DNA from: Patescibacteria group bacterium
GTDB taxonomy: Bacteria; Patescibacteriota; Patescibacteriia; 2-01-FULL-39-33
Assembly: GCA_041662745.1 (NCBI GenBank)
Contig: JBAZRV010000002.1
Location: 150,001-182,000 of the forward strand
Length of the DNA stretch: 32,000 nt
Direction of reading: 5' to 3'
In this document: piece by piece, positions 1 to 32,000 of the stretch
Layout of the letters: the number at the start of each line of letters is the position of its first letter
Position numbering within the stretch: position 1 is the first letter of the stretch
Made by a program: the position numbers and the translations under genes
The notes under the pieces: generated by a model
Seen by the model: only the letters and a program-made list of their open reading frames with translations
Database searches by the model: none
Told to the model about the DNA's origin: nothing

Positions 1-8168: not shown

Positions 8169-8263
8169 AAAGTTCAGAATTCGGGCTTAATTTTTGGGGG
8201 AAAATCAGTGCCGTCTGCGACGGCCCGAAAATGCGTTCGAGCTATGTCCATTATCCTCCACCA
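8169..8263. repeat. IR2 right arm (95 bp, element X), ending in TCCACCA just upstream of the ZIP gene
   Basis: Perfect inverted copy of 7184..7278. It contains the hairpin CCGTC-tgc-GACGG nested in TTCGGG...CCCGAA. Confidence 0.95.
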
Positions 8264-8272
8264 ATATATCTT

Positions 8273-9022
8273 ATGATTATGCCAAATATTTTATGGTCAA
8301 TTTCGGCCGTAGCTGTTGTCAGCCTGCTGTCGTTCTCCGGAGCGCTCAGCTTGTTTCTTAACGAAAAGTGGCTGAACAAAGCTTTGATTTATTTTGTCTC
8401 CTTCGCGGCCGGTTCCATGATCGGCGCGTCCTTTTTCCATTTATTGCCCGAAGCCTTAGAAACAATTCCTTCATTAGAGGTTTTTATCGCCGTTTTAGTC
8501 GGTTTCTCGCTTTTCTTCGTCTTGGAAAGATTCTTGCGTTGGCATCATTGCCATAATGGGAAATGCGAAACTCATAATCATTTGGGCTGGCTGAATTTGA
8601 TCGGCGACGGTTTTCACAATGCGATTGACGGCATGGTCATCTTTGCCTCCTTTTTGGGCGGTCCGGTTTTGGGCATACCGGTTACTTTATCCATAATCCT
8701 TCATGAAATTCCGCAGGAATTGGGAGATTTCGGGGTTTTACTATATTCCGGATTTACCAAAAAGAAGGCTTTATTTTATAATTTGTTTTCCGCCTGCATG
8801 GCCTTTGTCGGCGTGTTGCTAGGTTGGATGTTTTATCAACAAAGCGAACTGGTTTCCGCTTTACTTCTGCCTTTTGCCGCCGGCGGTTTTATTTATATCG
8901 CTTCCTCGGATTTGATTCCCGAATTGCATAAGGATAGGAATTTGACCCGCGCTGTTTTATCTTATATTTTGTTTGTTTCGGCTTTAGTTTTCATGTATTT
9001 TATGAAAGTGTGGTTTGAATAG
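8273..9022 (+). CDS. ZIP family metal (zinc) transporter
   Basis: Polytopic membrane protein with a His-rich loop (WHHCHNGKCETHNH) and the ZIP signature HEIPQELGDFGVLL. The ORF-track start 8231 lies inside repeat X, so ATG 8273 (MIMPNILW) is preferred. Confidence 0.8.
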   Translation: MIMPNILWSISAVAVVSLLSFSGALSLFLNEKWLNKALIYFVSFAAGSMIGASFFHLLPEALETIPSLEVFIAVLVGFSLFFVLERFLRWHHCHNGKCETHNHLGWLNLIGDGFHNAIDGMVIFASFLGGPVLGIPVTLSIILHEIPQELGDFGVLLYSGFTKKKALFYNLFSACMAFVGVLLGWMFYQQSELVSALLLPFAAGGFIYIASSDLIPELHKDRNLTRAVLSYILFVSALVFMYFMKVWFE

Positions 9023-9087
9023 ATTAGCTGTTAATTATTTCTTTCCGCCTGTCGGCAGGGTTAGCGTTAAAATATTATCTGGAAATT

Positions 9088-10161
9088 ATGAAAAAAATCA
9101 TATATCTAATCGTTTTTCTGTCAGCGTTTTGGCCGGCTTTGGCATTAGCTCAGTATTCGCCTGTCGGCGATAATCAGAATATTTATTATTATTCCGCCAC
9201 TTGCCCGCATTGTCTTAATGTCCACGAATTTTTTGATCAGTATGATATTTTAAAAAAATATAACATCATAGAGAAAGAGGTGTCGCAGAATCCCAAAAAC
9301 GCCAAGGAGTTTTATGATTTATGCGTGGCTAAGAGCGTGCCGCCCGAGGATATTGGCGTACCTTACTTGCATTTTGAGGGTCAGTGCCTGTCCGGCGATC
9401 AGCCGATCATTGATTTTTTTAAAGCTAAATTGGGACTGATGGAGGAAAGCCAGCCGCCGAACGGCGGTCCGGCAACAGGCAAGACAGATAACGGCTTGAC
9501 GATCGGGGCGGTAACCGTGGCGGCTTTGGCCGATTCCATCAACCCTTGCGCCTTCTCGGTTATGATTTTCCTAATGTTGTCGCTTTTGGCTATCGGCGCT
9601 AAGAAGAGAATGCTTAAGATCGGCATCACTTATATTATTACTGTCTATATCGTTTACTTGGCGGCCGGATTGGGTTTGCTGGCAACCTTTCAATGGCTTA
9701 GCGTCATTAGCAAATATATTTTATGGCTGGCGGCCGGACTGGCGATTATTGCCGGACTAATTAACATTAAAGACTTTTTTTGGTATGGCCAGGGGATTAC
9801 TCTGGCTATTCCCGAAGATAAGAAGCCGCTATTGGAAAAATATATCAAGCACGCCTCACTGCCGGCGGCAATTGTTTTGGGGTTTTTAGTCGCCCTGTTT
9901 GAACTGCCTTGCACCGGCGGATTTTATTTGGCTATTCTGGCCTTGTTGGCTCAAGAAATGACTTATTGGAGCGGGGTGGCTTATTTGCTGTTTTATAATA
10001 TTGTTTTTGTGGCGCCGTTATTTATTATTTTAGCCATTGTGTATAAAGGCGTATCGCCGCAACAGTTGGAGAATTGGCGTACGGCCAAACGCAAATGGCT
10101 ACGGCTGTTGATGGGATTAGTGTTAGTTGTGTTGGGTTTGAGTTTGATATTTCTATTTTAA
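9088..10161 (+). CDS. Thioredoxin-like (CPHC) domain fused to a CcdA/DsbD-type thiol-disulfide transporter
   Basis: Signal/TM segment, then ATCPHCLN. The membrane domain has SINPCAFSV and ELPCTGG, the two conserved Cys motifs of the CcdA/DsbD family. Confidence 0.7.
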   Translation: MKKIIYLIVFLSAFWPALALAQYSPVGDNQNIYYYSATCPHCLNVHEFFDQYDILKKYNIIEKEVSQNPKNAKEFYDLCVAKSVPPEDIGVPYLHFEGQCLSGDQPIIDFFKAKLGLMEESQPPNGGPATGKTDNGLTIGAVTVAALADSINPCAFSVMIFLMLSLLAIGAKKRMLKIGITYIITVYIVYLAAGLGLLATFQWLSVISKYILWLAAGLAIIAGLINIKDFFWYGQGITLAIPEDKKPLLEKYIKHASLPAAIVLGFLVALFELPCTGGFYLAILALLAQEMTYWSGVAYLLFYNIVFVAPLFIILAIVYKGVSPQQLENWRTAKRKWLRLLMGLVLVVLGLSLIFLF

Positions 10162-10182
10162 AATTCTTTTTGATAAATATTG

Positions 10183-10218
10183 CCCACCTTAGTATTGGTT
10201 AAGGTGGGTTTATTTTGT
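10183..10218 (+). terminator. Rho-independent terminator
   Basis: cccacctta-gtattggt-taaggtggg followed by tttattttg. Confidence 0.75.
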
Positions 10219-10243
10219 TTAAAATTAGGTATTATTTATTGAT

Positions 10244-10286
10244 TGTGGATAAACCCCTTGACAAAATATTAATATCGTGAGATAAT
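10244..10286 (+). promoter_or_regulatory. Promoter of the DGR target operon: TGTGGATAA, 5 nt, TTGACA, 17 nt, GATAAT
   Basis: TTGACA at 10258..10263 and GATAAT at 10281..10286. The upstream 9-mer TGTGGATAA (10244..10252) is the reverse complement of the DnaA-box consensus TTATCCACA. The same cassette occurs at 26983..27025. Confidence 0.6.
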
Positions 10287-10370
10287 CTATGCAGTACGTT
10301 ACATCTGGCAGGCCTTAGGCCGGAGAATAGTTCTCCGGTAGGAGGTAAGCCGCAACATGGGAGAAAGACC

Positions 10371-11057
10371 ATGAAAAAGAAGAGTGAGTTCTTGAGTGCC
10401 CTGGGTGTTATGTGGGAGATTTGGAAATCGCTGACGGACGAAATTTTGTCTTTAGGCGGCGATGACGAGGCGATTTGCCTTATTAAGGCGAATAATGATC
10501 TGCGAAGGCAAATGGCCGAATTGGTAATGGCTAAAGCGCGTGACATCAAAGACGCCGCCAAGCAAATCGTCTCGCCGTATCTGACGTCTGTCCATGACCT
10601 CGTCATTGACTTCAGTCAGGATCTCGGGCAGATGATTGCCGCCGGCAAGTATGACTGGACCAACTCCGACATTACCGCCGAGCATTTTCCTCTTAATGGA
10701 GCGGGTAAGCGGAAGGTCCGAGTCGAGTTGCTTCACTTCAATCAGTATTTCAAAAATGGCGATGAAGTGATTGCCAAACTGAAAGAAGTCAATAAGTGGC
10801 TGGCCCAGCAAGGAGCGAACTATCGCTATCGTTTCTCTCGCATTGAAGAGTTTTTGGCTTTGGGCGTGGTCCAACCCGGTCTGCAACGGCAATTTCCCAT
10901 TGCCGCTCTGGGCTCAATTTGGCACCGTGCCGGCCTCCGCGACTTCGCTTACCTCTACGGGTTTGGTGCGGAGCGCGACCTGCGCCTGCGCTGTCTTGAG
11001 TTTGACTTCGGCGGCCCTTGGCGGTTCGCTGTTGTCCGCGAGCATGCCTGCCGGTAG
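10371..11057 (+). CDS. DGR variable (target) protein 1, VR at the C-terminus
   Basis: 228 aa, a paralog of the next gene (GKYDW.NS.I....FP, NGDEVIA.LK, QRQFPIAALGSIWH). The C-terminal 40 aa are encoded by VR1. No obvious signal peptide or TM. Confidence 0.85.
   Translation: MKKKSEFLSALGVMWEIWKSLTDEILSLGGDDEAICLIKANNDLRRQMAELVMAKARDIKDAAKQIVSPYLTSVHDLVIDFSQDLGQMIAAGKYDWTNSDITAEHFPLNGAGKRKVRVELLHFNQYFKNGDEVIAKLKEVNKWLAQQGANYRYRFSRIEEFLALGVVQPGLQRQFPIAALGSIWHRAGLRDFAYLYGFGAERDLRLRCLEFDFGGPWRFAVVREHACR
10918..11039 (+). other. DGR variable region VR1 (122 nt)
   Basis: Aligned by hand to TR 12002..12123. 23 substitutions are all at TR adenines. Three further synonymous non-adenine differences occur in the last 20 nt (cgc/cgg, ttt/ttc, gcg/gct). 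Confidence 0.9.
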
Positions 11058-11066
11058 GCAGGCATG
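11043..11066 (+). promoter_or_regulatory. GC-rich hairpin 3 nt after VR1 (candidate DGR target-recognition element)
   Basis: catgcctgcc-ggta-ggcaggcatg (10-bp stem, 4-nt loop). The target-1 stop codon TAG (11055..11057) spans the loop/stem junction. Confidence 0.7.
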
Positions 11067-11069
11067 TTA

Positions 11070-11090
11070 CCTTGATTCCTTGAACCTTGA
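11070..11090 (+). repeat. Three CCTTGA hexamers downstream of the VR1 hairpin
   Basis: CCTTGA at 11070, 11078 and 11085. Confidence 0.6.
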
Positions 11091-11117
11091 CACCAAAATC
11101 GGAAAAAGGAGGACATC

Positions 11118-11729
11118 ATGAGAACTGTAAGTAAAACCGGAAACAAAAAAGTCAGAACTGGAACTATCTCCGCCATCACTGGCGCGATAATCTGCCAAGG
11201 CGGAAAAGCCAAGGACTTGACTGCGATTGTCAGAAATGATGAATTGCTCAAACAATTGGCCACGACCATTATCGAACTGTCCAAAAAGATCATTCAAGTC
11301 ATTGTTGACTGCACCATGTCGCTCGGCGATATGATCGACGCCGGCAAGTATGACTGGGTGAACTCGAACATCAACGCCAACAACTTCCCGATCAGCAGGA
11401 AGGGTAAGAAGGTGGTCAGCATTGAACTCTGGCATCCCAACAGGTATTTTAATAACGGCGATGAAGTGATTGCCGAGCTGAAAAAAACTAAACCCGGCTA
11501 TCGTTTTACTCAGATTGAAGAACTCCTGGCCTTAGGCGCGGTCCGACCCGATCTGCAACGGCAATTTCCCATTGCCGCTCTGGGCTCAATTTGGCACCCT
11601 GCCGGCGACCGCGACTTCGCTTTCCTCGACAGGCATGATGCGGAGCGCAACCTGTTCCTGGACTATCTTGAGCGTGACTTCAGCGACCGTTGGCGCTTTG
11701 CGGTTGTCCGCGAGCATGCCTGCCGGTAG
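11118..11729 (+). CDS. DGR variable (target) protein 2, VR at the C-terminus
   Basis: 203 aa, with AGGAGG 6 nt upstream of the ATG. It is a paralog of target 1. The C-terminal 40 aa are encoded by VR2. Confidence 0.85.
   Translation: MRTVSKTGNKKVRTGTISAITGAIICQGGKAKDLTAIVRNDELLKQLATTIIELSKKIIQVIVDCTMSLGDMIDAGKYDWVNSNINANNFPISRKGKKVVSIELWHPNRYFNNGDEVIAELKKTKPGYRFTQIEELLALGAVRPDLQRQFPIAALGSIWHPAGDRDFAFLDRHDAERNLFLDYLERDFSDRWRFAVVREHACR
11591..11712 (+). other. DGR variable region VR2 (122 nt)
   Basis: 15 differences from the TR, every one at a TR adenine. The adenine-free 3' 22 nt are identical to the TR. Confidence 0.92.
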
Positions 11730-11739
11730 GCAGGCATGT
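11716..11739 (+). promoter_or_regulatory. GC-rich hairpin 3 nt after VR2 (identical to the VR1 hairpin)
   Basis: catgcctgcc-ggta-ggcaggcatg. The stop TAG at 11727..11729 sits in the same position as in target 1. Confidence 0.7.
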
Positions 11740-11742
11740 TAC

Positions 11743-11771
11743 CTTGATTCCTTGAACCTTGACCCCTTGAA
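11743..11771 (+). repeat. Four CCTTGA hexamers downstream of the VR2 hairpin
   Basis: CCTTGA at 11743, 11751, 11758 and 11766. Confidence 0.6.
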
Positions 11772-11776
11772 TTTTC

Positions 11777-11814
11777 CGCGCGATGACCATAGTTATCGCG
11801 CGGCTTTTATTTTA
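11777..11814 (+). terminator. Rho-independent terminator after the target operon
   Basis: ccgcgcgat-gaccatagtt-atcgcgcgg followed by cttttatttt. A TATAAT at 11828..11833 follows and may drive TR transcription. Confidence 0.7.
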
Positions 11815-12001
11815 TCTAATTTTTTACTATAATAGAGCCAAGGGTTAATACTCCCGCGGCCACGGTTTCGGGATACCCGCAAAATAAACAAGATTGCTCG
11901 GCGTCTGATGTTGGCGGGTTTAAAGACCCCGAATAAAATACAGCCGGAAGATACGGCCTGGCTGTTCAACCGGCAGTGGCTACAGATGGCGTCAGACGAA
12001 T

Positions 12002-12123
12002 TTTGGCACCATGCCGGCAACCGCAACTTCGCTTACCTCAACAGGAATGATGCGAAGCGCAACCTGAACCTGAACTATCTTGAGAATGACTTCAACGACA
12101 ATTGGCGCTTTGCGGTTGTCCGC
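12002..12123 (+). other. DGR template repeat (TR), 122 nt
   Basis: Homologous to VR1 and VR2. It contains 31 adenines, including 10 AAY codons when read in the VR frame (GNRNFAYLNRNDAKRNLNLNYLENDFNDNW). The 3' 22 nt are adenine-free. Homology to the VRs stops at ...gttgtccgc. Confidence 0.92.
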
Positions 12124-12556
12124 TATCAATTTTGTTTTCCGTCCTCGCTGTTGGCGGGGATGTTTTTTCCAAACCGATTTTCCACGCATAGGCCAACCGT
12201 CCGATTTCCTCAATTTTAAGCGCCAAATCGCGGAATTTATTATCATTAAATAGCTTCATTTCCCAGCACAGCCGCAAATAAAATTTCAGCAGATCGATTT
12301 TTTTTATTGATTTTATTGCCGGTTTTAATTTTTTGTCTTTCGGCAGATATTGGGCGGTGGCCAGTATTTCCAATAGTTCCAGAAATATCTGATCCAGGCG
12401 GATGCCCAAGGTAAAGCGAGATGTTTTGGGAAAATTTTTTAACCAATCATGCCAAAGTTTGTAGGCAGCGATGGTTTTGCCCAGAACCAGTAAATTTCCC
12501 GTCGGGGGGGGGGATTTAAAGGATGAATTATGAGAAATAAGATCAGATTGAGTCAT
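12092..12556 (-). CDS. avd: Avd-like accessory protein (four-helix-bundle / 23S rRNA IVS protein family), start uncertain
   Basis: AYKLWHDWLKNFPKTSRFTLGIRLDQIFLELLEILATAQYLPK...IDLLKFYLRLCWEMKLF...LALKIEEIGRLAYAWK matches the four-helix-bundle family I recall next to CPR DGR RTs. It is on the opposite strand to the TR and RT. The 3' end overlaps the TR (12092..12123). The ATG 12556 start overlaps the RT start. Confidence 0.7.
   Translation of the reverse strand: MTQSDLISHNSSFKSPPPTGNLLVLGKTIAAYKLWHDWLKNFPKTSRFTLGIRLDQIFLELLEILATAQYLPKDKKLKPAIKSIKKIDLLKFYLRLCWEMKLFNDNKFRDLALKIEEIGRLAYAWKIGLEKTSPPTARTENKIDSGQPQSANCR
12504..12513. repeat. G10 homopolymer tract
   Basis: Ten consecutive G residues 16 nt upstream of the RT ATG (12530). 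On the minus strand it encodes PPP within the long form of the avd ORF. Confidence 0.9.
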
Positions 12557-13588
12557 AGTTTTGACGAGATTATTTGTCTTGATAATTTATTGGCGGCCTG
12601 GCGGGAATTCGTCCGTGGCAAAAGAGACAAGAAAGACGTGCAAGAATTCCAGTGGCAACTGATGGATAATCTTACAGTGCTTCATTGGAATTTGGCAAGC
12701 GGCGATTATTGCCATGGCGGCTATCAGGCCTTTAAGATTTGTGATCCCAAATCGCGGCAAATCCATAAGGCGTCGGTTCGGGACAGATTAGTCCATCATG
12801 CGATTTATCGGATTTTGTATCCGTTCTTTGATCGGACTTTCATCGCCGATTCTTATTCCTGCCGGCTGGGCAAGGGCACGCATAGGGCCTTGGCTCGGTT
12901 CAGTGAATTCGCTTACTCCGCCAGTCGGAACAATACCCGCACTTGCTGGGTTTTGAAGGGCGATATCAGGAAGTTTTTTGCCAACATTAATCATGGGATA
13001 TTGAAAGAGATTTTGGCCGAGTATATTCTAGATAAAAAGATTTTGGGGTTATTGGATGAAGTGATTGACAGCTTTCACTGTGTTAATGATAACCTGGATT
13101 CCTGCTTTCGCAGGAATGACAAGGGGAAGGATGAGGATGTCAGTGGTAGTAGAGGTCTGCCATTAGGCAATCTGACTTCGCAACTTTTAGTTAATATTTA
13201 CATGAATAGATTCGATCAATTTGTTAAGCATAAATTACAAGTCAAGTATTATATCCGCTATGCTGATGATTTCGTGATAATATCTAATGACAAAGGAGAT
13301 CTAATTCGATTATTGGAGTTGATTAGCAATTATTTGAAACAAGAACTGAAATTGGAGCTTCATGATGATAAAATTTCCATTCGCACTCTTAGTTCAAGCA
13401 TTGATTTCTTGGGCTGGATTAATTTTCCCCGTCATCGTGTTTTACGGACAAAAACTAAAAGGAGGATGTTTAGGAGATTGCGGGATAATTTTAGGTCAGA
13501 AGCGGTTAATTCGTATATCGGCCTGCTAAGTCATGGCAATGCTTATGGATTGCAAAAAAAGATTGCTAAATTAGCTGATTTTTGTTAG
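12530..13588 (+). CDS. DGR reverse transcriptase
   Basis: 352 aa. RT motifs: RQIHKASVRDRLVHHAIY, SYSCRLGKGTH, VLKGDIRKFFANINH, the DGR-type motif 4 LPLGNLTSQLLVNIYMN, the catalytic YADD (YIRYADDFVII), and IDFLGW. RBS AAAGGA upstream. Confidence 0.92.
   Translation: MRNKIRLSHSFDEIICLDNLLAAWREFVRGKRDKKDVQEFQWQLMDNLTVLHWNLASGDYCHGGYQAFKICDPKSRQIHKASVRDRLVHHAIYRILYPFFDRTFIADSYSCRLGKGTHRALARFSEFAYSASRNNTRTCWVLKGDIRKFFANINHGILKEILAEYILDKKILGLLDEVIDSFHCVNDNLDSCFRRNDKGKDEDVSGSRGLPLGNLTSQLLVNIYMNRFDQFVKHKLQVKYYIRYADDFVIISNDKGDLIRLLELISNYLKQELKLELHDDKISIRTLSSSIDFLGWINFPRHRVLRTKTKRRMFRRLRDNFRSEAVNSYIGLLSHGNAYGLQKKIAKLADFC
13089..13122. repeat. Hairpin repeat copy 1, in frame inside the RT ORF
   Basis: ataacctggattcctg-ctttcg-caggaatgacaa. 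It shares its 16-nt 5' and 12-nt 3' parts with 22970..23004 and encodes ..NLDSCFRRNDK.. Confidence 0.75.
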
Positions 13589-13618
13589 GATACCAGTATA
13601 ATTTATGCGCAGAATCTT

Positions 13619-14356
13619 ATGTCTTTTTTGGATAAAATTCTAAAATCCTCCGGCAATACCTTATACTATCCCGGCTGTCTGACCAAATACGTAGCCAAGG
13701 ATATTTTTGATAATTACAAAAAACTGCTGGAAATGTGCGGCGAGGATTTTATCATTTTGCCGGACAAGGAAGTTTGTTGCGGTTCGCCGGCCATTAATGC
13801 CGGCTTTAAGGCTGAGGCCAAATCTTTAGTCGGGAAAAATCTAGAATTATTCAAACAGTATAATATCAAAAAAATCATTACCGGCTGTCCGGCCTGCTAT
13901 CGCGTGTTCAGCCATGAATATCCCAAAATTCTATCAGATTCTTGGGGTATTGAGGTGGAACACATGACCACCTATCTGCTGGAAAAGTTAAAGTCCGGCA
14001 AACTTAAATTGCCAGAAGTTAAAATCAAAGCCGCCTATCACGATCCCTGCCATTTGGGCCGGCATAGCCGGATTTATGAGGAACCGCGAGAGTTGCTCAG
14101 GGCCATAGGCGTAGACTTGCAAGAAATGGCGTTGAACCGCGAATATGCTTTCTGTTGCGGCGCGGGCGGGGGGGTGCAATCCAATCATAAGGAGTTGGCG
14201 GAAAAGATCGCCACCGAGAGGGTGAGCCAAGCCGTGGCTACGACCGCCGAATACCTGGTAACGCCTTGTCCCATGTGCGCTTATAATTTGCGCAATGGTA
14301 CGGGCGATAAGATTAAAGTCGTGGAATTTTCGGAAGCGCTATTGGGTAAAATATAA
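13619..14356 (+). CDS. CCG-domain (Fe-S) oxidoreductase subunit, LutA/GlpC/HdrB-like
   Basis: Two cysteine-rich CCG-type motifs (CCGSPA...GCPACY and FCCGAGGG...PCPMC). Length and layout resemble LutA/YkgE. Confidence 0.65.
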   Translation: MSFLDKILKSSGNTLYYPGCLTKYVAKDIFDNYKKLLEMCGEDFIILPDKEVCCGSPAINAGFKAEAKSLVGKNLELFKQYNIKKIITGCPACYRVFSHEYPKILSDSWGIEVEHMTTYLLEKLKSGKLKLPEVKIKAAYHDPCHLGRHSRIYEEPRELLRAIGVDLQEMALNREYAFCCGAGGGVQSNHKELAEKIATERVSQAVATTAEYLVTPCPMCAYNLRNGTGDKIKVVEFSEALLGKI

Positions 14357-14358
14357 TT

Positions 14359-15510
14359 ATGAATCGTGATTTTGTTTACAATTATCTTAGCAAGCGAGTT
14401 GCCGCCTTAAACCGCGAAGATCAGGAAAAGCTGCGCGATGAGATTTTTGAATTGAAAAAAAAGGCGGCAGCCAGGTTACCCGAGTTGGTGGAAAAGGCTA
14501 AAAATAAATTGGAGCAAGCCGGCGCCAAAGTTTATGTAGTCAAAGATAATGCCGCCGCCACGGAGCTGATTAAAGAATTAGCCGGTTCCAGTTTGGCGGT
14601 TAAAAGCAAATCCAACACCTTGGATAAATTGGGATTAAAAGGAATTTTAGGGGATAAATTGACTGAAACGGATTTGGGCGCCTATATCGTCAGCCAAATC
14701 GGCGGCGACTCGGATCACCCGGTTTTGCCGGCCATTGATTTGTCAGCCGAAGAAATCGTTGCCAAATTCAAAGAACGGGGAATTGATCTGCCGGCCAAGC
14801 CCAAGGAATTGGTGGATAAATTAAAAAAAATCATTAAGGAAAAGATTTTATCCGCTGAAGTCGGATTGACCGGCGCTAACGCCGTTACCGCCGACGGGCA
14901 AATCATGCTGCTGGAGAACGAAGGCAATATTTCATTGGTCACTCGTTTACCCGGGTTGCATATTGCCGTCGCCAAGGTGGAAAAAGTCGTTGCTTCTTAC
15001 GAGGATGCGATTAAAATCGCCAAGGCCGCCGCCGTTTGGGGGACCGGCCAGAGTTGGACGTCTTACGTGTCTTTTATCGGCGGACCGTCGCAAACCGCAG
15101 ATATTGAGAATGAGTTGGTTACTGGAGTGCAGGGAGCGCAGAAGTTAATCCTGATTTTAATTGAAGGACAATCCTATCAAAAAATTGGCACGGAGTTGGA
15201 GAGTATGCTATACTGTATACATTGCGGAGCTTGTTATAATCTTTGCCCGTCCTGGAATCTGACCTTGACCATGCCTAAAGTCAGCAGTGATCAGACCAAT
15301 TTTACTTGCACTCTGTGTCAGAATTGCACCCTTAATTGCCCGGCCAGGATAGATTGGCAGAATATTACCAGGATTTATCGTGAGAAATTTACCGCCGAAG
15401 GCAAGATTAGCGCAGTTAATGCCAAAATGCTTAAGAATTTAAGGCAATATGGCAACCCTTTCGGCGAAGTTTCAGAGGGCGTCGCGCCGGATGAATTATT
15501 TTGCTGTTAA
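14359..15510 (+). CDS. LUD-domain / 4Fe-4S protein, LutB-like
   Basis: Adjacent to the CCG protein. It has ferredoxin-type clusters CIHCGACYNLCP and CTLCQNCTLNCP, with an N-terminal LUD-like region. Confidence 0.55.
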   Translation: MNRDFVYNYLSKRVAALNREDQEKLRDEIFELKKKAAARLPELVEKAKNKLEQAGAKVYVVKDNAAATELIKELAGSSLAVKSKSNTLDKLGLKGILGDKLTETDLGAYIVSQIGGDSDHPVLPAIDLSAEEIVAKFKERGIDLPAKPKELVDKLKKIIKEKILSAEVGLTGANAVTADGQIMLLENEGNISLVTRLPGLHIAVAKVEKVVASYEDAIKIAKAAAVWGTGQSWTSYVSFIGGPSQTADIENELVTGVQGAQKLILILIEGQSYQKIGTELESMLYCIHCGACYNLCPSWNLTLTMPKVSSDQTNFTCTLCQNCTLNCPARIDWQNITRIYREKFTAEGKISAVNAKMLKNLRQYGNPFGEVSEGVAPDELFCC

Positions 15511-15660
15511 AATAGATAAATAAATTCACCCTGTTAAATAATTCGCCTAGGCGAATTAAAAATCTATTGTTATAATAAGCAGATGGGATACGGGTGAAAT
15601 CTCAATAAAATTACTTCTTAACTCAATTTTAATTAATTTTTATTTAACAGGGTAAACAAT

Positions 15661-16584
15661 ATGAAGAAAATTATTTCTAAAATTTCCGATTGGTGCAAGA
15701 ATGTTTGCGCCAAACGCGAGGGGCAAAGCAATTTCAAGCGCGGTTTGATAATCGGTTTGGCCGTTGCTTTGGTTATTGTCATTATTTTGGCGTTAGTTTT
15801 ATGGCTATCCGGCGTGTGGGGCGGAGGAAAAGACGATTCCCAACCGGCTAATCCTATTGCTGAGGCCAAGGTAATCGTTTTGACTTCCACGCATTGCGGC
15901 AACAAGTGCTGGGATACCAGTTTGTTTATTGACGCTTTAAAGAGCCGAAGCATCAAGATTACCGACGTAGAAACCCTTAAGGTTGATGGTTGGTGGCCCT
16001 GGAGCAAAGGCAAGGCTTTAGCCAAAAAATTGCAAGTAACCAAAGTTCCGACCGTGGTGGTGGAAACTGATTTCAGCAAGAATCCTGATTTAGCGGCTTT
16101 TTTCAGCAGCACTCTGGGTAATACTGTTGATAATCAATTTGTTTTGACTAAGATCTTGGCGCCTTACTATGATTTGGCTCTCAATAAGCTTAAGGGAGAG
16201 ATTTTGGTTACTTATTTGACTGATGAATCTTGCAAAACCTGCTATGATGTCAAAACCCATGTAACGGCTTTGGAGAATCTTGGCGTGCCGACCAGCCGAT
16301 CAAAAACCGTGGATGTTTCTTCGTCTGCCGGCAAGGCCTTGGTTGATAAGTATAAGATCACCAAAGTCCCGACCATTTTAATCAGCGGGGAAGTCAGCGA
16401 GTACCTGGTGTTTACCCAAGCTTGGGCCGATGTGGGAATTGTTGCTGATGATGGCACTTACATTTTTACCAATCTTGACTTGATGGGTGATTATAAGGAT
16501 CTGACCACGGGCAAGGAAATTAAAGCGGATGCCACTAAGGCTTCCGGCTCGGCTGCCGCTCCAATCACGGCAACTACCAAATAG
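15661..16584 (+). CDS. Membrane-anchored protein with two thioredoxin-fold-like repeats
   Basis: N-terminal TM (LIIGLAVALVIVIILALVLWL). Two repeats each end in ..TKVPT..: HCGNKCW...LQVTKVPTVVV and SCKTCYD...YKITKVPTILI. Confidence 0.45.
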   Translation: MKKIISKISDWCKNVCAKREGQSNFKRGLIIGLAVALVIVIILALVLWLSGVWGGGKDDSQPANPIAEAKVIVLTSTHCGNKCWDTSLFIDALKSRSIKITDVETLKVDGWWPWSKGKALAKKLQVTKVPTVVVETDFSKNPDLAAFFSSTLGNTVDNQFVLTKILAPYYDLALNKLKGEILVTYLTDESCKTCYDVKTHVTALENLGVPTSRSKTVDVSSSAGKALVDKYKITKVPTILISGEVSEYLVFTQAWADVGIVADDGTYIFTNLDLMGDYKDLTTGKEIKADATKASGSAAAPITATTK

Positions 16585-16597
16585 TTAAAAAAGTTTT

Positions 16598-16629
16598 CAA
16601 CCCTGCCTCGGCAGGGTTGATTTTTTTTG
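16598..16629 (+). terminator. Rho-independent terminator
   Basis: caaccctgcc-tc-ggcagggttg followed by a T8 run. Confidence 0.8.
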
Positions 16630-16659
16630 GCTAAAGTGTTATATTTTAATCATCTGATT

Positions 16660-17349
16660 ATGAATTTATATATTGTCGCCACGCCACTGGGCAACTTAAA
16701 AGATATTACTCTGCGGGCTTTAGAGACACTTAAGTCCGTACCTTTGATTGCCTGCGAAGACACTCGCGTTTCCGGCAAGCTTTTGGCGGCTTACGATATT
16801 AAAACCAAGACCATTTCCTATCATCAGCACAGTTCGGCCGGCAAGGTTGATTTTTTGTTGGATAAGTTGGCTGAAGCGGGGGAGATGGCGGTTATTACCG
16901 ACGCCGGCACGCCGGGCATTTCCGATCCCGGCAATTTGTTAGTGGAAGCGGCGGTCAAGAGATTCGGCGACAAGTGCCGCATCATTCCCATTCCCGGTCC
17001 GTCGGCTATTATTGCCCTTCTATCCATCTCCGGGCTGCCGACCGACCGATTTGTATTTTTAGGTTTTTTGCCCCATAAAAAAGGCAAAGAAACAGCATTA
17101 AAAAAAATAATCAATAGCGAGGAAACTGTCATTTTTTACGAATCAACCCACCGCATTATCAAATCCCTGGAGAAATTAAATGAGCTGATGGCGTTGGGAG
17201 GGGAAAGCGACAGGCGAATCGTCGTAGGCCGGGAGCTGACGAAAAAATTTGAAACCGTTTATCGCGGCAATATTAAACAAATTTTAGATCAATTGAGATC
17301 CGATACCGCTAAAGGCGAGTTCGTCGCAGTGGTGGAGGGAAAAAAATAA
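16660..17349 (+). CDS. rsmI: 16S rRNA (cytidine1402-2'-O)-methyltransferase
   Basis: LYIVATPLGNLKDITLRALETLKSV..IACEDTR and TDAGTPGISDPG are hallmark RsmI motifs. ATG 16660 is preferred over the ORF-track start 16627. Confidence 0.85.
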   Translation: MNLYIVATPLGNLKDITLRALETLKSVPLIACEDTRVSGKLLAAYDIKTKTISYHQHSSAGKVDFLLDKLAEAGEMAVITDAGTPGISDPGNLLVEAAVKRFGDKCRIIPIPGPSAIIALLSISGLPTDRFVFLGFLPHKKGKETALKKIINSEETVIFYESTHRIIKSLEKLNELMALGGESDRRIVVGRELTKKFETVYRGNIKQILDQLRSDTAKGEFVAVVEGKK

Positions 17350-17350
17350 T

Positions 17351-18853
17351 ATGTCCAAGTTTTATATCACAACGCCAATCTATTATTCCAACGCTGAACC
17401 GCATATCGGTTCGGCTTATCCGACGGTTGCCGCCGATGTTTTGGCTCGCTATCACCGTTTGCGCGGCGAAGAAGTTTATTATCTGACTGGCGTAGACGAG
17501 CACGGCCAGAAAATGTCCGATTCGGCCGCGGCCGCAAACAAATCGCCTCAGGAATTTTGCGATGCTATGGCGGCTAAATGGCAATTCGCCTGGGATGCGC
17601 TTGATATTTCCAATGATGATTTTATCCGGACCACTTCCGATCGCCACAAAGACGGGGTTAGCAAATTGTTATTAAAATTAAGGGAGGCCGAGGCGATTTA
17701 CGAAGGGAAATATGAGGGTTATTATTGCAAGGGTTGCGAGGCTTTTGTGACGGAAAAGGACTTGGTTGACGGCAATTGTCCGGTGCATCAAAGCAAGCCG
17801 GAACTGATTGAAGAAAAGAATTATTTTTTTAATTTAAGGAAATACTTGCCGGCAGTGGAACGGTTGATTGATACTGATCAAATCAGGATTCTGCCTGCCA
17901 GCAAAAAGAAAGAAGTGCTGGGCCTGTTTAAGCAGGAATTATCCGACTTTTCCATTTCCCGCCAGAATCTCAAGTGGGGCATACCTCTGCCTTGGGATCC
18001 GACGCAGGTTGCTTATGTTTGGGCTGACGCCTTAAGCAATTATATTAACGCCCTGGGATACGGCTCCAGCGACGAGTCCAAGTTAGACAAGTTTTGGCCG
18101 GTTGATGTTCATGTCATCGGCAAGGATATTATTAAGTTTCATTGCATTTTCTGGCCGGCAATGCTTTTGGCCGCCGAAATCCAACCGCCTCAGGTTGTTT
18201 TTGCCCATGGATTTTTTACGGTTGACGGGCAGAAAATGGGTAAATCCCTGGGTAATATTATTGATCCGTTAGAGCTGATTAAAGGCTTTGGCGCCGATGC
18301 CGTCAGATATTTGTTGTTGTCTCAATTCCCGTTTGGGCAGGATGGCGATATCAAAGCGGACAAGTTCGTTACTCAATATAATTCCGATTTAGCCAACGGC
18401 ATAGGCAATTTCGCCTCTCGCGTCACGGCAATGGCGGAAAAGTATTTTACCGGCTTAGTGCTCGGCCGTGACAGTGAATTAAAGGCGGCAACGGAAAATA
18501 TTATCGGGCAGTATAATCAAGCCATGAGCGATTTTTTGCCCGATAACGGCATTGAAGCGGTCAAGGCCCTGGTGGCCCTGGGCGACGCTTACGTAGAAAA
18601 AAACAAGCCCTGGGAATTGGCCAAGACTGATATTAAAAGATTAGAAGAAGTGATTTATAATTTGTTGGAATTATTGCGCCATGTCGGAGTCCTGCTCTGG
18701 CCGATTATGCCGGAAACGGCGGAAAAGATATTGGCAGCTTTGGGACAAGGCGATTTCTTCGGCCAAGATTATAAAACCTTGACCGTGTGGGGACTACTGG
18801 AACCTCAAAGCAAAGTGGAAAAAATCGCCGGCTTGTTTCCTCGCATCCAATAA
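17351..18853 (+). CDS. metG: Methionine--tRNA ligase
   Basis: YYSNAEPHIGSAY (HIGH), a Zn knuckle CKGCEAF...CPVH, and GQKMGKSLGN (KMSKS). Confidence 0.92.
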   Translation: MSKFYITTPIYYSNAEPHIGSAYPTVAADVLARYHRLRGEEVYYLTGVDEHGQKMSDSAAAANKSPQEFCDAMAAKWQFAWDALDISNDDFIRTTSDRHKDGVSKLLLKLREAEAIYEGKYEGYYCKGCEAFVTEKDLVDGNCPVHQSKPELIEEKNYFFNLRKYLPAVERLIDTDQIRILPASKKKEVLGLFKQELSDFSISRQNLKWGIPLPWDPTQVAYVWADALSNYINALGYGSSDESKLDKFWPVDVHVIGKDIIKFHCIFWPAMLLAAEIQPPQVVFAHGFFTVDGQKMGKSLGNIIDPLELIKGFGADAVRYLLLSQFPFGQDGDIKADKFVTQYNSDLANGIGNFASRVTAMAEKYFTGLVLGRDSELKAATENIIGQYNQAMSDFLPDNGIEAVKALVALGDAYVEKNKPWELAKTDIKRLEEVIYNLLELLRHVGVLLWPIMPETAEKILAALGQGDFFGQDYKTLTVWGLLEPQSKVEKIAGLFPRIQ

Positions 18854-18939
18854 TATTTAACTATAAGCTTTTGGCTGTTTGCTTATTATTCCACTCACTG
18901 TTTCCATAAGCTATATGCCATAAGCCATAAGCTATTCTT

Positions 18940-19461
18940 ATGATTTTCACGCTTGCCGATGTCATTTTAATCATTATTATTTTGATTTTCGTGATGTGGG
19001 GCTTTGTCATGGGCCTGATACGCACGATTGGCGCTTTAGTCGGCATGATTTTTGGCACTTGGGTGGCCGGCCGTTATTTTATGCCGGTAGCCGATTGGCT
19101 GACGCCGGTATTGATGGGCCATGCCATTGCCGCCAAGATTATCGCTTTTTTGTTTGTTTTTGCCGCAGTGAATCGCTTAACAGTTTTACTGTTTTACCTG
19201 ATTGATCGCGGCTTCAAGTTGATTTCCATCATTCCCTTTTTGGGGTCATTGAATCGTCTCGGCGGCGCGCTTTTGGGGTTGGTTGAAGGCGTTTTGACTT
19301 CCGGCATTATCATCTTCGTTTTAGCCAAAATTGCTCCCGATATTTCTTTGATTAAGGACTCTCTGGCTAACTCGCAAGTAGCGTACTGGCTGGTTTTGTC
19401 GGCTACTTGGCTGACTAAGCTTCTGCCTGAAGCGTTTAATAGAATCCAGTCAATATTTTAA
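18940..19461 (+). CDS. cvpA: CvpA family membrane protein
   Basis: 173 aa with four TM segments. The N-terminus DVILIIIILIFVMWGFVMGLIR is typical of CvpA. Confidence 0.7.
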   Translation: MIFTLADVILIIIILIFVMWGFVMGLIRTIGALVGMIFGTWVAGRYFMPVADWLTPVLMGHAIAAKIIAFLFVFAAVNRLTVLLFYLIDRGFKLISIIPFLGSLNRLGGALLGLVEGVLTSGIIIFVLAKIAPDISLIKDSLANSQVAYWLVLSATWLTKLLPEAFNRIQSIF

Positions 19462-19464
19462 GGT

Positions 19465-20340
19465 ATGTTGGTAGATTCCCATTGCCATTTGAATTTTATT
19501 TCTTTTAGAGATGACGCCACCGCGGTGGCGGCTGATTTTTTGTCATCCAATTACGCCTTGTTGAACGTAGGGGCGCAATATTCCACTTCCGAACGGGCGA
19601 TCAAGCTGGCAGAAAAATTCCCGCGCGGGGTTTATGCCGTAATCGGCTTGCATCCGCTTCATTTAATGGAGGCGGGAGAAGAAACTGTTATTATTGACGG
19701 CAAACCGCAGACTTTTAAGACTGCGCTAGAAGATTTTGATGCTGATAAGTATCGCCAGTTAGCCCGGTCTTCCAAGAAGATTGTGGCTTTCGGCGAAACC
19801 GGATTGGATTATTTTTATTTCGGTAAATTTTCCACGGCAGAAATCGCGTCATTAAAAATAAAGCAGGAGCAGGCCTTTCGCGGCTTTATCGCCTTGGCTG
19901 AAGAGTTTAATCTGCCGTTAGTTATCCATACTCGGGGATCGGTTGCCGATCCGACTGACGCTTACGATGATATTTTGCGTATTCTGCGAGATGAAATCGG
20001 TTCCGGCAGAAAGGTTCAGGGGGTGGTGCATTGTTTCGGCGGCAATAGTGAACAAGCCAAGGAATTCCTGCAACTGGGTTTATATTTGGGTTTTACCGGT
20101 ATCATAACATTCAAAAAAAAATCCGAGGAAGCGCAACAAATCGTCCGGGAGACCCCGCTTGAGAGGATTTTGGTTGAAACCGATGCGCCCTTTTTGTCGC
20201 CGGAGCCGTATCGCGGAGCCAGGAATATTCCGCAGTACGTGGAATTTGTAGCTAAAAAAGTCGCGCAACTTAAAGATTTGCCGTATGGCGAGGTGGCCGA
20301 AGCCACGACCCGAAACGCCAAAAAATTATTCGGCATTTGA
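19465..20340 (+). CDS. TatD family metal-dependent hydrolase
   Basis: VDSHCHL, GETGLDY, VIHTR, VHCFGG and VETDAPFL motifs. Confidence 0.88.
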   Translation: MLVDSHCHLNFISFRDDATAVAADFLSSNYALLNVGAQYSTSERAIKLAEKFPRGVYAVIGLHPLHLMEAGEETVIIDGKPQTFKTALEDFDADKYRQLARSSKKIVAFGETGLDYFYFGKFSTAEIASLKIKQEQAFRGFIALAEEFNLPLVIHTRGSVADPTDAYDDILRILRDEIGSGRKVQGVVHCFGGNSEQAKEFLQLGLYLGFTGIITFKKKSEEAQQIVRETPLERILVETDAPFLSPEPYRGARNIPQYVEFVAKKVAQLKDLPYGEVAEATTRNAKKLFGI

Positions 20341-22136
20341 CGTTTATGATTATTTATTTAATCCTATCGCTTGCTTGGCTGCTTATTTCAACCTATTTTG
20401 CCGGTAGAATTATTTTGCGAATCCTTCCCGTTAACCGGCAATTGGCTACGATATTGGGAATTTTTTTCAGTTTAGCCGTTTTGTCGCTGATCGCTAATAT
20501 TTTTACGGCTTGGCTGGCCTTAGCCGATATTTTTATTATCAGCGCTTTTGCTGTTTCTTTGCTTTTGTTGGTCGGCTTATATCTTTATTATGCTAGACTG
20601 CCCGTATTGGACACCGCTATGCGAGCGGGCGGTGAACCGTTTTTGCCCTCTTATTTCAGCTACGCCGCTATTTTATTCGTTTTGGCTATCATTGGCGGTT
20701 ATTTTGTTTCTGCCGGCATTAGCGGTGGCGCCTTAACGAGCCCCTGGCAGGTTATTAATCCGTTGTTTTTGGCTGTCGTTTTTGTTTGTTCTTTGGCCGT
20801 CCTGTATTTATCGCAGAGCCGTCTGCCTTTGGCGGCGGCGTTATTTTCCGTCCTGGTCTTTTCCTTGTTGATCCATTCTTATTTGCTGGTTTATCCCAAT
20901 GGTTTCGGCGGCGATCGTTTTCGCCATCTCGGGTCGGAATACCGCTTATTGTCGGGATTGGAATATCAGCCAACGCTATTGGCCAGGGATGTGTGGTATG
21001 TCAACGTCGGCGGAATAAAAATTCCCCAGGCTTTGGTTGATCCGGCCAAGTTGTCTTATGGCGCTCAGTGGTCGCTGGAAGTCGTTGTCTCCAAAATAAC
21101 TTCAATTGACGTGTTCCAACTCAATCGCTTTCTTTTGCCGCTTTTTTGGTCTTTATTTTTGCCGTTGATTATTTTTGTCAGCGCTTTATTGCTATATCCC
21201 AATCGGCAATTCGCTTTGCTGTCCGCCGTTTTAAGTTCCGGTTTTTATTTATGGCAATATTACGGCGGGCAGGGCTTGCCGGCGACTTGGGGCTTGCTTA
21301 ACTTCGCTTTCGGCGCCATGTTTTGGCTGGCTTACTTGAGGCGTCCAAACGGCAAAACGCCCCTTCTGGCCATGATTTTTACGGCGCTTAATTATTTTAA
21401 TTATTCTTTGGCCTTTATTTTGCTGTTAATTTTCGGTGCTTTGTCCTTGGCCGCCCAAAAACGCGGTTGGTTGCCGGTTGTGGCCTTGTTGGCGCTGGCA
21501 GGACTGGTGGCCTTGGATTTTGTTTCCAGCCGGCAAATCAGTTTTCAGTTGGGTAATTTATACCAAGCTTGGACCGCCGGCAATTTGTGGTACTTCAATT
21601 CCGGCTTAAGACTGTGGCCGCAGTGGGGCCTGGCGCCTAAGATTTTTGATTTGCTTGTGGCCGCCGTTTTTATTTTTATTTATTTGATTTCCCTGGTTGT
21701 TGCCTGGCAACGCAATGATCCGGCCTGGCGTTTGATTTCTTATTTTTCCTTGGTTGTCCTAGGCGCTTATTTCATTAGCTGGGGATTCCTGACCGGTGAA
21801 CATTTATTGGCGCGCCGTTTAACGCTTTTTGCGGTTTTCCCCATTCTTTTATTATTTTGCCAGTTGCTTAGCTCGGTTATTAGAAAAAGGCGTCAAGCGG
21901 AATTGGCCGTAGTTGTTTTGGCTTTGCTGATCGTTGCCAATTATTATTCCGGCCCCGTTATGGATCTGACGGTAACTGATGCCGATTGGCAGAAAGCTCA
22001 GGCCGTCTGGCAAGAAATAAAATCCTTGCCGGAAAAGCCGTGTGTTAAAGAGCCTTTGCCGGTAATCTTGGCCTTAGAGGCTGTTTCCGCCAAGGAATTC
22101 CAAGAAACAACAAATAATATTATTTGCGACAAATAA
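20337..22136 (+). CDS. Large polytopic integral membrane protein (possibly a GT-C-type glycosyltransferase, function unknown)
   Basis: 599 aa with more than 12 hydrophobic segments. TTG 20337 overlaps the tatD stop, and ATG 20346 is an alternative start. No catalytic motif recognised. Confidence 0.6.
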   Translation: MTFMIIYLILSLAWLLISTYFAGRIILRILPVNRQLATILGIFFSLAVLSLIANIFTAWLALADIFIISAFAVSLLLLVGLYLYYARLPVLDTAMRAGGEPFLPSYFSYAAILFVLAIIGGYFVSAGISGGALTSPWQVINPLFLAVVFVCSLAVLYLSQSRLPLAAALFSVLVFSLLIHSYLLVYPNGFGGDRFRHLGSEYRLLSGLEYQPTLLARDVWYVNVGGIKIPQALVDPAKLSYGAQWSLEVVVSKITSIDVFQLNRFLLPLFWSLFLPLIIFVSALLLYPNRQFALLSAVLSSGFYLWQYYGGQGLPATWGLLNFAFGAMFWLAYLRRPNGKTPLLAMIFTALNYFNYSLAFILLLIFGALSLAAQKRGWLPVVALLALAGLVALDFVSSRQISFQLGNLYQAWTAGNLWYFNSGLRLWPQWGLAPKIFDLLVAAVFIFIYLISLVVAWQRNDPAWRLISYFSLVVLGAYFISWGFLTGEHLLARRLTLFAVFPILLLFCQLLSSVIRKRRQAELAVVVLALLIVANYYSGPVMDLTVTDADWQKAQAVWQEIKSLPEKPCVKEPLPVILALEAVSAKEFQETTNNIICDK

Positions 22137-22174
22137 ATCATCAGTTTGTTACTTTTAATTCATAATCAAATCAT

Positions 22175-22582
22175 ATGGACTGCATCTTTTGTAAAATCAT
22201 TGCCGGAGAAATTCCCTCGGCCAAAGTTTACGAGGACGATAATTTTTTGGCTTTTCTGGATATCGCCCCGGTCAATCCGGGACATACTTTGATTATTCCC
22301 AAGACCCACCGCGAAACATTGCTGGACCTGCCGGCCGCTGATGCTTGTCGGCTTTTGGGCTTAGTGCAAAAGATTGCGCCGGCGGTTTTGTCGGCGACCG
22401 GAACCAAGGCCTTCAATTTGATGCTTAATAACGGTCCGGCGTCGGGCCAAGTTGTCGGTCATGCGCATTTTCATATCGTGCCTCGGTTTGAAGGCGACGG
22501 CTTGAAACTTTGGCCGGGCCGGGAAGATGAGCCGGGCCGGCAACAGGAATTAGCGGAAAAAATTAAAACGCAAATAAGTTAA
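22175..22582 (+). CDS. HIT family protein
   Basis: CIFCKII, and the histidine triad GHAHFHIVPR. Confidence 0.9.
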   Translation: MDCIFCKIIAGEIPSAKVYEDDNFLAFLDIAPVNPGHTLIIPKTHRETLLDLPAADACRLLGLVQKIAPAVLSATGTKAFNLMLNNGPASGQVVGHAHFHIVPRFEGDGLKLWPGREDEPGRQQELAEKIKTQIS

Positions 22583-22592
22583 GACAAAAGAA

Positions 22593-22620
22593 AAAAGACG
22601 GATTAATTTCCGTCTTTTGA
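22593..22620 (+). terminator. Rho-independent terminator
   Basis: aaaagacgga-ttaatt-tccgtctttt. Confidence 0.75.
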
Positions 22621-22685
22621 GTTAAAAAAAGAAAGCCCGCACAATGTCGTACAGGATTTACTGTAGAAATTGTGCGGGTTATTGT

Positions 22686-22936
22686 TTATGCTTTTACGCC
22701 AGCAAACCATACTTCTTTGCCATTATACTCTCCGACATTAAGGTTGACAACCATACCGCGAAATGGATTGTTAGTGTCTACCTTAAGAAATCTTTCGCCG
22801 TTAATTCTTAGCCCGAAGTAGGCGCTACGATACCAGTCATCTCCTCCTTTCCAAAGCAGAGCGTCAGATAATTTTCACGAGCGGAATAAAAAATGTGGCC
22901 ATGATTTTCAGCGGTCGCGACTTTTACGCCATTTTT
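22686..22936 (-). pseudogene. Possible frameshifted gene remnant or small ORF
   Basis: My translation gives two adjacent open frames that read coherently when joined: ..NGVKVATAENHGHIFYSARENYLTLCFGK / GGDDWYRSAYFGLRINGERFLKVDTNNPFRGMVVNLNVGEYNGKEVWFAGVKA*. A strong AAGGAGGAG-ATG (ATG at 22840..22838) is 1 nt out of frame with the 3' ORF. A terminator-like hairpin lies at 22634..22678. Confidence 0.3.
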
Positions 22937-22969
22937 CTAGAAAAGTGGCAGAAAGAAAAGTATTAGATT

Positions 22970-23004
22970 ATAACCTGGATTCCTGGTCAAGCCAGGAATG
23001 ACAA
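22970..23004. repeat. Hairpin repeat copy 2 (intergenic)
   Basis: ataacctggattcctg-gtcaagc-caggaatgacaa. A degenerate third unit follows (ccagga...ttccgggatgacaaa, ~23019..23054). Confidence 0.75.
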
Positions 23005-23055
23005 AAATAACAGAGATCCAGGATAATTTGATTACAAATTTCCGGGATGACAAAT

Positions 23056-23090
23056 AGAAAAGAAAAACACCATCCTATTCGGGACGGTGT
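23056..23090 (-). terminator. Rho-independent terminator (minus strand) after the REC-like gene
   Basis: On the minus strand, acaccgtcc-cgaata-ggatggtgt followed by a T-rich run. Confidence 0.6.
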
Positions 23091-23101
23091 TTAGTTGTTC
23101 T

Positions 23102-23533
23102 TTATTTTGGCTCTTCGGTTTCGGTCTGGGTTTCCTGCAGGCATTCCAGCGCATTGAGCAACGACGATGAGCCGTTGATTTTGTCAACTACGCAGACAAT
23201 GCCGTATTGGTATAGCTGCTCATCGTCAAAAAAGTAACTGTAATTGCGCCAAGTCAGGGCGATTACCGGCGGCAGGGTCAGGCCTTGTTCCCGCCATTTT
23301 GCCAGGAGTTTCAAACCGCTCAAGGCTCCCGGGCCATTGCTCAGTTCATCTAATGGCATTTCGGGTTCAATAACGATGGCATCAAAGCCATCCCTGGCTA
23401 ATATCTCTCCGGCTTTTTCCAGTTCGGTTCGGGACATATCGCTGGCGTGTACGATGTAACCGGCATCATTAAGCTCTCGCTTCAGCGCCGATCGGGCTTC
23501 ATTGTCAAATTCTATCAAAAGCAACCTGTTCAT
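23102..23533 (-). CDS. Stand-alone receiver (CheY-like) domain protein lacking the canonical phospho-acceptor Asp (pseudo-receiver)
   Basis: 143 aa with a REC-like layout. LLLIEFDNE replaces the acidic DD pocket, and AIVIEPEMP replaces the ..D..MP acceptor site (Glu where Asp is expected). No output domain. Confidence 0.55.
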   Translation of the reverse strand: MNRLLLIEFDNEARSALKRELNDAGYIVHASDMSRTELEKAGEILARDGFDAIVIEPEMPLDELSNGPGALSGLKLLAKWREQGLTLPPVIALTWRNYSYFFDDEQLYQYGIVCVVDKINGSSSLLNALECLQETQTETEEPK

Positions 23534-23571
23534 AGTGTTTTCCCTTATCGGTTTAAGATCATTGACCTGTT

Positions 23572-24108
23572 TTAAAACGATTGGCCTCTTTTGAAGCGTG
23601 GAATTCTACGGTCGTAGGGAAGGGGGATGATCGGTATGCCGGCCGCTTCAAGCATAATCTTACTGACGCGGTGCTTTTCCGCCCAAGTCGCCTGATAGCC
23701 GGGGTCGCCGAGCGAGTCCCAGTCCTGATCAATATAAATTGCAGCGATGCCGCTTCCGACAATCACTTTGGCGCATTCGGAACAGGGCAGGCCGTTGGTA
23801 AAAAGATGGCAACCCCGCAAAGATCGGCCGAGGCGGGCGGCGGTGCAAATAGCGTTAACTTCAGCATGAATAATCCAAAGGTATTTTTCCGGGCGTTCCA
23901 GCATGGCCGGAGTAATATTTACACCGCGAGGAAAAAGATTGCAACCGACAGAAACTATCCTTTTTTTAATATCAGCCGGAAAAAGACATCTGCTAAAATT
24001 AAAATCAGGCTGGAGTATGACTGCCCCGATATGCGTATTCGGGTCATTGCTGTTAGCCGCGCATAAATACATGGTATCCATGATAAAATCAATTCCCGTT
24101 TCAGACAT
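23572..24108 (-). CDS. dCMP / cytidine deaminase family zinc enzyme (ComEB-like)
   Basis: HAEVNAI and PCSECAKVI zinc-binding motifs. The start ATG 24108 is preceded by GAAGAGCGGAAAAGAAAA. The ORF-track alternative start is 24147. Confidence 0.7.
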   Translation of the reverse strand: MSETGIDFIMDTMYLCAANSNDPNTHIGAVILQPDFNFSRCLFPADIKKRIVSVGCNLFPRGVNITPAMLERPEKYLWIIHAEVNAICTAARLGRSLRGCHLFTNGLPCSECAKVIVGSGIAAIYIDQDWDSLGDPGYQATWAEKHRVSKIMLEAAGIPIIPLPYDRRIPRFKRGQSF

Positions 24109-24277
24109 TTTTCTTTTCCGCTCTTCTAACCCCGCTGATTGCAACATCTGTGTTTCTCCCTTTTGATCAGTTTTTTGCTGTTTTAAGGTTCCTTGATCAT
24201 CCTATGATAACTCAAAAACCGCCGTTTGTCAAGAGTGGCGGTTTATTCTATGTTTTTATGGATTTTTATTAGACTTA

Positions 24278-25606
24278 CTATTGGATGGCCAGTTTATAAA
24301 TGCCTGCCTGTTCGTCGGCCGGGCTACTGAAATAAAGATTGTTGCCGGCGCGATCAAGTTGGATAAAATTAGCGGGAGCCTCAGCTATTGTGATAATATT
24401 GCGCAATTCGCGGTTATCCAGTTCAATGACCTTTAATTGTCCTTCGGTGGCGAAAAAAATGTAACGTCCGGTCGGATGCCAAGCGGCGGCGGTAACGGGC
24501 TGGCCCAGCCGGGTAATCAGTTCGGGCTCGTCCTTGGCGCTGTTATAAATGGCTAATTCAAAATCGTTATAGATCAGGGCGGAATCATCGGCCAGGAAAT
24601 CAAAGGATTTGGCTTTCAGGCTGGCGGTTTTGGCTTTACCGGCCAAATCAATTACTCGCAACTCGCCACTGAGCCGGTTGAAAAGATATAAGCGATTGCC
24701 TTTGATCGTCTCAATTCGGCAGGCGTCGCAATTTATAGTTGTTATGACGTTGGTGTCGGCGTTAACCGGGGTGCCTCGGCTTAGAACGGAATTTCTGAAG
24801 GTATAAAGATTCTGCCCGTCAAAGTAGAAATCGGCAGTAATGTTTTTTAATATTTGTTTGGCGGTTAAATTGGAAACGTCAATTTGCCATAAACCAGCTT
24901 TGTCGTTGGCATAAAGCGTATCGGAATTTTTGTCCCATTTAACGGCCGAATAACTTTTTATCGGCAATTTATCGTATTTTTTTAAAAAAGCGTCTATAAG
25001 GAAATAGGTCTTAGCGTTGCTTTTTACGCCTTCGGCGATCAGATAACGCCCGGTCGGGGAGTAACTGGTTAATTTAACTTCATTGTAGTCGGTGATTTGG
25101 GCGATTATCTCCAGTGAGCCGCCGGACAATTCTCCGAACAATCCCGAATTGACGTCAATAATGCCGATTGATCCGTCCATTTGGCTGAAGGCGGCAATAT
25201 TTTTATCGGGTGAAATGAGCCAGGAAGAAGCGCTGGTGGTGGTGTTTAATTTTTCCGCCACGGACTTTTTCCAGAGGATTATTTTTTCGGCGAAAGTGGT
25301 ATTGTTTTCCGTAATCGGCAGTTTTTTCTGCCAATCCAAATAACCCTCTTTAGCCAGTTTTATTTCATAATCGCCGGGCATCAAATATTGGATTTTGGCC
25401 GGCGTTTGCCTGCTTTGCGCTTGGCCGTTAAGGTAGATGCCGGCGCCACGAGGGACAGAGGTGATGCGCAGGATGCCAGTTTTCTGTACTCGGCCCTTGC
25501 TGAAATTATAACGATAACCGGCCGTATAAGCGATAATCAGTGGTGTAACAACCAGGAAAATTATGATGAAGGAAATGTAGGTTAGGCGACGGTATAATAA
25601 GGTCAT
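24278..25606 (-). CDS. PEGA domain membrane-anchored protein with a C-terminal beta-propeller-like region
   Basis: TM (ISFIIIFLVVTPLIIAY), then PEGA-like ITSVPRGAGIYLNGQ...PGDYEIKLAKEGYLDW, then repeated beta-strand-rich segments. The ORF-track start 25783 overlaps murA. ATG 25606 (MTLLYRR), 1 nt after the murA stop codon, is preferred. Confidence 0.65.
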   Translation of the reverse strand: MTLLYRRLTYISFIIIFLVVTPLIIAYTAGYRYNFSKGRVQKTGILRITSVPRGAGIYLNGQAQSRQTPAKIQYLMPGDYEIKLAKEGYLDWQKKLPITENNTTFAEKIILWKKSVAEKLNTTTSASSWLISPDKNIAAFSQMDGSIGIIDVNSGLFGELSGGSLEIIAQITDYNEVKLTSYSPTGRYLIAEGVKSNAKTYFLIDAFLKKYDKLPIKSYSAVKWDKNSDTLYANDKAGLWQIDVSNLTAKQILKNITADFYFDGQNLYTFRNSVLSRGTPVNADTNVITTINCDACRIETIKGNRLYLFNRLSGELRVIDLAGKAKTASLKAKSFDFLADDSALIYNDFELAIYNSAKDEPELITRLGQPVTAAAWHPTGRYIFFATEGQLKVIELDNRELRNIITIAEAPANFIQLDRAGNNLYFSSPADEQAGIYKLAIQ

Positions 25607-25607
25607 A

Positions 25608-26861
25608 CTACTCTTTAACTTTTTCAATTTTGGCTCCCAAGGCCCGCAAGCGTCCGATGGGGTTTTGATATCCTCGTTCAATTTGGTAGATGTTGTCAAT
25701 CGTAGTCTTGCCTTGGGCGGCCAAACCGGCCAACACCAAGGCCATGCCGGCGCGCAAATCCGGCGATTCCAGTTTTTTGCCATGCAAAGTCGTCGGCCCG
25801 GAAACGATCACTCGGTGCGGATCGCACATAATGATATTGGCTCCCATGGCATTAAGCTTGTCGGTATAAAACAGCCGGCCTTCATAAATAATCTCATGGA
25901 TTAAAGCCAAACCCTCGGCCTGGGTCATTAAGACGGTAAAGGGCGCTTGCAGATCAGTGGGAAAACCGGGGTATTCATGAGTGCGTAATTCTATCGCTTT
26001 TAATTTGTTGCGTTTCGTTTTGACATAGTTTTCTCCAACTTCCAATTTGGCCCCGGCTTTTTTCAGTATGGCCAAAACCACTTCCAAGTGTTTGGGTTCG
26101 CAATCGGCGACGGTAATTTCACTGCCGGTTAAAAGCCCCATAATGATGAAAGTTCCCGCTTCAATGCGATCGGGGATTAATCGGCATTTGCCGCCGCTTA
26201 ATTTTTCTACGCCTTCAATTGTAATGACGGGCGTGCCGGCGCCGGTGATTTTGGCGCCACAGGAATTAAGATAATCGGCCAAAGCCGGAATCTCCGGTTC
26301 CATGGCCGCATTGATTATTTGCGTAGCGCCTTCGGCTAAGGTCGCGGTCATCATTAGGGATTCCGTAGCGGTAACGGCCACCCAAGGCATGACGATTTTA
26401 GCGCCGATTAATTTTTTGGCGTGTAAGGTATAGTGGTTTTCATTCTCCTCAATCTTTGCTCCCAGCGCTTTGAAGCCCGCCAAAAACATATCAATCGGAC
26501 GTTTGCCGATGACACAGCCCCCGGGATGAGCCATGGTAACTTGGCCGAAACGCGCCAAAAGCGGTCCGGCCAACATCACTGAGGATCTGAGGCGTTTGAC
26601 CAGTTCGGCTGACGGTTCTGATTTATTGACGTCTGACGGATCAATCAATACGCGTCCCTCGCTTCGTTCAACCTTGGCGCCGATATCTTCAAGAAGTTCC
26701 AGCATGTGCGATACGTCTTCAATCGCCGGCACATTGCTGATCTCGCAGGGCTCGGAAGAGAGAATGCTGGCCGCCAAGATTTTACCTACTTGATTTTTGG
26801 CGCCGGTGACGCTAATTTCGCCGGACAGTTTATGCCCGCCTTCAATAATATATCTTTCCAT
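25608..26861 (-). CDS. murA: UDP-N-acetylglucosamine 1-carboxyvinyltransferase
   Basis: 417 aa. It has ISVTGAKN and the active-site region HPGGCVIGKRPID, and reads as a full-length MurA. Confidence 0.93.
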   Translation of the reverse strand: MERYIIEGGHKLSGEISVTGAKNQVGKILAASILSSEPCEISNVPAIEDVSHMLELLEDIGAKVERSEGRVLIDPSDVNKSEPSAELVKRLRSSVMLAGPLLARFGQVTMAHPGGCVIGKRPIDMFLAGFKALGAKIEENENHYTLHAKKLIGAKIVMPWVAVTATESLMMTATLAEGATQIINAAMEPEIPALADYLNSCGAKITGAGTPVITIEGVEKLSGGKCRLIPDRIEAGTFIIMGLLTGSEITVADCEPKHLEVVLAILKKAGAKLEVGENYVKTKRNKLKAIELRTHEYPGFPTDLQAPFTVLMTQAEGLALIHEIIYEGRLFYTDKLNAMGANIIMCDPHRVIVSGPTTLHGKKLESPDLRAGMALVLAGLAAQGKTTIDNIYQIERGYQNPIGRLRALGAKIEKVKE

Positions 26862-26982
26862 AAAATTAAGTGTTTATTGGTTTAAATATACCATTATTAA
26901 GCGTTTAAAGCAAATATTGCAGTTTAATCTTTTATTTTTTTTGTTTAAATTTAGATGTTATTTATTGTTCAGCTGATATTTC

Positions 26983-27025
26983 TGTGGATAAATGCATTGA
27001 CAAAATAATTAATGTATGATATAAT
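26983..27025 (+). promoter_or_regulatory. Promoter of the helicase gene: TGTGGATAA, 5 nt, TTGACA, 17 nt, TATAAT
   Basis: TTGACA at 26997..27002 and TATAAT at 27020..27025. The 9-mer TGTGGATAA at 26983..26991 has the same spacing as at 10244..10286. The spacers are also similar (AAATA.TTAAT). Confidence 0.6.
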
Positions 27026-27031
27026 TATATA

Positions 27032-27237
27032 TTGAATTTATGTTTAATTTGAACGGTTTTTGACTGTTTTTAACCGGGTTTTAAATGGTTGAATTAAGCC
27101 GGTTAAGGCCAGAGTCAACCGCTCAACTGAAAGTTAGCGGCGTACCTAAAAATTGAATATTTTCCGGAGAGGAAAACTTGACGACCAAACGGTCGTTCTC
27201 TCCATTGTCGGAGAGAACTCAAGTTCCCTCATGATTA
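27032..27237 (+). promoter_or_regulatory. Long hairpin-rich 5' leader of the helicase gene (function unknown)
   Basis: ttaaccgg (27068..27075) pairs with ccggttaa (27098..27105). ccgct...agcgg also pairs. GGAGAG (27166..27171), ACGACC-aaac-GGTCGT, CTCTCC (27198..27203) and GGAGAG (27210..27215) allow mutually exclusive pairings. Confidence 0.3.
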
Positions 27238-29472
27238 ATGGAGGATAGTATATTGGTTTCTTTAGTCAATCCATCAACCCTGCCGGTGTCCGCCCATGAA
27301 GAGCGAATTATTGATTCGGTTATGGGCAATCAGGTGACTATCATCACGGCCGAGACCGGGTCGGGTAAGACCACCTTAGTGCCGCCAATGTTTTGGCGGG
27401 CCGGATTCAGGGTGGCATGCACTCAGCCAAGACGTTTAGCCGCTCGCTCTATTGCGAGCCATACAGCGCAACAGGAGGGGTGCATCTTCGGCGGACCAAT
27501 CGGTTATCGCACCGGCTTTGAACGAAATTTTTCTGCCGAAACTCGGTTGCTGTACACCACCGACGGCACTGAGCTGGTTCGGGAGATTGTCTCGGACTGG
27601 CAACCCGAAATTTTGATTATTGACGAAGTCCATGAATGGGGCGTGGAGACCGAGGCCTTGGTGGCCTGGGCCAAAAAGCGCCTGAAGGAAGGAGCGAGCT
27701 TCCGCTTGATCGTCATGTCGGCGACACTGGAAGCCGAGCGTTTGTCGCAGTATTTTGACAATGCGCCGGTGATAAGTGTTGAGGGCAGGTTGTTTTCTGT
27801 GGAAGAAAGATCCATGAGTACCGGATCAGTTGAAGATGAAGTGGCCCAGGCAGTCGCCAAGGGCCGTAATATTCTGGTGTTTCAACCCGGGAAAAAGGAG
27901 ATTGTTGATTGCATTGATCGGTTGAAGGCGATGCAAGCGGAGGCGGTGATTTTACCGCTCCACGGCGATCTCTCGCCGGAAGAACAAGATTTAGTATTTA
28001 GGGACTATGATCTGCCCAAGATTATCGTGGCGACCAACGTGGCTGAGACCTCGGTTACGGTTCCGGATATTGACTTGGTGATTGACACGCAACTGGAAAA
28101 GCGTGTTGAAACCAAGGATGGCGTAGAAGGGCTTTATGTGTGTCGGATTTCCAAGGCACAAGCCAAGCAACGCATGGGACGAGCCGGCCGTTGTAAGGAG
28201 GGAACCTACATCAATTGCTACGGCGGCTGGGAAGGTCAGGAAGATTTCCCCAAAGCGGAAATTGAGCGGGTTCGTCTGGACCAGCTCATTCTCCGATTGG
28301 CCTGCCATGGCATTAAGGTCATGGAATTGGAGTTCTTCCATCAGCCCGATAGGGCGGCCATGGCCGAATCCTATCGGACCTTGCGGATCTTGGGCGCGGT
28401 AACGCTTGAGGGCGAGGCGACGTCGCTGGGTAAATTAATATCCCGGTGGCCGGTCTCGGTGAACTACGCCAAGACCCTGGTTTTGGCCAAGGAAGTCCGC
28501 CAATTGCCGGCTATGCGTCGCATCGTTGCCTGCTTGGAGGTAGGTGGAATCCAGTCGCGGATTAAAGACGGCTGGATGAAACTGCCTCCCTACATCGGAA
28601 GTTCCGATGCGGTCGCCCAGTATTATTGTTATCAATTGGCCGCCAAATTGCCGAAGAATCCGGAGGTGTTTGAGGAAAATGGCTTATCCTTAAAGCACTA
28701 CCGGCGCGCTCAAGAGATAGAGCGCAAACTGCAATACCTGTCCGACGATAGGGGGCAGAACGAAGCCTCCGCCATTAACGATGAACTGATGGCCGAACTT
28801 GTAGTGAGCGGCATGTTGGACAGACTCCATATGATTTCCGGTTATGGCCTCGGCGGCTCCAAGGTCAGCGATGGCCGGAAAGACGCATCGCTTTCTTACG
28901 GATTTGAACAGCGACAGCTGAGCAACCGTTCGGTTGTCTCAAATTTGTTGCCCGGCCAGTTAGTGATCGGGGAACCGATTGACATTACCATCAAAGGGAG
29001 ATACGGCTTTTCCAAAGTGCTAAAACTCCTGACGATGGCGACGTCGGTTCTGGATCCCAGAATCGTTGTGCGGCACGCTCCGCACTGTGCCGTTCTCCGG
29101 CGTTACGATTGGCGGTGGTGTTCGTCCGAGGAAAGCTTGTCATGCTCGCTGTCCTTGAGCTTGGAAGGCGCTCATTTCGAGCTGCCTGACAACAAAGAGT
29201 ATATGGGTTTTGACGAGCTCAAGGCGCTGGTCGGTTCGGGCGATGTGACCGAGGCCGAATTTGAAGAGATCTGCTACTCTGTTGCTCGGAGAATTACTGA
29301 ACCAGGGGAAGCCAAAGGGCTGCCTCAGGAAATTCTGAGTAAGATTAAGTTGCGCAGCAGATCGACGGTTGAGTTAACCGCAAATCGTTCGCGGTATGGT
29401 GTGTCGGCGCAGTCGTCGGCTCCAAGCGCCTTTGGCACCGGTTTGGCCGGCTTGCTAAAGCCGCTTGAATAG
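27238..29472 (+). CDS. DEAH-box (HrpA/HrpB-like) ATP-dependent helicase with an unassigned C-terminal region
   Basis: TAETGSGKTT (motif I), IDEVHE (II), SAT (III), QRMGRAGR (VI), and an HA2-like segment LGKLISRWPVSVNYAKTLVLA. The last ~270 aa carry no recognised motif. G+C is visibly higher than in neighbouring genes. Confidence 0.85.
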   Translation: MEDSILVSLVNPSTLPVSAHEERIIDSVMGNQVTIITAETGSGKTTLVPPMFWRAGFRVACTQPRRLAARSIASHTAQQEGCIFGGPIGYRTGFERNFSAETRLLYTTDGTELVREIVSDWQPEILIIDEVHEWGVETEALVAWAKKRLKEGASFRLIVMSATLEAERLSQYFDNAPVISVEGRLFSVEERSMSTGSVEDEVAQAVAKGRNILVFQPGKKEIVDCIDRLKAMQAEAVILPLHGDLSPEEQDLVFRDYDLPKIIVATNVAETSVTVPDIDLVIDTQLEKRVETKDGVEGLYVCRISKAQAKQRMGRAGRCKEGTYINCYGGWEGQEDFPKAEIERVRLDQLILRLACHGIKVMELEFFHQPDRAAMAESYRTLRILGAVTLEGEATSLGKLISRWPVSVNYAKTLVLAKEVRQLPAMRRIVACLEVGGIQSRIKDGWMKLPPYIGSSDAVAQYYCYQLAAKLPKNPEVFEENGLSLKHYRRAQEIERKLQYLSDDRGQNEASAINDELMAELVVSGMLDRLHMISGYGLGGSKVSDGRKDASLSYGFEQRQLSNRSVVSNLLPGQLVIGEPIDITIKGRYGFSKVLKLLTMATSVLDPRIVVRHAPHCAVLRRYDWRWCSSEESLSCSLSLSLEGAHFELPDNKEYMGFDELKALVGSGDVTEAEFEEICYSVARRITEPGEAKGLPQEILSKIKLRSRSTVELTANRSRYGVSAQSSAPSAFGTGLAGLLKPLE

Positions 29473-29488
29473 CAAACAGTACTTTCGC

Positions 29489-29524
29489 GAGGCCTGGGAA
29501 CTTTCCCCGGCCTCTTTTATTTTG
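29489..29524 (+). terminator. Rho-independent terminator
   Basis: gaggcctggg-aactttc-cccggcctc followed by ttttatttt. Confidence 0.7.
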
Positions 29525-29573
29525 GTAAAATTAGATTGAATTTAATTGGGTATAGCGGTTTTTAACTACCCCC

Positions 29574-29601
29574 TTGACATTTTTCGTCTATTTGCTATAA
29601 T
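29574..29601 (+). promoter_or_regulatory. Promoter of rplJ-rplL (TTGACA, 16 nt, TATAAT)
   Basis: TTGACA at 29574..29579 and TATAAT at 29596..29601. Confidence 0.65.
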
Positions 29602-29711
29602 TAGAACATATTCCGCAGAAAGTGGGCGGGGGAGATACAAAACCCCACTAAGTCCTGCCGAGGAGCTTGGCCTATTTTGGCTGTTTGTTGCTGCGGAAAC
29701 GCAGTTTTTTT
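29602..29711 (+). promoter_or_regulatory. rplJ leader with an intrinsic terminator/attenuator (L10-leader-like)
   Basis: ctgcg-gaaa-cgcag plus a T7 run at 29691..29711. The upstream ccgcag (29613..29618) can pair with ctgcgg (29691..29696) as an alternative helix. Its position upstream of rplJ matches known L10(L12)4 autoregulation. Confidence 0.5.
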
Positions 29712-29761
29712 GTTGTTTTATTTGATTATTGTGTCTTGATTATTGATTATTATTTATATAT

Positions 29762-30265
29762 ATGCCAAAAACCAAATCACAAAAAGCGGTTATTTTGCAG
29801 AACTTGGAAGACAAGTTGGCCAAAATGAAAGCCGCCGTTATGTTTAACTTTTCCGGCATTGAAGTCAAGGAACTTAACAAGTTACGCGAAAAATGCCGCG
29901 AGGAAGGCATTGATTACTTGGTAGCCAAGAAAACCTTATTGAAAAAGGCTTTAAATGAACAAAAATTAAAAGAAGTGGCAGAAAAAGATTTCTCGGGCGA
30001 GATCGCTACTTTATTCTCCTACGAGGATGAGGTTGCGCCGGCTAGAATCTTGGCCGCTTTTGCCAAAGATCAGGATAAAATCCAGTTTGCCGGTGGTATT
30101 TTTGAGGGCCAGTATATTGACGCCGTTAAGGTTAGGGAGCTGTCTCTGATTCCTTCCCGTCAGGTTTTATTGGGCAAGCTTGTCGGCTGTATCGCTAATC
30201 CGCTGTCCGGCATCGCCCGCGTTTTGAACGCCATTAAGGAGAGCAAAGAAAAAGAAGCTGTTTAA
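29762..30265 (+). CDS. rplJ: 50S ribosomal protein L10
   Basis: 167 aa. The sequence is L10-like (VKELNKLREKCREEGIDYLVAKKTLLKKAL) and the gene sits immediately upstream of rplL. Confidence 0.9.
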   Translation: MPKTKSQKAVILQNLEDKLAKMKAAVMFNFSGIEVKELNKLREKCREEGIDYLVAKKTLLKKALNEQKLKEVAEKDFSGEIATLFSYEDEVAPARILAAFAKDQDKIQFAGGIFEGQYIDAVKVRELSLIPSRQVLLGKLVGCIANPLSGIARVLNAIKESKEKEAV

Positions 30266-30293
30266 TTGTCAATAATAAACTAATATAAATCAT

Positions 30294-30686
30294 ATGTCTG
30301 AAGAAAAAAACATCGTCGTTCCCGAGAAGTTCAAAACCCTCGTTGAACAGATTGAAAAGTTATCCGTTATTGACTTGGCCGAATTAGTCAAAGTTTTAGA
30401 AGAGAAGTTCGGCGTTTCCGCTGCCGCTCCGGTCATGATGGCCGCCGCCGGTGCCGCTCCCGCCGCCGAGGAGAAAGACAGCTTTGATGTTGAATTGACC
30501 GCCGCCGGCGTTCAGAAGATCAACGTTATCAAGGTTGTTCGCACTATCACCAGCTTGGGCTTGAAAGAGGCCAAGGACTTGGTTGACGGCGCTCCGAAGA
30601 TGGTTAAGGAAGGCGCAAAAAAGGAAGAAGCCGAAAAGATTAAGAAAGAATTGGAAGAAGCCGGCGCTACCGTTACTTTGAAATAA
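30294..30686 (+). CDS. rplL: 50S ribosomal protein L7/L12
   Basis: 130 aa. It has an Ala-rich hinge ([18 protein letters not shown]) and the C-terminal domain [52 protein letters not shown]. Confidence 0.95.
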
Positions 30687-30702
30687 GAATCTCTTGTTAA
30701 AA

Positions 30703-30731
30703 AACACACTCAGTCAAATGAGTGTGTTTTT
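30703..30731. terminator. Bidirectional rho-independent terminator between convergent genes
   Basis: acacactca-gtcaaa-tgagtgtgt, flanked by an A-run upstream and a T-run downstream. Confidence 0.8.
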
Positions 30732-30776
30732 TGTTTGCGTATATTTTTTGTCGTTTTTGGCTCAGGAACATAGGAT

Positions 30777-32000
30777 TTAGAAGTCCCAATCAATCTGGTA
30801 AATTTTGCCGTCAAACAACACCCAGAATTTTTTGTCTTTGGCTGAACCGACAAAGGAGGCGCCGGTCGTGATGAACGGTCCGGTATACTGGCGTTTTAAA
30901 ATGTTTTTATCGTCTAAGATTACTAATCGTCCGACGGTCGCATCCAATAAATATTGCCAAGCGCCATCTTTGGCTGACTGGCTGATGGTGGAGGAGGCGA
31001 TGGGCGGCTCCAGGGTCAAGGATTTCAAATCCAGCTTAATATTAAAGTAATCTTTGCTTGGCTTGAATTTTACGGCTGACATGTTGGATAATGTCAGCTT
31101 GTAAATTGAATTATCGCCGTTAACGACAGCCAGGGTTTTATCATCAATCGCCGTCAGCTTCTTGGCGTTAGAAATAGTGGAAGTGGCCGTGGTCCATTGC
31201 CAGGTGGCGGAGTCCAAACGATAAAATTTGGCGTCGCTATTGTTGAATACCCAAAAGTATTTGCCGGTTTTGGCCAAGCCGGCAATATCAGCCGAAGAAT
31301 TGCTGAGTTTTAAATCAATTACCGGTTTTAAGTCGGTCAGATTGGTTTCTTTTCCTAAGGCGCGTCGGACGTCGTCAATTTTTTGTTTTAGGTCATTTAT
31401 CGTGGCTTGGTTTGACCGTTTGACGGGGATTGTTTTCAGCAGTTCTTCAGCTTGAGCCAGGGAGGCGTAGGCGCCTTTTTCGTCATTAAAGATATTTTGC
31501 GCCTCGGCGTTATCCACCAAGCCCTGTATTTGATTGCCGATTTTGCCGATCGGCGAAGTTTGAGGCGAGTTTAATTCCGAGGATCTGCCAATCCAGACTA
31601 CGCTTTGGCTGAAAATTAATAATAAGACCAGGGCGGCGATAAGCGATCCTTTTTGCCAGATATTCAAACTAAGGAAGTTTTTGATCAAGTCGTTGATTCG
31701 CCCGTTGATTTTTTGCGCCAACCAGCCCGAACTGAATCTTTCTTGCCAGTTAAGCAATGATTTGGGACGCGGTTGCTCTATCGCGTCTTGCGCCACTTCG
31801 CTTTGCATCGGTTCCGGCGCCGACATGAATTCGTCAGTCGTCAATTCTTCGTTCAGTATTTCTTCTTGGGTCGGCCGTTTTGATTCTATATTATTGATGA
31901 TGCGCTTGGCCTTGGCGGCGCGTCCGGCGATGATTTTATTGGCTAATAAGTTATAGCCGGCATGAAGCTTTCTTCCCAGCCAGACCAGGGTAACATTGAG
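30777..32000 (-). CDS. Hypothetical membrane-anchored protein, probably 5'-truncated by the window end
   Basis: The ORF-track start (TTG 31844) is arbitrary. By my codon walk the same frame stays open to position 32000 (..LNVTLVWLGRKLHAGYNLLANKIIAGRAAKAKRIINNIESKRPTQEEILNEEL-TTDEF..). One TM (GSLIAALVLLLIF), then a beta-rich extracytoplasmic region. Confidence 0.6.
   Translation of the reverse strand, partial: LNVTLVWLGRKLHAGYNLLANKIIAGRAAKAKRIINNIESKRPTQEEILNEELTTDEFMSAPEPMQSEVAQDAIEQPRPKSLLNWQERFSSGWLAQKINGRINDLIKNFLSLNIWQKGSLIAALVLLLIFSQSVVWIGRSSELNSPQTSPIGKIGNQIQGLVDNAEAQNIFNDEKGAYASLAQAEELLKTIPVKRSNQATINDLKQKIDDVRRALGKETNLTDLKPVIDLKLSNSSADIAGLAKTGKYFWVFNNSDAKFYRLDSATWQWTTATSTISNAKKLTAIDDKTLAVVNGDNSIYKLTLSNMSAVKFKPSKDYFNIKLDLKSLTLEPPIASSTISQSAKDGAWQYLLDATVGRLVILDDKNILKRQYTGPFITTGASFVGSAKDKKFWVLFDGKIYQIDWDF

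What the first reader, a model, noticed from the sequence alone, without database searches (positions are those of the whole stretch)
10244..13588. Complete diversity-generating retroelement: two VR-bearing targets, TR, Avd-like gene and DGR-type RT
Seen directly: a 122-nt segment occurs three times, as VR1 (10918..11039), VR2 (11591..11712) and TR (12002..12123). In my hand alignment all 15 TR/VR2 differences fall on TR adenines. 23 of the 26 TR/VR1 differences also fall on TR adenines. The TR has 31 adenines, including 10 AAY codons in the VR reading frame, and an adenine-free 22-nt 3' end that is invariant in VR2. Downstream lies an RT with the DGR-typical LGNLTSQ motif-4 signature and a YADD box, plus a four-helix-bundle Avd-like gene. 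Adenine-specific TR-to-VR mutagenesis is the defining DGR signature, established for Bordetella phage BPP-1 and for many CPR genomes. The small target proteins have no signal peptide or TM that I can see. Their scaffold (GKYDW.NS.I..FP...NGDEVIA.LK...QRQFPIAALGSIWH) is not a family I recognise, so the ligand and biology are open. The cassette has its own promoter and terminators and sits between a ccdA-like and a lutAB-like gene.
Basis: partly seen in the sequence, partly recalled or inferred. Interest (0 to 1): 0.9.

Follow-up and report, generated by a model that had tools for sequence, protein, structure and literature searches.

The report
Patescibacterial DGR with two targets
This is a genuine, complete diversity-generating retroelement in the chromosome of a tiny uncultured (Patescibacteria/CPR) bacterium. 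It is an ordinary member of a well-described CPR type, but comparing it with 80 relatives showed a conserved structured RNA in front of the template that I could not find described.

Summary
VR1 (10918-11039) differs at 26, of which 23 are adenines (p=6e-10 and 2e-14). The RT is closest to the Bordetella phage DGR RT. Avd is real but lies on the minus strand.

The cassette is a typical CPR DGR: Wu et al. architecture B3, TR-(avd)-RT, and Roux et al. clade 2. All 80 related loci with upstream sequence have the same layout. The targets belong to a large family with no Pfam model (7,872 cluster representatives). They are soluble and have a weakly C-type-lectin-like fold.

VRs follow their own TR at non-A positions, so template-to-target transfer has occurred since these lineages diverged. 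This is a new member of a known kind, not a 0.9 finding.

Three features appear undescribed:
- The TR sits in its own roughly 330-nt RNA, with a conserved promoter, a covariation-supported 5' domain and a terminator. A 5' segment pairs with the TR 3' flank. The order of elements reads as a circular permutation of the phage BPP-1 DGR RNA.
- Arrays of 8-nt repeats lie downstream of the VRs.
- A conserved poly-G tract lies between avd and RT.

The function of all three is inferred, not shown.

The parts
10258..10286 (+). Promoter-like site upstream of target 1 (TTGACA-17-GATAAT, with TG)
   Evidence: 11 of 12 matches to the consensus.
10357..10374 (+). 5-codon upstream ORF (MGERP-stop). Its TGA overlaps the target-1 ATG (ATGA). 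It is preceded by AGGAGG at 10340-10345.
   Evidence: Read directly from the sequence. The same uORF (MGEKP) is present in L001.
10371..11057 (+). Target gene 1 (228 aa), with VR1 at its 3' end
   Evidence: (P0012).
10918..11039 (+). VR1
   Evidence: 26 mismatches to TR, 23 of them at A. VR1 follows the window TR at non-A positions 38-101 but keeps the ancestral state at positions 107-113.
11043..11066 (+). GC-rich hairpin (10-bp stem, GGTA loop) starting 3 nt after VR1. It contains the stop codon.
   Evidence: -20.2 kcal/mol. Absent in L002.
11068..11094 (+). Array of 8-nt-period CCTTGA repeats downstream of VR1
11118..11729 (+). Target gene 2 (203 aa), with VR2 at its 3' end
   Evidence: (P0001).
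11590..11711 (+). VR2
   Evidence: 15 mismatches, all at TR adenines; matches the window TR at 7 of 7 lineage-specific non-A positions.
11715..11738 (+). GC-rich hairpin after VR2, identical to the one after VR1
11741..11771 (+). Array of 8-nt-period CCTTGA repeats downstream of VR2
11776..11813 (+). Intrinsic terminator of the target operon
   Evidence: 12-bp stem followed by a T-run.
11828..11833 (+). Conserved -10 box (TATAAT) of the TR RNA
   Evidence: T1, A2 and T6 are invariant in 57 loci.
11840..12001 (+). Structured 5' domain of the TR RNA. Its elements are: hairpin about 11853-11880; primer-like strand 11887-11896; helix 11901-11912 with 11988-11999; hairpin 11915-11930; A-rich linker; hairpin 11943-11947 with 11970-11974; invariant GUG 11976-11978.
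   Evidence: 44 of 48 pairs have compensatory changes; 89.6% of cells paired against 39-48% in slid controls; a covariance model built without this lineage hits 11883-12002 at E 4e-13; no Rfam family matches.
12002..12123 (+). Template repeat (TR)
   Evidence: 20 variable codons, about 1e18 protein variants.
12127..12136 (+). Segment 3 nt after the TR that pairs with 11887-11896 (long-range helix)
   Evidence: 80.7% paired against 45-49% in slid controls, covariation score 0.44 against 0.16 or less; cognate duplexes -6.3 against non-cognate -3.4 kcal/mol, p 8e-10.
12140..12168 (+). Hairpin plus T6: intrinsic terminator of the TR RNA and possible Avd-binding stem-loop. It lies inside the avd 3' coding region on the other strand.
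   Evidence: A hairpin plus U-run is present at this place in the related loci.
12092..12556 (-). avd accessory gene. The conserved core is 12152-12496. The true start is uncertain: there is no canonical start codon near the conserved N-terminus.
   Evidence: (PF22296, 44.4 bits, above the cut-off), (antisense in 80 of 80 loci).
12504..12513 (.). G10 tract in the avd/RT divergent gap. It ends 16 nt before the RT ATG.
   Evidence: a G6-G14 tract is found in 64 of 79 loci.
12530..13588 (+). DGR reverse transcriptase (352 aa)

Best explanation
This is a complete chromosomal diversity-generating retroelement of the Patescibacteria-specific lineage. Its layout is targets, TR, antisense avd, RT.

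Proposed mechanism. The TR is transcribed as its own small RNA of about 330 nt, from the conserved -10 box at 11828 to the terminator at 12140-12168. The RT, together with Avd, copies this RNA into cDNA and misincorporates opposite the 31 template adenines. The cDNA then replaces the VR at the 3' end of two paralogous genes, T1 and T2. Only about 20 codons on one face of a C-terminal, C-type-lectin-like beta-hairpin are rewritten, giving about 1e18 possible variants per target. Transfer stops at an A-free 3' boundary between TR positions 101 and 107.

The targets are small soluble proteins. They consist of an N-terminal three-helix domain and a variable ligand-binding domain, with no signal peptide. 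Their ligand is unknown.

For cDNA priming I propose the following. The structured domain 5' of the TR plays the role that the spacer downstream of the TR plays in phage BPP-1. Segment 11887-11896 pairs with 12127-12136, just 3' of the TR, and so forms the primer:template duplex. The helix 11901-11912/11988-11999, which abuts the TR 5' end, acts as the stop for reverse transcription.

Shown here: the anatomy, the adenine-specific pattern, transfer from cognate TR to VR, the RNA base pairs, and conservation across relatives.
Inferred: transcription limits, the priming site, the roles of the RNA helices, and the targets' ligand-binding function.
For: Adenine-specific TR/VR differences: 15 of 15 for VR2 and 23 of 26 for VR1.

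RT identity: the best solved relative is bRT of BPP-1 (131 bits), against 69 bits for the best group II RT. The motifs LGNLTSQ and YADD are present.

Avd: Pfam bAvd scores above its cut-off.

Layout: the same arrangement, with antisense avd, is found in all 80 related CPR loci that have upstream sequence. This matches architecture B3, TR-(avd)-RT, reported for 90% of CPR DGRs (PMC5758913), and the CPR-restricted clade 2 whose targets lack recognisable domains (PMC8144416).

Transfer from TR to VR: VRs share the lineage-specific non-A substitutions of their own TR. The counts are 7 of 7 for window VR2, 7 of 7 for both L002 VRs, and 8 of 9 for the L004 VR and for the remote L001 VR2.

Target model: pLDDT 89.4, and the top PDB and viral fold matches are C-type-lectin-like or DUF1566 domains. 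NLNLN-type alternation of variable codons falls on predicted beta-strands.

RNA:
- A conserved TATAAT box and a terminator flank the TR.
- 44 of 48 RNAalifold pairs have compensatory changes.
- 32 hand-checked pairs are 89.6% paired against 39-48% in slid controls, and 0 of 500 shuffles reach the observed value.
- The long-range helix passes its own controls.
- A model built without this lineage finds the window element once, abutting the TR, at E 4e-13, and finds nothing in the TR-less locus L001.
- The order of elements matches the BPP-1 RNA as described in bioRxiv 10.1101/2023.10.23.563531 after a circular permutation.
Against: - No population data were available: two metagenome scans returned nothing. 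Ongoing diversification in this organism is therefore not shown.
- The fold match to C-type lectins is weak (best E 9.7e-3, TM about 0.5). No solved DGR variable protein appears in the top 50, and no Pfam lectin, FGE or DUF1566 model hits any of 37 family members.
- NCBIfam's best RT hit is the group II intron model. It scores 139.6 bits, far below its 300-bit cut-off.
- The avd start codon is unclear.
- I identified the long-range helix by eye on the same sequences used to score it.
- Handa et al. report that CPR DGRs have BPP-1-like elements, including an up/downstream stop duplex. Their analysis used 40 nt upstream and 100 nt downstream of the TR, which need not agree with my assignment.
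- No transcript ends, priming site or protein-RNA contact has been measured.
Confidence: 0.9

Rival explanations
1. Fossil DGR. The cassette once diversified T1 and T2 but is no longer active. The VR/TR differences are frozen relics.
For: No population variation could be retrieved. VR1 keeps three non-TR bases in its 3' end. In the related genome the T1 orthologue's VR has decayed, with an indel and many non-A differences (L001). The avd gene has no obvious canonical start codon.
Against: RT, avd, both targets, the promoter, the RNA domain and the terminator are all intact. VR2 is identical to TR at every non-A position, including 7 lineage-specific substitutions. VR1 follows the window TR at 4 such positions, so both were rewritten after the split from the L002 lineage. 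The three VR1 differences lie beyond the inferred transfer boundary and are synonymous. The lack of a canonical avd start codon is common across the clade, so it is not a sign of decay in this locus.
Confidence: 0.12
2. The conserved region 5' of the TR is a structured RNA, but it has nothing to do with priming. It could be a regulatory leader, a stability element or an RNA-chaperone site. Priming would then use sequence downstream of the TR, in antisense avd, as in BPP-1.
For: Handa et al. report BPP-1-like stem-loops and up/downstream duplexes in CPR DGRs from 40 nt upstream plus 100 nt downstream of the TR. A hairpin does follow the TR here. My functional assignment rests only on the order of elements.
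Against: The hairpin after the TR is followed by a U-run in this and related loci, so the RNA probably ends there. Sequence beyond it is constrained by avd coding. The 5' segment co-varies specifically with the 10 nt immediately 3' of the TR, which is the geometry of a primer:template duplex. The strongest helix abuts the TR 5' end, where reverse transcription must stop.
Confidence: 0.3
3. This is not a DGR. The three repeats are ordinary paralogous gene ends plus a pseudogene fragment, next to an unrelated group II intron, retron or defence RT.
For: NCBIfam's top RT hit is the group II intron RT/maturase model, with weaker hits to Drt and retron models.
Against: All those hits are far below their cut-offs. 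No group II intron or retron RNA is found by Rfam. The mismatch pattern is adenine-specific at p<1e-9. Avd is present. The RT is twice as similar to bRT as to any group II RT. The whole arrangement recurs in 80 loci, each with its own A-biased TR/VR pair.
Confidence: 0.01

Closest known systems
CPR/Patescibacteria DGRs: architecture B3, TR-(avd)-RT, of Wu et al. 2018 (PMC5758913); DGR clade 2 of Roux et al. 2021 (PMC8144416)
   Same: The gene order and the antisense avd are the same. The RT is 54-76% identical to thousands of CPR RTs. The location is cellular and chromosomal. The targets are small, with no TM segment and no recognisable domain. Adenine mutagenesis and AAY-rich TRs are shared.
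   Different: Nothing essential differs. Two tandem targets are less common: most of the 65 related loci with a detected TR/VR pair showed one VR within reach. This lineage's 5' RNA domain lacks the first hairpin module found in most relatives. It also has a GC hairpin after each VR that its closest relative lacks.
Bordetella phage BPP-1 DGR (mtd-avd-TR-brt); bRT-Avd:RNA structure, PDB 8ub7 series
   Same: The RT is homologous (E 5.9e-37) and an Avd homologue is present. Adenine-specific mutagenesis, a C-terminal VR, an A-free boundary at the VR 3' end and a hairpin after the VR are shared. The RNA elements occur in the same relative order: primer strand, stop-duplex strand, stem-loop, A-rich single strand, stem.
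   Different: avd is antisense and lies between TR and RT. The RNA elements that lie downstream of the TR in BPP-1 (the spacer, Rfam RT-10) lie upstream of the TR here. Only the primer-complement and a terminator hairpin lie downstream, which amounts to a circular permutation. There is no Rfam RT-motif match. The element is cellular, not phage-borne. The target is not a tail fibre.
C-type-lectin-fold DGR variable proteins (Mtd, TvpA, and the FGE-sulfatase and DUF1566 classes)
   Same: The VR is C-terminal and ends in a conserved W/R-F-x-x-V-R motif. The predicted topology is beta-alpha-alpha-beta-beta-beta-beta. The best fold matches are C-type-lectin-like and DUF1566 domains.
   Different: There is no sequence or profile match to any Pfam lectin, FGE or DUF1566 family or to any PDB chain. 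The variable domain is only about 145 aa and is joined to a three-helix N-terminal domain. Fold scores are weak.
DGRs with remote or multiple targets (Treponema, Legionella and cyanobacterial DGRs, as reviewed in PMC5758913)
   Same: One TR serves two VRs here. In the related Buchananbacteria MAG, the T2 orthologue on one contig matches the TR on another contig, with 22 of 23 differences at A.
   Different: None in principle.

Membership tests
Diversity-generating retroelement | A TR/VR repeat pair whose differences fall on TR adenines | tested here: met
   15 of 15 for VR2 and 23 of 26 for VR1; p 6e-10 and 2e-14.
Diversity-generating retroelement | An RT of the DGR lineage, with motif 4 [I/L]GxxxSQ and closest to bRT | tested here: met
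   8ub7_A at E 5.9e-37 against group II at 4.5e-18. LPLGNLTSQ and YADD are present in the sequence. No full RT phylogeny was built.
Diversity-generating retroelement | The VR lies at the 3' end of a protein-coding target, in frame, with TR adenines at codon positions 1 and 2 | tested here: met
   10 AAY codons, and only one codon can mutate to a stop.
Diversity-generating retroelement | Accessory variability determinant (Avd) | tested here: met
   PF22296 at 44.4 bits against a cut-off of 40. NF033474 at 51.9 bits, below its cut-off of 80.
Diversity-generating retroelement | Directional information transfer from TR to VR with a 3' boundary (IMH-like) | tested here: met
   VRs carry their own TR's non-A substitutions. 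VR1 switches to the ancestral state between TR positions 101 and 107.
Diversity-generating retroelement | Ongoing VR hypervariation within a population | not testable with these tools
   Searches returned no contigs. The 90% clusters of T1 and T2 have a single member each.
CPR DGR, architecture B3 TR-(avd)-RT | avd on the opposite strand, between TR and RT | tested here: met
   for the window; 80 of 80 related loci. Definition taken from PMC5758913.
C-type-lectin-fold variable protein | A CLec fold carrying the VR on a solvent-exposed face | tested here: inconclusive
C-type-lectin-fold variable protein | Sequence membership of Pfam FGE-sulfatase, DUF1566 or Lectin_C | tested here: not met
   no such hit in any of 37 family members, even at E up to 5.
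BPP-1-type DGR RNA (Rfam RT-10 / spacer downstream of the TR) | A structured spacer between TR and RT that matches the RT-10 model | tested here: not met
   no RT-motif hit at E up to 10 in 11700-12600. The TR-RT interval is antisense avd.
Group II intron or retron RT | Intron or msr/msd RNA next to the RT, and a score above the family cut-off | tested here: not met
   no such RNA; 139.6 bits against a cut-off of 300 for group II, and 51 against 235 for the retron model.

The most novel reading that the evidence does not exclude
CPR (B3-type) DGRs use a circularly permuted DGR RNA. The primer strand, the reverse-transcription stop duplex, the A-rich linker and the RT-binding stem all sit 5' of the TR, on a short self-contained transcript. 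cDNA synthesis is primed in cis from this 5' domain onto the 10 nt just 3' of the TR.

Two further clade-wide elements would then be the missing control and targeting parts:
- The 8-nt-period CCTTGA/CTTTGA arrays downstream of every VR would be the target-site recognition signal for cDNA integration.
- The G6-G14 tract between avd and RT would be a length-variable switch for RT and/or Avd expression.
Probability: 0.4. Interest if true: 0.7.

Novelty: new member of a known kind. Interest (0 to 1): 0.5.

Why it matters
The cassette itself adds one more example to thousands of known CPR DGRs.

The comparison it prompted has more value. How DGRs with an antisense avd (about 90% of CPR DGRs) prime and stop reverse transcription has not been worked out, as far as I could find. 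How any DGR finds its VR for cDNA integration is, to my knowledge, still an open question.

This work gives a covariation-supported RNA model with named nucleotides, and two conserved DNA elements at defined positions. Both can be tested directly in reconstituted systems.

The target family is very large (7,872 cluster representatives), unannotated, soluble and apparently intracellular. It is a concrete handle on what hypervariable proteins do in ultra-small symbiotic bacteria.

Tried and rejected
- Two exact-pattern scans of metagenome contigs, one with the VR 5' flank and one with the TR 5' half, aimed at finding population variants. Both returned nothing.
- Profile search of the target family against PDB sequences gave only noise.
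- Pfam scans of 37 family members and of 10 long multi-domain members gave no informative domain.
- RNAalifold on a MAFFT alignment of the TR 3' flank predicted nothing, because the hairpin arms were misaligned. I therefore judged that hairpin per sequence and left it out of the covariation counts.
- I considered that the 8-nt repeats might pair with the UUCAAAGG loop of the 5' RNA domain. L065 has a 10-nt match, but L009, L024 and L053 do not, so I dropped the idea.
- I considered the G-tract as a Shine-Dalgarno sequence for the RT. The spacing (13-20 nt) is too long in most loci, and many loci have their own AAAGGA. In a subset, a -10-like hexamer follows the tract directly. This remains unresolved.
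- Paul et al. 2017 (Nat Microbiol) and the 2026 'Minerva' preprint could not be read. I therefore cannot exclude that either describes the 5' RNA domain.

Full report
**Observation.** An ungapped computed alignment confirms three copies of a 122-nt segment.
- The TR (12002-12123) has 31 A.
- VR1 (10918-11039) differs at 26 positions, 23 of them TR adenines.
- VR2 differs at 15 positions, all TR adenines.
- The hypergeometric probabilities are about 2e-14 and 6e-10.
- A is replaced by G, C and T.
- The TR has 10 AAY codons in the VR frame and an A-free 22-nt 3' end identical in VR2.
- Twenty codons are variable, giving about 1e18 protein variants, and only one codon can become a stop.

**Genes.** Both VRs end ORFs: T1 (10371-11057, 228 aa) and T2 (11118-11729, 203 aa).

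The RT (12530-13588) has an RVT_1 domain and the motifs LPLGNLTSQ and YADD. Its best solved relative is the BPP-1 DGR RT (8ub7_A, E 5.9e-37, 131 bits), against 69 bits for the best group II intron RT. NCBIfam's group II, Drt and retron models score far below their cut-offs. Rfam finds no intron or retron RNA.

Avd is real (PF22296 above its cut-off; NF033474 below its cut-off). It is encoded on the minus strand (12092-12556), between TR and RT, and its 3' end overlaps the TR 3' end.

The source is a Patescibacteria MAG, where the proteins are annotated as hypothetical.

**How ordinary is it?**
- The RT has thousands of CPR relatives at about 60% identity or more.
- I fetched 80 related genome loci. 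Avd is antisense and directly upstream of the RT in all 80 loci that have upstream sequence.
- In 65 loci an A-biased TR/VR pair was detected in the same places. The median distances are 345 nt from VR end to TR start, and 7 nt from the TR end to the avd stop codon.
- This is architecture B3, TR-(avd)-RT, which Wu et al. found in 90% of CPR DGRs (PMC5758913).

The cassette is therefore a new member of a known kind.

**Evidence that it has worked.** Three related elements were compared: the window, L002 (same layout and same flanking lutAB-like genes) and L004. Their TRs differ from one another only at non-A positions, apart from one A/G difference between the window and L004, and each VR carries the substitutions of its own TR.
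- Window VR2: 7 of 7.
- Both L002 VRs: 7 of 7.
- L004 VR: 8 of 9.

Window VR1 follows the window TR at positions 38, 63, 77 and 101. At positions 107, 110 and 113 it keeps the L002-like state. They lie beyond the 3' limit of transfer, which maps that limit to 12102-12108. This is an IMH-like boundary.

In a Buchananbacteria MAG (locus-tag prefix WCT16) the syntenic T1/T2 pair (L001) has no TR, avd or RT beside it. Its T2 VR nevertheless matches the TR on another contig (L004), with 22 of 23 differences at A. That makes it a remote target. The T1 VR in that genome has decayed.

Ongoing variation within the window's own population could not be tested.

**The targets.** Neither protein has a TM segment or a hydrophobic N-terminus. 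Neither matches Pfam, NCBIfam or PDB by sequence.

The family is large: 7,872 representatives of 50%-identity clusters at E<=1e-3 and 1,694 at <=1e-30. Some members carry two or three copies of the domain. The long members carry no informative extra domain.

An AlphaFold model built on 37 homologues is confident (pLDDT 89.4). It shows three N-terminal helices and then a beta-alpha-alpha-beta-beta-beta-beta domain. Foldseek's best PDB hits are C-type-lectin-like domains (probability 0.99, E 9.7e-3, TM 0.47-0.51). The best meaningful viral hit is a DUF1566 protein. The variable codons alternate (NLNLN) along the last predicted beta-hairpin, consistent with one exposed face.

A C-type-lectin-like variable domain is therefore supported but not proven. 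The ligand is unknown.

**The TR RNA.** The interval between the target terminator (11776-11803) and the TR is conserved across the clade. It starts with a -10 box (TATAAT, 11828-11833) whose T1, A2 and T6 are invariant in 57 loci.
- RNAalifold predicts 48 pairs, of which 44 have compensatory changes.
- On a second alignment that joins this region to the TR 3' flank (A3, 52 loci), 32 pairs that I checked by hand are 89.6% paired. Slid controls give 39-48%. The covariation score is 0.66 against 0.20 or less, and 0 of 500 shuffles reach the observed value.
- The strongest helix (11901-11912 with 11988-11999; 97% paired) ends 2 nt before the TR.
- A long-range helix joins 11887-11896 to 12127-12136, 3 nt after the TR/VR homology ends. 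It is 80.7% paired against 45-49% in controls, with covariation 0.44 against 0.16 or less. Cognate duplexes are more stable than non-cognate ones (-6.3 against -3.4 kcal/mol, p 8e-10).
- A hairpin plus U-run follows directly (12140-12168). It is present in the relatives too and lies inside the avd coding region on the other strand.
- A covariance model built without the window lineage finds exactly one match in the window (11883-12002, 67.8 bits, E 4e-13). It finds one each in L002 and L004 and none in the TR-less L001.
- No Rfam family matches, including the RT-1 to RT-19 motifs of Weinberg et al. (PMC5737381), even at E up to 10.

**Interpretation of the RNA (inference).** In BPP-1 the RNA is ordered as follows (bioRxiv 10.1101/2023.10.23.563531):
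1. upstream strand
2. TR
3. Avd-binding stem-loop
4. primer strand, which pairs with the TR 3' end
5. stop-duplex strand, which pairs with the upstream strand
6. stem-loop
7. adenosines
8. single-stranded 'thumb ring'
9. RT-binding stem

In the CPR elements the order is:
1. extra hairpins
2. A-rich primer-like strand
3. helix strand a
4. stem-loop
5. A-rich single strand
6. stem
7. helix strand b
8. TR
9. complement of the primer-like strand
10. stem-loop plus U-run

This is the BPP-1 order after a circular permutation. I therefore propose that the 5' domain supplies the primer and the stop. I also propose that the TR RNA is a self-contained transcript of about 330 nt.

Handa et al. examined only 40 nt upstream and 100 nt downstream of the TR, so they would not have seen this domain. 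I could not read Paul et al. 2017, so I cannot rule out prior description there.

**Other conserved features.**
- Downstream of the VRs, but not of the TR, there are arrays of 8-nt-period motifs (CCTTGA, CTTTGA, CTTAGA). In the window they are at 11068-11094 and 11741-11771. Across loci, the core 5-mers are enriched 12-20-fold. The median is 4 motifs per 75 nt against 0.9 expected, and the modal spacings are 8 and 16 nt.
- The GC hairpin after each VR is specific to this lineage.
- A G6-G14 tract (G10 at 12504-12513) occupies the small gap between avd and RT in 64 of 79 loci. These tracts account for nearly all G/C runs of 8 or more in 683 kb.
- Among the 16 loci inspected, several avd genes have no canonical start codon between an upstream stop and the conserved N-terminus.
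- I found no mention of either the repeat arrays or the G-tract in the papers I could search.

**Verdict.** The cassette is a standard CPR DGR, so the finding as given is of modest interest. The clade-wide RNA architecture and the two DNA elements found along the way raise the overall interest to about 0.5. They are testable, but their functions are inferred.

Noticed in passing
window 11840-12001 with 12127-12168; A2, A3 and A4 alignments of L005-L081: A conserved, covariation-supported structured RNA lies directly 5' of the TR in CPR DGRs. It includes a long-range helix to the TR 3' flank and has its own -10 box and terminator. It is not in Rfam. The window lineage lacks the first hairpin module that most relatives have.
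   Followed up: yes
window 11068-11094 and 11741-11771; 75 nt downstream of the VR in 64 loci: Arrays of 8-nt-period CCTTGA/CTTTGA/CTTAGA motifs follow the VRs, but not the TR, across different target families. They are enriched 12-20-fold over locus background. Their function is unknown; target-site recognition is one candidate.
   Followed up: partly
window 12504-12513; the avd-RT gap of L002-L084: A poly-G tract (G6-G14, most often G10) is conserved in 64 of 79 loci between the divergent avd and RT genes. In a subset it is followed directly by a -10-like hexamer, with the RT ATG 7 nt later, which would suggest a leaderless RT mRNA. The length differs between loci.
   Followed up: partly
window 12440-12556 (minus strand); L008, L014, L016 and others: Several avd genes, among the 16 loci inspected, have no ATG, GTG or TTG between an in-frame upstream stop and the conserved Avd N-terminus. 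In the window, the only canonical start (12556) overlaps the RT start on the other strand and reads through the C10 tract.
   Followed up: partly
window 10357-10374; L001 5258-5275: A five-codon upstream ORF (MGERP, or MGEKP in L001) has a strong AGGAGG, and its stop codon overlaps the T1 start codon (ATGA). This suggests translational coupling. It sits in a conserved leader that contains a hairpin.
   Followed up: no
L001 5272-6618 and L004 6001-8491 (Buchananbacteria MAG, locus-tag prefix WCT16): In a related genome the T1/T2 pair sits at the syntenic site, after the ZIP transporter gene, without TR, avd, RT, lutAB-like or DsbD-like genes. Its T2 VR is a remote target of a DGR on another contig. 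Its T1 VR has decayed, with a 3-nt indel and non-A changes.
   Followed up: yes
P0222 (490 aa), P0021 (355 aa), P0226, P0239, P0273: Some members of the target family carry two or three tandem copies of the variable-domain scaffold in one protein.
   Followed up: no
window 5425-5495 and 5501-5574: Two adjacent tRNA genes lie on the + strand. A 494-aa minus-strand ORF (5548-7032) overlaps the second one, so its start is probably called too far upstream (too long).
   Followed up: no

What the first reader, a model, noticed from the sequence alone, without database searches (positions are those of the whole stretch)
10880..11761. Two tandem targets share an identical VR module, but VR1 has three non-adenine synonymous mismatches at its 3' end
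The two target genes have diverged over most of their length. Yet from tctgcaacgg (10880 / 11551) through the VR, the hairpin and the CCTTGA repeats (to ~11090 / ~11761) they are identical except at TR-adenine positions. The ~38 nt immediately 5' of the VR is not present in the TR but is still 100% identical between the paralogs. This points to recent duplication or gene conversion of the whole 3' module. VR1 alone differs from the TR at three non-adenine, synonymous third-codon positions (cgc/cgg, ttt/ttc, gcg/gct; ~11024..11030), inside the stretch next to the IMH-like end. Homing from the TR would be expected to overwrite such positions. VR1 may therefore be a less active or decaying target, or cDNA integration into VR1 may resolve upstream of this stretch.
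Basis: seen in the sequence. Interest (0 to 1): 0.6.

Follow-up and report, generated by a model that had tools for sequence, protein, structure and literature searches.

The report
Old paralog marks at DGR target end
In a mutagenic retroelement (DGR) of a Candidatus Buchananbacteria genome, the three odd bases at the end of the first target are an old gene-copy-specific signature that the rewriting did not replace in this genome, not a sign that the target is dying; this is a fine detail of a known system.

Summary
Modules 10880-11091 and 11552-11763 are identical except at template-repeat (TR) adenine sites and at 11024, 11027 and 11030, where VR1 has CGG TTC GCT and TR and VR2 have CGC TTT GCG. 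All three changes are synonymous.

New context changes the reading:
- The genome holds a third, remote target (VR3 on contig C1) with the same three bases as VR1, and a dead paralog with two of them.
- The same-genus genome G012 shows the same split: T1-type has CGG TTC GCT, T2-type has CGC TTT GCG.
- The bases are therefore an old paralog haplotype, not recent decay.
- VR1 matches TR at all 88 other non-A positions.
- In both genomes where VR1 and its TR are known (this one and L025), VR1 carries its own TR's base at -19.
- Between three sister strains VR1 differs only at TR-adenine sites plus these three sites, while 136 flanking bases show 0-2 changes.
- VR1 is thus an actively rewritten target in this population. 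I cannot show that this genome's copy was among those rewritten.
- In two sister strains VR1 has the TR state, so the sites are polymorphic.

Most likely the 3' junction of TR-to-VR transfer into VR1 and VR3 formed between -19 and -16 from the homology end. Paralog gene conversion is supported, with different breakpoints in different strains. No read-level test was possible. This is an ordinary DGR with a modestly informative natural marker.

The parts
10371..11057 (+). Target gene T1 (228 aa), second from the TR; no Pfam match.
   Evidence: ORF. No Pfam hit. AlphaFold model has pLDDT 92. The best PDB fold matches are C-type lectin-like domains, but only at E 0.03-0.3.
10850..10879 (+). Window-specific divergent patch just 5' of the shared module.
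   Evidence: It is 30-37% different from sister strains L024 and L026, against about 7% background. The four family copies are the only places in the genome that resemble the neighbouring module, and none of their versions of this patch matches.
10880..10917 (+). 5' shared flank of the VR1 module, absent from TR.
   Evidence: 38/38 identical to 11552-11589.
10918..11039 (+). VR1.
   Evidence: 23 mismatches at TR adenines and 3 at other bases.
11024..11030 (+). The three synonymous non-adenine sites (11024, 11027, 11030), which carry the T1/T3-type haplotype.
   Evidence: The same bases occur in VR3, in G012 T1' and in TR, VR1 and VR2 of L025.
11043..11066 (+). Hairpin after VR1: 10-bp GC-rich stem with a GGTA loop; the T1 stop codon (11055-11057) spans the loop and the first base of the 3' arm.
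   Evidence: Sequence, and fold of -23.3 kcal/mol. It fits the 7-10 bp stem and GRNA loop consensus of PMC3240598.
11070..11090 (+). Three CCTTGA units after T1.
   Evidence: Runs of three or more units occur only after the four T-family genes of this genome.
11118..11729 (+). Target gene T2 (203 aa), adjacent to the TR.
   Evidence: ORF. 52.6% aa identity to T1.
11552..11589 (+). 5' shared flank of the VR2 module.
11590..11711 (+). VR2.
   Evidence: 15 mismatches, all at TR adenines.
11715..11738 (+). Hairpin after VR2, identical to the one after VR1.
11742..11770 (+). Four CCTTGA units after T2.
12002..12123 (+). Template repeat (TR), 122 nt with 31 adenines. Its last 21 nt carry CGC TTT GCG.
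   Evidence: In an alignment with six relatives (RNAalifold consensus fold), a TATAAT-like box (11828-11833) and a structured 5' region lie upstream, and a hairpin plus T-run (about 12143-12168) lies downstream.
12092..12556 (-). Inverted avd (bAvd-like accessory gene).
   Evidence: Pfam PF22296, E 2.7e-11.
12530..13588 (+). DGR reverse transcriptase.
   Evidence: RVT_1, E 2.9e-27. LGNLTSQ at residue 212 and YADD at residue 244.

Best explanation
The locus is a DGR of a Candidatus Buchananbacteria (Patescibacteria) genome. It has three live targets: T2/VR2 next to the TR, T1/VR1 one gene further, and T3/VR3 on another contig. There is also one dead paralog, T4.

The three non-adenine differences of VR1 are not new mutations. 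They are the old T1/T3-type version (CGG TTC GCT) of the last conserved codons (W-R-F-A-V-V-R). TR and T2 carry the T2-type version (CGC TTT GCG).

The sites lie 16, 13 and 10 nt from the end of TR-VR homology. This is the zone where the 3' junction of TR-to-VR information transfer is made. In VR1 and VR3 of this genome the transfer reached -19 (inferred) but stopped before -16, so the old bases persist while everything upstream is rewritten.

VR1 is an active target in this population. Where sister strains carry the TR state in VR1 or VR3, it arrived by events that reached further 3'. These could be gene conversion from T2 (shown by T2-like tracts outside the TR-homologous part) or a homing event resolved nearer the hairpin.

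Shown here:
- the haplotype sharing among paralogs and relatives;
- adenine-only turnover of VR1 between strains;
- variable conversion tracts.

Inferred:
- the position of the junction;
- the claim that heterology near the end pushes it upstream.
For: 1. VR3 (C1:63312-63542, minus strand) has the same three bases. T4 has two of them.

2. In the same-genus genome G012, T1' has CGG TTC GCT and T2' has CGC TTT GCG. In the syntenic element L025, TR, VR1 and VR2 all have CGG TTC GCT. These are therefore two old haplotypes.

3. VR1 has 0 mismatches at the other 88 non-A positions. At -19 it carries its own TR's base in both genomes where VR1 and TR are known: T in the window, C in L025. All other copies aligned also match their own TR there.

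4. The window's VR1 differs from L024 at 22 sites and from L026 at 20 sites. Of these, 19 and 17 are TR-adenine sites, and the rest are exactly the three sites. L024 and L026 differ from each other at 18 sites, all TR-adenine. The 136 flanking bases compared show 0-2 differences, against about 7% upstream. VR1 was therefore rewritten at least twice since these segments last shared an ancestor.

5. Other live secondary targets keep terminal non-A mismatches while being adenine-only upstream: G012 T2' at -10, and G033 VRb at -10 and -8.

6. In BPP-1 the coconversion boundary lies at TR 107-112 of 134 (PMC3240598). TR 118 and 119 are not copied into cDNA (PMC5703328). A terminal stretch of homology is thus known not to be transferred.

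7. T2-like tracts occur in T1 of L024 (from about 10850, 9 of 9 informative sites) and partly in T3 of L109.
Against: - In 58 TR/VR pairs of related CPR DGRs (each found within the 4-kb flank of the RT), non-A mismatches are rare at 11-20 nt from the homology end (5 of 541). Adenine changes occur as close as about 7-9 nt to the last Arg codon. In relatives, transfer therefore usually covers the equivalent positions.
- In L024, L026 and L109 the TR state is present.
- The TR's terminal 21 nt differ among seven DGRs almost only at synonymous positions. This suggests the zone is at least sometimes expressed through a VR.
- I cannot show that the window's own VR1 was among the copies rewritten since the strains split.
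- No reads could be examined.
Confidence: 0.55

Rival explanations
1. Homing normally overwrites the three sites. In this genome the TR/VR2 haplotype was replaced recently, by recombination with a strain of the CGC TTT GCG type or by VR2-TR conversion. VR1 and VR3 have simply not been rewritten since, so they are currently slow targets.
For: - Both secondary targets of this one genome share the non-TR state. In other strains VR1 (L024, L026) and VR3 (L109, L110) have the TR state.
- Inter-strain divergence drops from about 7% to 0-1% at 10880, as after a recent exchange.
- The CPR survey shows transfer close to the end.
Against: - The CGC TTT GC(G/C) type is already in the TR and T2' of G012, so it looks old in the TR/T2 line.
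- G012 T2' and G033 VRb also keep terminal mismatches while following their own TR upstream.
Confidence: 0.2
2. The terminal 16 nt or so of the TR are never reverse-transcribed: strict BPP-1-like priming inside the TR 3' end. All agreement between TR and VRs there comes from DNA-level gene conversion or common descent.
For: - BPP-1 cDNA starts at TR G117 of 134 (PMC5703328).
- T2-like tracts extend outside TR homology in L024 and L109.
- The dead paralog T4 still has 20 of 21 terminal bases of the T1/T3 type, so the zone is conserved without homing.
Against: - Adenine changes lie 7-9 nt from the last Arg codon in related CPR DGRs.
- TR and VR are near-perfectly identical at 11-20 nt from the end in 58 pairs.
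Confidence: 0.12
3. VR1 is a decaying target that has lost homing.
For: Three non-A mismatches lie close to the IMH-like end.
Against: - There are no other non-A mismatches in VR1.
- The hairpin and flank are intact and identical to those of VR2.
- Turnover between strains is at adenine sites only.
- The bases are an inherited haplotype, not new damage.
Confidence: 0.06
4. The bases were re-introduced into a fully T2-like module by a short conversion patch from T3. Alternatively, they are an assembly chimera between strains.
For: - T3 is the only other copy in the genome with these bases.
- The window's T1 has another odd patch at 10850-10879.
Against: - A patch from T3 could be at most about 24 nt (11020-11043), between sites where VR1 and VR3 differ.
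- The same state is seen on two separate contigs.
Confidence: 0.05

Closest known systems
Bordetella phage BPP-1 DGR (mtd VR, TR, avd, brt; IMH and hairpin)
   Same: - Adenine-specific TR-to-VR differences.
- A GC-rich 10-bp hairpin with a GRNA-type loop (GGTA) 3 nt after the VR, with the stop codon at the hairpin.
- A terminal stretch of TR-VR homology that is not transferred: boundary at TR 107-112, cDNA start at G117 (PMC3240598, PMC5703328).
   Different: - Three targets instead of one.
- avd is inverted and lies between TR and RT.
- TR-VR homology stops abruptly at ...GTCCGC, instead of running on as IMH/IMH* with 5 mismatches in 21.
- The terminal mismatches are present in two targets and absent in the third, so they cannot be what sets directionality.
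DGRs of candidate phyla radiation bacteria (DGR clade 2 of Roux et al. 2021, PMC8144416)
   Same: - RT 54-67% identical to those of 80 Patescibacteria loci.
- Small targets with a C-terminal VR.
- The TR lies about 400 nt upstream of the RT start in the 58 loci surveyed. Downstream of the TR, a terminator-like hairpin is seen in six of the seven closest TRs.
   Different: - Most surveyed relatives show one VR within the 4-kb flanks searched, with no mismatch at 11-20 nt from the end.
- Here two of three targets carry a three-base paralog haplotype in that zone.
Concerted evolution and gene conversion between tandem paralogs
   Same: Sharp identity blocks inside otherwise 59-70% identical genes, with different breakpoints in different strains.
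   Different: The tract is interrupted by the three retained sites. It is superimposed on a region that is separately homogenised by the retroelement.

Membership tests
Diversity-generating retroelement (DGR) | Reverse transcriptase of the DGR type (RVT_1 with the [ILV]GxxxSQ motif and YxDD). | tested here: met
   RVT_1, E 2.9e-27. LGNLTSQ at residue 212 and YADD at residue 244. 54-67% identity to RTs next to TR/VR pairs in 80 Patescibacteria loci.
Diversity-generating retroelement (DGR) | Template and variable repeats whose differences fall at template adenines. | tested here: met
   VR2: 15 of 15 differences at TR adenines. VR1: 23 of 26. VR3: its A-site count (25) includes about one position 5' of the TR, and 4 differences within the repeat are at non-adenine bases.
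Diversity-generating retroelement (DGR) | Accessory variability determinant (Avd). | tested here: met
   PF22296 bAvd-like, E 2.7e-11, above the curated cut-off; on the minus strand.
Diversity-generating retroelement (DGR) | Target-side recognition element: GC-rich hairpin with a 4-nt GRNA loop shortly after the VR, absent after the TR. | tested here: met
   10-bp stem and GGTA loop at 11043-11066 and 11715-11738, absent after the TR. Consensus from PMC3240598. The element is not universal in the family: the VRs of L025 lack it.
Diversity-generating retroelement (DGR) | VR lies in a C-type lectin-fold (or Ig-like) ligand-binding domain. | tested here: inconclusive
   The model is confident (pLDDT 92). 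The best PDB matches are C-type lectin-like domains, but at E 0.03-0.3 and TM 0.26-0.48. There are no Pfam or PDB sequence hits.
Diversity-generating retroelement (DGR) | Ongoing mutagenic homing: variation in reads, or cDNA. | not testable with these tools
   The run finder was unavailable. Indirect support only: adenine-only differences of VR1 between three strains.

The most novel reading that the evidence does not exclude
Processing of the DGR target site at the hairpin/IMH end also starts DNA-level repair from the neighbouring paralog. T2 would then act as donor for conversion tracts that begin at the 3' end of the VR and stop at variable points upstream (about 10850, 10879 or 10880 in three strains, and also in T3 of another strain). 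The retroelement would thus drive concerted evolution of whole target modules. The three retained sites would be a natural marker of where cDNA-templated and paralog-templated repair meet.
Probability: 0.15. Interest if true: 0.55.

Novelty: new member of a known kind. Interest (0 to 1): 0.3.

Why it matters
How DGR cDNA is joined to its target at the 3' end is still unknown, and it has been mapped only in the BPP-1 phage system. Here natural markers place the 3' limit of information transfer between 19 and 16 nt from the end of homology, in two targets of an uncultivated Patescibacteria element. Sister strains show that the limit is not absolute.

This gives a concrete and cheap prediction for read-level or reconstitution tests. 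It also warns that non-adenine mismatches at the 3' end of a VR should not be read as target decay. It does not reveal a new kind of system.

Tried and rejected
- An exact look-up of the RT protein found no other contig.
- A search for close T2 orthologues found none above 74% identity. VR2, and the TR of the sister strains, therefore remain unknown.
- Pfam and PDB sequence searches of the targets gave nothing useful.
- I first favoured a strict BPP-1-like model in which the terminal zone is never copied. I downgraded it after the survey of 58 CPR TR/VR pairs showed adenine changes 7-9 nt from the end and almost no mismatches at 11-20 nt.
- I looked for an RNA partner of the TR 3' end by consensus folding of seven TR loci. 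Seven sequences were too few to judge the proposed long-range helix, and I did not pursue it.
- Point mutation as the origin of the three differences is rejected. There are three changes within 7 nt, against none (L024) or two (L026) in the other 224-230 compared non-adenine sites. They reproduce an existing paralog haplotype.

Full report
**What is there**

The window is contig C2:150001-182000 of a 1.0-Mb, 98% complete genome. Homologues of its proteins are named Candidatus Buchananbacteria. The region 10371-13588 is a complete DGR:
- target T1 (10371-11057);
- target T2 (11118-11729);
- a 122-nt template repeat (12002-12123);
- a bAvd-like gene on the minus strand (12092-12556; Pfam PF22296);
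- a reverse transcriptase (12530-13588; RVT_1, with LGNLTSQ and YADD).

Ungapped comparison gave these results.
- VR2 differs from TR at 15 positions, all TR adenines.
- VR1 differs at 23 TR adenines and at 11024, 11027 and 11030.
- At those three sites VR1 reads CGG TTC GCT, whereas TR and VR2 read CGC TTT GCG.
- All three are synonymous third positions. They lie 16, 13 and 10 nt from the last base of TR-VR homology.
- T1 and T2 are identical in the 38 nt before the VR, which TR does not contain.
- They are also identical in the 52 nt after it: a hairpin with a 10-bp stem and GGTA loop, then CCTTGA units.
- Their bodies are only 59-70% identical.

**The genome holds more copies**

A search of the whole genome with the module found two more family members on contig C1, both on the minus strand.
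- T3 (63367-64104) has a VR that is adenine-only relative to the TR apart from one internal site. It has a hairpin with a 21-nt partial duplication, and the CCTTGA units.
- T4 (70393-71130) has 28 non-adenine differences and no hairpin. It is a dead paralog.
- VR3 carries exactly the same CGG TTC GCT as VR1. T4 carries CGT TTC GCT.
- Over the gene body T1 is closer to T3 (69% nt) than to T2 (67%).

**Relatives show two old haplotypes**

- In the same-genus genome G012, the tandem orthologues are split the same way. T1' has CGG TTC GCT and T2' has CGC TTT GCG.
- G012's own TR and adjacent VR have CGC TTT GCC. Its remote but live T2' therefore keeps one non-adenine mismatch at -10 while following G012-specific TR bases upstream.
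- A syntenic 10-kb contig (L025; T1 79% identical) has CGG TTC GCT in TR, VR1 and VR2.
- Across seven TRs of this family, the last 21 nt differ almost only at these synonymous positions.
- The cluster of three is therefore what long independent history leaves in a strongly conserved W-R-F-A-V-V-R stretch. It is not fresh damage.

**VR1 is a live target**

- VR1 has no mismatch at the other 88 non-adenine positions.
- At -19 it has its own TR's base in both genomes where VR1 and TR are known: T in the window and C in L025. The other copies aligned also match their own TR there.
- Two contigs from other samples carry the same T1 locus: L024 (92% identical) and L026.
- Upstream of 10850 they differ from the window by about 7%.
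- From 10880 to their ends they show 0 and 2 differences in 136 flanking bases.
- Within VR1 they differ from the window at 22 and 20 positions. Of these, 19 and 17 are TR-adenine positions, and the remaining three are exactly 11024, 11027 and 11030.
- L024 and L026 differ from each other at 18 positions, all TR-adenine.
- VR1 has therefore been rewritten at least twice within a time too short for ordinary substitutions to accumulate next to it.
- In both sister strains the three sites carry the TR state. The sites are thus polymorphic, and the switch was a templated event, not three point mutations.

**Gene conversion is real, with variable ends**

- In L024 the T2-like tract of T1 starts near 10850. 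All 9 of 9 informative sites in 10850-10879 are T2-type.
- In L026 the native T1 sequence runs to about 10878.
- A T3 orthologue from another strain (L109, L110) has a partly T2-like tract upstream of VR3 and the TR state at the three sites.
- These tracts extend outside the TR-homologous part, so they are DNA-level paralog conversion.
- In the window, T1 10850-10879 is a unique patch, 30-37% different from both strains. I could not explain it.

**Where transfer ends**

- In BPP-1 the 3' coconversion boundary is at TR 107-112 of 134 (PMC3240598). Mutations at TR 118 and 119 are not copied into cDNA (PMC5703328). A terminal stretch of homology that escapes overwriting is therefore established biology.
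- In the window, the marker at -19 follows the TR while -16, -13 and -10 do not, in both VR1 and VR3. The junction of the last events therefore lay between -19 and -16.
- Other live secondary targets of the family also keep terminal mismatches: G012 T2' at -10, and G033 VRb at -10 and -8.

**Counter-evidence**

- I surveyed 58 TR/VR pairs, each found within the 4-kb flank of the RT, from 80 related Patescibacteria loci.
- Non-adenine mismatches were 10% at 1-5 nt from the homology end and 8% at 6-10 nt.
- They were only 1.5% at 11-15 nt and 0.4% at 16-20 nt.
- Adenine changes occur as close as 7-9 nt to the final Arg codon.
- In relatives, transfer therefore usually covers the equivalent positions.
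- For this reason I favour a junction zone with variable resolution, pushed upstream by the three-base heterology in VR1 and VR3. I do not favour a zone that is never copied.
- I keep as a serious rival that VR1 and VR3 of this genome simply have not been rewritten since TR and VR2 acquired their present haplotype.

**Limits**

- No reads could be examined.
- T2 and TR of the sister strains are unknown.
- The target fold is only weakly C-type lectin-like.

**Verdict**

- Paralog conversion is supported.
- Decay of VR1 is not supported.
- An upstream 3' junction is the most likely reason the sites persist.
- This is an ordinary multi-target CPR DGR with a useful natural marker.

Noticed in passing
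window 11070-11090 and 11742-11770; G000 C1:63313-63333 (-) and C1:70386-70406 (-): Runs of three or four CCTTGA units occur in this genome only just after the four T-family genes, including the dead paralog T4. They are never found after the TR. Similar units follow VRs of relatives in other genera, even where the hairpin is missing (L025). Their function is unknown.
   Followed up: partly
G000 C1:44184, 45083, 119361, 119435, 119650; C2:594; C3:60131; C4:54031: The hairpin core CCTGCCGGTAGGCAGG that follows the VRs is also scattered about ten times elsewhere in the genome. It looks like a small dispersed palindromic repeat, so the target hairpin may have been recruited from it.
   Followed up: no
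window 10850-10879: A 30-nt patch of T1 differs by 30-37% from both sister strains, whose background divergence is about 7%. None of the four family copies in the genome matches it.
   Followed up: partly
window 10880-11143 compared with L024 and L026: Divergence between strains drops from about 7% to 0-1% exactly at the start of the shared module. It stays there to the ends of the contigs, as after a recent exchange or sweep of the DGR region.
   Followed up: partly
loci L034-L105 (related Patescibacteria DGRs): In 17 of the 58 related DGR pairs the last Arg codon before the divergence point is CGA in the TR. In all 17 the VR has CGC. This is a fixed difference in the manner of IMH versus IMH*, not random adenine mutagenesis.
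   Followed up: partly
G000 C1:63340-63400 (-); G012 loci L021 and L022: T3 carries a 21-nt partial duplication of the hairpin region. The G012 orthologues of T3 and T4 carry two hairpins in tandem.
   Followed up: no
window 11820-12170: The TR appears to sit in its own small transcription unit. A TATAAT-like box (11828-11833) and a structured upstream region are conserved across six of the seven aligned TRs. A hairpin plus T-run follows the TR at about 12143-12168.
   Followed up: partly

What the first reader, a model, noticed from the sequence alone, without database searches (positions are those of the whole stretch)
12092..12556. Avd-like gene is inverted, fills the whole TR-RT spacer and overlaps the TR 3' end
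In the BPP-1 prototype the order is target-avd-TR-RT on one strand, with a short TR-RT spacer that is part of the functional DGR RNA. Here the 406-nt gap between the TR end (12123) and the RT start (12530) is occupied entirely by the Avd-like ORF on the opposite strand. Its last ~10 codons are antisense to the TR 3' end (12092..12123). If ATG 12556 is used, its 5' end overlaps the RT start codon region. Any TR-spacer-RT transcript is therefore fully antisense to the avd mRNA. That implies either transcriptional interference or antisense coupling between the accessory protein and the template RNA, or separate TR and RT transcripts.
Basis: partly seen in the sequence, partly recalled or inferred. 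Interest (0 to 1): 0.65.

Follow-up and report, generated by a model that had tools for sequence, protein, structure and literature searches.

The report
Inverted avd in a CPR retroelement
The backwards-facing helper gene (avd) is the normal, already catalogued layout for mutagenic retroelements of candidate-phyla-radiation bacteria. It probably works because the template RNA is a separate, self-terminating gene whose folded scaffold lies in front of the template rather than behind it.

Summary
A 154-codon minus-strand ORF (12092..12556) is a genuine Avd (Pfam bAvd 44.4 bits, cutoff 40). It fills the 406-nt TR-RT gap, overlaps the TR by 32 nt, and overlaps the RT start by 27 nt if ATG 12556 is used.

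The layout is not new. It is Architecture B3, TR-(avd)-RT, of Wu et al. 2018 (90% of their CPR set). In my survey 74 of 74 related Patescibacteria loci have it.

The avd/TR overlap is a local accident. Relatives stop 4-25 nt after the TR, and this lineage lost the stop through a 1-nt loop indel.

- A conserved -10 box is followed by a strongly covarying structured leader. A model built without the window scores it at 66 bits, and 73 loci match.
- The leader pairs with the linker just after the TR.
- A hairpin plus T-run follows the TR in 48 of 64 loci (background 2%).
- The antisense-avd spacer shows no conserved structure.

The element order resembles a circular permutation of the BPP-1 DGR RNA. 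I found this in no paper or Rfam family. This scan has reached the same reading before on other CPR genomes. No transcript data could be obtained.

The parts
10371..11057 (+). Target gene 1, with VR1 at 10918..11039
   Evidence: ORF. 23 of 26 TR/VR1 mismatches fall on TR adenines.
11118..11729 (+). Target gene 2, with VR2 at 11590..11711
   Evidence: ORF. 15 of 15 mismatches fall on TR adenines.
11714..11739 (+). GC-rich hairpin with a GGTA loop directly after VR2 (target-site hairpin). A second copy follows VR1.
   Evidence: Read from the sequence. It is absent after the TR.
11776..11803 (+). Terminator-like hairpin (12 pairs) plus CTTTTATTTT, ending the target-gene unit
   Evidence: A terminator-like site lies within 200 nt after the VR in 41 of 64 related loci.
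11828..11833 (+). TATAAT, a conserved -10-like box and the predicted promoter of the template RNA
   Evidence: The aligned column block reads TAAAAT (14 loci), TATAAT (12), TATACT (8), TACAAT (5) and others across 65 loci. It sits just after the target terminator's T-run.
11840..12168 (+). Predicted DGR template RNA gene (~330 nt): leader, TR, linker and terminal stem-loop. Both ends are inferred, not measured.
   Evidence: No transcript data.
11853..11872 (+). Leader hairpin with an ACG loop. Most relatives have two such hairpins plus an enclosing helix; the window's leader is about 55 nt shorter.
   Evidence: Leader length is 169 nt here against about 225 nt in relatives.
11882..12006 (+). 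Conserved structured RNA domain ending at the TR start. P4 is 11902..11912 with 11988..11998, P5 is 11916..11918 with 11927..11929, and P6 is 11943..11947 with 11970..11974.
   Evidence: Model R1, built from 37 other loci, scores 66.1 bits, E 9e-13, full length.
11886..11896 (+). Leader strand AAACAAGAUUG, which pairs with the linker just after the TR (candidate primer strand)
   Evidence: Covarying duplex in relatives: own pairs 6.76 against 5.31 for other pairs, 0 of 5000 permutations. The window's own fold forms 11 bp.
12002..12123 (+). Template repeat (TR)
12127..12137 (+). Linker strand CAAUUUUGUUU, partner of 11886..11896, beginning 3 nt after the TR/VR homology ends
12140..12168 (+). 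Stem-loop (10 pairs, 12140..12162) plus TTTTTT. It is terminator-like and sits where the BPP-1 Avd-binding stem-loop sits. It is antisense to Avd residues ~130-139 (EKTSPPTART).
   Evidence: Found in 48 of 64 loci against a 2.1% background; only 3 of 64 on the minus strand.
12092..12556 (-). avd ORF, long form, 154 aa. The Avd domain is about 12179..12490. The C-terminal tail 12095..12178 is antisense to the RNA 3' elements and the TR end.
   Evidence: The top two PDB profile hits are BPP-1 Avd, 4dwl and 8ub7.
12488..12490 (-). CTG, the alternative short-form avd start. It aligns with the ATG of the Buchananbacteria homologue and is preceded by GGGAAA.
12504..12513 (+). G10 run at the avd/RT junction. 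It encodes PPP in the long avd form.
   Evidence: A G-run of 7-14 nt occurs at this junction in 64 of 74 loci.
12530..13588 (+). DGR reverse transcriptase (352 aa) with the LPLGNLTSQ motif; RBS AAAGGA at 12518..12523

Best explanation
This is a standard CPR (Patescibacteria) DGR of the catalogued architecture B3, TR-(avd)-RT. avd and RT form a divergent gene pair.

The template is probably not part of a TR-spacer-RT transcript. It appears to be its own small RNA gene of about 330 nt (about 11840..12168, + strand), made of these parts in order:
1. A conserved -10 box.
2. A structured 5' leader.
3. The TR.
4. A short linker that pairs back to the leader.
5. A stem-loop with a U-tract, which likely both ends the transcript and corresponds to the Avd-binding stem-loop of BPP-1.

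The RNA scaffold lies upstream of the TR, so the TR-RT interval carries no RNA function and can hold avd in either orientation. avd converges on the RNA gene, and its last codons are simply the antisense of the RNA's 3' stem-loop and U-tract. In this lineage a 1-nt indel in the stem-loop's loop shifted the avd frame past the usual stop, extending the ORF 32 nt into the TR. This is an incidental tail, not a regulatory device.

Shown here: Avd identity, the geometry, ubiquity of the layout, covariation of the leader and the leader-linker duplex, enrichment of the hairpin plus T-run, and lack of structure in the spacer. Inferred: transcript ends, termination, and the priming role.
For: - Layout is catalogued: Wu et al. 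2018, Fig. 5 and text.
- 74 of 74 related loci with enough upstream DNA have an inverted avd directly upstream of RT.
- The TR-end to RT distance is stereotyped at about 400 nt. The avd stop lies 4-25 nt after the TR in most of 64 loci, and the window is the extreme at +32-37.
- A hairpin plus T-run follows the TR in 48 of 64 loci. Background is 2.1% per 75-nt window, and the minus strand shows it in only 3 of 64.
- A conserved -10 box is present.
- Leader structure: 48 pairs, 42 with compensatory changes, 93.9% of cells paired against 67% shuffled and 37-53% slid, 0 of 500 shuffles as high. Many G-U pairs, and a weaker fold on the reverse strand, favour the + strand.
- The leader-linker duplex covaries and forms in the window's own fold.
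- Model R1 finds exactly one hit per locus in 73 loci, on the RT strand, ending at the TR. It hits the window at 66 bits, and only three sites match in the whole 1.0-Mb genome, all of them at the genome's three DGR cassettes (the third is decayed).
- The spacer (+ strand) has an RNAalifold energy of -0.7 with 6 pairs, against -61.9 with 48 pairs for the leader.
- Close relatives show the frame and stop change.
Against: - The promoter, 3' end and absence of read-through are therefore predictions.
- A generic sigma-70 scan anchored on the TR start showed no enrichment. The -10 box lacks a clear conserved -35.
- No conserved RT promoter was identified.
- The stem-loop could be only a protein-binding element, and the U-tract could be an inefficient terminator.
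- Handa et al. (bioRxiv 10.1101/2023.10.23.563531) report BPP-1-like elements predicted from 40 nt upstream plus 100 nt downstream of TR in CPR DGRs. That implies a conventional downstream partner for the stop duplex.
- The window's leader is shorter than the family norm.
Confidence: 0.78

Rival explanations
1. BPP-1-like wiring. The functional DGR RNA is a TR-spacer(-RT) co-transcript, and the Spacer functions (primer, stop-duplex partner, RT-binding stem) are encoded in the antisense-avd region. The hairpin after the TR would be only the Avd-binding stem-loop, and transcription would read through it.
For: The BPP-1 precedent. Handa et al. state that 207 of 278 Avd-containing DGRs, CPR included, have a stem-loop just downstream of TR and an upstream/downstream duplex. 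No conserved RT promoter was found here.
Against: The spacer (+ strand) has essentially no conserved structure. The covarying partners of both TR flanks lie upstream. A T-run follows the hairpin in 75% of loci.
Confidence: 0.1
2. Antisense coupling. The convergent overlap of the template RNA's 3' end with the avd mRNA's 3' end (78 nt here, about 20-40 nt in relatives) is used to regulate Avd or template-RNA levels, through duplex formation, RNase III cleavage or polymerase collision. This could act on top of the main explanation.
For: In most relatives the avd stop lies before or inside the hairpin, so the overlap of the two 3' ends is clade-wide. No minus-strand terminator lies near the TR end (3 of 64), so avd transcripts may run into the TR in antisense.
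Against: The extent of overlap and the reading frame vary freely among close relatives, as expected for a by-product of compact packing. There is no expression evidence.
Confidence: 0.15
3. The C-terminal extension of Avd into the TR is a selected protein feature of this lineage.
For: The ORF is open to 12092. The tail motif LEKTSPP recurs in homologues.
Against: Beyond SPP the tail is read in different frames in 88%-identical relatives (SGEDGKQN*) and in the window (TARTENKIDSGQPQSANCR*). The conserved part is the antisense of the RNA stem-loop. The window's tail is the longest of 19 homologues.
Confidence: 0.04

Closest known systems
DGR cassette Architecture B3, TR-(avd)-RT, of CPR bacteria (Wu et al. 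2018, Nucleic Acids Res 46:11, PMC5758913)
   Same: Same order and orientation: target(s), TR, reverse-strand avd, RT. Same host group. One to two targets upstream on the TR strand.
   Different: Nothing at the level of layout. That paper does not treat the TR-flanking RNA, terminators after the TR, or gene overlaps. The window's 32-nt avd/TR overlap is atypical within the type.
Bordetella phage BPP-1 DGR (mtd-avd-TR-brt) and its DGR RNA as solved with bRT-Avd (Handa et al., bioRxiv 10.1101/2023.10.23.563531; PDB 8ub7 series)
   Same: Adenine-specific TR-to-VR transfer, an Avd plus RT pair, and a GC hairpin after the VR. A stem-loop lies directly 3' of the TR. One duplex abuts the TR 3' end and a roughly 12-bp duplex abuts the TR 5' end. 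The second duplex's partner strand is followed by a short stem-loop and then adenosines.
   Different: avd is inverted and lies between TR and RT. The partner strands of both TR-flanking duplexes lie 5' of the TR rather than in a 3' Spacer. The RNA appears to end about 45 nt after the TR at a U-tract. There are extra 5' hairpins with ACG loops. No structure is conserved between TR and RT.
RT-10 RNA motif (Weinberg et al. 2017, PMC5737381), the structured TR-RT spacer of BPP-1-type DGRs
   Same: A conserved structured RNA attached to a DGR template and proposed to prime reverse transcription.
   Different: RT-10 lies between the TR and RT. Here no Rfam family matches the window or four related loci at E<=0.1-1, and the structured part is upstream of the TR.

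Membership tests
Diversity-generating retroelement (DGR) | TR/VR repeat pair whose differences fall on TR adenines | tested here: met
   VR2 15 of 15 and VR1 23 of 26 mismatches at TR adenines.
Diversity-generating retroelement (DGR) | Adjacent RT of the DGR clade (RVT_1 with the [LIV]GxxxSQ motif) | tested here: met
   RVT_1 at 96 bits. LPLGNLTSQ is in the translation and invariant in 31 homologues. The nearest relatives all sit next to TR/VR pairs.
Diversity-generating retroelement (DGR) | Mutagenic retrohoming activity | not testable with these tools
   Only the footprint (adenine-specific VR differences) is visible.
Avd / bAvd (PF22296) | Sequence match above the curated threshold | tested here: met
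   Pfam bAvd at 44.4 bits against a cutoff of 40, residues 34-126. All 19 homologues carry PF22296.
Avd / bAvd (PF22296) | NCBIfam equivalog DivGenRetAVD (NF033474) cutoff | tested here: not met
   51.9 bits against a cutoff of 80, although the alignment is full length at 2-102 of 104. It is a distant member, not an equivalog-level match.
Avd / bAvd (PF22296) | Relationship to the solved BPP-1 Avd pentamer | tested here: inconclusive
   The profile of 19 homologues ranks 4dwl (Bbp7) and 8ub7_B (Avd) first and second over the full length, but only at E 0.02 and 0.15. The single-sequence search found nothing. No fold was predicted.
Architecture B3, TR-(avd)-RT (Wu et al. 2018) | TR, then reverse-strand avd, then RT, with no other accessory gene | tested here: met
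   Coordinates. The definition was read.
Architecture B3, TR-(avd)-RT (Wu et al. 2018) | CPR/Patescibacteria host | tested here: met
   Homologues are named Buchananbacteria, Parcubacteria and Patescibacteria. The genome is 1.0 Mb and 98% complete.
BPP-1-type DGR RNA (5' flank - TR - 3' Spacer) | Structured Spacer RNA between TR and RT carrying the primer, stop-duplex strand and RT-binding stem | tested here: not met
   No conserved structure on the + strand between the post-TR hairpin and RT. The partners of both TR flanks lie upstream.
BPP-1-type DGR RNA (5' flank - TR - 3' Spacer) | Stem-loop immediately 3' of the TR (Avd-binding stem-loop, Sp3-33 in BPP-1) | tested here: inconclusive
   A hairpin of 6-15 pairs (mostly 7-10) lies 13-35 nt after the TR in most loci. 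Avd binding was not testable.
Intrinsic (Rho-independent) terminator | GC-rich hairpin followed by a U-tract at the end of a transcription unit | tested here: met
   Pattern at 12140..12168. Found in 48 of 64 loci against a 2.1% background.
Intrinsic (Rho-independent) terminator | Transcript 3' ends at the U-tract | not testable with these tools

The most novel reading that the evidence does not exclude
The template RNA of CPR B3-type DGRs is a circular permutation of the BPP-1 DGR RNA.

The order of elements in the leader is: primer strand, stop-duplex strand (P4 5'), short stem-loop (P5), conserved adenosines, a single-stranded stretch, then stem-loop P6. This matches BPP-1 Spacer positions ~53-139, but the block sits 5' of the TR.

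The RNA then ends at the Avd-binding stem-loop, which doubles as the terminator and is encoded antisense within the last avd codons. cDNA would be cis-primed from a leader nucleotide (window ~11894-11896) and would start 1-3 nt beyond the TR/VR homology.
Probability: 0.5. Interest if true: 0.75.

Novelty: new variant of a known kind. Interest (0 to 1): 0.5.

Why it matters
CPR and related lineages carry a very large share of natural DGRs, yet all mechanistic knowledge comes from the BPP-1 element, whose RNA scaffold lies between the TR and RT. If the CPR template RNA is a stand-alone gene with its scaffold upstream, three things follow:
- It explains why avd can sit inverted in the 'spacer'.
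- It gives exact RNA boundaries for reconstituting a CPR DGR, about 330 nt here.
- It tests whether the cis-priming and stop architecture seen by cryo-EM tolerates permutation.

It also warns annotators that searching only downstream of the TR for DGR RNA elements will miss them in this clade.

Tried and rejected
- RNAalifold on a plain MAFFT alignment of the post-TR region gave no structure, because stems of variable length were misaligned. I replaced it with a position-specific hairpin count against background.
- A sigma-70 consensus scan anchored on the TR start showed no enrichment: 21 of 64 against a 26% background. The conserved -10 box only appeared after aligning from the VR end.
- Rfam gave no hit in the window or in four related loci.
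- The single-sequence PDB search for Avd found nothing. The profile search gave only weak BPP-1 Avd hits.
- I tested the idea that the G-run is always the -35/-10 spacer of an RT promoter. A TAnnnT box directly after the run occurs in only 18 of 64 loci and not in the window, so I did not adopt it.
- Paul et al. 2017 (Nat Microbiol), the dedicated CPR DGR paper, is not held, so I cannot exclude that it describes the leader.
- I rejected the avd/TR overlap as a conserved design, since the window is the outlier among 64 loci.

Full report
**Observation.** The window carries a complete DGR.
- The 122-nt TR (12002..12123, 31 adenines) is repeated as VR2 (11590..11711; 15 of 15 differences at TR adenines) and VR1 (10918..11039; 23 of 26). 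Each VR lies at the 3' end of a + strand ORF.
- The RT ORF runs 12530..13588 (RVT_1, 96 bits) and holds the DGR motif LPLGNLTSQ.
- The minus-strand ORF 12092..12556 (154 aa) is Avd. Pfam bAvd scores 44.4 bits against a cutoff of 40. NCBIfam DivGenRetAVD aligns full length at 51.9 bits, below its cutoff of 80.
- A profile of 19 homologues ranks the BPP-1 Avd structures 4dwl and 8ub7 first and second, though weakly.

**The layout is already catalogued.** Wu et al. 2018 (PMC5758913) define Architecture B3 as TR-(avd)-RT, with parentheses marking the reverse strand. [quoted passage not shown]
- The window is from a CPR genome. Avd and RT homologues are named Buchananbacteria, Parcubacteria and Patescibacteria, and the assembly is 1.0 Mb and 98% complete.
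- I fetched 80 loci from species-representative genomes using an RT alignment, a query that is neutral about avd orientation. All 74 loci with at least 600 nt upstream of RT have avd on the opposite strand directly upstream of RT. The remaining 7 (6 loci and an artefactual duplicate RT row) are cut by a contig end.

**What is typical and what is not.** In the 64 loci where I could pair a TR with a VR, the cassette is stereotyped.
- The TR end to RT start distance is about 400 nt.
- The avd stop lies 4-25 nt after the TR end in most loci, with 0-9 nt of apparent overlap in six.
- The window, at 32-37 nt, is the extreme.
- Two 88%-identical relatives (L084, L085) have one more base in the loop of the post-TR hairpin. 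They read the tail in another frame (…SPPSGEDGKQN*) and stop at a TGA 4-6 nt after the TR.
- The Buchananbacteria relative (L087) uses the window's frame and stops at a TAA in the linker (…SPPTARMEK*), where the window has no stop.
- The overlap with the TR is thus a lineage-specific read-on after a 1-nt indel, not a conserved device.

**The avd start.**
- The Avd domain begins at residue ~23.
- In L087 an ATG start aligns with the window's CTG 12490..12488, which is preceded by GGGAAA. In L084/85 that codon is CGG.
- The window, L084/85 and several other homologues keep the frame open through the C10 run to an ATG.
- That ATG is the antisense of the CAT codon of the RT's invariant His9. Its presence is therefore partly forced by the RT.
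- I leave the long form (ATG 12556) and the short form (CTG 12490) at roughly even odds.

**Where the RNA function lies.** On the + strand, 17 nt after the TR, lies a 10-pair hairpin (12140..12162) followed by TTTTTT.
- The same element (consensus CTCCC…GGGAG TTTTGTTTT, with varying stems) follows the TR in 48 of 64 loci. The background is 2.1% of 75-nt windows, and the minus strand shows it in only 3 of 64.
- It is antisense to the conserved Avd tail (LEKT SPP…). That explains why the tail looks conserved while its frame is not.

Aligning from the VR end revealed further features:
- a terminator after the target gene (11776..11803 in the window);
- a conserved -10-like box (TAAAAT, TATAAT, TATACT and others; TATAAT 11828..11833 here);
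- a conserved leader of about 225 nt up to the TR, which is 169 nt in the window.

RNAalifold on 48 leaders predicts 48 pairs, 42 of them with compensatory changes.
- 93.9% of cells are paired, against 67% after shuffling and 37-53% when partners are slid.
- The covariation score is 0.83 against 0.29, and 0 of 500 shuffles reach it.
- Abundant G-U pairs, and a much weaker fold of the reverse complement, place the RNA on the TR/RT strand.
- A 12-bp helix (P4) closes exactly at the TR start.

A further duplex joins the leader to the linker directly after the TR (A-run plus UGAAGA in the leader, UCUUCAUUU in the linker). It covaries: own pairs score 6.76 against 5.31 for pairs from different loci, and 0 of 5000 permutations reach this.

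A covariance model built from 37 loci, excluding the window, gives these results:
- It hits the window at 11882..12006 with 66.1 bits (E 9e-13, full length).
- It hits the genome's second DGR with 86.8 bits.
- It hits 73 of 82 fetched loci once each, always on the RT strand and ending at the TR.
- The genome's only other hit is a decayed third cassette.

The window's own sequence folds into the same scheme. The duplex is 11886..11896 with 12127..12137 (11 bp), together with P4-P6 and the terminal hairpin; z = -2.05.

As a control, the TR-RT spacer on the + strand (antisense avd) has no conserved structure. Its alifold energy is -0.7 with 6 pairs, against -61.9 with 48 pairs for the leader in the same loci.

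**Reading.** The template RNA is best seen as its own gene: promoter, structured leader, TR, linker, stem-loop and terminator. avd and RT form a separate divergent pair, and avd converges on the RNA gene so tightly that its last codons are the antisense of the RNA's 3' hairpin. It leaves only a short 3'-end antisense overlap (78 nt here, about 20-40 nt in relatives) as possible coupling.

**Comparison with BPP-1.** Handa et al. (bioRxiv 10.1101/2023.10.23.563531) describe these elements in order along the Spacer:
1. Avd-binding stem-loop (Sp3-33).
2. Primer A56, with Sp53-56 paired to the TR 3' end.
3. Stop-duplex strand Sp59-70, paired to the segment just upstream of the TR.
4. A short stem-loop.
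5. A80/A81.
6. A single-stranded 'Thumb Ring'.
7. The RT-binding stem-loop.

In the CPR RNA the same order runs from the primer-like strand through P4 5', P5, conserved AAUAA, a conserved single strand and P6. This block precedes the TR, and the RNA ends just after the stem-loop that sits where Sp3-33 would. That is the pattern of a circular permutation. It rests on order and shape only, and I rate it at about 50%.

Handa et al. surveyed only 40 nt upstream and 100 nt downstream of TRs. Wu et al. do not treat TR-flanking RNA. Rfam has no matching family, and my literature searches found no description. Paul et al. 2017 could not be read.

**Earlier notes of this scan.** After reaching this reading I found that follow-up agents had reported the same upstream-scaffold RNA for B3-type DGRs in other CPR genomes. 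These notes agree with my reading but are not independent evidence.

**Verdict.** The flagged feature is real but ordinary for its clade, and the TR overlap is incidental. The added value is the comparative evidence that the clade's template RNA is organised differently from the model system.

Noticed in passing
window 12504-12513; related loci L001-L080: A G-run of 7-14 nt (mostly 8-11) sits at the avd/RT junction, 4-34 nt upstream of the RT start, in 64 of 74 related loci. The window, its paralogue and two 88%-identical relatives all have G10. In the window's subclade the run lies inside the long avd ORF (PPP). Several assemblies have N-runs beside it. Its function is unexplained: a phase switch, a promoter spacer in a subclade (TAnnnT directly after the run in 18 loci), or something else.
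   Followed up: partly
G000:C4:57740-58795 (L083): A second complete DGR lies in the same 1.0-Mb genome, with an RT 73% identical. All 23 TR/VR mismatches fall on adenines. avd is inverted, and its stop lies in the loop of the post-TR hairpin, 23 nt after the TR. It has a G10 run, and the RNA domain scores 86.8 bits.
   Followed up: partly
G000:C4:~7000-9500 (L088 500-3000): A third, decayed cassette. It has two VR-bearing targets, a divergent copy of the leader RNA (33.9 bits), a TR (L088 2337-2451), a hairpin plus T-run, and an inverted avd (bAvd 64.6 bits). The RT is cut off after ~28 codons (MKIYKDIYNEMISLENLFSAWDKFK…), and there is no G-run. It may depend on an RT supplied in trans.
   Followed up: partly
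window 11834-11881: The window's template-RNA leader is about 55 nt shorter than the family norm. It has one ACG-loop hairpin (11853-11872), where most relatives have two plus an enclosing helix.
   Followed up: partly
window 12554-12556: The avd long-form ATG is the reverse complement of the CAT codon for the RT's invariant His9. A minus-strand ATG therefore appears here whenever that His is CAT. Whether it is in frame with avd depends on spacing through the G-run; it is out of frame in the paralogue on C4.
   Followed up: partly
L034, L017, L025, L078 (about 15-35 nt upstream of the G-run): A near-perfect palindrome, CTTTTGCCAGTACTGGCAAAAG, spans the avd start region in one subclade, directly beside the G-run. 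Its purpose is unknown.
   Followed up: no
window 12530 vs 12548: The public gene call for this RT is 346 aa (P0020), implying a TTG start at 12548. ATG 12530, with AAAGGA 6 nt upstream, looks the better start.
   Followed up: no
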